Positions 1 through 64,000 of a stretch of 64,000 nucleotides of DNA are shown in pieces. Positions within the stretch are counted from its first letter, which is position 1. Each line of letters opens with the position of its first letter. The notes under the pieces are model-generated. The model did not search any database. It saw nothing but the letters and a program-made list of their open reading frames with translations, and was not told where the DNA came from. The position numbers and the translations under genes are program-made. The DNA comes from the human T2T-CHM13v2.0 reference genome, Homo sapiens. The DNA lies in assembly GCF_009914755.1 (NCBI RefSeq), contig NC_060948.1, one strand, 5' to 3'.

Positions 1-187
1 ACCTGTCACCTCACTGCTTATATTCTGGTGTGATCAGAAAGGAGCTAGTTATGAATAACAAATGACATCCTATCATTCAAAAAATTCAAGCGTTGTAGGA
101 AATCTGCCAGGACTGAGAAGGTAGGGGAGACAAAGGCCACATAAATGTTTATTATCCAAAGTCTTCCAAACGAGTAAGCTGAAATTA

Positions 188-503
188 GGCCAGGAGCAGT
201 GGCTCATGTCTGTAATCCCAGGACGTAGGGAGGCCAAGGCAGGCAGATCACTTGAGCCCAGGAGTTCGAGACCAGCCTGGGCGACACTGCTAAACCCTAT
301 CTCTATAAAAAATAGCAAGAAAGACCCCATCTCTACAAAAAATTCAAAGATATATTACCTGGGTGGCATGTGCCTGTTGTCCCAGGTACATGGGAAGCTG
401 AGGTGGGAGAACTGCGTGAGCTCAGGAAGTTGAGGCTACTGAGGTGGGATGGTACCACAGCACTCCAGCCTGGACCACAGAGTAAGACCTTGTCTCTAAA
501 AAG
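188..503 (+). mobile_element. AluJ-like SINE
   Basis: Starts GGCCAGGAGCAGTGGCTCATG; both arms are present and diverged, with a short internal duplication of the AGACCCCATCTCTA region and an A-rich end. Confidence 0.85.
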
Positions 504-505
504 AA

Positions 506-720
506 CCCCTGGGCTCAAGTGACTCTCCAAGTCTTGGCCTCTCAAGTATCTGGGACTACAGGCACACACCATCACATTCGGCTAAGTTTTATTTTTATTT
601 TTGTAGACATGGGGTCTTTCTTGATATACTTCCCAGACTGGTTTTGAGCTCCTGATCTCAAGCGATCCTTCTGCCTCCGCCTCCCAAAGTGCTGGGGACT
701 ATGCGCACCACATCTGACCT
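506..720 (-). mobile_element. AluJ fragment
   Basis: Contains the antisense Alu motifs GGGCTCAAGTGA and CTCCCAAAGTGCTGGG. Confidence 0.8.
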
Positions 721-859
721 GTATCACACTTCAAGATGCAGGATGCACTGCATCGCTGATCCCAAATGCTGTTGTGTATCCCATTAAGATACCACAGGAC
801 ATGTTGGATATGTTTACAAATATCAGGTAAGACAACTGAGTGACTTGCTACCCACAGTC

Positions 860-1163
860 TTTTTTTTTTTTTTTTTTTGAGATAAAGTCTTGCTCTGCCA
901 CAAAAGATGGAGTGCAGTGGTGCAATCTCTGCTTACTGAAACCTCCCCCTCCTGGGTTCAAGTGATTCTCCTGCCTCAGCCTCCCGAGTAGCTAGGATTA
1001 CAGGCATGTGCCACCAAGCCCAGCTAAGTTTTTTCATATTTTTAGTAGAGATGGGGTTTTGCTGTGTTGGCCAGGCTGGTCTTGAATTCCTGGCCTCAAG
1101 TGATCTGCCCACCTCGGCCTCCTAAAGCACTGGGATTACAAGGGTAAGCCACCTCGCCTGGCC
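860..1163 (-). mobile_element. AluS SINE
   Basis: A poly-T run is followed by a full antisense Alu ending CCTGGCC. Confidence 0.9.
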
Positions 1164-1275
1164 TGCAGCCTTTTTCACTTCAGGACACTGTTCCCGTGAA
1201 CTTAGCAAAGAAGGGTTTGGTAATTTAGTGATAACTTGAAACCAAAGCAGAAGATGAAACAATTATCTGGATGAT

Positions 1276-2147
1276 TGTAGGGAGACCACCTGAAACTATT
1301 GCTACAGAATAAAAGATGAAATGCTCCTGATTATTGTAAATACAAAATTACACGCAGGACTGTGTAAAGACAATGCCAGGTTGGACTGCCAGAATGACCC
1401 AACAGCGTGTGATGTGCTTCCCCTTGCAGACAACCTATAAATGGACATGCAGTCAGGGAGGTTTCATATCACCAAGGTTCCTATCCCAGAAAAGCAGATG
1501 TTCACAGCTCTGGGAATGGAATGTGACCCTTGTGGAGAGCTTATAAACGGATTCATGAAGGGCACCTGTCCATATGGATAAGATAGGGCTATAAATGTCC
1601 TCATCTTGCCACAGCTATTCTAGGCCTCTTTAGGGTTAAAGCATACTCCCTTCTGAGAATTTCTGGTCTAACTGGTTGTCTGGCTTCACGTCCTGTTTCT
1701 AAGGATTGCTGGTAACCAGCTTTTGCTGCAACTGTTACTGCTGATTAATATCTTGCTAATCACAGGTTATAGAAAGACTGTGTTTCTGTTTTAAGGCTCT
1801 GTTACAAATTACTGATGCACACATTATATTGTAAATTCTTATCTCTGTATACTGTGCTTTTGCATACAGATGTTATGTTAAAGAATTACTTCATTCCCAT
1901 GTGACCATCTCATCTCATAATCAAATGACCCTAAATCCCTCACTAACCTACCCTCGCCCTCACTAAACTTAATAATAAACGCTGGTATATCCAGTGCATT
2001 GTTGGCACCATGGGACAAGAAGGCAGTGACCCCCCTGGACTCAGCTTTCACTATCTTGTGTGTGTCTATTATTCCTTGACCTGCTGATCTGCCTGGGAAC
2101 AAAGAGAGCCCCACTGCATTGCGGGCTGCTGGTCAGATCCCGCAATA
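1276..2147 (+). mobile_element. Solo LTR, LTR13A-like (ERVK class)
   Basis: Starts TGTAGGGAGACCACCTGAAACTATTGCTAC, as recalled for LTR13A. It has a TATA-like CTATAAA, AATAAA near 1974, and a degenerate 6-bp TSD (GATGAT/AATGAC). Confidence 0.7.
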
Positions 2148-2189
2148 AATGACGATAGTAAAAATAAGAGAATCTGGGTTTAAGTTGTT

Positions 2190-2455
2190 GCAGTAGGTAT
2201 GCCCAAATTGCACAGACTCACCTTCTCACCCACACCTCCAATTCAAATGCAGCTCATTCCATAAGGAGGTCGAGGGAGAAAGTCTATTTTGCACTCCTTG
2301 AATCTCTTCTCACTCGGCGATTGCTTTTACCAACAGAATGAAGCAAAAGTGAAGCTGTGTAGCTCAAGCTTCTGCTGCCCTACTGTTCTTGGTAGCCCCA
2401 ATGACTAGTCTGCTGGATGGTGAAAGGTGCAGGGCTCAGCTGACATCCAGCCAGC
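2190..2455 (+). mobile_element. MLT1-type MaLR LTR fragment
   Basis: CCTTGAATCT...TTGCTTTTACCAACAGAATG resembles the MLT1F/G core. Confidence 0.45.
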
Positions 2456-2611
2456 CATGTATCATACAGGAAGAATGACACATTGTTACCAAGTGGGTTT
2501 TAATGCAGGAATGCATGATTGGTTTAACATTGGAAGAACAATGTAATTAACAATATTTACAAACTAAGAAATCAAAACCAAATGATAAATAAATGTAAAA
2601 AAAAAATTATA

Positions 2612-2850
2612 GGGCCAAGTATGGTGGCTCACACCTGTAATCCTAACACTTTGGGAGTCCAACGCAGGTGGATCACCTGAGGTCAGGAGTTTGAGACCAG
2701 TCTGGCTAACATGGTGAAGCCCCGTCTCTACTAAAAATACAAAAATTAGCCTGACATGGTGGTGCACACCTGTGGTCCCAGCTCCTCAGGAAGCTGAGGC
2801 AGGAGAATCAATCAAACTTGGGATGCAAATGTTGCAGTAAGCCAAGACCA
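2612..2850 (+). mobile_element. AluS, 3'-truncated
   Basis: Contains GGATCACCTGAGGTCAGGAGTTTGAGACC and the TACTAAAAATACAAAAATTAGC linker. Confidence 0.9.
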
Positions 2851-3714
2851 CGGCAAAATAAATTATAAAATTCAATGTCCATTCCTGATAAACACTTAGC
2901 AAACTTGTAATAGAAGGGAACTTCCTCAACCTCATAAAGTGCCTTTATGGAACTCTACAGCAAACATCACGGTTAATGGTAAAAAAAGTAGGCGCTTTCC
3001 AATTACCGTCAGAAATAAGCCTGTGATGTCCACTCTCATCACTTCTTTTGAACACTGTACTGCAGGTTCTAGCCCAAGAGAAATGAGATAAAAGGTATCC
3101 AAGAAAGGAAAAAGTAAAACTGACTTTGTTTATTTCTGTAGAAAATCCAACAGAATCTATAAAAAGACACCAGAATTAATAATTGAGTTTAGTATGGTTG
3201 TAGGATACAAAACCAGCATATTTACAAAGTTGGTTTCCATCCCAGTTTAAAAAAAAATCAAAAATTAGAAAAGCAAAACCATTTACAACAGTATCAAAAT
3301 ATGAAATACTTAGGGATAAATCTGAAAAAAGATGTGTGAGATTCATACACTGAAAGCTAAAGCATTGCTAAGGAAAGCACAGTCCACCTAAATCAATGGA
3401 AGGATAAGCTGTGTTCATGAGTCAGAAGGCTCAAATTCACCAAAATGTCACTTCCTTCCAAATTAATCCACAAAGTCACTGCAATCCCAATTAAAATCCC
3501 AGCAGGCTTTTAAGTGAAAACTGACAAATTGATTCTAAAATTCATACAGAAATGTGAAAGACCTAAGATAACCAAAACATGTTTGAAAAAGGAAAAAAGT
3601 TGAAGGACTAATATTCTTTTGACTTAAAGGTTTATTAAAGCTACAGTAATCATGATGGTGTGTTTCTGGTGTAGTAACAGATAAATAAATTAAAGGAACA
3701 AAATGATGTCCAGG

Positions 3715-4033
3715 GGCCCAATGCAGTGGCTCACACTTGTAATCCCAGCACTTTGGGAAGCCAAGGGAGGAGGACTGCTTGAACTCAGGAGTTTGAGACC
3801 AGCCTGGGCAGCACAGCAAGACCCCATCTCTACAAAAAATTCAAAAAAGAATAAAGTAGTCGAGCATGGTGGGGCACGGTGGTGCATGCCTGTAGTCCTA
3901 GCTACTTGGGAGGCTGAGGCGGGAGGATCGATTGAGCCCAGGAGTTTGAGGCTTCAGTGAGCTATGATCATGGCACTGAGCTCCAGCCTGGGAGACTGAG
4001 TGAGACCCCATCTCTTAAAAAAGAAAAAAAAAA
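3715..4033 (+). mobile_element. AluJ
   Basis: Full Alu with J-type GAGCCCAGGAGTTTGAGGC and a poly-A tail; TSD-like ATGTCCAG/TTGTCCAG. Confidence 0.9.
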
Positions 4034-4399
4034 TTGTCCAGAAAGAGACACTCCCATATATTGACAATGGATTTTTTGACAAGGATACAAGGCAACACAG
4101 GGAAGAATGGATTCCATTTATATGAAGTTCTAGAAAATGTGAAGTACCCTAAAGGGACAGAAACCAAATTGGGATGGGAGAGGGCAATTTTGAAGGGGTC
4201 CTAGGAAGCTTTGGTAGGGATAGATGCATTCATTGTCTTTATCTATAATGTATTCATACCCAAAATTTGTCAAAGTGTATACTTTAATTAAACTACAGTT
4301 TATTACATGTCAATAATATCTGAATAAAGTTGTTGGAGGAAAAAGCAGCAGTTGCCAGGCTTCAAATGCCAAGCGAAACAGGAAGGAAGAAATAAAATT

Positions 4400-4575
4400 A
4401 TTATTTAGGGCTTACATGTGCCACTCTGGCAGTTACTTTAATAGTCATTAGCTCATTTAATCCCTCGCAAAAGGCCGTGAGAGGAGATATAATCCCAATT
4501 CTTAGAAGAAAACCAAAAGCAAGGAAAAATAAAGTAACTTACTCATGGTCATAGCTTATCACTAAGATTCAAAAC
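4400..4575 (-). mobile_element. MIR
   Basis: CTCATTTAATCC...AAGTAACTTACTCATGGTCA matches the antisense MIR core. Confidence 0.6.
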
Positions 4576-4898
4576 CTTTCTACAAATCCTGCCCTATAGA
4601 AAAAGGGTTGAAATGTGATCCATTATGTGACAGGCACACAAGGGGAAACACATACCCCAGATAACAGTGAGGTAAGCTTATCCAAGTCCAGGTCAATGTG
4701 GATCGGTCTGAGGAGAGAGGCGTGAGTGACCACACTGAGGAGAGGCAGCCATGGGTGTTTTGTACACAGACTAAATGTATGTAGGGAATATTGGTTAACA
4801 TGATAGACTTAGATGGGGAAAAAAAATTCTCTAAGAAATCTCATGAAAGCATAGGCACCAAAGCCTTCCATTCTACATCCTCAATCTAAAAGCATGAC

Positions 4899-5045
4899 TG
4901 CGGTTGCGTGCAGTGGCTCCTTCTTGCAATCCCAGCACTCTGGGAGGGCTAGGTGGGAGGATCATTTGAGCTCAGAAGCTGGAGTCCAGCCTGTGCTGGA
5001 CAGTCAGACACCATCTTTATTTTAAAAATAAAACATAAAAATAAA
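4899..5045 (+). mobile_element. FLAM/Alu left monomer
   Basis: A single Alu arm with an A-rich tail. Confidence 0.75.
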
Positions 5046-5288
5046 GCACTATTGAACCTCCAAACTAGGTACTATCTGGAAATTCTAACAATTTCCCAAT
5101 CACACCGTTTGAGAAGCTGTGTGCAAAACCTAAAAGCCTGCTGCCCTCAAGTCCTGTGTGGTGTGGTGCTCTCATCTCCCTCAAGAATTCACAAAACAGT
5201 AAGAACTCACCAAGTTACCTGCAGTTCTGAAGGAGTTAACAGGAAGTGATTTTTGTTAGAGACTGCTGTAAGAAAAAGCTTCAGGTAA

Positions 5289-6169
<881 letters not shown>

Positions 6170-8336
6170 ACTCACATGCAACTCCTCACAACAAAGAAGA
6201 AACAGGAAAACATTCATCTAGCAATGTGTCTTAGGTCCTTACTCCAATTACAAGACCATGAACATCATGAGCGATGGCTACCACCTACACATGCAGCCCT
6301 GCCAAACACCACATGCTCATTTTATCTCCAGACAAATCTCGTCTCATAAAATGGGAAGCTGTCATACCCTCGGATCTCCTCCAGCGCTAATACTCAGGTG
6401 ACTACTTGGTAAAGGTGCTCTTCATTGAGCAGGAGAAACCATCAGGATTAGGGGCAGAAATGTAACATAGCAGCACATCTTAGGGTTCAGAGTCTGAGAG
6501 CAATTTCCTATCCTTCTTCTGAGACTGAAGCTCCTGTCAACACTGCCCAATAAACACTCACAGTACACAGCTAAGGATGGAAGCCAGAAGAGTAAGAGGC
6601 AAACAGGGATGCTAAGTTTGCACCCTCCTGTTCCAACCTGAGTATCATCTGTGTTTTTGTGTTTGTATGGATCTGGGGGAATGGTACCAAGATCTCTAAG
6701 GTGCAATATTAGAAGATCTGAACATTTACTAAGGGGAAGGGAAAGGGAGAAAGAAAACGATCTGACTCAACAATAAACCTAGGAATGAAAATAAGGAGGC
6801 TCACTGGCATTTGAAACAAAGCAGTAGCAAGGCCGGGCAGAAGCAGCCATGGCGGCACAATCAGGGACTAGCGTCACACGCACATCACACCCTTCTGATC
6901 CATTATATTTATTTCCTTTTTTTTTTTTTGAGATGATGTCTTCTTCTGTCCCCTACGCTGGAGGGCAATGGCACAATCATGGGTCACCACAACTTCAACC
7001 TCCCATTCCACTGCGCCCAGCTTGTTCCATTTTAATCAAAAAATTAAAGAAAGAAAGAAAGAAAGAAAAAAACAATGGGTTAATGAGAGGAGCACTAATA
7101 AACTGAAATTGTGTTTATCACTTTCGGGAATAGTTCCTAACATTGCTGTTAGGTCACAGAGGATCTGGGCATAGCAAATGTGGCCCAGCTGCCTCGTCAG
7201 CAGCACACACAGGGCAGAGACCAGAGAAACACTCTCATTACCTTCAATGACCCATTTTTTACAGCCAGGGTCCAAGAAACAGAAATGCACATACAAGCTA
7301 TGACCCTAATAAAGACTCAGACTCAACACTGAAAAAGAAGGAAAACCAAATTGGAGTTGGTTTTTCTTTTAATGCCCTTCAAATCTATAAATAGGATGTC
7401 TATTGTGTGGACATCCCAATCCACATAATTCTTAGGAAAAAAAAGTTCCCTCTGTGGTTAAGCAACCTGATGTCTCCATACCACACCTGAACATTCTCCC
7501 TCATCCCACCTGTTAATTCACAATGTTCCAAAGAGAATGGATCTCAGGATCTCAAAGACCCACTGCCCCCAAGAAGCAACCTGGACATTCCACTGACATA
7601 AGCAATTGAGCATCATCACATGAATGTGTCTTTTTCATCCCCCAACAGTCACCCCCCAGTGCGAAGCTATCTCTGGAGGCCATCTTCTCTCCTCCAGCAG
7701 CTGGCTGTGCGCAGTTCTCCTGCACAGGTATCACCTGCACCACTGAAGCAGCCAGCAGCTTCTTCTTTTGACATTTCTCATCAGGGCTTTACATGCAAAT
7801 TCCTTACTCCCATGACTAACATCAAAGAACCACACCTTAACAGAATGAAACTTTGATTATTCCTAAATTTCTCAAGGATGAGGTAATCTGGAAGTTAAAC
7901 ATTCTTGCACTGAGTTGTCCTCACTTGGGATGGCCTTCTAGGCCTGTCACTTGTTCGAGTACGTAAATAATGACCCAACACTTTTCTTTTCTTTTTTTTT
8001 TTTTTTTTTTTTTGAGACCGTCTCACTCTGTCACTAGAGTACAGTGTCATCATCTCAGCTCACTGCAACTTCAACTTTTGGGGCTCAAGACCCCACACCT
8101 TTGGTAAATCTGTGAGCAGTGGTTCTCCTGTTTACAGGGGCAGCAGTCCCATCAGTAGTAACTCCTGCTACGCCACCCCCCCGCATCCCCCCTCAGGACA
8201 GCCCAAAACAGTCCCTGAAGATTCAGGTGACAGATAACTGACTCCAAGAGTGCAGCATCACTAGAAAAACATTACTTACAAGGAAGGTTTGCCCCCTAGA
8301 TAAAACAAACGTGACCTGATATAAAAAATATCTTAA

Positions 8337-8465
8337 GGCCAGGAGCAGTGGCTCACACCTGTAATCCCAACAGTTTGGGAGACCAAGGTAGGAAGACAGC
8401 TTGAGCACAGGAGTTTCAGACCAGCTTGGACAAAATAGCAAGACCCCATCTCTATAAATAAAAAG
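8337..8465 (+). mobile_element. FLAM/Alu left monomer
   Basis: Single arm starting GGCCAGGAGCAGTGGCTCACACC. Confidence 0.8.
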
Positions 8466-8730
8466 AGGAGACTCTGATAATAAAAAAGGCGGCAAGATTA
8501 TTAAACCTGACAGCCCAGGAGGGGTTGATTTCAGCCCCAGCTATGAACACTTTGAAACTAAATAGCCTTTCTTAGCCCATTAATCTTAAATTATTTATAT
8601 GAAACCTGATTCACTGAAAGCAGAGCCCTCAAAAGCATCCTTGTGAGGAGATTATACAGCAAATAAAAACAAATGAACCCCTGGATGACAAAGAAACAAC
8701 AAGCCATTTTTAGGATAGGTAAGGAGAGGT

Positions 8731-9038
8731 GGCCAGGCGTAGTGGCTAACACTGTACTCCCAACCCTCTGGGAGGCAGTAGGGAGGATTGCTTAGCCCAG
8801 GATTTTGAGACCAGCCTGGGTAACATAGTGAGACCCCAGCTCTACAAAAAAACAAACAAAGACACAAGTTGCCTGGTGTGGTGGCACACACCTGTGGTCC
8901 GAGCTACTCAGGTGCCTGAGGAAGGACGATTTCCCCAGCCTGGGAGGTCAAGGTTGCAGTGAGCCACGATCGTGCCAGTGTACTCCAGCCTGGGCGACAT
9001 GGCAAGACACTGTCTCAGAAAAAATAAATAAATAAAAT
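8731..9038 (+). mobile_element. AluJ
   Basis: Full Alu with an (AAAT)n tail and TSD AAGGAGAGG. Confidence 0.9.
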
Positions 9039-10605
9039 GAAGGAGAGGCCTAGCTGACCTGTCTGATGTCAGGCCCTGAGAGATACTTTCAATGAGCCCT
9101 TGGCTCCTACTGGCACAATAATCAGTGAGCTAGAGAAACACCAGAGTAAAGGTCACCCAGGCCCTCCTGGATCTCGATAGCAAATCCAGTGCAGTCTAAC
9201 ACTCAAAAAGGAAACCGTGACTGGAGCAGCACTGTGGCAATGCCACAATTGTAAAACAAATTATCTCCCTCAAGATAACACCTGAAAAAGTAAAATGTTC
9301 CCATATGAGGGAAGGGCTAGTTAAGAAAAGGACTCAGCATAACTGTGGAGGGCTTATGTAAAAATAAACACAAAGAAAGTTTGCCACACAGGGCCCTTCT
9401 GTACCCGGAAGCAACTCCCTTTACGTGCACCTGGACCTGAGCACACTGCAGGGCAATGAGCCATCCAAAACATTTACTTCTGGTCTCCATTCATCTCTGT
9501 ATCTGCAGTTAAGCCAAAGCGTAATTTAGGGCACTGATAGAAACACTGCCACTGGAGACAGCCATCCAATGGAAGGCTCCCTAACAGGGGCCCAGTGCTG
9601 CTGCCCCACACGCAGACCACAGAGGCTCACATCCAGAATGAAGACTGCATACTACCCACTTGAGACAACTCTCCAACACTCACATTTGTTCATAAGCTTG
9701 GCACAAGTTTAACACATTAAATGTTTATTGTATAAAATATTAAGTATTTTCTGTCAGGTATTACTGCCTTCTCAGACCATAAGCCTTTGTAAAAATCAGA
9801 ACTTTTCAGACTTCCAAACAAAGTTTCAACCTAATATTAACTAGGTATCTATTAATATGCACATAGAAGTATTAGGAGATATAAAACAAAAACAAGTCCA
9901 AGGTGAGCCTAGCCATGCATTTGGGCAAACAGAATCCATATTCTTCCTTCTATACTGCTTCTACCAGCAGGCTTCTACCTTCAAAATCTCTAATCCCCTT
10001 CTATTTTGACCCAAAACTACTATCTTGGCCCACACTTTATTGTCTTGACAAAAATCTATGAGAGCAAATACCAGTCTGTCTTAGACAATAGAGCTATTTA
10101 GGAAACACATCTGTTGAGCTGATCAGAGCCAGCAGCTACACAACTGACTAACACAAGGCTCACTCCTGAGCTCTGCCCATCACACTTCCCCACATAACCA
10201 TTTCCTTTCCTGAACCAAGATGCCCACTTCTCCCTCCAGAATGTATGCAAATGACACCAGTGACATCCACATCTGTCAAATGTTTCCAGGGCAGAGAATG
10301 GAGTGTGACATACAGTAGGCACAAAATAAACACCACCTAGCTTCTGCTCCACTGCCCTGTTCCCCATTCCTGCTTTATTTTCTGTCTCCTTTCCTCTATC
10401 CTTTCAAGAGCCACTCCCCTAACTAAAGTTTTCCCAATTCCCTCCACTGGGAATCAATTCATTTTCTCTTTTTCCAAGTTTTTTTTTTTTGTGAATACCT
10501 GTTAACAAACACCACTAAGTCTTCACAACTTGCTTACTCAGTCTGCTTTCCAAGTCCCCTCCCTGTTTCAAGTTTCTCCAGATTCTCTTGTAAGGATCTT
10601 CTTAA

Positions 10606-10856
10606 GGTTGGACATGATGCCTCATGTCTGTAATCCCAGCACTTTGGGATGCTGAGGAGGGAGGTTCACTAGCAGTCAGGAGTTCAAAACCAGCCTAAGA
10701 AACATACGAAGACCCCCATCTCTATAAAACATATTTTAAATTAGCCTGGTGTGGTGGCACCTGCCTGTAGGCCTAACCACTTGGGAGGCTAAGACAGGAC
10801 AATCACTTGAGCCCAGGATCTCAGGGCTGCAGTGACCCATGATCATGCCACTGCAG
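10606..10856 (+). mobile_element. AluJ, truncated at CCACTGCA
   Basis: The Alu body stops at CCACTGCA; a poly-A run only appears at 11118-11139. Confidence 0.85.
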
Positions 10857-11117
10857 ACAATTTTTACTTCTATAGAAGGATGCAAGTTGCAGATGGAGTA
10901 ATGGTGACAGCACACCTGGATGAGGGAGGGGAAGCAGTTTTTATTCCTGATACAGGTAGCCCCTACTGCTGTGTAATGCCCTATTGGCTAGGGTGGGACT
11001 GCACATAGTCTAAGCTAATTCCGATTGGCTATTTTAAAGAGAGCAGGGGTATGAGCCGGAGTGGCAGGCTGGGTAGTTTAGTGGGAAGGGTGGTTACAGA
11101 ATAGGTGACTCAGAATG
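10857..11117 (-). mobile_element. ERV1-type LTR fragment
   Basis: Antisense polyA-signal-like TTTTTATT and two ATTGG CCAAT boxes; layout resembles the LTR at 5350-6169. Confidence 0.55.
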
Positions 11118-11499
11118 AAAAAAATAAAAAAAAAAAAAAGCACATCTTCCATTAAATCTCCCAGGTCACAGAGCCCTTCTCACCTATGATATATTATATC
11201 CTTTTTCACAGGAACCAGTACTTACTTCAAGTTTTAGTCAACTGAATGCATCTTTCTCCCAGTCAAAGCAGGGCCTGGGTCTGCACCATCTTTGTGTTTC
11301 CTAAAACACATCAGAAAAAGCTAAGTTTGTCTAGTTTTAGAAGTCTTCCATAAAACATGTAACTCATTCAAGTTGAAAAAAGACACAAAGCTGTTCTCCC
11401 ACAATGGAGTGCATCCCATTGGGAAGAGCAGACAGGTAAGCTAGAAGTCAGCCACACAGTGTTTTACAATGGTGCCAAATGTGTGAATGGTCACAAAGA

Positions 11500-11662
11500 C
11501 ATAAAAAATAAGCACTGCCCTCATCAAAACTGCCAAAGTCATGAAAAACAAGGAAACACTGAGAAATAGTTACATACAAGAGACTAAGTAGACATGACAA
11601 CTAAAGGCAACGTGGGATCCTGGATGGGATCCTGGGACAGCAAGGGAACATTATTGGAAAAA
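11500..11662 (+). mobile_element. L1M (MC/MD/ME) 3' UTR fragment
   Basis: Contains GACATGACAACTAAAGGCAACGTGGGATCCTGGATGGGATCCTGG. Confidence 0.7.
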
Positions 11663-11834
11663 TCTCCAGCTTGCTCAGTAGTCCCCCAACAATGCCACAC
11701 TACTCTGGCCACATGGACTCTGGTGAACCAACTCAAAGCACTGCAGCCAGGTGCACGACCCTGCTCCAATCATACATGTGATGACAGGGTCCCAGTGTGG
11801 GAAGGAGAAGAATGTCCCAGTGGGTCCGTGTCCT

Positions 11835-12412
11835 TTCTCTGAAACCTGTGAATATCTTAGGTTGCATGGAAAAGGAAATTAAGGTTACTAATCAGCAGAG
11901 AGGGAGATGATCCTGCATTGTTCAGATGGGCCCAATGTAATCACAAGTCAAGACTAAGATTCCACTTGTAATCACAAGAGGAAGAGGGGCCAGGCACAGT
12001 GGTTCCATGCCTGTAATTCCAGCACCATCGGGGGGCTGAGGCAGAGGGACTGATTGAGACCAGGAGGCCAAGGCTGCAGTGAGCCTTGATTGTGCCACTG
12101 CACTTCAGCCTGGGCAACACAGCCAAGAACCTGTTTCCAAAAAAAAGGGGACCAGGGCAGCAGAAGAGTCAGAGAGATGCCATGAGGCTGGCTTTGAAGA
12201 TTGCAGCACTACAGGCCACAGAAAGCAGGCAGCGTCTGGAACATGGAAAAGGAAAGAAAGAGATTCCCCACTGGAGCCTCCAGAAGGAACCAGCCCTACC
12301 CACACCTTAATTTTAGCCCAGGCAGATCACATTAGGCTTCTAATCAGCAGAACTATAAAACAATACATCTAAGTGTATGGCGGTTTGTTACAGCATCACC
12401 AGAAAACCAACA
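11835..12412 (+). mobile_element. MLT1D-like LTR with an Alu monomer at about 11987-12147
   Basis: Contains GAAACCTGTGAATAT, GGGCCCAATGTAATCACAAG and GGAGCCTCCAGAAGGAACCAGCCCT. Confidence 0.75.
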
Positions 12413-13651
12413 CAGGCAGCACTGATAAAAGTGCCAGTGCTTCTCCAACGGCTGGGAGCTGTTTCCCTTCTACCTTCCGTATCTCCCACGTCACTGCTGC
12501 TTACACACCCTCCATCTGCCTTCGTCTCATCCCCCTGAACCAATGTATTTATGGACTTAGAAGAAAGCTATTAAGGAAAAGGAGAAGGTGTAGGTTAAAT
12601 TCTAAGAGATATTTTCTCCTCAACTCCCGAAAACTTCACTGTGCCATTAGCCTCAACTTAAATGTCCCTCTTTACAAAAGTAATACAAAGTTTCAGCATC
12701 ATCTTTTTAAAAAAGCCAGTCATCTGATAAGAACCCAAGTTTAGTAGAATCAGATCTAATCACTTTGCCAAAGAAACATAAAATTTGAATGTAAATTTCA
12801 CTAAGGTTACATCTGTTTAGCATTATCTAAACTATTAAGTGAAAGTACATAGCACTTTTCTGAGTTTCATACTAAAAGATAAAGGATACAATTCAAATAT
12901 ACCTCTCTTATGTTAGGGGAAAAAATACCTATAAGAAAATGTTCTGATTGTTAGCATATTAATATATTATGCTCTAAAGAACTTCAAATTTCAGATAGAC
13001 TATTCTCAAGGTAACAAAAAATATCTATGTATGTAATTTAAATAAATAACCAGCCAAACATACAATTCTAGTAAAGAAATATGCACAAAGTCTAAAAATT
13101 CCTTCAAATTAGAATCAACTGTGGGGTTGTGGAATACTAATACAAGTTCTCAAGACATTATTCAGCCTCCTAAAAGCTGGATTTTTTTCTTTGTCACCAC
13201 CTAAAAAGGCAAGGTTTATTCAGTGCTCTGCACATCCTTTAATTAGCCAGACATCTTGGTAATAATAACTTTTTAAAAGTTAAGCCTTTCAAGAGTGGTG
13301 CTTTGGGGTTTTTTGTTTGTTTTACTTTTATTTCTTGTTTTGTATCTGTAAAACCACATTTAGAAACATGGTAGAATACTAACAAAGCTTGATATCTTAA
13401 GAGTAAAATACAGTCCCTCACTGCTTCTTACTCTCTCCTATTTTAGGTAAGTTTAAACAATATAGCCATAACAATCTTAAGTTTACATCATCATCCAGAA
13501 TTAAATCAAAATCTTCTTTGATTGTGCCAGTGTGAAAGCAGGACATAAGCTAATCCCAACTCTGGTAAAACCTCAGGAATCAAGCACCCTACACAATCTT
13601 CCCATTGCTTAGAATGACTGCATTCATTATTTCAGGACATTAGCAACCTAA

Positions 13652-14041
<390 letters not shown>

Positions 14042-15248
14042 TAATGTTACATGAAAAATAACCTCTGATATGACAAACTTATTAAGCATTTACAATAGAA
14101 TTTCAATTTCATCCATTCTTAAAAGTCACATTTTTTAGAGTTAAGTAATGAGGGGGAAAGTTTCATAATTTTACCATGACAGAAAAAATTTTCATAGAAG
14201 TGATCAGAAATGTTTTGCATTGAGAAAAAGCCAACATTTTCAAATAAAGAGTGGGTGCACAGTGGTTGCTGTGTAAGTGGAAAAAAAAGGGGACCTACCG
14301 ATTTTTCAGGATAATAAATAATTCAATACACAAATGCCAAGAACAAGCCTGGAAACAGGTCTCACGCTCCGCCAGCCACAGGGACACTATAACTAAGACA
14401 GCAGCACCCACACAGCCACTTCAACCTTGACCTCTAAGAGGAAAGAGAAAAAGCAGGTGTGGGGCATCCCAGAAGATGGGATTTTCAGTCAACAAGATTT
14501 GGCTCTTTCAGCGCTTGAAAAATCTCAGCCATTACTGACAGGATGGCTTACTTTTATTTTCACACTGAAAATGTGCTTTTAACTCTTTATTCACAGAACC
14601 AGTTTTCGAACTACAAGGTAAGATTTCTTAGACCTAGAACAGTGTCTGAATGTTTTCAACCACAAGCAACCAGTTTCCCTCCACCAAATATCCTTGCCTC
14701 TTACTATAAAGCCAAAAAATGAAAACAAGTCTCGATCTCCTAAATATACTCATAGTCTTTTCAAAAGCCATTTTTCACCAATTAAGTTTCATTTAAAAAG
14801 ACACTTTGAAAACATAAACATGGGAAAATCAATAAGGCACACCTCTATTTTGTTGTATTTCCCTCAAAAGAAAATATTTTTTTCTTCATTAAAATGCAAA
14901 AATTTTCACATGACTCCACTTGTTCAGCTACATTTGGCCGGAAGGTACTCAAAGTTACAAATGAAACATTAAATTCTCATAAACAGCAGCAGCCAAAACT
15001 GATTTCAACCCATCCCTTACAGCATCTGAAATCCTGATGGAAAGGATGATGAAATTAGAATAAAAACAGCTTATGGCCTTCTACTTTGGCCTAAAAACCA
15101 GTCTTACTAAAACTGCTTTCACAGAAAGCATTTACTTCCCACAAAGACAACATTCCTTTTAATTATGTTTATCTCTTCTGCCAATTTTGAAAACTGTGTT
15201 CCCACCTTTATGTAAATTATAAAAGCAAACCTGTAATGAAAACAAATG

Positions 15249-15862
15249 GGAGCCACGCATGGTGGCTCACGCCTATAATGCCAACACTTTAGGAGGCTGA
15301 GGCAAGCCCAGAAGTTTGAGGCCTATGAAACATAAGGAGACTCCATTTCTTTTTTTATTTTTATTTTTTGTTTGTTTTTTTGAGACTGAGTCTTGCTCTG
15401 TCACCGTGGCTGGAACGCAGTGGCACAATCTCGACTCACTGTAACCTCCACCTCCCAGGTAAGCAATTCTCCAACCTCAGCCTCCCGAGTAGCTGGGATT
15501 ACAGGCACATGCCACCATGCCTAGCTAATTTTTGTATTTTTTTAGTTGAGATGGGGTTTCGCCTTGTTGGCCAGGCTGGTCTCGAACTCCTGACCTTGTG
15601 ATCCACCCACCTCGGGCTTCCAAAGTGCTGGGATTACAGGCATGAGCCACTGCACTAGGCCAGGAGACCCCGTTTCTAAAAAAATAAAAGTAAATTAGCT
15701 GGACATGGTGGCACATGCCTGTGGTCCCAGCCACCCAGGAGTCTGAGGTGGGAGGATCGCTTCAGCCCGGGAAGTCAAGGCTGTAGGGAACCATGTTCAC
15801 GCCACTGCACTCCATAGTGAGCCACACAGTGAGATCCTGTCTCAAAAAAAAAAAAAAAAAAA
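15249..15862 (+). mobile_element. AluJ split by a nested antisense AluS
   Basis: Left part 15249-15350 and right part 15662-15862; the target site AGGAGACYCCRTTTCT is duplicated on both sides of the insert. Confidence 0.85.
15351..15661 (-). mobile_element. AluS nested in AluJ
   Basis: T-rich tail followed by an antisense Alu ending CTAGGCC. Confidence 0.9.
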
Positions 15863-16263
15863 GGCTTGCTAAATGCTAAAATCAAGTGATATTAAACTAA
15901 GACCCAAAGGCTGAGTAACAGTTATCTTGGAGTTGTGATGGAGGCATCTGCATGGGAGACAGCGATAGATATGTCAAAGCCATGCCAAAAACTATGGTAC
16001 CTGGCTCAACTGAGGAAAGGAAAGGCCAAGGCAGCCAGAATGACGCAGGATCCGACTGGAGGCCTGAGGCGGGGTAAAAGAATGAGGCATGTATTCAGAA
16101 TTAGGCCACAATCATCATTTGGGATGTTATTAAAAAAAATAACATCTGAAGTTCTGCCTTATACATACATAAAACAATATAAGCTGAATCTGACTCTAGG
16201 TTAAGAGATGCCATGAAAAAGGTTTCTCAAACAAATAAAAGCCACTTAATAATAGAACCCCTG

Positions 16264-16520
16264 GGCCGGATGTAGTGGTTCCTGCCTGTAATCCCAGTAA
16301 CATGGGAGGCTGAGGTGGGCAGCTCACTTGAGCCCAGGAGTACAAGACCAGCCTGGGCAACATAGAGACCCTGTCTCTATATTACGAAAAGCAAGAGGCA
16401 GGAGAATCACTTGAACATGGGAGGCAGAGGTTGCAGCGAGCCGAGGTTGCAGCACTCCAGCTGGGTGACATAATGAGACTCCATCTCAAAAACAAATGAA
16501 CAAATAATACACAATAAAAT
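16264..16520 (+). mobile_element. Alu with internal deletion
   Basis: The left arm joins directly to GAGGCAGGAGAATC of the right arm. Confidence 0.85.
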
Positions 16521-16597
16521 AATAGAAACGTCTATCAAAATTAATGAAGTGATCATTAAAGTGGATCATGTTCTAAGGCTAAAATGGCTTCTATGGG

Positions 16598-16879
<282 letters not shown>

Positions 16880-18179
16880 CTAAGGCAATTATTTAGTTGC
16901 CTGAGTTCCAAGAGCTGAAGATTGACACCTTCTTTCATATGGTTTTACGATAAAAGCTAGAAAGTTGAATTGCACAGACATTCCATTTAAAATTTAAATT
17001 AAAAAAACACACACTGAAAACATTTCAACATTTCAAAACAGTAACTTTTAGTTATTTGAATTCATTCAATTTTTCTATAAAGTTTACCAAACGGGTCACA
17101 ATTCCTACAGAACACTGACTACACAGCAATTTAAATAAGTTGATACAACATGCTGTTAGATAAGCAATGTATCTTCACCTATTCACTAGCAAATACCTTG
17201 CTATTAAATAACACTCATCCACTACACTTACCATTTGACCGATGAAGAGACTTATACAAGGTAATGGACAGACCTAAACACTTATTTTGGCAACCAAATG
17301 TAGATTATTTTCTGAACCAGCATTTACTGATACTCTCTCTGTTATTTAATGGATGATGGGCTCATTGCCCATATGCAAAGTAAATTTCCTCTTACATTTG
17401 ATGAACCATTAATTTTACTATGTAAAACACCAAAGTACCAGTTGCAAAGTAATATTACAGGACTTGCTCAATCACTCTCAAAAGACACTAACAGAACTCT
17501 AAGTATTCCACGCAGCCAACATTTAATAAAAGAAATCAAGAGCTCAGAGACGCCAAATAAAATCTCAGGGTCTCTGATTTTGAACTATCCTAGTTATGCC
17601 ATTAATGGCATTTGCACACAACAAAAATAGTAACTGTTTCAATAGTACTTTTTCCACAAGCAATATCATCTTACATGTTGGCTGAATAAGTCTCATTGCC
17701 TCAAAAAGGATCAAAAGATTCTAAGTTTTGCAGTTCAACAATTGTGAACAATTTTATTTCTCATTTCAAGTGTAAAGGATATTGCTCAAATCACCGCATG
17801 AAACTCTCTCCTCATGTAAGAAAGCCTGAAATCTGATTTCTCTACCAAAAAAAAAAAAAAAATCCAGTTCTTGCAAATGGATACAAAACTACTCATAACC
17901 TGCAAAAACCATGAAACCTAAGCATGTTACATCTTAACTGTTATAAGAAAAATAGTTAAAGCAAAGGGAGCTGTCAGAGAATCTTCATTTTCCCAGTGTC
18001 TTCCAAAACTTCTTGGAACTCGTATACAAGAATACCTTTCAAAAACACAACAGAAGCAGAAAACGTCAATCGGGCACCAGGAAAAGAGCAGGCCTAGAGA
18101 AAAACCTAGACTCCCCTGCCACCGACCTTCCCAAATGACACAGATACAAGCGTTAACAGCACAATCCCTCTGAGAGGGG

Positions 18180-18360
18180 ATTGAAACAATGTGGCAGGTA
18201 CGGACACACACACATACACACACACAGGACTGAATCAATGTGGCAGGGACACACACACACAAGACTGAATCCATGTGGCAGGGACACACACACGACTGAA
18301 TGTGGCAGGGACACACACACACACAGAATCCAAGTGGCAGGGACACACATACACACACTC
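18180..18360. repeat. Compound minisatellite: five units of TGTGGCAGG-(CA)n
   Basis: Repeated (AA)TGTGGCAGGGACACACACAC...GACTGAAT units of about 30-50 bp. Confidence 0.9.
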
Positions 18361-18591
18361 TCACATCACTCCCCACTCCCTTCCCCAACGCCCTGGATGA
18401 TGAAATGAGAAACGGAAATTAACATTTCAGGCAACGTCTCACATTGTTCCTTAAGGGCAAGAGCTGCTGTTGAAGCCGCCACCGCCGCCGCTTTCCTCCC
18501 AACTCCCTCCTCCGACCTGCCTACCCTCCCCCCTAATAACCCCCACACTGTTGGCCCGCATTCCAGTCCCTACTCGAACCTACGCGCGCCT

Positions 18592-18643
18592 CCAGCAACC
18601 CTGCCTTTCGCCCGCCCCCAGCAACCCTGCCTTTCGCCCGCCC
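18592..18643. repeat. Perfect 26-bp tandem duplication containing GC boxes
   Basis: CCAGCAACCCTGCCTTTCGCCCGCCC occurs twice in tandem. Confidence 0.95.
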
Positions 18644-18708
18644 CTTCCGGCTGGGATCCCGGCAGCTGCCTGCTCTCATTCCAGAAGAGCAATAATAATA
18701 GGAACGCT

Positions 18709-19032
18709 GGCCAGGCGCAGTGGCTCACTCCTGTAATACCAGCACTTTGGGAGGCCAAGGTGAGCGGATTACGAGGTCAGGAGATCGAGACCATCCTGGC
18801 TAACACGGTAAAACCCCGTCTTTACTAAAAATACCAAAAAAATTTAGCTAGGCATGGTGGGGGCGCCCGTAGTCCTAACTACTCGGGAGACTGAGGCAGG
18901 AGAATGGCGTGAACCCGGGAGGCGGAACTTGCAGTGAGCTGAGATCGCGCCATTGCACTGTAGCCTGAGCGACTGAGCAAGACTCCGTCTCAAAAATAAA
19001 TAAATAAATAAAATAAAAAGAATACTACTACT
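18709..19032 (+). mobile_element. AluY
   Basis: Contains GAGATCGAGACCATCCTGGCTAAC and GGAGAATGGCGTGAACCCGGG; 18-bp TSD AATAATAATAGGRACGCT (18691-18708 and 19033-19050). Confidence 0.95.
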
Positions 19033-19059
19033 AATAATAATAGGGACGCTGAGAATAAC

Positions 19060-20620
19060 AACTACGACCAGAACCGAACAGCGAAGGCGCCCCTGTTGTG
19101 TGTTAGAAGTCGGCGCCCCCCGAGTTCCGCAGCAGTCAACACCTGCCCAGGGCCCCCCTCGGCAGCCCCTCACAGCAGCCCCCGGGCTCCCAGAACCCCC
19201 AGGCGCTCCCGGAAGCCCCCAGTCGGTCCCCCACAGCCCCCTGGGGACCTTCTGCCCCGCCAGCCCCGCCCCGGAGCCCCCCGTCCGCCCCGCACAGCGG
19301 CCTCGGGTCCCCCTAACCGTCGCTCCGAGCCCCTCGAGCTCCCAAGCCCGCTTGGAGCCCCCTGTTGGCCCTTCACGACCTCCCCGAGCCCCCAAAGTCC
19401 ACCGCCCACCCCGATCCCGGCCCTCCAGGCCTGACCCAAGGCCCACACAGCAGCTCTGTCGGCTGGGAAGGCCTGCAGGCTGCAAGGCCGCGCGAATGCC
19501 CCGGGCCAGCCCCAACCACTGTCCCTAGGCCAGCGGCGTCTCTTACTGGGATTCGAAGACTGGACGGCTCCCCGGCGGCTCAGCGGCGGGGCGCGAGCGC
19601 TGCCCATGCAGCCCGTGGCGGCGTTTCCCCGGCGGCGCTACCGCAGCGGGAAGGCGGAGCAGGCTCGAGGCCTGGCCGAATTGCGGGCAGGCGGTATGCT
19701 AGCCCGCCACTCGGCTGCGCGGCACCTGTTGCGGAGGACTACTGAGGGGGCATCTGGCCGCAAGCTCACCGGAGGCGCCTCCCCAACTGAAGATCTCGGT
19801 CCATCTCAGGGTGGCCTCTGACTCTCCGACCCGGCGCTGGTGCAGGCTGCATGAGAAGCTCTGGCCCATTGTCCCCGCACCCCACACCCCTTATCCGTCA
19901 CAGCCATTGGCCCGCCCCAGTTGGCCGCAGGGACTGAGCAAGTTATGCGGTCGGGAAGACGTGCGTTAAAGGGCTGAAGGGGAGGGACGGAACTGACAGT
20001 CTCTGTGACAGCTCTGAGGTGGGAGTAGGAGGACGTCGCATTGACGATTGGGCAGGGTCCTGCGTAAGGGAGCACACGACCCTGGAAGTAGCGAGCAACC
20101 GGATTGGCGGTTTCCTTCGCAAACGTCTTGCCTTCTGGGGCCTGGCAATTGGTCTTTCCAAGTGTCGGAAGCGACGGGGATATGGTCTGGAAACATCTGG
20201 TTTTGAACATCTGGTATTGAAGCGCTGGGAGGCAAAACGTCTGCCCCGCGCGCCCATGCGGCGAGTGTCGGTCCGTGCCCCTGCTCAAGGACAGCTCGGG
20301 CCACGTGCGCCCCGGTCCCCAGAAGGCCTGGCTCCGGACTGTGCTGCCCTGGGGCGTCACTGGGCAAGGAGAGCAGTGGGTCGGCGTCGAGGGGAGGGGA
20401 CCTGGGCTTCGGAGCGGTTGCTCCGGGTGGGCACTGGCCGCGCAACCCCTCTCCCGCGCAGAGACGCTAGCTCCACCGTGAGCGGGAACGGCCCTTGGGC
20501 GGGTTGTAGCGTTGGCTCCAGATTCCCTGGGTCTCGCGCACTGAGAGCCTGAGCCGCCTGAGGGAGGCAAAGCGCCCTGGAGCCGCGTCCCCTGCCTTGC
20601 AAGTTAGTTCTCCAACACGC
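19060..20620. promoter_or_regulatory. CpG island promoter
   Basis: Very GC- and CpG-rich non-repeat sequence with CCAAT boxes (ATTGG at about 19906, 20048, 20103, 20148), GC boxes (CCCGCCCC) and an ETS-like CGGAAG. Confidence 0.9.
19547..19900 (-). ncRNA. Candidate first exon of a minus-strand lncRNA (5' boundary uncertain)
   Basis: Donor-like CCCA|GTAAGA at 19547/19546, followed on the minus strand by a G-rich stretch typical of first introns. No convincing coding frame. A TTTY14/FAM239-like identity is only a guess. Confidence 0.4.
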
Positions 20621-20731
20621 GAAAAGGGTAGAGAGAACTGATGCGGTGACAGAAGCATTGGGTGAAGTTCACTTGGCACCACCCAATTTCTAATTCAGCC
20701 ATATTTTTCATAGTTCTACAAACAAACGTCC

Positions 20732-21705
20732 AGCTGGGTCTGGGTGCTGTAATCCCTGCACTTTGGGAGGCCCAGGCGAGAGGCTGTATTGAAGCCAAGA
20801 GTTTGAGACCAGCCTGGGCAAAACAGCAAGACTCCATCTCTACAAAAGTTTAAAAAATTATGTAGATATGATGGTGTGTGCTGCTAGTCCCAACTACTTG
20901 GGAAGCTAAGACGAGAGGATCGCTTGAGGCCAGGAATTTGAGACCAGCCTGGACTCCATGTATAGAAATATGTATGTGTGTGTGTGTGTGTATTTAAAAA
21001 TATATATGTGTATGTGTGTGTATATGTGTGTGTTTATATGTGTGTGTATATATGTGTGTGTTTGTGTGTGTATATATATATAGATGGGTGTGATTGTGCA
21101 CACTTGTGGTCCCAGCTACTTGGGAGGCTGAGGTAGGAGAATCACTGAGCCTTGGAGGTTGAGACTCTAGTGAGCTATGACTGCACCACTGCACTTCAGC
21201 CTGGCCAACAGAGCAAGACCTTGTCTTGCTCTGTTTTCATATATATATATGCTGGGTATGGTGGCGCACACCTGTGGTCCCAGCCACTCAGGAGGCTGAG
21301 ATGGGAGGATTGGTTGAGTCCAGGAGGTCAAAGCTGCAGTAAGCCATGATTGCACCAGTGCACTCTTTCCTGGGCCACGGCAAGACTCTGTCTCTAAAAA
21401 AATAAAAGGGCACAGACACCCACAGAGGGATGACCACGTGAGGATGCATTGCTTGAGCCTGGGAAGTTGTGGCTACACTGAGCTGTGATCACGCCACTGC
21501 ACTTACCAGGCTCAAGTGATCCTCCTGCCCTAGCCTCCTAAGCAGGTGAGACCACAGTTTTGTGTCACCACTCCCGGCTAATTAATTATTTGTAGAAATG
21601 AAGTTCTAGGTTGCTCAGGCTGGTCTGAAAATCCTGGGCTCCAGTGATCCGCCTTGGCCTCCCAAAGTGCTGGGATTATAGGCATGAGCCTCTGTGCCCA
21701 GACCA
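20732..21705. mobile_element. Cluster of AluJ fragments with a short MaLR piece
   Basis: Several partial arms on + (20732-21503) and one on - (21505-21702); the MaLR-like GATGACCACGTGAGGA lies at about 21430. Confidence 0.8.
20965..21082. repeat. (TG)n/(TA)n compound microsatellite
   Basis: Read directly from the sequence. Confidence 0.95.
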
Positions 21706-22373
21706 ACTGAATTCTTAATTGGTGTCTTGGTAGTTCATTAGTTAATCTGCCTCAGTTTCCTTTAAATGTTTGACCCTAGGCCGTGCACAGTGTCTCTGGC
21801 CTGTAATTCCAACACTTTGGAGAGAAGTGTTTGGGATACTGAGGTGGGCAGATCACCAGAGGTTAGGAGTTCCAGACCAGCCTGGCCAACATGGTGAAAC
21901 CCTGTCTCTATTAAAGATACAAAATTACCCAGGCGTAGTTGTGGGCACCTGTAATCCCAGCCACTCGGGAGGCTGAGGCAGGAGAATTCCTTGAACTCGG
22001 GAGGGAGAGGTGGGTAAGCTTCAGTTGCACCACTGCACTCCAGCCTGGGCAACGAGAGTGAAACTCTGTCTCAAAAACAAAACAAACTAAAAAATACTGA
22101 GCTTGTCCTCTGGCTAAGCTCTATTAAGAAGGTTGTGTGCTGTCATCCTGTTGTACGTATTTGAGAAAAGTTCTAGATTTCACTTCTTGTCCATCTTTCA
22201 TTTGATCTTTAACAAAAAAACAAATGGAGACAAGGTCTTGCTCTGTTGGCCAGGCTGAAGTGCAGTGGTGCAGTCATAGCTCACTAGAGTCTCAACCTCC
22301 AAGGCTCAGTGATTCTCCTACCTCAGCCTCCCAAGTAGCTGGGACCACAAGTGTGCACAATCAAACCCATCTA
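21081..22373. repeat. 146-bp inverted repeat (21081-21226 and 22228-22373), 145/146 identical
   Basis: Base-by-base reverse-complement comparison shows one mismatch, at 21090. Confidence 0.95.
21779..22095 (+). mobile_element. AluS
   Basis: Full Alu with an (AAAAC)n tail. Confidence 0.85.
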
Positions 22374-22437
22374 ATTTTTTTTTTTTTTCACTTTTTGTAG
22401 CAGTGAAGTCTTGATCGCCTGGCTTCAAGTGAACCTC

Positions 22438-23196
22438 TGGAGAGACAGGACTAGCTGGATTTTCTAGGCCAACTAAGAATCCCTAAGCCTAGCTGGGAAG
22501 GTGACTACATCCACCTTTAAACATGGGGCTGGCAACTTAGCTCACACCCAACCAATAAGGTAGTAAAGAGAGCTCACTAAAATGCTAATTAGGCAAAAAC
22601 AGGAGGTAAAGAAATAGCCAATCATCTATTGCCTGAGAGCACAGAGGAAGGGACAATGATCGGGATATAAACCCAGGCATTCAAGCCAGCAATGGCTACC
22701 CTCTTTGGGTCCCCTCCGTTTGTATGGGAGCTCTGTTTTCATGCTATTTTAAAGTCTTGCAACTGCACACTCTTCTGATCCATGTTTGTTACAGCTTGAG
22801 CTGAGCTTTTGCTCACCATCCAGCAATGCTCTTTGCCACCATCACAGACCCGCCACTGACTTCCATCCCTCTGGATCCAGCAGGGTGTCAGCTGTGCTCT
22901 TGATCCAGTGAGGCACCTGTTGCCACTCCCAGTTGGGCTAAAGGCTCACCATTGTTCCTGCAAGGCTAAGTGCGCGGGTTTGTCTAGTTGAGCTGAACTA
23001 GTTGAGCTGGGTTCCACAGTTCTCTTCTGTGACCCATGACTTCTAATAGAGCTGTAACACTCACAGCATGGCCCGAGATTCCTACTTGGAATGCATGAGG
23101 CCAAGAACCCCAGGTCAGAGTAGAAGAGGCTCACCACCATCTTGGAAGTGGCCCCCACCATCTTGGGAGCTCTAGAAGCAAGTCCCCCTGGCAACC
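22438..23196 (+). mobile_element. 5' LTR17
   Basis: Starts GAGAGACAGGACTAGCTGGAT...AAGAATCCCTAAGCCTAGC; contains CCAAT and TATAAA at about 22666. Confidence 0.95.
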
Positions 23197-23199
23197 TTT

Positions 23200-23217
23200 T
23201 GGCAACCACAAAGGGAC
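23200..23217 (+). promoter_or_regulatory. HERV-W primer binding site
   Basis: TGGCAACCACAAAGGGAC lies directly after the 5' LTR. Confidence 0.85.
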
Positions 23218-25089
23218 CTCCAAAGCAGTGAGTAATATTGGACCACTTTTGCTTGCTATTCTGTCCTACCCTTCCTTAGAATTGGAGGAAAATACTGGGC
23301 ACCTGTCAGGTAGTTAAAAACGTTAGCATGGTGCTGGACTTAAGACTCAGGTATGAGGCTGTCTGGGATAGAGCTTTCTAACAATCTCAACCCTTCTTGG
23401 TCGGGAGCATTGGTCTGCCTAGAACCAGCATCCTCTTTGATTATTCCTGGGGAAGCAGAGGGCTAACTAGAGGCAGAAAGCTGTCATCCCTAACTCCCAG
23501 CATTAGCTGTTTGAGATCATGGTGCAGCCAGAAGTCTCTACTCAACAGTCGCCCATGCGTGTGCCCCCACCTTTCCTTCTGATCTATACCTCCTGGGTCC
23601 TGACCATGACTTTCTTGAAAGTGTAGCCCCAAAATTCTCCTTACTTCTGAATCTACTTCCTCCAATCCCTGCCTCCTAATTAATAATGGTTCAGACTTTC
23701 ATTTCCTCTAGCAAGTTGTATCTCCAAAGGGATCTAAGGAAGCTCTAAGCTGCATCCTTAGGCCCCTAGGCTATGAACCCAGAGAGTCTTTTCCCTGATA
23801 TCCCTCCCAATTTATGCATACAGCTCTCAACATGGGCAGTTATGTGGGACCCATTCCCCACTACCCTTGCCAAGGCCCCAGGTTTCTAAAGGGCTAGCAG
23901 AAAACAGAGAGACAGAGGGGAGAGAAAGAGAGAGAGGCAAAGCAAGAGTCAAAAAGAGAAAGAAAGAAGAAAGAGAAAGAAAGATAGAAGAAAAAAACAG
24001 TGTGCCCTATTCCTTTAAAAGCCAGGGTAAATTTAAAGCCTGTAATTGATAATTGAAGGTCTTCTCCAAGACCCTATAACACTCCAATACTACCTTGTTG
24101 GCATTGTAAACAAGGTCATAACCTGAAAACACTGAGACCACTGGCAACTCGTAGCCATCCTATCAAAAATCCTTAACCCAGGAACCTACAGATGGCCCAA
24201 ATGCATTCAATTTGTAGCAGTAACTACTTTGCTAACAGAAGAAAGTAGAAAAGTAACTTTTGGGCGAAACCTCTTTGTGAGCACATCTCACCATTTCAGA
24301 ATTATTCTAAGTCAAAAAAGCATAAAGGTAGCTTACTAACTCAAAAATCTTAAAGTATGGGGCTATTCTTTAGAAAAAGGTGATTTAACATTAACCACTG
24401 AAAATTCCCTTAACCCAGCAGATATCCTAACAGGGAATTTAAATCTTAATTGCCATACAAAAGTCCGACCACACCTACGAGGAACTCCCTTCAGGACAGG
24501 AGGATAGATGGTTCATCCCAGGTGATTGAGGGGGAAAAAACAAAAATACAATGGTTATTCAGTAATTGATAGGGAGACTCTTGTGGAAGCAGAGTTAGGA
24601 AAATTGCCTAATAATTGGTCTGCTCAAACGTGCTAGCTGTGTGCACTCAGCCAAACATTAAAGTACTTACAGAATCAAAAAGACTGTACCTCAATCCTGA
24701 CTCAAAAGGTTACCTACACCCTCTCTGAAATAAATTTGCGTAAGAACTGTTGTTTATAGCAATGCATATTGATGGGGCAGCTGGGTTGTTATGAAATACT
24801 CAGGAACCCAGCCCAGCTCTAGAACTCACCTATGAGTACAAAGGCAATGTTGGGCACACTTGGTAAAGGACCACTAGAATCCAGCAGCCCAGACCACTTT
24901 CTTTCTTGGTGGTCAAGAAGGGCAGGAAAACAGGTACAGTACTGCCGCATTGGTGAGCATAACTTATCCATTAAGCAGAAGTCCATTGGTGGTTACACAC
25001 CCTGGAAAAGTATAAGCATTATGACCATAGAGGACACTCTAGGACTAATGCTCATCAGAAAATGACTGGGGTGCTGATATTCCCCCCAA

Positions 25090-25975
25090 GGCAAACATTC
25101 CCTCCAAGGCAAAGATGCCCCAAAGATGTATTCTGGAGTATTCAGCCCAGTCAGAGAATATGTACCTGTTTCCTTGTCAGACTTGAAGAAAATTGAAATA
25201 GACCTAAGTAAATTCTCAGATAACCTTGATGGCTATGTTAATGTTTTGTAAGGGTTAGGACAATCCTTTGACCTGACATGGAGAGAAATAATGTTACTGC
25301 TAGATTGGACGCTAACCCCAAATGAGATAAGTGCCACCATAACTGCAGCCTGAGAGTTTGGCAATCTCTGCTCTCTCCATCAGGTCAATGATAGGATGAC
25401 AACAGAGGAAAGAGAACAATTCCCCACAGGCCAGCAGGCAGTTCCCAGTGTAGACCCTCAATGGGATGCAGAATCAGCAAATGTAGATTTGTGCCACAGA
25501 CATTTGCTAATTTGTGTGCTAGAAAGATTGAGAAAAACTAGGAAGAAGCCTATAAATTATTCAATGATGTCCACTATAACACAGGGAAAGGAAGAACAGC
25601 CTACTGCCTTTCTGGAGAGACTAAGAAAGCCGCTGAGGAAGCATACCTCTCTGTCACCTGACTGTGTTAAAGGCCAACTAATATTAAAGGATAACTTTAT
25701 CACTCATTCAGTTGCAGACATTAGAAAAAAACTTCAAAAGTCCACCTTTGGCCTGGAGCAAAACTTACTATACCCTATTGAACTTGGCAACCTCATTTTT
25801 TTATAATAGAGATCAGGAAGAGCAGGCGGCAAATTGAATGCCTAATGGGGCTTGCTTCCAGTGCAGTCTGCAAGGACACTTTAAAAAGATTGTCCAAATA
25901 GAAATAAGCCACCCCCTCATCCATGCCCCTTATGTCAAGGGAATCACTGGAAGGCCCGCTGCCCCAGGGGATGAA
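25090..25975 (+). pseudogene. HERV-W gag remnant (partly deleted; capsid and nucleocapsid)
   Basis: Translates to MTTEEREQFPTGQQAVPSVDP...ITQGKEEQPTAFLERLR with Zn-knuckle remnants; contains multiple stops. Confidence 0.9.
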
Positions 25976-26039
25976 GGTTCTCTGAGTCAGAAGCCACTAA
26001 ACAGATGATCCAGCAGCAGGACTGAGGGTGCCCAGGGCA

Positions 26040-26400
26040 AGTGCCAGCCAATGCCATCACCCTCACAGAGCCCCAGGTATGCTTGACCATTGAGGGCCAG
26101 GAGGTTAACTGTCTCCTGGACACTGGCATGGACTTCTCAGTCTTACTCTTCTGTCCTGGACAACTGTCCTCCAGATCTGTCACTATCAGAAGGGTCCTAG
26201 TATAGCCAGTCACTAGATACTTCTCCCAGCCACTAAGTTGGGACTGGGGAACTTTACTTTCACATGCTTTTCTAATTATACCTGAAAGCCCCACTCCCTT
26301 ATTAGGGAGAGACATTCTAGCAGAAGCAGGGGTCATTATACACCTGAACATAGGAGAAGGAACACCTGTTTGTTTCCACCTGCATGAGGAAGGAATTAAT
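26040..26400 (+). pseudogene. HERV-W protease remnant
   Basis: LLDTG active site (CTCCTGGACACTGGC, about 26113) and the LLGRDIL motif; contains stops. Confidence 0.9.
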
Positions 26401-28945
26401 CCTGAAGTCTGATCAACAGAAGGACAATATGGATGAGCAAAGAATGCCTGTCCTGTTCAAGTTAAACTAAAGGATGCTGCCTCCTTTCCCTACCAAAGGC
26501 AGTATCCCCATAGACCCAAAGTCCAACAAGGACTCCAAAAGGTTGTTGAGGACCTAAAAGCCCAAGGCCTAATAAAACCATGGACTAGCCCCTGCAATAC
26601 TCCAATTTTAGGAGTACAGAAATCTAATGGACAGTGGAGGTTAGTGCAAGATCTCAGGATTATCACTGAGGCCACTGTCCCTCTGTACCCAGCTGTACCT
26701 AAACCTTATACTCTACTTTCCCAAATACCAGAGGAAGTAGAGTGTTTTGCAGTCCTGGACCTTAAGGATGCCTTTTTCTGCATCCCTGCACATCCTACCT
26801 CAATTCTTGTTTGCCTTTGAAGATCCTGGAAACCCAATGTCTCAACTCACTTGGACTGTTTTACCCCAAGGGTTCAGGGAAAGCCCCCATCTGTTCACTC
26901 AGGCATTAGCCCAAGACTTGAGCCATTTCTCCTACCTGGACACTCTTGTCCTTCAGTATGCGGATGATTGATTGATTGACTGATTGATTGATTTTGAGAT
27001 GGAGTCTCCCTCTGTCACCCAGGCTGGAGTACAGTAGTGCAATCTTGGCTCACTGCAAGCTCCGCTTCTCAGGTTCACACCATTCTCCTCCCTCAGCCTC
27101 CCCAGCAGCTGGGACTACAGGTGCACACCGCCACACCCGACTAATTTTTTGTATTTTTAGTAGATACAGGGTTTCACCATGTTAGCCAGGATGGTCTTGA
27201 TCTCCTGAACTTGTGATCCACCCACCTTGGCCTCTCAAAGTGCTGGGATAATAGATGTGAGCCACTGTGCCCAGTCGTGGATGATTTACTTTTAGCCACC
27301 CATTCAGAAACCTTGTGCCATCAAGCCATACAAGCGCTGTTAAATTTCCTCACCACCTGTGGCTACAAAGTTTCCAAACAAAAGCCTCAGCTCTGCTCAC
27401 AGCAGGTTGCATACTTAGGGCTAAAATTACCCAAGGGCACCAGGGCCCTCAATGAGGAACTTACCCAGCCTATACTGGCTTATCCTCATCCCAAAACCCT
27501 AGAGCAACTGAGAAGTTCCTTGGAATAACAGGCTTCTGCTGAATATGGATTCCCAGGTATGGCGAAATAGCCAGGCCATTATATACATTAATTAAGGAAA
27601 CTCAGAAAGCCAATACGCATTTAGTAAGATGGACACCTGAAACAAAAGTGGCTTTCCATGCTCTAAAGAAGGCCCTAACCCAAGCCCCAGTGTTAAGCTT
27701 GCCAATGGGGCAAGACTTTTCTTTATATGTCAGAGAAAAAACAGGAATAGCTTTAGGAGTCTTTACAGAGGTTTGAGGGACCAGCTTGCAACCTGTGGCA
27801 TACCTGAGTGAGAAAATTGATGTAGTGGCAAAGGATTGGCCTCACTGTTTACAGGTAGTGGTGGCAGTAGCAGTCTTAGTATCTGAAGCAGTTAAAATTA
27901 TACAGGGAAGAGATCTTACTGTGTGGACATCTCATGATATAAATGGCATACTCACTGCTAAAGGAGACTTGTGGCTGTCAGACAACCATTTGCTTAAATA
28001 TCAGGCTCTATTAATTGAAGGGCCAGTGCTGTGACTGCGTACTTTTGCAGCTCTTAACCCACACACATTTATTCCAGACAATGAGGAAAAGATAGAACAT
28101 AACTGTCAACAGGTGATTGCTCAAACCTACGCTGCTCAAGGGGTCCTTCTAGAGGTTCCCTTGACTGATCCCTATCTCAACTTGTATACTGATGGAAGTT
28201 CCTTTGTAGAAAAAGGATTTTGAAATGTGGGGTACGCAATGGTCAGTGATAATGGAATACTTGAAAGTAATCCCCTCACTCCAGGAACTAGCACTCAGCT
28301 GGCCGAACTAATAGCCCTCACTAGGGCACTAGAATTAGGAAAATGAAAAGGGGTAAATTTATATACAGATTCTTAAGTATGCTTACTTAGTCCTCCATGC
28401 CCATGCAACAATATAGAGAGAAAGGGAATTCCTAACTTCTGAAGGAACACCTATCAAACATCAGGAAGCCATTAGGGGATTATTATTGGCTGTACAGAAA
28501 CCTAAAGATGTGGCCGTCTTACACAGCTGAGGTCATCAGAAAGGAATGGAAAGGGAAATAGAAGGGAACTGCCAAGTGCATATTGAAGCCAAAAGAGCTG
28601 CAAAGCAGGATCCTCCATTAGAAATGCTTATGGAAGGACCCCTAGTAAGGTGTAATCCCCTCTGTAAAACCAAGCCCCAGTACTCAGCAGGAGAAATAGT
28701 ATAGGAAAACCCATGAGGACATAGTTTCCTCCCCTCAGGATAGCTATCCACCAAGGAAGGAAAAATACTTTTTCCTACAACTAACCAATGGAAATTGCTT
28801 AAAATCTTTCACCAAACCTTTCACTTAGGCATTGGTAGCACCCATTGGATGGCCAAATTATTATTTACTGGATGAGTCCTTTTCAAAACTATCAAGCAGA
28901 TAGTCAGGGCCTGTGAAGTGTGCCAAAGAAATAATCCCCTGCACT
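26400..28945 (+). pseudogene. HERV-W pol remnant (RT, RNase H, integrase N-terminus)
   Basis: Motifs WRLVQDLR, LPQGF, Y(A/V)DD split by an Alu, YTDGSS and CEVC; contains stops and frameshifts. Confidence 0.9.
26970..27276 (-). mobile_element. AluY-like element inside the RT YxDD motif
   Basis: TSD GYGGATGATT (26960-26969 and 27277-27286); the tail has become (TGAT)n. Confidence 0.9.
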
Positions 28946-28954
28946 GCAGGCCAT

Positions 28955-29190
28955 TTGAATCCCTATATCTTTAACTTCCTTGTTAAGTGTGTCTCTTCCA
29001 GAATCGAAGCTGTAAAACTACGAATCATTCTTCAGATGGAGCCACAGATTCAGTCCATGACTAAGATCTACCACAGACCCCTGGACCAGCCTGCTAGCCC
29101 ATGCTCCGACATTGATGACATCAAAGGCACCCCTCACAGGGAAATCTCAACTCCACAACCCCTACTACAATACAATTCAGCAGGAAACAA
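28955..29190 (+). pseudogene. HERV-W env cytoplasmic-tail remnant
   Basis: SSRIEAVKLRIILQMEPQIQSMTKIYHRPLDQPASP, homologous to the syncytin-1/MSRV Env C-terminus. Confidence 0.9.
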
Positions 29191-29248
29191 AGTGATCATT
29201 GGCCAACCTCCCCAACAGCACTTGGGATTTCCTGTCGAGAAGGGGGAC

Positions 29249-29999
29249 TGAGAAGTAGAACTAACTGGATTTCCTAGGTCGACTAAGAATCCCTAAGCCT
29301 AGCTGTGAAGGTGACCGCATCCACCTTTAAACACAGGGCTTGCAACTTAGCTCACACCCAACCATTCAAGTAGAAAAGAGAGCTCACTAAAATGATAATT
29401 AGGTAAAAACAGGAGGTAAAGAAATAGCCAATCATCTATCACCTAAGAACACAGTGGGAGGGACAATGATGGGATATGCACCCAGGCATTGGAGCCAGCA
29501 ATGGATCCCCTCCTTTTGTATGGGAGCTCTGTATTCACGCTATTATAAAGTCTTACATCTGCACATTCTTCTGGTCCATGTTTGTTATGGCTCAAGCTGA
29601 GCTTTTGCTCTCTGTCCACTCCTGCTCTTTGCTGCCATTGCAGACCCACCACTGACTTACACCCCTCCAGATCCAGCAGGGTGTCAGCTGTGCTCCTCAT
29701 CCAGTGAGGCACCTATTGCTGCTCCTGATTGGACTAAAGGCTTGCCATTGTTCCTGCATGGCTAAGTGCCTGGGTTTGTCCTAATTGAGCTGAACACTAG
29801 TCCGTGGGTTCCACAGTTCTCTTCTGTGACCCACGACTTCTAATAGAGCTATAACACTCACTGCATGGCCCAAGATTCCATTCCTTGGAATCCGTGAGGC
29901 CAAGAACCCCAGATCAGAGAAGAAGAGGCTTGCCACCATCTTGGAAGTGACACAAGATGCCATCTGGGGAGCTCTAGGAGCAAGGACCCCTTGGTAGCA
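29249..29999 (+). mobile_element. 3' LTR17
   Basis: Follows the PPT, is homologous to the 5' LTR and ends GGTAGCA. Confidence 0.95.
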
Positions 30000-30149
30000 C
30001 TTCCAGCTCAGCCTCCCAAATCACGCTATTACAAGCATGAGCCACTCTTTGTGGCCGCCACCTACTTTTTGAACTCCAATTGTATTAAACACCATAATAG
30101 ACACTTTTGTCTGTTATATTTCATGGATCATAAACTTTTTTATGTATAA

Positions 30150-30365
30150 TTTTACCTTTTATTTTAGATTCGGGTGGTACAAATGCAGGTGTTTTACATG
30201 GGTATATCATGTGACACCAAGGTTTGGAATACAGATGATCCCATCACCCAAGTGCTGAGCATAGAATCCAACTGTTAGTTTTTCAGCCTTGCCCCCTCCA
30301 TCTCTCCACACTCTAATATTCCCTAATATCTACTGTTCCTAAATTTATGTCGATGTATATATTAT
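30150..30365 (-). mobile_element. Old L1PA/PB 3' end fragment
   Basis: Contains TTTATTTTAGATTCGGGTGGTACA...GATCCCATCACCCAAGT. Confidence 0.75.
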
Positions 30366-30957
30366 ATTTCTTAGAGTTCCCTGAATAATGGTCAGGGAAG
30401 GTAATGTGAATGATGCAAAGATGATTATGAATAAAATATTCAGTTTTCTGGAGTGAGCAGGACACTTTTTCATGCAAAATTCCATTTGAATCCTCCACCT
30501 CCAGCCAGCGCGGTGTAGGGAGAGGAAGAGAGACAGACCTATTAAAAGTTATATTTGTTCTCTTGCAGTCTTGTGACTTACTTCTTAATGAAAACCCTTA
30601 TTGTTTTATAAGAAAAGGAGAATGAATGCAGTGTTTGAGATGGAGTTATCTAGAATTTTTAGAAGCATAAACAGACATTGAAAAATTATAGAAAACAAAG
30701 GCAGAAAAGCAGAAAAGACATAGTAGGTCAGATGGTATTTTAGGCAAATACACCATAAACTGGCCACCCAGGTCTGCATCTCTAGGGCTTTCCCAAAGAG
30801 GAGCAAAGCAGTTTATATTCTATTATTATCACCACCATCACCTTTATTTCCCCCCTTACATGATGGATGTCAATATCATGATCATTCTCGTTGTCTGTAT
30901 AACCGTCATCATCATCATTAATACCTCATAAATTTTTTCATGTTATTTTTAACATAG

Positions 30958-31406
30958 TTAGAAAGAAAGAGATTTTGGGCCTCCCAAATCACTAAGCTAA
31001 AAGGAAAAGTCAAGCTGGAAACTGCTCAGGGCAAACCTGCCTTCCATTCTATGCAAAGTCACCGTCTGTTCACTAAGACAGATGTATATTCTGATTGCTT
31101 CTTTTGGAAAGACTTATCAGAAACTCAAATGAATGCAACCATTTTTCTCTCAGCTACTTGTGACCTGGAAGCCAGTTCCCTGCTTCTGTTGTCCCCATCT
31201 TTCTGGAAGAAGCTAATATACTTCTTACATATATTGATTGATGTCTCATATCTCTCTACAATGTATAAAACTAAGCTGTTCCCCTACCAACTTGGGCACA
31301 TGTCATCAGGACTTCCTGAGGTTGTGTCATGGATGTACGTCCTAAATCTTGGCAAAATAAACTTTCTAAATTAAACCAGACCCATCTCAAATTTTGGCAG
31401 CTCACA
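30958..31406 (+). mobile_element. MER4A-like solo LTR
   Basis: Contains AAATCACTAAGCTAAAAGGAAAAGTCAAGCTGG, ends CTCACA and has a 4-bp TSD ATAG. Confidence 0.85.
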
Positions 31407-32594
31407 ATAGCACATAAACAACACACCTTCCCGTTCCCCAAAATATTAGCGCAGGATAAAAATCTAAGAGTATTTCATAGCAACTGATAGTTTGACCAAA
31501 AAAAAAAAAAGTTTTCTTTTCCCAAAATAAAGTTCTGTGGCTTCTGTCAGGGAAAGTTTTTTGTTTGCTTATTTGTGGGTTTTTTGTTTAGTTTGGTTTC
31601 GTCTTTTGTTTGTGGCTTTGGTGGTTTGTGGTTGGGTTTCTTTCTGGCTTAAACATTTCTTGGTGAACAAATGTTTATGTCTTCAGGTCTGTAGACTTAG
31701 ATAACTATCTTAATCTGAGAAATCTAAAGTTTTGAATTGTTCTGTGAATACCAGTGAAGGAATCCACCTTCCCTCTGAAACCATATTCACAAGGCCTAAC
31801 TTGAGGATGCTAGAACCATTTTCAACAACAAAGACACCACATTCATGCTTCCATGGCATACTGCATGTCCACTTCAAGATAGCACCTTTGTATACATTTG
31901 ATTATTCCCCTTACACCCATCTTACTTTGTAGTGTCTTCTGAATGATGAACAACCCAAGACTTATATGGTCAGAACTGAGATCTGAGATTGTCAGAACAA
32001 AGTGTCCTACTGTTTTTTTTCTGCTTGGAATGTTATTCCACAATATTCTACAATATTCAGTGCCATGCAATTGAATGTGAAATATTCAATAAATATTCAA
32101 TATTCAAAAACATATTCAATGCTATTCAAAATATTCTATGCCAAATACAGGAACTGGACAAGAAGAAGGACCCTAGTCTCAATGTTGAAACAGCATCCTG
32201 TGTCAGGCATTGCCAGTGTGAACCATGAGGAGATTGGGAGTCCCATTCTGGAGTGTGGAATCCAGAGAGTGAGGTGTGGGACAGAGGCTCTTTGACATAC
32301 CACCTCATTGGTGTGGCCATATTTTAAGCCCAAGAACATCCCAAGAAATATTGTAAAGCTAGGAAGTATGTACAAACTGTACTCAGGTTTTGTTCTGAAA
32401 TTTAGTGATTTGTACTTTGTGGCTTGCCCACTTCCAAAAACTCATGCAACATGAGTTGACAGTTAGTATTTTAATACAAATAGTTACGATTTTAGGGAGA
32501 CCAAAAAAAAAAATGTTTTCCTGAGAAGAAAATACCTTAGCTGTACATTTGTGTAAAGTGATTTTGATGAAATATGTAGTCAAACAATGACACA

Positions 32595-33175
32595 GTGATA
32601 TAGCTTGCTAAAGTCAATATTTATGTTACCCTCAATTGAAAATCAAATCCCCAAGGTGATGGTGTTAGGTGGTGGTGTCTTTGGGAGGTGATGAGATCAT
32701 AAGTGTGGAGCCTCATGAATGGGATGAGTGCCCTTATAAAAGTGGTCTCAGAAAGCTCCCTTGTTCCTTCCACCATGTGAGGATACAAAGAGAAGGCACT
32801 GTCTGTGAAACAGGAAGAAGATCCTCACCAGGCATCGATCTTGGACTTCCAGTCTCCAGAACTGTGAGCAGTAAATGTCTTTTTTTTAATCCATTTCCCA
32901 TTTACCCGAAGAATACTCTTTTCCCTCATCCTAATGTAATAGAAGAAGTGTATAAGATTTTATATTAGGATTAGACATAATTGCATTTTAGAAATAACTC
33001 CAAGAACAGTTTTCGTACTTTATTTTCCCATTGGAAATCAGATTTCCCTCAGTCAAAGAGTGTGTTATGTCAAATTTAATGAGCGCTGGCAGTGATCTGC
33101 ACCTTTTTTCTAAATGGGAAATGGGTTAAAAGCCATTCATTTTATAATATTTTTTCATAGCAGTCTGAAAATACA
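32595..33175 (+). mobile_element. MLT1A/MST-type MaLR LTR
   Basis: Contains GGAGCCTCATGAATGGGATGAGTGCCCTTATAAAA and GGACTTCCAGTCTCCAGAACTGTGAG. Confidence 0.8.
32890..33125 (+). mobile_element. MER75B-like piggyBac MITE
   Basis: TIRs (T)CCATTTCCCATTT and AAATGGGAAATGGG, flanked by TTAA TSDs (32886-32889 and 33126-33129). Confidence 0.85.
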
Positions 33176-33339
33176 GAGCTCCAGTGAGATGTCCCAGAGG
33201 ATAAAAAACATTGGTATCATCTTTCTACTGTTTTGATGTTCTTTTTAAAGGAGGAAGGAAGGAATACCCCATGAATTCCACTTGGGCTAGACCTTTTATT
33301 TTACCCTATTTCTAGTTACCAACAATGCATTGCTACTTG

Positions 33340-33485
33340 CTGTAGTCCAAGCACCAACAATGTTGGCAGCATCCAGGACCTGGTTAGGAAGAAAAACAAC
33401 CTGGACTCACCAAAACTTCCGAGATCACATTCTTCATTTTCATGCCAGTCACTCAGTGATTTGTTTGCAAGTTAACACTTAAGGA
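33340..33485. mobile_element. MER5A-like hAT fragment
   Basis: Degenerate CAGCATC...GGTTAGGAA...CATTTT...GTGATT motifs. Confidence 0.5.
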
Positions 33486-33542
33486 GCTATGTCTAGGGAC
33501 AGAGCATTTTCTCAATCCATGATGCAACTTCTAGGGCTAGAT

Positions 33543-34003
<461 letters not shown>

Positions 34004-34219
34004 TCAGAGGACAAAGAATTCTCCTGGATGCTTCCCATAATAAGCCATTGGTTTATCCTACAGTTACCTGCTGTGAATGTGTATGTTTTTCTTCTATTCC
34101 TCCTGATAGTTTATTGGAAATACTGCCTTCTGAAGTAAACTTTTTTTTAATCTCCCATCCGATTCTTCAACAAAGAGGCTAAGTAAACAACACACAGAAA
34201 GAATTATTTTTTTCCACTT

Positions 34220-34825
34220 CTTTTTCTTGTTTTCTTTTTGGGAAAGGTTCTCACTCTATTGCCCAGGCTGAAATGCAGTGTTGGGATCATGGCTCATTGC
34301 AGCCTCCAAATTCCTGGGCTCAACTCATCCTCCCACCTTAGCCTCCCAAGTAGCTGGGACTCCAATCACACACCACCACACCCAGCTAATCAAAAAAAAA
34401 TTATTTTTTGAGATAAAGTCTCATTCTGTTGTCCAGACTGGAGTGCAGTGGAGTAATCGTTTATTACTGCAACCTCCACTTTCTTAGCTCAAGGAATTCT
34501 CGTGCCACAGCCTCTCAAGTAGCTAGGATTACAGGGGTGCACTACCATATCTGACTGATTTTTGTATTATTACTACAGACAGGGTTTCACCATTTTGGCC
34601 AGGCCAATCCTGAACTTCTGGCCTCAAGTGATCCATCTGCCTTGGCCTCTCATAGTACTGGGATTATAGGCATGAGACACTGTGCCCAGCCCCAGTTTTT
34701 TATTTTTTGTAGAGACGAAGTCTTGCTCTGTTGCCCAGGCTAGTCTCAAACTCCTGGCTCAAGAAATTGTTCGACTTCAGCTTTCCAAAGTGCTGAAATT
34801 ACAGGTGTGAGCCACTGTGCCTGGC
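34220..34825 (-). mobile_element. Nested antisense Alus (AluJ host with inner Alu at about 34402-34690)
   Basis: Two interleaved antisense Alu bodies. Confidence 0.85.
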
Positions 34826-34861
34826 AAGAAGCACTTCTTGGGTGTCAAGTGTATTTACCCC

Positions 34862-36390
34862 ATGTGGTTTTTCTGGGGCTGCCATAATGCATTGTCACAA
34901 CCTGAACAGCTTTTAAAAACACAGGAGTTTATTGTCTCCCAGTCCCAGAGGACAGCAGTCTGAAATCAAGGTATGTCAGGGCTGCTCTTTTTCTGGAGGT
35001 TCTAAGAAGGATCTTTCCTGCCTCTCCCAGCTCCTGGGGGCATCAGGCATCCCTAGACTTGTGGATGCATCTCTCTAGTCTCTCTACCTCTTGTGTGGAC
35101 TTCTGCTCTGTATCTGTGTCTCCTCTTCTGTGTCTTAGAAGAACACCTGTCATTGGATTCAGGGCCCACCCTAATCCAGGATGATATCATCTCAAGGTCT
35201 TTACTTGATTATATCTGCAAAGACCCTATTTCCAAATAGTGTTCCATTCAGAGGTTCTGGGGGATAGGACAGGAACATATGTTTTAGGGCCAACATTTAA
35301 CTAATTGCAGTTGTGTCCAGTTTCTCTTGGAGGCTCTAAACAAGGATTCTTTCTGCCTCTTCCAGCTCCTGGTGGCTCCAGGCACCCCTGAGTTTGTGAC
35401 CATATCACTCCAGTCTCTGTCTTTGTCTCCATCAGTTCTTCTCTTCTGTGTCTGTGTCTCCTCATCTGTCTCCTAGAAAGACACCTGTCATTGGATGCAG
35501 GACCCTCCCTAATATGGATTAGCTGTGTCCCCACCCAAATCTCATCTTGAATTGTAACTTCCACAATTCCCACATGTTGTAGGAGGAAGATGTGGGAAGT
35601 GATTGAATCATGGGGGTTGGTCTTTCCCATGCTGTTCTGGTGATAATGAGTGGGTCTCATAAGATTTGATGGTTTTAAAAAACGGGAGGTTCCCTGCACA
35701 TGCACTCTCTTTGCCTGCCACCATCTACCTAAGTTGTAATTTTCTTCTCCTTGCCTTCCCCTATGATTGTGAGCCTTCCCAAGCCATGTGGAATTGTAAG
35801 TTCATTAAAACTTTTTATTTTGCAAATTGCCCAGTCTTGGGTATGTCTTTATCAGAAACATGAAAATAGACTAATACACTCTGAAATCCAGGATAAGCTC
35901 ATCATGGAATCCTTTACTACTAACATCTTCAAAGACTCTATTTCTAAATGAAATACCATGACAATTTCTGCGTATTAGAAGTTGAACATATTTTGGGGGG
36001 ATCACCATTCAATCCATTGCGATTGTGTTTGGTTCCTTTAAGAAGCTCTAGGGGAGAATCCCTCCTCCATCTCCAGCTCCTGGGGCTCTAGGTGTCCCTG
36101 GGCTTTTGGCTGTATAAGTCAAGTCTTTGCCTCCTGCTCTACACAACTTTCTCTGATGTGTCTGTCTCTTCTTCCATCTCTTAGAAGGATACTTATCACA
36201 GGACTCAGGCCCCTCCCTAATCCAGGAATGTCTCATCTTTAGGTCCTTAATCTCTATCTGCATCACTGACATCACGTACATTCTTCGCTACATCTGCAAA
36301 TACCCAGTTTGCAAATAATGCCACATTCACGGGCTGAGAGTTCAGGATTCAACATATCTCACTTGGGCATACAATTCAGCCATCAACAAA
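34862..36390 (-). mobile_element. Tandem chain of MLT1A/B/C-like LTR segments
   Basis: Three recurrences of CCAGCTCCTGG...CACCTGTCATTGGA...CCCTAATCCAGGA. Confidence 0.75.
35510..35878 (+). mobile_element. THE1-type solo LTR
   Basis: Runs from ATATGGATTAGCTGTGTCCCCACCCAAATCTCATCTTGAATTGTA to ACTAATACA. Confidence 0.9.
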
Positions 36391-36496
36391 GAAATGTGAA
36401 TCCGTGGTAACCTCTTCTGTGCTTTCAAGCCATCACCTTCATTATATGGGGTTTCTTCTTTCTAAAATTTATTTTTACATATAGTAGCCACAGCTG

Positions 36497-36539
<43 letters not shown>

Positions 36540-36820
36540 TTGAGACAGAGTCTCTCTCTGTCACTTAGGCTAAAGTGCAGTGGTGCAATCTTGGCTCAGT
36601 GCAAGCTCTGCCTCCCCAGTTCAAGTGATTCTCCCACTTCAGCCTCCTGAGTAGCTGGGATTACTGGTGCCCGCCACCATGCCTGGCTAATTTTTGTATT
36701 TTTAGTAGAGGCAGGGTTTCATCATGCTGGCCCAGCTGTTCTCAAACTACTGGCATCAAATGATACACCCACCTCAGCCTCCCAAAGTGCTGGGATTATA
36801 TGAGCCACTGCACCAAGCCA
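36497..36820 (-). mobile_element. AluS with a (TTTA)n tail
   Basis: TSD AGCTGTTATT. Confidence 0.9.
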
Positions 36821-36999
36821 GCTGTTATTTTTGAAGCACTCATGAGGTACCAGTCGCTTCTTATCTTCTTTGCAAACTAAAAATCACATAATTTTCACGC
36901 AAATCCTATAAGGAAAGTATTACTGTATTTTATGAATGGGGAAGCAAAAATTTGGAAACACTAAGACAAGCCTAATATTTTACATTTAAAATATGGCGG

Positions 37000-37875
37000 T
37001 TACCATTTCTAAATATATCTCCAAGAGAAATGAAAATGTGTTTTCACGTAAACACTTTAACATACATATTCACAGCAGCATTATTCACAATAGCCTTAAG
37101 GTGGTAACAGCATCAAATGGCCTGTCAGCAAATGAATGCATAAACTAAATATGATCCATCCATATAATGGAATATTCTTCAACCCTAAAAAGGACTGAAG
37201 TTCTGACACAGGTCGCCGCATGAGTGAAACTTGAAGGCATTTTGCTAAGTGATGGAAGCCGGTCACAAAAGGCTGTGTTCCAAGTGATATTATTTACAGG
37301 ATAAGCCCAAACAAGGATATCAATGTAGATGGAAAGTAGATTCGTGGTTGCTTAGGGATGGACAGAGGGGGGTGTAAAGGGGTTTATAGAAATATAGTTT
37401 ACATACTATAAAATTTACCCACTTAATGCATACAATTCAATGGTTCTTAGTGTATTCACAGGATTGTGCAACCATAACCACTGTCAGTTTTAGAACATTT
37501 CATTTCTTCAGTAGGAAGCTTCATACTCTTTAGCTACATGTTCGAAAACTGATAGTGGTGATACTTGCACAACTCTGTTGAACCACACTCAGTGTAACAA
37601 GCCAGGCACAAAAGACCATACGTTGTTTGATTCCATTTATACCCAATGTCTATAACAGGCAAATGCACAGAGTCAGAACATAAATTAGTGGTTGTTAGGG
37701 GATGGACAGCTGGAATGGGAAGTGATCTGTAGTGGGTACAGTGTCTCATTTTGGAAGGATGAAAATGTTTTGGAACTAAATAGAGATACAGTTGTGAACA
37801 TATTAAATATCACGGAGTTTTACACTTTAAAATGGTGTATTTTATGTTCTATACATTTCCTCTCGATAGAGAAAA
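37000..37875 (+). mobile_element. L1MB/ME 3' fragments (with a small antisense piece at about 37385-37535)
   Basis: Contains CACAGCAGCATTATTCACAATAGCC, TGATTCCATTTATA and TACACTTTAAAATGG. Confidence 0.75.
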
Positions 37876-37941
37876 AAATACCTTTTCCTAGCTCTCAAAG
37901 CCTACAGTGGACATCACCTCAGTCACCTCAGAAGTTAATCT

Positions 37942-38225
37942 CCAGGACCAATCCCAGTGGTTCACACATGTAATTTCAGCATTTTTGGAGGCCAAAGTAA
38001 AAGTACCACTGAAGCCCAGGAGTTCAAGACTAGTGTAGGCAACACAGCAAGATCCTATCTTCACAAAAAACAAAATAAAAATTTAGCTGGGCATGGTGGA
38101 GCACCCTGAAGACAAAGCTGGGAATATTGCTTCACCCCAGTATTTCAAGGCTGGAGTGAGTCATGATTACACAATTGCACTCCAGCCTGGACAACAGAGT
38201 AAGTCCTCATAAAAACATTTTTTAA
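37942..38225 (+). mobile_element. AluJ (diverged)
   Basis: Alu arms remain recognisable. Confidence 0.75.
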
Positions 38226-38784
38226 TTAAAAAACAAGGTTAAGAGCAGAGAGAATCCTTGCCCTCCCCATCCCCACACTGTCCACAACTCAATGCACAAA
38301 TAGATCCCAATCTTTCTGTATATTTATACAAGACTTTATCTTAAAAGATTTATCTGTGCACCACTTTGGGGAAATTTTTGAAAGAAATGTGTCATCAGAA
38401 TGTTGGGAATTTTAAAGATAGTTTAATCTCATTGACTTTACAACTTTTATTCGGTTTTCTAGAAGATAATACAAAATCCCTATGGACATAGAAGGGAAGG
38501 GTAATATGCAATTAGCAGAAAGTTTATAAATTAAGAACTGCACTTATTTATAAGATGATAACACTGGCCTCATTATTTAAAAAAGTACAGGTAAGTGGCA
38601 CACCAATTATATCCCAGGAAGAAGTGGCAGACATTCAATGGTGTGAAAAACTAATCCTATTTTTATATGGTCCAAAACACCTGAAAGTACCTCAAACATA
38701 TACAGCTTCCAGTGCTGGGTGACCATGGGAGAAAGCCATGAGTTTTCAAACCCGTGCCAGCATGTCCCTGAAGTTTTCACTTAC

Positions 38785-39070
38785 TTTTTTTGAGGGGGTT
38801 GGAGGGAGGCAGTGTCTCCTTCTGTTACCCAGGCTGGAGTGCTGTGGCACAATTGTAACACATTGCAGCCTTGGACACCCAGTATCAAGTCATCATCCCA
38901 CCTCTTAGCCTCCCAAGTAGCTGGGACCAAAGAAGTGCACCACGGTATCTGTTCAATTTTTAAATTTTGTAGAGATGGGGTCTCACTATTTTGCCCAAAC
39001 TGGTCTGAAACTCCTGGGCTCAAGTGCCTCCTAGAGAACTGAGATTACAAGTGTGAGGCACTGGGCCCCA
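38785..39070 (-). mobile_element. AluJ (diverged)
   Basis: TSD TTTCACTTACTT. Confidence 0.8.
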
Positions 39071-39224
39071 AATTTCACTTACTTATTTTGAAAACAAGTT
39101 GCAGCCCATTAGAGAAGTTCCAGAATCCACAGGTTTTGTATAGGATGGGGATGAAATTCTTACTTCCTACTCCATCAACACCATCAGCCAAAGGAAAGAG
39201 AACACATTGCTCTGGGCTGCAGTA

Positions 39225-39870
39225 GGTATTATGGACTGAAAGACATAATTTCAAAACTTATATGGGGAGACCCTGACTCTCATGTGGCTGTATTTGGAGA
39301 TAGAGCCTATCAACAAGTAATAAAGATGCAACGAGGTCATAATAGTTGGGCCTTCATCCTATAGGACTGGTGTCCTCATAACAAGATGAAGAAACACCAG
39401 TTATATCTCTTTCTCTCTTTCTTTCTCTCCCTCTCTCTTTCTCTCTTTTATTGTGGTAAAAACCCTTAATATGAAATTTATCTGCTTAAATATTTAAGTA
39501 TACAACACAGCTTTTTTAACTATAGGCATGATATGCACGATAAATCAGAGATTGTAAGTCCTACATAACTAAAACTTTATACCTACTAGACATCTTCATC
39601 CTCATTCTCCCTCCCACCAACCCTGGTCAACAGAGCTCATTATCTCTCTCTCTTCCCATCACCTATCCCCTTCCTTCTTTCTGCTGTGTGAGAATGCAGC
39701 AAGAATGTGGCCATCTGCAAACCAGGAATAGCGTCCTCCCCAGACCCCAGTCTTAATATCATCTTGATCTTGGCCTTCCAGCCTCCAAAACTGTGAGAAA
39801 ATTAATCTCCGTTGTTTAAATCTCACAGGCTGTGGAATATTATTACGACAGACCTACCGGAATAATATGG
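39225..39870 (+). mobile_element. MST/MLT1A LTR with an inserted L1M piece (about 39445-39630)
   Basis: Contains GGACTGGTGTCCTCATAA, GGCCATCTGCAAACCAGGAA and CAGCCTCCAAAACTGTGAGAA. Confidence 0.7.
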
Positions 39871-39932
39871 TGAGGATTCGTCCCCAAACAGGAATGCCTG
39901 AAGTTGAGACTCTCTGACTCAATAGAGCTGGA

Positions 39933-40318
39933 TGTGTCCATTTTCACATTGCTATAAAGACATAACTGAAACTGAGTAATGTATAGAAAAAAGACATCTA
40001 ATTGGCTCACAATTCTGCTGTCTGTACAGAAGACATGGCTGGGGAGACCTCAGGGAACTTACAAACATGGCAGAACGTGAAGTGGGAAGCAGGCACAATC
40101 TTCACATGCCCAGAAGGAGACAGAGAGAGTGTGAAGGGAGAAGTGCTACATAGTTTTAAACAGCCATATCTCTTGAGAACTCACTTATTATTAGGAGGAC
40201 AGCAGAAAGAAAATCCGGCCCCAAGATTCAATCACCTCCTACCAGACAGATCCCTCTCCCAACACAGGGAATTACAATGTAACATGAGATTTGAGTGGGG
40301 ACACAGAGCCAAACCATA
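39933..40318 (-). mobile_element. MSTA-like LTR
   Basis: Runs from CATTGCTATAAAGA to TGAGATTTGAGTGGGGACACAGAGCCAAACCATA. Confidence 0.85.
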
Positions 40319-40649
40319 TGAAGAGCTATATCGGGATCAAACCTCTTTCTCATTTTCTCTGGATGACAAAAATGTTAGCTGCAGCTCACTGAATTCATAT
40401 GCTTTAACTGTAGAGATTGTCCCCAAATCTTATTTCAAAGACAGCACAGATAAGCTTTTTAAGACCAACCTGTTTCCAAAGGTAAGGGAAGATTGAACTA
40501 CATAATATTTGCAAAGCAGTTAACTTATTTATTATACACTATAAACAACGACTCGAAAAAAACATACAGGAACGTGTTGGAAATTATCTCAATGGCTCCT
40601 CTCCTCTTCCAGATGTTGTTTTAAAAAATGGCTATTTCCTGTTTCTTAG

Positions 40650-41620
40650 AAAATTAGAAATAAGTATATCATGTGACCAAGCAATTCCACTTGTAAGTAT
40701 TTCTCTAAATGAAATGAAATAAAATTATCAAAGAGACAACTGCACCCCCATGTTTACCACAGTATCATTCACTATAGCCTGGGCATGGAAACCACCTAAG
40801 TGTCAGTGCATGGATGAATAGGTAAAGAAAATGTCATGTATATATATAATGGAATACTATTCAGGTTTAAGAAAAAAAGGCAATCAATCATTGGCAACAA
40901 CACAGATGAACCCACAGGAAATTATACTAAGCACAATCAGCCAGGCACAGAAAGACAAATAATGCCGTGTCTCACTTATATGTGCAGTCTAAACTCAGCA
41001 AATTCATAGAAGCAGAGGATGAATGGTGGTTGCCAGGTGCTTTGAGGAGGACTGGGATGTCGTTCTGTAGGTATAAAGCTTCAGTTACACAAGATGAATA
41101 AGCTCTGATCTGCTGTATAAAACACTGTGCCTACAGTTAATAATACTGTCTTCTCAACTACTCAGCCATAAAAAGGAACAAAATAATAGCATTCGCAGCA
41201 AACTGGATGGAGTTGGAGACCATTATTCTAAGTGAAGTAACTCAGGAATGGAAAACCAAATATCATATGTTCTCACTGATAAGTGGAAGCTAAATTATGA
41301 GGATGCAAAAGCTATGAGGATGTAAAGGCATAAGAATGACATAATGGTCACTCAGAACTTGGGGGGAATGCGTGGGACAGGGATGAGGGACAAAAGACAA
41401 CATATTGGGTACAGTGTGCACTACCAGGGTGAGGGTAAACCAAAATCTCAGAAATCACCACTAAAGAATTTATCCATGTAACCAAACACCACCGGTTTCC
41501 CAAAAATTAACCAAATATTTATTTTAAGTGTGAGATAATTCAAAAGTAATAATACTGTTTTTTCTACTTAAAAATTTGAGAGGATAAATTTCATGTTAAG
41601 TATTCTTATCACAATTTTTT
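40650..41620 (+). mobile_element. L1MA 3' end with a nested L1PB 3' end (about 41157-41520)
   Basis: Contains GCAATTCCACTT...GGAATACTATTCAG and CTCAGAAATCACCACTAAAGAA. Confidence 0.8.
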
Positions 41621-42437
41621 AATGGATCTGTTTTCTGGTTCCATCCAAATCTTCTAATCTGCCACTATCTGACTCTCTGTCACCTAAGAATTTCCTTCAA
41701 TGGCCTCCAATAAGACGTCCCCCATCTTGCTTAGCTGTAGGACACCTGAGCCTTATTTCAGGTCACACAAGCTAATGCCAGCAAATCCACCACTCTGTCA
41801 AACCATAGGTACACAGCCTTTCTTAAACCCAATCCACCAGCTTCTCTTGTCATTCCAATCTAACTCCATGCCATACTCAAGTTTGAGGAGATTGATTCTT
41901 TAGTTCTCCAATTCACTTTAGAAAAATAAATAAATAAAACACTCACTTCAGGATATCGTCCTTTCTCTCCCAAGAGGTAAAATCTCAGAGCAGGTGCCCT
42001 GGGAACCTGCTGGGAAGGTTCTATCCTTGGACTAGTGTTGGAGCGCAAGTTCCCAGTGAAAACCTTTAGAATAAAATTGGACCGCAGATATCAGGTATGG
42101 GTATAGGAGTGCAGCCAGGTGAGGGGGCTAGAAAGAACAGACCAAGGTGGGAAGCAGAATTTGTAAATTCTCTCGGCTACAGGAGTCCTGAGTCAGACCG
42201 TTTGTATGGTATGCAGTTGTAAACATACAAGTCTCAGTCCAGAGTCCTCCTGACCTGACCGTTGGGTCATTTTACCAGAACTTGAAGGTACCTCCATAGA
42301 CAGCCATCAAAGATTGCATCAGGTAAACAATGACCCAGAACAATCTCCCCATGGTGAAGCAGTGACTTCCGGATCATGTCAGACAACTCTCAGCCAGCAA
42401 GACCTCCCTACTTTTCTTCCTCCTACTCTTCCTCCTT

Positions 42438-42474
<37 letters not shown>

Positions 42475-42664
42475 AATATATAAAACCTCATGCCCTGCAG
42501 AGAAGACTCTAACCTACAACAGCCTGTGAAACTCAGATGAGTCCAGGAGTACACTTTATATTGTTGATTTATATTTTTGCTACCTTAGAGCCTTGAATTC
42601 ATCAAGTAACCGAACATGAAATCTGTGTAGATAATGCAAAAGGGTTCTCAGTATGTGACTATCA

Positions 42665-42847
42665 TTCCTTGCTTCTCTTCCTTTCTTCTTTAGCTCCTCC
42701 TTCTTCCCTCCTCCTCTTATTCCCCCTACCTCCATGTTTTCATTCTTTTTCTCCTTCTCTTCCTCCTCCTTCTGCTTGGGTTTTTTTCTTTTCTTTCTCC
42801 TCCTTCTCCTTCTCTTTCTAATTTTTTATTCCTTTTCTCCTCCTCTT
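42665..42847. repeat. CT-rich low-complexity tract
   Basis: Read directly from the sequence. Confidence 0.9.
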
Positions 42848-43330
42848 TGTGTCTGGAGTTCATTCCTTCTGGTGGGTTTGTGGTCTTGTTGACTTCAAGA
42901 ATGGAGTAGCAGAACTTCATGGTGAGTGTAACAGCTCTTAAAGATAACATAGAACCAAAGGGTGAGCAGCAGCAAGTTTTATTCTGAAGAGCAAAAGAAC
43001 AAAGTTTCCATAGCAAGGAAGGGGGCCTGAGTGGGTTGCCGCTGCTGAGTGGGGTAGCCAGCCTTTATTCCCTTATTTGTCCCCAACCATGTCCTGCTGA
43101 TTGGTCCATTTAACAGGCTGCTCATTGGTCTATTTTATAAACCTCTAGCTAGCTACAGAGCACTGATTGGTGCATTTTACAAATCTCTAGCTAGCTACAG
43201 AGCACTGATTGGTGGATTTTGCATTCCTAGCTACAGGGTGATAATTAGTGCATTTTGCAAACCTCTTGTAAGACAGAAAATTTCTCCAAGTCACCACCCA
43301 ACCCAGAAGTCCAGCTGACTTCACCTCTCA
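42848..43330 (-). mobile_element. 3' LTR (LTR12F-like)
   Basis: Minus strand starts TGAGAGGTGAAGTCAGCTGGACTTCTGGG with repeated CCAATCAG units; PPT AGAGGGGGTAT is adjacent. Confidence 0.85.
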
Positions 43331-43399
43331 ATACCCCCTCTAAACAGGACACACCAAATGCTGTTGGGAATTGGGTGATGATGGCTCTATCTACTTCCT

Positions 43400-45100
43400 G
43401 TTGGATAGGGGTGAAGAAGGGGTCCTGGAGTTTTAGTGTCCTTCAGAGGGGAACTCTTTAGGCCAGTCAAAGGGCCAGTGGCTCTGTCCAGGGGTCCTCA
43501 ATAGAAGTTGTTAGTTGAGTTCATTTGAGGTTCCATTTGTAAGAGCATCTGTAGCTTGATGGCCTTCATCTTACAGGAAACAAATTTGACAAGGAGGTTA
43601 GAAATACAGGTCCCAAAGGCGAGTAATATTAAGATGGCTGTCAGGGGGTCTAGAAAGGGGAGAAGCCATATCACTCAACTCTAGACATTGTCTGATTTCG
43701 AAGACTTTTCCAGTAAATGCCGAGCAGTGTTTCATACTATCCCTGACTACTTAGTGTAAAACAACAACAACAACAGCAACAAAAACAAAAACAAAAACAA
43801 AAACAAAAAAACTCTTCTCCTAAGCAGGTGTAAAGTCCTCCTTTCTCATCTTTCTCATCAGTGGAGATGTCTAGAACCCAGCGGTTTGGGAGAGTCACTG
43901 CTAGCAAAGATTCTGTTTGGGAATGTAGAGTAAGGATAGATTTTGTTATTTCTTGCAAACTGTCTGGGAAATCCTTTGAGAGAGTGTGGTAGTAGCATAA
44001 TGAAGTAGACAAACTGGCTGTTCTGGTTCCTGTAGTCATAGCCATTCCTAACCCTATAAGTAAGGGTACTAGTTGTATGGCTCTGCCCTGACAGACTTTA
44101 GCTTTGAGGGACACTGATAGGGTCTGATTTTCTGGGGCAATGTTAATGTCGGGACTTAGGAAGACTAAGGTGCAGGTGCCTGTCCAGTTGGTGGGGAGGC
44201 AGATAAATGTTGAAGTTCCACATAAGAAGAATGTGTTCTATTTCCCCATTGGAAAAACAAACAAACAAACAAACAAACAAACATTTTGTATCTACTAGGA
44301 ACAATTTGAGAGAGTGATTGAAAGAGGGGAGAAGAAGGCATCCATTAGTGGTGAGGATGGTGCTGCAGGGAGTCCAGAGGTGAATGGTCATGCAGGGAGT
44401 ATGGTTGCCATTACAAAACCTAAACTGTTTGCTAAGCAGGGAAGAGGTGATAATTTTTGGAGGCTGTGTTGACAAGCCGTCTGAATGGAGCTGTTTGTGT
44501 GACTCGGAAGTTACTATGATCAGTTGGGGCTTGAAGTTGTGGGGTGTAATTACACTGATGGGGAGGTAGGTACCCCAGGGGCAGGCCTGATAACAGGTTG
44601 TGTTGGATGCGTAAAGGGTCTTGGGAAGTTAAGATGGTTTTCGCAGTTACAGTGCCATGTATTGGCTTTTCATTGCTTATGTATTGGGTGAGATTGGAAA
44701 TGTAAGAACATAAAAGTTGGATTGTGCGTCATATTAGGGTATTCTTGGTCCTATCAGAGATGGTGAAGTTGGGTAATGGTTACATATTTAGAAGTGAGAA
44801 ACGATCTCTTCCTTCATAATGAGGTTGGTAGATTAAGTTAGTAGAGACCTAATTTTTTTGCGGGAATGAGAGTTGCAACGCAAGCAGTGGTAGGTAGAGA
44901 GATACATAGCCAACAGTGGTTTGCCAGAGAAGGATTGGACTGGTTTAACAGAGTTTGGGTTAAGTTGAGAGTCTTGTAGAGTTAATTAGAAGCTAGTGGA
45001 AGGGGAGGGGTGACTGTGTGGGGTATCCCAGGAAGCAGGAATGATAGATAGGCATAGAGTAATTAGGAAGGTTAAGAGGGTGCTTTGAAGATGAGATCAT
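43400..45100 (-). pseudogene. HERV9-like env remnant
   Basis: Fusion peptide RAIQLVPLLIGLG and a degenerate immunosuppressive domain LPNRWVLDIST...KGGL; contains frameshifts. Confidence 0.85.
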
Positions 45101-45329
45101 TTTATCCAGTCTGAGTTAAAAGTAGGAGTAAATTGCTGTCAGAAGGAAGGATGATAGAAAGGAGGTTGATGTGGTTAGGATATTTATCCCTGCAGGAGCT
45201 ACAGTATATAGCCCTATTGCAAAGAGTATGGTTAGTATGCTGCTTAATGTGATGAAACAGTAAAAGAATTCCATTAAAAGGGCAAGGAGAGGTGTTAAAA
45301 ATTATGTAGATTTTCACTTACCTTTTTAA

Positions 45330-48090
45330 GTAGGAAGGGATTTTTCCTCAGGATCAGCTGTAAGAGTCTTCTTAGTCTGGGATGTTTCCTTCCAGAAAAG
45401 AAGATGTAAGTCCTCCAATGGCTCACAGGTGTATCTAGCCTACTCTTGCTGATCCTTGGATTCCTGAGCTGTTTGTCCAGCAGGTTCCTTAGCAGGTGTC
45501 CAAAGTTTAAGTGGGGTGTGGTGAATCCAAGACTTCACTCCTGCCACCTTAACTGCAGTGGGGGTAGAGAGGATTACTGAGTATTGTTCTCTCCACAAAA
45601 AATCATAGATGGGGAGTTAGAGGGGAGGAATTTGACAAACACTAGATTTCCCAGTTAAAACAGCTCTGTTCCCTTTTCTCTGTAACATCCTTCATGTATG
45701 TTTTTAAGGTTTCATTGATATTTTGCCAAATAAGTTATATCCTTCATCAAGTTGGCCATTTCCTGATAAAGTAGGAGGTCATTTGTGAGAAAAGGTTATC
45801 CATACAGCATTTCATAGGAACTGAGCCCCATTTTGTGAGGAGAATTTCAGATTCTCAACAAGGCCATGGGCAAGAGAGTAGGCCATGGGAGATGAGTTTC
45901 TTGTGTTAGTTTCCTTAAGTGCCTCTTGAGTGTTTCATTTACCTTCTCCACCTTCCCTGAGGATTGTGGTCTCCAGGTGCAGTGAAGGTGATGCAGATAT
46001 CACCAGCGCCCTGGAAATTCCCTGAGTTATCATGGCTTTAAAAGCCAGACAACTGACACTTTGAAAGCTTTAGGGAATCCCAAATCTAGGAATTATTTCA
46101 TGAATTAAAAGTTTAACCACTTCCATACCAACAAGTATTTAAATTCCTTTGATTTAGGCATATAGGTGAAGCCTAACAGCCAGTCCTCTCTGGGATAGTG
46201 AGCTATTCTTTGTTCTCCCAGGAGGGCCTTAGAATGGACCAAGGGATTATTCCTTTGGCACTTCTCACAGACTTTGACTACTTGTTGTTTGGTCTGGAGG
46301 AAATTTGCCCTGTAAATAGGGATTTGTTCATTTGATGAATGTTCTCAATACCCATATGAAAAGTTTTGTGTAGGGTTTTAAGTATTTTCCACTGGTTGGT
46401 TTTGGGTATGAGTACCCTTCCCTCTTCTGTTGCTAACCACCCTGAGGGGAGAAAACTGTGCCCCCATGAAAGTCCTCATTCTGTTTCTGTCAGGGAATAC
46501 TGGGGATTAATCTCAAGGAGAGGTTTTTCCCATAACAAGGGTCCTTCTATAGGTATTTCTAGTGGGAGATTCTGCCTGGCAGAAAATTTGGCCTCAGCAG
46601 CTGCCCAAAGATTTTCTTCTACCTTTTCTCCTTCACCTTTTTGATGGTTTGGGCAGAGTAAGACTGCAACCTCCTTGGGTTTTTGAACTTGGTGCAATAA
46701 CTCCATGATTTCTTTGTGGTATTTAATTGGGTTTCCCCTAGAGGTTAGGAACTCCCTTTCTTTCCATATTGCAGTGTGGGCATGTAGGATTAGATAAGCA
46801 TACTTGCAATATGTATACACATTTATTCTTTTTCCCTTTTCCAATTTGAAGTCTCTAGTAAGTGTTACTACTTCTGCTAACTGAGCTGTGGTTCCTGGGG
46901 TAATAGACTTACCTTCAAGTAGTGTTACATCATTAACTATGGCATAACCTGCCCTTCATATCCCATTCTCCATAAATGAACTTCCATCAGTATATAGGTT
47001 AAGGTCAAGATTAGCTAAGGGGAATCCTAAGGTATCCTCTTAGACAGCATAAATCTGGACTATAATTTGTTTGCAGTCATGCTCAATTGGTTCTCCATCT
47101 TCTGGGAGAAAAATCGCAGGATTGAGTGTCACAATCATGTGTATTTGAAGCAACAGTCCCTTGAAGAATGATGCCTGGTATCTATGCAGGCAGTAGTCTG
47201 ATAGCCATAAACTTCCTTTGGCACCTAGTATGCAATTTACATCATGAGTAATCCAAACGGTAAGATCCTTTTCTTCTATTATTTTGACAGCCTCTGATAC
47301 TAAGATGGCCATTGCTGGACCCTCCCATAAACAGAGTTGGCAAAAGCTGGTGATTTCAAGGAACCCCCACAACTGGTTTAATGTCTTATGGAGAGGATAA
47401 GCCAGTATAGGCTGTATTCATTCCTTTCAGGGGCCCTAGTTTCTCCGGGTAAGATTAGGCCTAGATATTTGACTTGTTGTAGGCAGAGCTTGTCCTTCAA
47501 TTTAGACACCTTGTAGCTTTGATTAGATAGAAAGTTCAAGATATCTACAGTAGCCTGCTGGCATGAGGCTTCCAAACTGGGAGCCAAAAGTAAGTCTTCC
47601 ACATAATGAAGGACTAGAGTGCCTGGATTTCAGAAGTGGCCTATATCATGGGCCAGTGTCTGACCAAACAGATGAGAGCTATCTCTAAACCCTTGGGGCA
47701 AGACCATCCACGTAATTTGGGACGTGTTTTGTGGCATCCTCAAAGAAAAAGAGAAACTGGGGGTGAGAGTGTGGGGGAATACAGAAGAAGGCATCCTTGA
47801 TGTCCAGAACAGTGAACCATTCTTCTTCCTCTTGTATTTGAGAGAGAAGTGTATAGGGTTGGGTGCAGCTAGATATAGAGCTAGCAAGATATAGAGGAAT
47901 TACTGTCTCATTGATGAGTCTAAGATCTTGCACTACTCCCCACTGATGTTTGGTTTTTGTATTCCTAGAATTGGGGTGTTGCAGGTACTGCTGCTTTTTC
48001 TTACTAAGATTTGAGTTTTTAAATGTCTAACAATATCCCGTAATCCTTTATGAGCTTCAGGCCTTAAGGGATTTTGCTTTTGATTAGGAA
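45330..48090 (-). pseudogene. HERV9-like pol remnant
   Basis: Motifs QDLRLIN, WFTVLDIKDAFF, LPQGF, YVED (mutated YVDD), RNase H YAYLILHAH and an integrase remnant. Confidence 0.9.
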
Positions 48091-48239
48091 AAGTGGCACT
48101 GTCTCTTAGCCTGATTTTGCCTGGGTGGGTATTTTTTGCCCTTCCAAATTGTTCTTCCTATGCCCAGACTTCAGGTTTGGTTCCCTCCTCAAGTAGGGGA
48201 CAAAAAATTAGTAACTTGTTCCCCATATTCACACAGATA

Positions 48240-50055
48240 ATAGCTCCAGCTTTGACTAAAATGTCCCTCCCTAATAAGGTTGTGTGGCTTTCTGGGATAA
48301 CAAGAAAGGCATATGAAAGGACGAATGTCTCTCAGTTACAACTGAAGAGGTGGGAGAAATACCTGGTTACAGGCTGTTCCAGGATTCCTCAGATGATAGT
48401 GGAATTTGAGGACATGTTTCTGGGTCAGAAGATTATCACTGAGAAGGCAGCACCAGTGTCCAAGAGGAAGTCAATTTCCTGGTCTTCAATAGTTAAATAT
48501 ACCTGGGGCTCAGTGAGGGTGATGGCAGGAGATGGCATTCACCCCAGGCACCTTCAGTCCTATTGTTGGATCATCTTGTTGGGGGTTTCTGGCCCAGAGA
48601 ACCTTTGCCATCTGGGGCAGTGCACCTTCCAGTGATTGCCTCAGCATAGTGGACATGGGCTAGGGGGCGGCTTGTTTCTTGATGGACAATCTTTTTAAAA
48701 GTCTCCTTGCAAACCACACTGATAACAAGAGCCACCAGGTGATTGGCCCGCTCCATTTTCTACCCTGTCTGAACTACCAAGGCTTGTTTGTCTGAGGGCC
48801 ATGACTAAGACTGAGGCCTATCTCTGATTTCATGTTTCTTTTTGGCCTGTTCCTCTTGGTCCCTATTATAGAACACTGAGCTTGCCAGGTTTAATAATGC
48901 CTCCAGATTTGTTCAGGCCCCAGGGCTGGTTTTTGGAGCTTTCTCCTGATGTCTGTTACTGATTGGGTAATAAACTTATCTTTTAGGATCATTTGACCCT
49001 GAAGTGAGTTGGGTGACAGAGTAGTATACTTTCTTAAGGCCTCCTGTATTTGCTTGAGGAAGGTGGAAGGATTTTCTTCCTCTGTTTGAGTTATGGTGGA
49101 TATCATTGAATAACTCATGGGCTTTTCCCTAATACTCTTTAGTCTTATATTTTCTTTTGTTCTATAAGAATTAGCCCTAATTCTCTTGAGTTCTATAAGA
49201 AAACAGGTTAAGAAATGTTTGTGACTCCAGTCCCCATGATCTGAGCTGAGTTCACAGTGGGATCCATACTGGGGACAGCTTGCTGACAGGTAGGGAATTT
49301 TTGCCTTCCTTCAGCTGTCATTTCATCATTTACTTGATTAAAATACCAGGTATCTCCAAACTCGGGCTACAGCTAAAGCCACATTTGTTTCATTAAATGA
49401 TAGGGTTTGATCTCACAATAGCCTGACATCTCTACAAGTTAGGTAGAACTTTAGACCCTGTAGAAAATCAATATACCTATCAGGATTATCTAAACACTTC
49501 CCCAGGTCTACCTTGATCTGCTTTAAATCAGAGAGGAAGAAGGGGATATATACCCTGATTGGGCCAAATTCCCCTCCCTCTACAGCTTGAAGGGGACATA
49601 ACTGATAATCCAGGGGTTTTTGTGTTCCGTTGGAGATTCCTTTGCTTGTTTTCTTCTGGGTGGGGGAGATTAGAGGAGTCTTATCATTAATAGGAAGTGG
49701 AGCTATAGAAAGTCTAGGACATGGAGGTAAGCTGAGAGGTCCTCCTGTAAGTTGTAAATTGCAAGCTTTGCATAATTGTAGATTATCCTTCAATGAAAAG
49801 AAAACTTGGACATAAAGTATTTAACTCCCTTTGCCTTCCCTCTTACAGAAAAGGTCAAGCTGCAGAAAATTTTGTAATTTATGCTTTTCTCGTATGGCCA
49901 TATTCTCCATCAGAGAGAGATTATTGGGGCCATCACATAGTGCAGAAAAAAAAAGAGCTGCTTCTTTTTCAGGGTTTGGGGGCCAGATTCTTCCCATAGG
50001 CTTAGGATACATTTCAAGGGTGAGCCTGTTGATGCCTGGGTGTTTTCCATCTGAT
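48240..50055 (-). pseudogene. HERV9-like gag-pro remnant
   Basis: MENTQASTGSPLKCILSLW, FFLSDLKQIKVDLGK, ITQTEEENPSTFL and protease FLLDTGA. Confidence 0.9.
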
Positions 50056-51281
50056 AGAAAAAACTGCCAGTGGTTTGGGTTTGTTGTTCTACACCCCCCC
50101 ACACACACACACCCAAGAACCCACAATTGTCTCTGGACCCTACTGATCAGAATAGTTGCACTCACCGATGCAGCAGCAGATCCCCCTCTTGCCCAAGAAC
50201 CCGCAATGGTTCCTGCATCCTGCCGATCGGTATAGTTGTGCTCACCGTAACAGCAGCAGAAACACTAGTTTTCCTCCTAGAACACAAAGAGGACCGAGCA
50301 AGGTCAGATTTAGTGGCTCTTACTGACACATATTCAAAAACCTGCACTTTTGCTTTTTCTCTTAGAACACAAAGAGGACCAAGAAAAATCAGGTTTAGTG
50401 GCCCTTACTGAAGCATTCTTAAAAACCTGTTAGAGTTCTAAGCATTTTCTTCTGTCAGTATTGGGACCTTATCCCGTCCTATAAAGATGTTATGCCTCAA
50501 AAACGGAGTGGATGGCCATACCCTGAAGGAGGGAAGAGATCTCTAGGGTTGGAAGAATGATATCTTTTGTCCTAACTTCTCATCATATGAATAGGAAGGA
50601 AAAAAATTCTGAGGCTACCCATATCCTAGCTTCAGGAATAGACTTTTCAGGCCAGCTAGTCTGAAGAGGGATCCTAAAATTCCAGATAATCCCCCAAACC
50701 CCAGTGGGGCTTTGGGCAAAAATTATGTATTTCTGTTTGTTGAGACTGGGTACCTAAAGAAAGAAACAGAGTCCCGAAATTTGTACTAGAAATTTTTCTT
50801 ACAATAGAAGTTGGAAAATCACCAGAGAGAGAGAGAAATTATTTTAATTAATTAATTAATTAATTAATTTACTTACTTTTATTTTTTATTATACTTTAAG
50901 TTCTAGAGTACATGTTCATAACGTGAAAGTTTGTTACGTATGTATACATGTGCCATGTTGATGTGCTGCACCCATTAACTTGTCATTTACATTAAGTATA
51001 TCTGCTAATGTTATCCCTCTCCCTTCCTCCACCCCACAGCAGGCCCCAGTGTGTGATGTTCCCCTTCCTGTGTCCATGTGTTCTCATTGTTCAATTCCAA
51101 CCTATGAGTGAGAACATGCGGTGTTTGGTTTTTTGTCCTTGTGATAGTTTGCTGAGAATGATGGTTCCTGGCTTCATCCATGTCCCTACAAAGGACATGA
51201 ACTCATCATTTTTTATGACTGCATAGTATTCCATGGTTTATGGTATTTATGTGCCACATTTTCTTTTTCTTTTTCTTTTTT

Positions 51282-51411
51282 AAATAAATAGTTCCTTATT
51301 ACCTAGGTAGATTTCTGTAATCTGAGGTAGATTTCATTAATTTCATGTTATTGTGGGAAGGATCCTTGAATGATGACCTTTTATTATTTATCTTTTTATG
51401 CCTCTGAAGGA
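51282..51411 (-). other. L1 3'-transduced sequence with a second poly-A tail (51266-51281)
   Basis: A non-L1 130-bp segment lies between the inner L1 tail and a second tail, inside the TSD CATTTTCTT. Confidence 0.8.
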
Positions 51412-57571
<6,160 letters not shown>

Positions 57572-59637
57572 CATTTTCTTAATGCAGTCTATCATTGATA
57601 GACATTTGGGTTGGTTCCAAGTCTATGTGATTGTGACTAGTGCCTCAATAAATATACGTGTGCATGTGTCTTTATAGCAGCACGATTTATAATCCTTTGG
57701 GTATATAACCAGTAATGGGATGGCTGAGTCAAATGGTATTTCCAGTTCTAGATCCCTGAGGAATCACCTCAGTGACTTCCACAAGGGCTGAACTAGTTTA
57801 CAGTCCCACCAACAGTGTAAAGGTGTTCCTATTTCTCCACACCCTCTCCAGAACCTGCTGTTTCCTGACTTTTTAATGATCGCCATTCTCACTGGTGTGA
57901 TATGGAATCTCATTGTGGTTTTGATTTGTATTTCTCTGATGGCCAGTGATGATGAACATTTATTCATGTGTCTGTTGGCTGCATAAATGTCTTCTTTTGA
58001 GAAATGTCTGTTCATGTCTTTCGGGAAGTTTTGATGGGTTTGTTAGTTTTTTTCTTGTAAATTTGTTTGAGTTCTTTGAAGACTCTGGATATTAGCCCTT
58101 TGTCAGATGAGTAAATTGCAAAACTTTTTTCCCATCCTATAGGTTGCCTCTTCACTCTGATGGTAGTTTCTTTTGCTGTGCAAAAGCTCTTTAGTTTAGT
58201 TAGATCTCATTTGTCAATTTTTGCTTTTGTTGCCATTGCTTTTGGTGTTTTAGACATGAAGATCTTGCTCTTTCCTATGTCCTGAGTGGGATTGCCTAGG
58301 TGTTCTTCTAGGGTTTTTATGGTTTTAGGTTTAACGTTTAAGTCTTTAATCCATCTTGAATTAATTTTTATAAGGTGTAAAGAAAGGATCCAGTTTCAGC
58401 TTTCTACATATGGCTAGCCAGTTTTCCCATCACCATTTATTAAATAGGGAATCATTTCCCCATTTCTTGTTTTTGTCAGGTTTGTCAAAGATCAGATGGT
58501 TATAGATGTGTGTTATTATGTCTGAGGACTCTATTATGTTCCATTTGTCTATATCTCTGTTTTGGTACCAGTACCATGCTGTTTTGGTTACTGTAGCTTT
58601 GTAGTATAGTTTGAAGTCAGGTAGTGAGATGCCTCCAGCTTTGTTCTTTTCAATTAGGATTGACTTGGCATTGTGGGCTGTTTTTTTGGTTCCATATGAA
58701 CTTTAAAGTAGTTTTTCCCAATTCTGTGAAGAAAGTCATTGGTAGCTTGATGAAGATGACATTAACTCTATAAATTACTTTGGGCAGTGTGGTTATTTTC
58801 ACTATATTTGCTCTTCCTATCCATGAGCATGGAACGTTCTTCCATTGCTTGTATCATCTTTTATTTCATTGAGCAGTGGTTTGTAGTTCTCCTTGGAGAG
58901 GTCCTTCACATCCCTTGTAAGTTGAATTCCTAGGTATTTTATTCTCTTTGAAGCAATTGTGAATGGGAGTTCATTAATTATTTGGCTCTCTGTTTGTCTG
59001 TTATTGGTGTATAAGAATGCTTGTGATTTTTGCACACTGATTTTGTAACCTGAGACTTTGTTGAAGTTGCCTATCAGCTTAAGGAGATTTTGGGCTGAGA
59101 TGATGTGGTTTTCTAGATATACAATCATGTCATCTGCAAACAGGGACAACTTGACTTCCACTTTTCCTAATTGAATACCCTTTATTTCTTTCTCCTGCCT
59201 GATTGCCTTGCCCAGAACTTCCAACACTATGGTGAATAAGAGTGGTGAAAGTGGGCATCCTTGTCTTGTGCCATTTTTAAAAGGGAATGCTCCAGTTTTT
59301 GCCTGTGTATGGTATTGGCTGTGAGTTTGTTATAAATATCTCTTATTATTTTGGGATACAGCCTATCAATACCTAATTTATTGAGAGTTTTTAGCATGAA
59401 GTCATGTTAAATTTTGTCAAAGGCCTTTTCTGCATCTATTGAGATAATCATGTGGTTTTTGTCTTTGGTTCTGTTTATATGCTGGATTACATTTATTGAT
59501 TTGTGTGTGTTGAGCCAGCCTTGCATCCTAATGTTGAAGCCCACTTAATGATGTTGGATAAGCTTTATGATATGTTGCTGGATTCAGTTTGAAAAAGTTT
59601 TATTGAGGATTGTTACATTGATGTTCATCATGGATCA

Positions 59638-59796
<159 letters not shown>

Positions 59797-62700
59797 TCAG
59801 ATTTGAATGCCTCTGGTACTGCACTTTTTTTTGGTTTGTAAGCTATTAATTATTTCCTCAATTTCAGAGTCTGCTATTGATCTATTCCTAGACTCAACTT
59901 CTTCCTGGTTTAGTCTTGGGAGGGTGTATGTGTCCAGGAATTTATCCATTTCTTATAGATTTTCTAGTTTATTTCTGAAGAGGTGTTTTTAGTATTCTCT
60001 GATGGTAGTTTCTTTTTCTGTGGGATAGGAGGTGATATCCCCTTTGTTATTTTGTATGGTATCTGTTTGATTCTTCTCTCTTTCCTTCTTTATTAGTCTT
60101 GCTAGTGGTCTATCAATTTTGTTGATCTTTTCAGAAAACCAGCTCCTGGATTCATTGATTTTTTGAAGGATTTTTTGTGTCTCTATCTCCTTCAGTTCTC
60201 CTCTGATGTTAGTTATTTCTTTCTTTCCGCTAGCTTTTGAATGTGTTTACTCTTGCTTCTCTAGTTCTTTTGATTGAGATCTTAGGGTTTCAATTTTAGA
60301 TCTTTCCTGCTTTCTCTTGTAGGCTTTTAGTGCTATAAATTTCCCTCTACACACTGCTTTAAATGTGTACCAGACATTCTGGTGTGTTGTGCCTTTGTTC
60401 TCACTGATTTCAAATAACATCTTTATTTCTGCCTTCAATTCATTATGTACCCAGCAGTCATTCAGAAGCAAGTTGTTCAGTTTCCATGTAGTTCAGCGGG
60501 TTTGAGTGAGATTCTTAATGCTGAGTTCTATTTTGATTGAACTACAGTCTGAGAGACAGTTTGTTGTGATTTCTGTTCTTTTACATTTGCTGAGGAGTTC
60601 TTTACTTCCAACTCTGTGGTCAATTTTGGAATAAGTGCGATGTGGTGCTGAGAAGAATGTATAATCTGTTGATTTGGGTTGGAGAGTCCTGTAGATGTCT
60701 ATTCGGTCTGCTTGGTGCAGAACTGAGTTCAATTCCTGGATATCGTTTTTAGCTTTCTGTCTTGTTGATCTGTCTAATGTTGACTGTGAGGTGTTAAAGT
60801 CTCTCATTATTATTGTGTGGATGTCTAAGTCTCCGTGTTGGTCTCTAAAGACTTCCTTTTTGAATCTGGGTGCTCCTGTATTGGGTGCATATATATTTAG
60901 GATAGTTCCTCTTCTTGTTGAATTGATCCCTTTACCATTATGTATTGACCTTCTTTGTCTCTTTTGATCTTTATTAATTTAAAATTTGTTTTATCAGAGA
61001 CTAGGATTGCAACCCCTGCCTTTTATGTTTTCCATTTTGTAAAGTATTTTATTTATCTATCAGTTATGAAGCTTAGTTTGGCTGGATATGAAATTCTGGG
61101 TTGAGAATTCTTTTCTGTAAGAATGTTAATATTGGTCCCCACTCTCTTCTGGCTTGTAGAGTTTCTGCGGAGACATCTGTTAGTGTGATTGGCTTCCCTT
61201 TGTGAGTAACATGACCTTTCTCTCTGGCTGCCTTTAACAATTTTTCCTGCATTTCAACTTTGGTGAATCTGACAATTATGTGTCTTGGAGTTGCTCTTCT
61301 CAAGGAGTATCTTTGTGGTGTTCTGTGTATTTCCTGTATTTGAATGTTGGCCTGCATTGCTAGGTTGGGGAAGTTCTCCTGAATAATATCCTGAAGAGTG
61401 TTTTCCAACTTGGTTCCTTTCTCCCCATCACTTTCATGTACACCAATCAGACATAGATTTGATCTTTTCACATAGTCCCATATTTCTTGGAGGCTTGGTT
61501 CATTTATTTTTACTCTTTTTTCTCTAACTTCTCTTCTCACTTCATTTCATTCATTTGATCTTCACTCACTGATACACTTTCTTCCAGTTGATCAAATCAG
61601 CTACTGAAGCTTGTGCATTCCTCAGGTAGTTCTCATACCATGGTTTTCAGCTCCATCAGGTCATTTAAAGACTTCTCTACAGTGGTTATTATAGTTAGGC
61701 ATTCATCTCATCGTTTTTCAAGGTTTTTAGCTTCTTTGCTATCGGTTCAGACTTCCTCCTTTAGCTCAGAGAAGTTTGATCGTCTGAAGCCTTCTTCTCT
61801 CAACTCATCAAAGTCATTCTCCATCCAGCTTCATTCTGCCTCTGGTGAGGAGCTGTGTTCCTTTGGAGGGGAAGAGGCACTCAGATTTTTAGAATTTTCA
61901 GTTTTTCTGTTCCTTTTTTCCCCATCTTGGTGGTTTTATCTACATTTGGTCTTTGATGATGGTAACGTACAGATGGGGTTTTGGTGTGGATGTGCTTTCT
62001 GTTTGTTAATTTTCCTTCTAGCAGTCAGGACCCTCTGCTGAAGGTCTGTTGGAGTTTGCTGGAGGTCCACTCCAGACCCTGTTTCCCGAGGTATGAACAG
62101 CAGAGGCTGCAGAGTAGTGAATGTTGCTGAAGAGCAAATGTTGCTGCCTAATCATTCCTCTGGAAGTTTCATCTCAGAGGGGTACCTGGCCGTGTGAAAT
62201 GTCAGTCTGCCCTATTTTGGTGCTGTCTCCCAGTTAGGCTACTCAGGGGTCAGGGACTCACTTGAGGCAGTCTGTCCATTCTCAGATCTCAAATTCCATG
62301 CTGGGAGAACCACTACTCTCTTCAAAACTGTCAGAAAGGGACATTTAAGTCTGCAAAGATTTCTGCTGCCTTTTGTTTAGCTATGCCTTGCCCTCAGAAG
62401 TGGAGTCTACAGATGCAGCCAGGCCTCCTTGAGCTGCAGTGGGCTCCACTCAGTTTGAGCTTCCCAGCTGCTTTGTTTACCTACTCAAGCCTCAGCAATG
62501 GTGGTCACACCTCTCCCAGACTCATTGCCATCTTGTAGTTTGGTTTCAAATACTCTGCTAGCTATGATTGAGTTTCTGTGGGTATGAGACCCTCTGTGCC
62601 AGGAGTGGGTTATAATCTCCTAGTGTGCCATTTGCTAAGACCATTAGAAATGTGCAGTATTAGGGTGGTAGTGACCCAATTTTCCAGGTGCCATCTGTCA

Positions 62701-63409
62701 CAGCTTCGCTTGGCTAGGAAAGGGAATTCCTTGACCTCTTGCACTTCCTGGGTGAGGCAATGCCTTGCCATGCTTTGGCTGATACTTGATGTGCTGCACC
62801 CACTGTTCTGCACCCACTGTCCAACAAGCCCCAGTGAGATGAACTTGGTACTTCAGTTGGAAATGCAGAAATCACATGTCTTCTGCATCAATAATGCTGG
62901 GAGCTGTAGACTGGAGTTTTTCCTATTTGGCCATCATCAGGAATGGTTTTTACAAGTGGGATTAGCCTCAGAGATGGGAGATGGAAGGAAATTAATCTTA
63001 CAGGCATTAGAACCCAGGAGGCAAGGGTCAGGATTGATAGGATAGATAAGCAAGTCTCACTTGGTTAACATGATTTTAAGAGTTCTCCTCATGTCTGCAG
63101 GGTCAACCAACTTATTCTCTGGACCCTGCAGCTGAATGGCTTTCCTATCTGACAACCCTCAGTTCAGCTCAGGAGTACAGAAAAATTGGAAGCTGGTTTC
63201 AGGCAAACCAATGCTCCCAACTCTGAAGAATAGGGGGTTCTTAGAGAGATCTTTCCCAGAAAGCCTTACACCCATGTCTTTAGTCCGGTTGCCATGCTAG
63301 TCACTTTTAATTGGCTGACAGGTGCCTGGCATTTAGCTCACAAATTCTAAGGAAAAATAGGACACAATAGTAAGTAAAAGGGGTCTGATGGTACTCACCA
63401 TATGGGGCT

Positions 63410-63427
63410 ATCCCTGGTGAGCCCCCA
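63410..63427 (-). promoter_or_regulatory. Primer binding site resembling tRNA-Pro
   Basis: TGGGGGCTCACCAGGGAT matches the tRNA-Pro PBS TGGGGGCTCGTCCGGGAT at 15/18 positions. Confidence 0.75.
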
Positions 63428-63430
63428 AGA

Positions 63431-64000
63431 TGTGTTCTGAGTTTTTTTTATTTCTGGTGTGTTTGTGTCCTCACTGACTTCAAGAATGGAACCATGGACC
63501 TTTGCAGCGATTGTTACAGCTCTTAAAGATGGCACAAATGCAGTTGGGCATGGTGGCTCATGCCTGTAATCCCAGCACTTTGGGAGGCTGTGGTAGGTGG
63601 ATCACAATATCAGGAGATCAAGACCATCCTGGTTAACATGGTGAAATCCTGTCTCTATTAAAAATACAAAAAATTAGCCAGGCATGGTGGTGGGCACCTG
63701 TAATCCCAGCTTCTCAGGAGGCTGAGGAAGGAGAATGGCGTCAACCCAGGAGGCAGAGCTTGCAGTGAGCCAAGATAACACCACTGCACACCATCCAGCC
63801 TGGGTGACAGAACGAGACTCCATTAAAAAAAATTACACAAACACAAAGAAGGAGCATCAGGAAGATTTATTGTGAATAGAAAAAGAACAAAGCTTCCATA
63901 GCATGGAAAGGAAGCAAAGTGGATTGCCACTGCTGGCTGGGGTGGCTAGATTTTATTCCCTTATTTGTCCCTGCCCATGTCCTGCTGATTGGTCCATTTT
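63431..64000 (-). mobile_element. 5' LTR (LTR12F-like), partial
   Basis: Homologous to 42848-43110 (GACTTCAAGAATGGA, GTTACAGCTCTTAAAGAT, TCCTGCTGATTGGTCCATT). Confidence 0.9.
63541..63833 (+). mobile_element. AluY/Sc inside the 5' LTR
   Basis: Contains GAGATCAAGACCATCCTGG and GGAGAATGGCG; it is absent from the 3' LTR. Confidence 0.9.

What the first reader, a model, noticed from the sequence alone, without database searches (positions are those of the whole stretch)
21081..22373. Near-perfect 146-bp inverted repeat made of old AluJ arms, 1 kb apart, next to the promoter
Seen: 21081-21226 and the reverse complement of 22228-22373 are identical at 145/146 positions, including non-consensus changes such as GAGACTCTAGTGAGCTATGACTGC. 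Identity stops abruptly at both ends. Established: independent AluJ copies are normally far more diverged, and close, highly similar inverted Alus are unstable and depleted in genomes. Inference: recent gene conversion or template switching between the arms. The 1-kb spacer may be a recurrent micro-inversion, and a transcript through it would form an almost perfect dsRNA stem (ADAR/MDA5 substrate).
Basis: partly seen in the sequence, partly recalled or inferred. Interest (0 to 1): 0.7.

Follow-up and report, generated by a model that had tools for sequence, protein, structure and literature searches.

The report
Template-switch inverted copy of an Alu half
The near-perfect inverted repeat is real: the left arm is an extra, backwards copy of a neighbouring old Alu half that the matching X-chromosome locus lacks, likely pasted into a TA/TG microsatellite by a DNA-polymerase template switch, which is a common kind of small duplication with no function shown.

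Summary
Confirmed: 21081-21226 matches the reverse complement of 22228-22373 at 145/146. It is the only one of 148 nearby inverted pairs above 90% identity in 264 kb of Y.

The X homologue has the right-arm Alu and the Alu monomer beside the left arm, but no left arm. The left arm is therefore a Y-specific insertion copied from the right arm, not one old Alu converted by another. It sits in a TA/TG microsatellite, has no poly-A tail, and ends in a perfect 13-bp fold-back, the longest hairpin in the window. The single mismatch is a later change in the donor.

Likely mechanism: iterative microhomology-mediated template switching. Age is about 4.5 Myr at best estimate (95% range 0.1-25). The spacer is colinear with X, so it is not inverted in this assembly. 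No annotated transcript crosses the repeat, so the dsRNA idea has no support yet. Small inverted duplications are the commonest inversion class in 1,019 human genomes. This is an ordinary member of a known class with an unusually readable junction.

The parts
20968..21080 (.). Y-specific expanded TA/TG microsatellite in the linker of the left Alu; the insertion site
   Evidence: TRF arrays 20959-21081; X has only a short (AT)n linker
21081..21226 (+). Left arm: inserted 146-bp inverted copy of the right-arm Alu monomer; no poly-A tail
   Evidence: 145/146 to the donor; absent from the X homologue; shares 23 of the 24 donor-versus-X differences; branch length 0 in the tree
21207..21235 (+). Perfect 13-bp hairpin (21207-21219 with 21223-21235, 3-nt loop). 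A 4-bp stem already in the donor is extended by 9 copied bases (21227-21235): the second template switch
   Evidence: Longest perfect stem in the window; DNA fold z = -4.0, 0 of 200 shuffles as good; junction table
21228..21240 (+). 13/13 match to 22730-22742: possible third short switch that supplies the two T at 21236-21237 (suggestive only)
   Evidence: controls: 0 of 2000 Markov resamples, 4.2% of 3000 window positions, 50 of 4000 for isolated matches
21238..21410 (+). Remaining (AT)n linker and the resident old Alu right monomer with its tail, shared with X and not converted
   Evidence: 83.7% to the X resident monomer, 75.0% to either arm
21227..22227 (.). 1001-bp spacer, colinear with the X homologue; holds a Y-only Alu at about 21770-22092
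   Evidence: Plus-strand blocks 21238-21768 and 22092-22437; global alignment
22228..22373 (-). Right arm: old resident Alu right monomer, the donor; carries the one derived change at 22364
   Evidence: Orthologous copy with unique flanks on X, 83.6%; the left arm and X both have G at the differing site; its Alu is interrupted by the old provirus at 22438
22438..29999 (+). Context: Y-only LTR-bounded proviral insertion that splits the donor's Alu; its 5' LTR holds the 13-mer at 22730-22742
   Evidence: LTR pair 22447-23189 / 29257-29991 at 84.4%; TG...CA ends and a 3-of-4 target-site duplication, empty site on X

Best explanation
The left arm is a Y-specific 146-bp inverted duplicate of the old Alu monomer 1 kb to its right, inserted into a TA/TG microsatellite, likely by one episode of microhomology-mediated template switching. 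SHOWN: extra sequence on Y, copy and donor identity, direction (right to left), fold-back junction, unconverted neighbour, spacer colinear with X. INFERRED: DNA synthesis stalled or broke in the TA/TG repeat. The free end paired, in Alu register and over 2-3 bases (TA or TAG), with the 75%-similar inverted monomer. It copied 146 nt to a 4-bp mini-hairpin, U-turned for 9 nt, possibly took two more bases from the LTR 500 bp further on, and rejoined the (AT)n linker. The same switches run in reverse order from the other strand give the same product, so the order is not determined. A replicative process (FoSTeS/MMBIR type) fits the 146-nt tract better than Pol-theta alone. The product is most likely a neutral scar.
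For: X homologue: one monomer after a short (AT)n linker; Y has 270 extra bases there = 113 microsatellite + 146 arm + 9 fold-back + 2. The right arm and its unique flanks are on X. The left arm shares 23 of 24 donor-versus-X differences, and at the 24th it keeps the X state. Tree: arms joined at 100/98, left branch 0, right 0.0069, stem 0.11. The 13-bp hairpin is the longest in the window; the only other stems of 11 bp or more are one TTAA repeat. The arm has no poly-A tail. Inverted duplications are the commonest class among 733 non-MEI inversions (277 events, median 284 bp), mostly with 1-15 bp microhomology, read as replicative in origin (PMC12350158, passages). Events with a reverse-copied segment giving a single inverted repeat are the majority pattern in ape template switches (PMC7954356, passages).
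Against: The only outgroup is a 14-16% diverged X homologue; no ape Y was available, so intermediate states cannot be excluded. At 21 columns where both resident monomers agree and the X donor differs, the left arm matches the X donor at 12, the residents at 7 and neither at 2. The left arm is 84.2% to the X donor versus 80.4% to the X resident, and the donor clade is not resolved in the tree, so orthology rests on synteny. Entry microhomology is only 2-3 bp. The microsatellite expansion may be older, younger or part of the event. The LTR switch is only suggestive (about 1%), and the C of CAT is probably ancestral. The enzyme cannot be read from sequence.
Confidence: 0.82

Rival explanations
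1. Gene conversion: a second Alu monomer already lay at 21081-21226 on the Y lineage (for example a tandem duplicate of the resident monomer) and was later overwritten by the right arm, or an older copy is kept identical by repeated arm-to-arm conversion, which would make the age too young.
For: Conversion among neighbouring Alus within about 10 kb is reported (PMC8230782 citing Aleshin and Zhi, passages). The outer junction is in Alu register. Y palindrome arms do convert each other (bioRxiv 10.1101/2022.12.01.518658, passages).
Against: No counterpart on X. No resident-type remnant at either end of the 146 bp. The inner end is a fold-back, not an Alu tail. The adjacent resident monomer is untouched (75%). 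It needs two events instead of one.
Confidence: 0.08
2. RNA-templated or endonuclease-independent capture (non-classical Alu insertion, class 2 templated sequence insertion): a transcript through the right-arm Alu was reverse-transcribed and patched into a break.
For: No tail, no clear target-site duplication and a few extra bases fit the definition of non-classical Alu insertions (PMC5402677, passages) and class 2 insertions (PMC5110952, passages). The site is near an active promoter and an LTR.
Against: Class 2 insertions are described as coming from distant regions, whereas this donor is 1 kb away and the junction pieces map within 1.5 kb. The in-register start and the fold-back are simpler with a DNA template. 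No transcript is annotated over the donor.
Confidence: 0.06
3. Assembly or consensus artefact that duplicated the right arm.
For: The arm is flanked by a low-complexity microsatellite; no reads were available here.
Against: The arms differ at one base and the left arm carries the X state, which copying from the assembled right arm would not give. The fold-back junction is a structured biological signature.
Confidence: 0.02
4. Classical L1-mediated retrotransposition of an Alu into the microsatellite.
For: AT repeats flank both sides and could hide a target-site duplication.
Against: No poly-A tail, no left monomer, and the source is the decayed neighbour rather than an active master (145/146 versus at most 88% elsewhere).
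Confidence: 0.01

Closest known systems
Small inverted duplications (invDUP) in human long-read SV sets (Schloissnig et al. 2025, PMC12350158; passages read)
   Same: Short extra copy in inverted orientation, size near the 284-bp median, 1-15 bp microhomology at junctions, replicative origin proposed.
   Different: Those are polymorphic calls; whether this one is fixed is unknown. The term chrY was not found in the 3 supplement files held. Here the copied unit is an Alu monomer entered in register.
Short-range template switches, four-point model (Walker et al. 2021, PMC7954356; passages read)
   Same: A reverse-copied segment from ahead of the switch point gives a single perfect inverted repeat; hairpin extension.
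   Different: Their search covers tens to hundreds of bases around the site; this switch reaches 1.3 kb and has at least two steps.
Pol-theta (TMEJ / synthesis-dependent MMEJ) templated insertions (PMC12426944, PMC7615360; passages read)
   Same: Patchwork of flank-derived pieces, stem-loop priming, minimal microhomology, templates within about 2 kb.
   Different: Such insertions are generally under 25 bp; the main tract here is 146 nt. Pol-theta dependence cannot be tested.
Non-classical Alu insertions (PMC5402677; passages read)
   Same: Alu fragment without tail or clear target-site duplication, with a few non-Alu bases.
   Different: The donor is identified, old, adjacent and inverted; a DNA template suffices.
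Alu-Alu non-allelic gene conversion (PMC8230782; passages read)
   Same: Neighbouring Alu sequences end up identical.
   Different: Conversion replaces an existing element; here sequence was added and the resident monomer was left as it was.
Recurrent Y inversions between inverted repeats (Hallast et al., bioRxiv 10.1101/2022.12.01.518658; passages read)
   Same: Near-identical inverted arms around a spacer on the Y.
   Different: Their arms are 8.7 kb to 1.45 Mb; these are 146 bp, and no second orientation was seen.

Membership tests
Small inverted duplication by template switching | One arm is added sequence relative to the ancestral allele | tested here: met
   Absent from the X homologue
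Small inverted duplication by template switching | Source is nearby and in opposite orientation | tested here: met
   145/146 to the reverse complement 1001 bp away; next best 88% among 40 scored candidates
Small inverted duplication by template switching | Junctions with 1-15 bp microhomology, not long homology | tested here: met
   2-3 bp at entry, 4 bp at the U-turn, up to 8 and 3 bp if the LTR step is real
Small inverted duplication by template switching | Empty allele seen in other humans or apes | not testable with these tools
   No other Y chromosomes held; SV tables of the Y-assembly papers not readable
Alu-Alu gene conversion | Recipient Alu exists at the orthologous site beforehand | tested here: not met
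   X has one monomer there, matching 21248-21394, not the arm; X is a distant outgroup
Alu-Alu gene conversion | No net length change; tract bounded by homologous Alu on both sides | tested here: not met
   157 bp added beyond the microsatellite; inner end is a fold-back
Classical TPRT Alu insertion | 3' poly-A tail | tested here: not met
   The arm runs straight into the fold-back
Classical TPRT Alu insertion | Target-site duplication | tested here: inconclusive
   AT repeats lie on both sides and cannot be told from a duplication
Non-classical Alu insertion / class 2 TSIP | No tail, extra non-Alu bases at the junction | tested here: met
   11 extra bases at 21227-21237
Non-classical Alu insertion / class 2 TSIP | RNA intermediate or distant donor | tested here: inconclusive
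   Donor is local, not distant; an RNA step cannot be tested
Pol-theta templated insertion | Short (generally <25 bp) flank-templated patchwork | tested here: inconclusive
   The 9-nt and 2-nt pieces fit; the 146-nt tract does not
Recurrent NAHR inversion of the Y | Large (kb-scale) inverted arms | tested here: not met
   146 bp versus 8.7 kb-1.45 Mb
Recurrent NAHR inversion of the Y | Both spacer orientations observed | not testable with these tools
   One assembly only; its spacer is colinear with X
ADAR/MDA5 inverted-Alu dsRNA substrate | Long near-perfect stem if single-stranded | tested here: met
   Predicted stem over the arms with one mismatch; a prediction only
ADAR/MDA5 inverted-Alu dsRNA substrate | One transcript spanning both arms, with editing | not testable with these tools
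   Hub annotation shows TTTY14 starting at 20049 and running away from the repeat; no RNA data held
AluJ subfamily | Diagnostic positions against subfamily consensus | not tested
   No repeat library on hand; label recalled. Age is supported by presence on X and by the interrupting provirus

The most novel reading that the evidence does not exclude
This young 136-bp perfect inverted repeat, 1 kb upstream of the TTTY14 promoter, is active: the 1-kb spacer toggles among human Y lineages, or divergent promoter/LTR transcripts fold into a hyper-edited near-perfect dsRNA. That would make it the smallest recurrent inversion on the Y and a worked case of old Alus multiplying locally without retrotransposition, by in-register template switching.
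Probability: 0.08. Interest if true: 0.55.

Novelty: new member of a known kind. Interest (0 to 1): 0.2.

Why it matters
As it stands, little: a neutral-looking scar of a known mutational class. Its value is as an example. The X homologue gives the pre-event state, donor and copy can be polarised from one base, and a multi-step junction is readable. It also warns that near-identical neighbouring Alus can be insertions that mimic gene conversion, and that such a site can give false inversion calls. If the insertion or the donor's single change is polymorphic or human-specific, it is a homoplasy-poor Y marker. If the spacer toggles, the non-recombining Y phylogeny would allow a direct measure of inversion rate for arms of only about 140 bp.

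Tried and rejected
(1) Second X paralogue (L019) and chromosome 16 homologue (L020) as extra outgroups: homology ends at 20942 and 20640, so neither covers the donor or the insertion site.
(2) Diagnostic-column test of arm ancestry: 12 donor-like, 7 resident-like, 2 other of 21; weak, because X-private changes confound it.
(3) Looking for a catalogued SV or inversion at this place. 'TTTY14'+'inversion' gave 6 papers, none about this site by title or abstract start. Main-text passages of the 43-Y and 142-Y assembly papers describe only large repeat-mediated inversions (12 of 26, 7 of 7 and 12 of 37 places shown). 'chrY' was not found in the held supplements of PMC12350158 and PMC12229492. No chrY-1907, chrY-1998 or TTTY14 rows in the truncated table of PMC11451754; only 6 of its 124 chrY places were seen. 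The per-variant tables of the Y-assembly papers could not be read, so a catalogued variant here is not excluded.
(4) Using published HERV-W coordinates to test for the insertion in the older reference: no coordinates retrieved.
(5) The third (LTR) switch: kept as suggestive only; the two T could also be slippage, untemplated, or from an inverted copy of the ancestral linker seen on X.
(6) The background survey covers only the window and 200 kb upstream; downstream Y was not surveyed.
(7) Spacer inversion in this assembly: rejected by colinearity with X; an even number of past flips cannot be excluded.

Full report
OBSERVATION. Window 21081-21226 and the reverse complement of 22228-22373 agree at 145 of 146 bases; the difference is G at 21090 versus T at 22364 read on the minus strand, leaving 136 perfect bases. 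Identity falls off at both ends. A search of the window's own assembly scored 40 of 3813 candidates; after the two arms the best match is 88%. In the window, 240 repeat pairs of at least 100 bp have median identity 74% and the next best is 87%. In 264 kb of Y (window plus 20 upstream 10-kb pieces, each searched on its own), 1 of 148 inverted pairs of at least 60 bp within 5 kb exceeds 90%, and it is this one. The feature is real and far from chance.

OUTGROUP. Searching the assembly with the promoter region and the spacer found a homologue on contig C23, the X, at about 3.432-3.434 Mb on the minus strand. Colinear blocks run 20497-20952, 21238-21768, 22092-22437 and on from 30007, all in one orientation, at 14-16% substitution in the five blocks measured. 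The global alignment shows three things. First, X has the right-arm Alu monomer with its unique flanks (83.6%). Second, X has the Alu monomer at Y 21248-21394 (83.7%) directly after a short (AT)n linker. Third, X has nothing for Y 20968-21237. Those 270 bases are 113 of TA/TG microsatellite, the 146-bp arm, 9 fold-back bases and two T. X keeps the usual order of left-monomer end, linker and right monomer, so the X state is the likely ancestral one (inference).

DONOR AND COPY. The Y right arm differs from its X orthologue at 24 sites; the left arm shares the Y state at 23, and at the 24th, the single arm mismatch, it has the X base. The copy was therefore made after nearly all Y-lineage change had accumulated, and the one later change fell in the donor. 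The tree agrees: arms together at 100/98, left branch 0, right branch 0.0069, stem 0.11, though the link to the X donor is unresolved. The donor's Alu is split at 22438 by an LTR-bounded insertion whose LTRs are 84.4% identical and which is absent on X, so the donor is old. A HERV-W provirus is listed at Yq11.222 (PMC5016936, one passage); equating it with this insertion is my inference. The resident monomer beside the left arm is 75.0% to both arms: it was not converted. Against this reading: a diagnostic-column test was weak (12, 7 and 2 of 21), and X is the only outgroup.

JUNCTIONS. Outer junction: the microsatellite runs into the arm exactly where the donor's linker meets its monomer, the same Alu register at which the resident monomer starts on X; the shared bases are TA, or TAG using the X state. 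Inner junction: the arm stops where its last four bases can pair with four bases 3 nt upstream, and the next nine bases extend that stem to a perfect 13 bp. This is the longest perfect hairpin in the window; the only other stems of 11 bp or more are one TTAA repeat. Its DNA fold has z = -4.0, with 0 of 200 shuffles as stable. Bases 21228-21240 match 22730-22742 in the LTR at 13/13, which would supply the two T. Controls give 0 of 2000 Markov resamples and 4.2% of 3000 random positions, and 50 of 4000 when matches inside longer repeats are excluded, so this step is suggestive only. There is no poly-A tail.

MECHANISM. Shown: added sequence, local inverted donor, direction, fold-back, short microhomologies. 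Inferred: synthesis stalled or broke in the TA/TG repeat; the end switched to the inverted, 75%-similar Alu 1.3 kb away, copied 146 nt, U-turned at a 4-bp mini-hairpin, perhaps switched once more, and rejoined the linker. Reading the same steps from the other strand gives the same product. Pol-theta insertions are patchworks primed by stem-loops and minimal pairing but are generally under 25 bp (PMC12426944, passages). Germline insertions with template switching and TMEJ signatures concentrate under about 2 kb (PMC7615360, passages). A replicative switch for the long tract, with or without Pol-theta for the short pieces, fits best. The enzyme is not knowable from this sequence.

AGE. One change in 292 arm bases at 0.76e-9 per base per year (rate from the 43-Y preprint, passage) gives 4.5 Myr, 95% range 0.11-25 Myr. 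On the tree it is about 3% of the Y stem since the X-Y split. Both figures assume no later conversion between arms. Human-specific and ape-shared origins are both allowed.

Inversion: the spacer is colinear with X in this assembly. The 14 euchromatic inversions among 43 Y chromosomes are flanked by repeats of 8.7 kb to 1.45 Mb (passages), and the passages seen of the 142-Y preprint also concern large repeats. Their variant tables could not be read, so a small variant here is not excluded. Instability: inverted-Alu depletion depends on spacer size, and the yeast data cited cover spacers of 12-100 bp (PMC3670932, passages); a half-length pair 1 kb apart is a milder case (inference). dsRNA: the region folds into a long stem over the arms in silico, but TTTY14 starts at 20049 on the minus strand and runs away from it, and the hub table lists no transcript over the repeat. 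Divergent promoter or LTR transcription is possible and untested.

COMPARISON AND VERDICT. In 1,019 long-read genomes, inverted duplications are the commonest class among 733 non-MEI inversions (277 events, median 284 bp), mostly with 1-15 bp microhomology (PMC12350158, passages). Reverse-copied segments giving one inverted repeat are the majority pattern of ape template switches (PMC7954356, passages). This element meets the three testable defining features of that class. It fails the tests for gene conversion, classical retrotransposition and large-repeat Y inversion, and it resembles non-classical Alu insertions (PMC5402677, PMC5110952, passages). I found no description of this site in ten literature searches (listings only, unless passages are cited), which does not cover unreadable supplements or SV databases. 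The Alu subfamily label is recalled, not tested. Verdict: real; new member of a known kind; interest 0.2.

Noticed in passing
window 19034-20640; L012/L020 (G000:C16:95.570-95.572 Mb): The TTTY14 promoter CpG island has a 72-73% homologue over about 1.3-1.5 kb on chromosome 16, longer and more continuous than the X homologue's match. From memory this is near the ANKRD11 promoter; not verified.
   Followed up: partly
window 18633-32377; L018 (G000:C23:3427000-3436500, minus): An X-Y homologous block at 14-16% divergence with shared old Alus and lineage-specific Alu insertions: two minus-strand Alus on X near the promoter and one Alu on Y at about 21770-22092.
   Followed up: partly
window 22438-29999: Y-only LTR-bounded proviral insertion of 7.56 kb with LTRs 84.4% identical and a 3-of-4 target-site duplication; it splits an Alu. 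Probably the HERV-W provirus listed at Yq11.222.
   Followed up: partly
window 51796-62935: Direct repeat with a period of about 5.8 kb: 51796-55269 versus 57567-61038 at 87%, continuing 55647-57561 versus 61038-62935 at 81%; an old tandem duplication.
   Followed up: no
window 20968-21080: The Alu linker has grown from a short (AT)n on X into a 113-bp mixed TA/TG array with 26-30 bp higher-order periods on Y; a likely polymorphic Y microsatellite.
   Followed up: partly
L019 (G000:C23:3344701-3345001, plus): A second, partial X paralogue matching window 20645-20942 at 81%, in opposite orientation about 88 kb from the first.
   Followed up: partly
window about 50843-50869: A (TTAA)n run forming the only other perfect hairpins of 11-12 bp in the window.
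   Followed up: no
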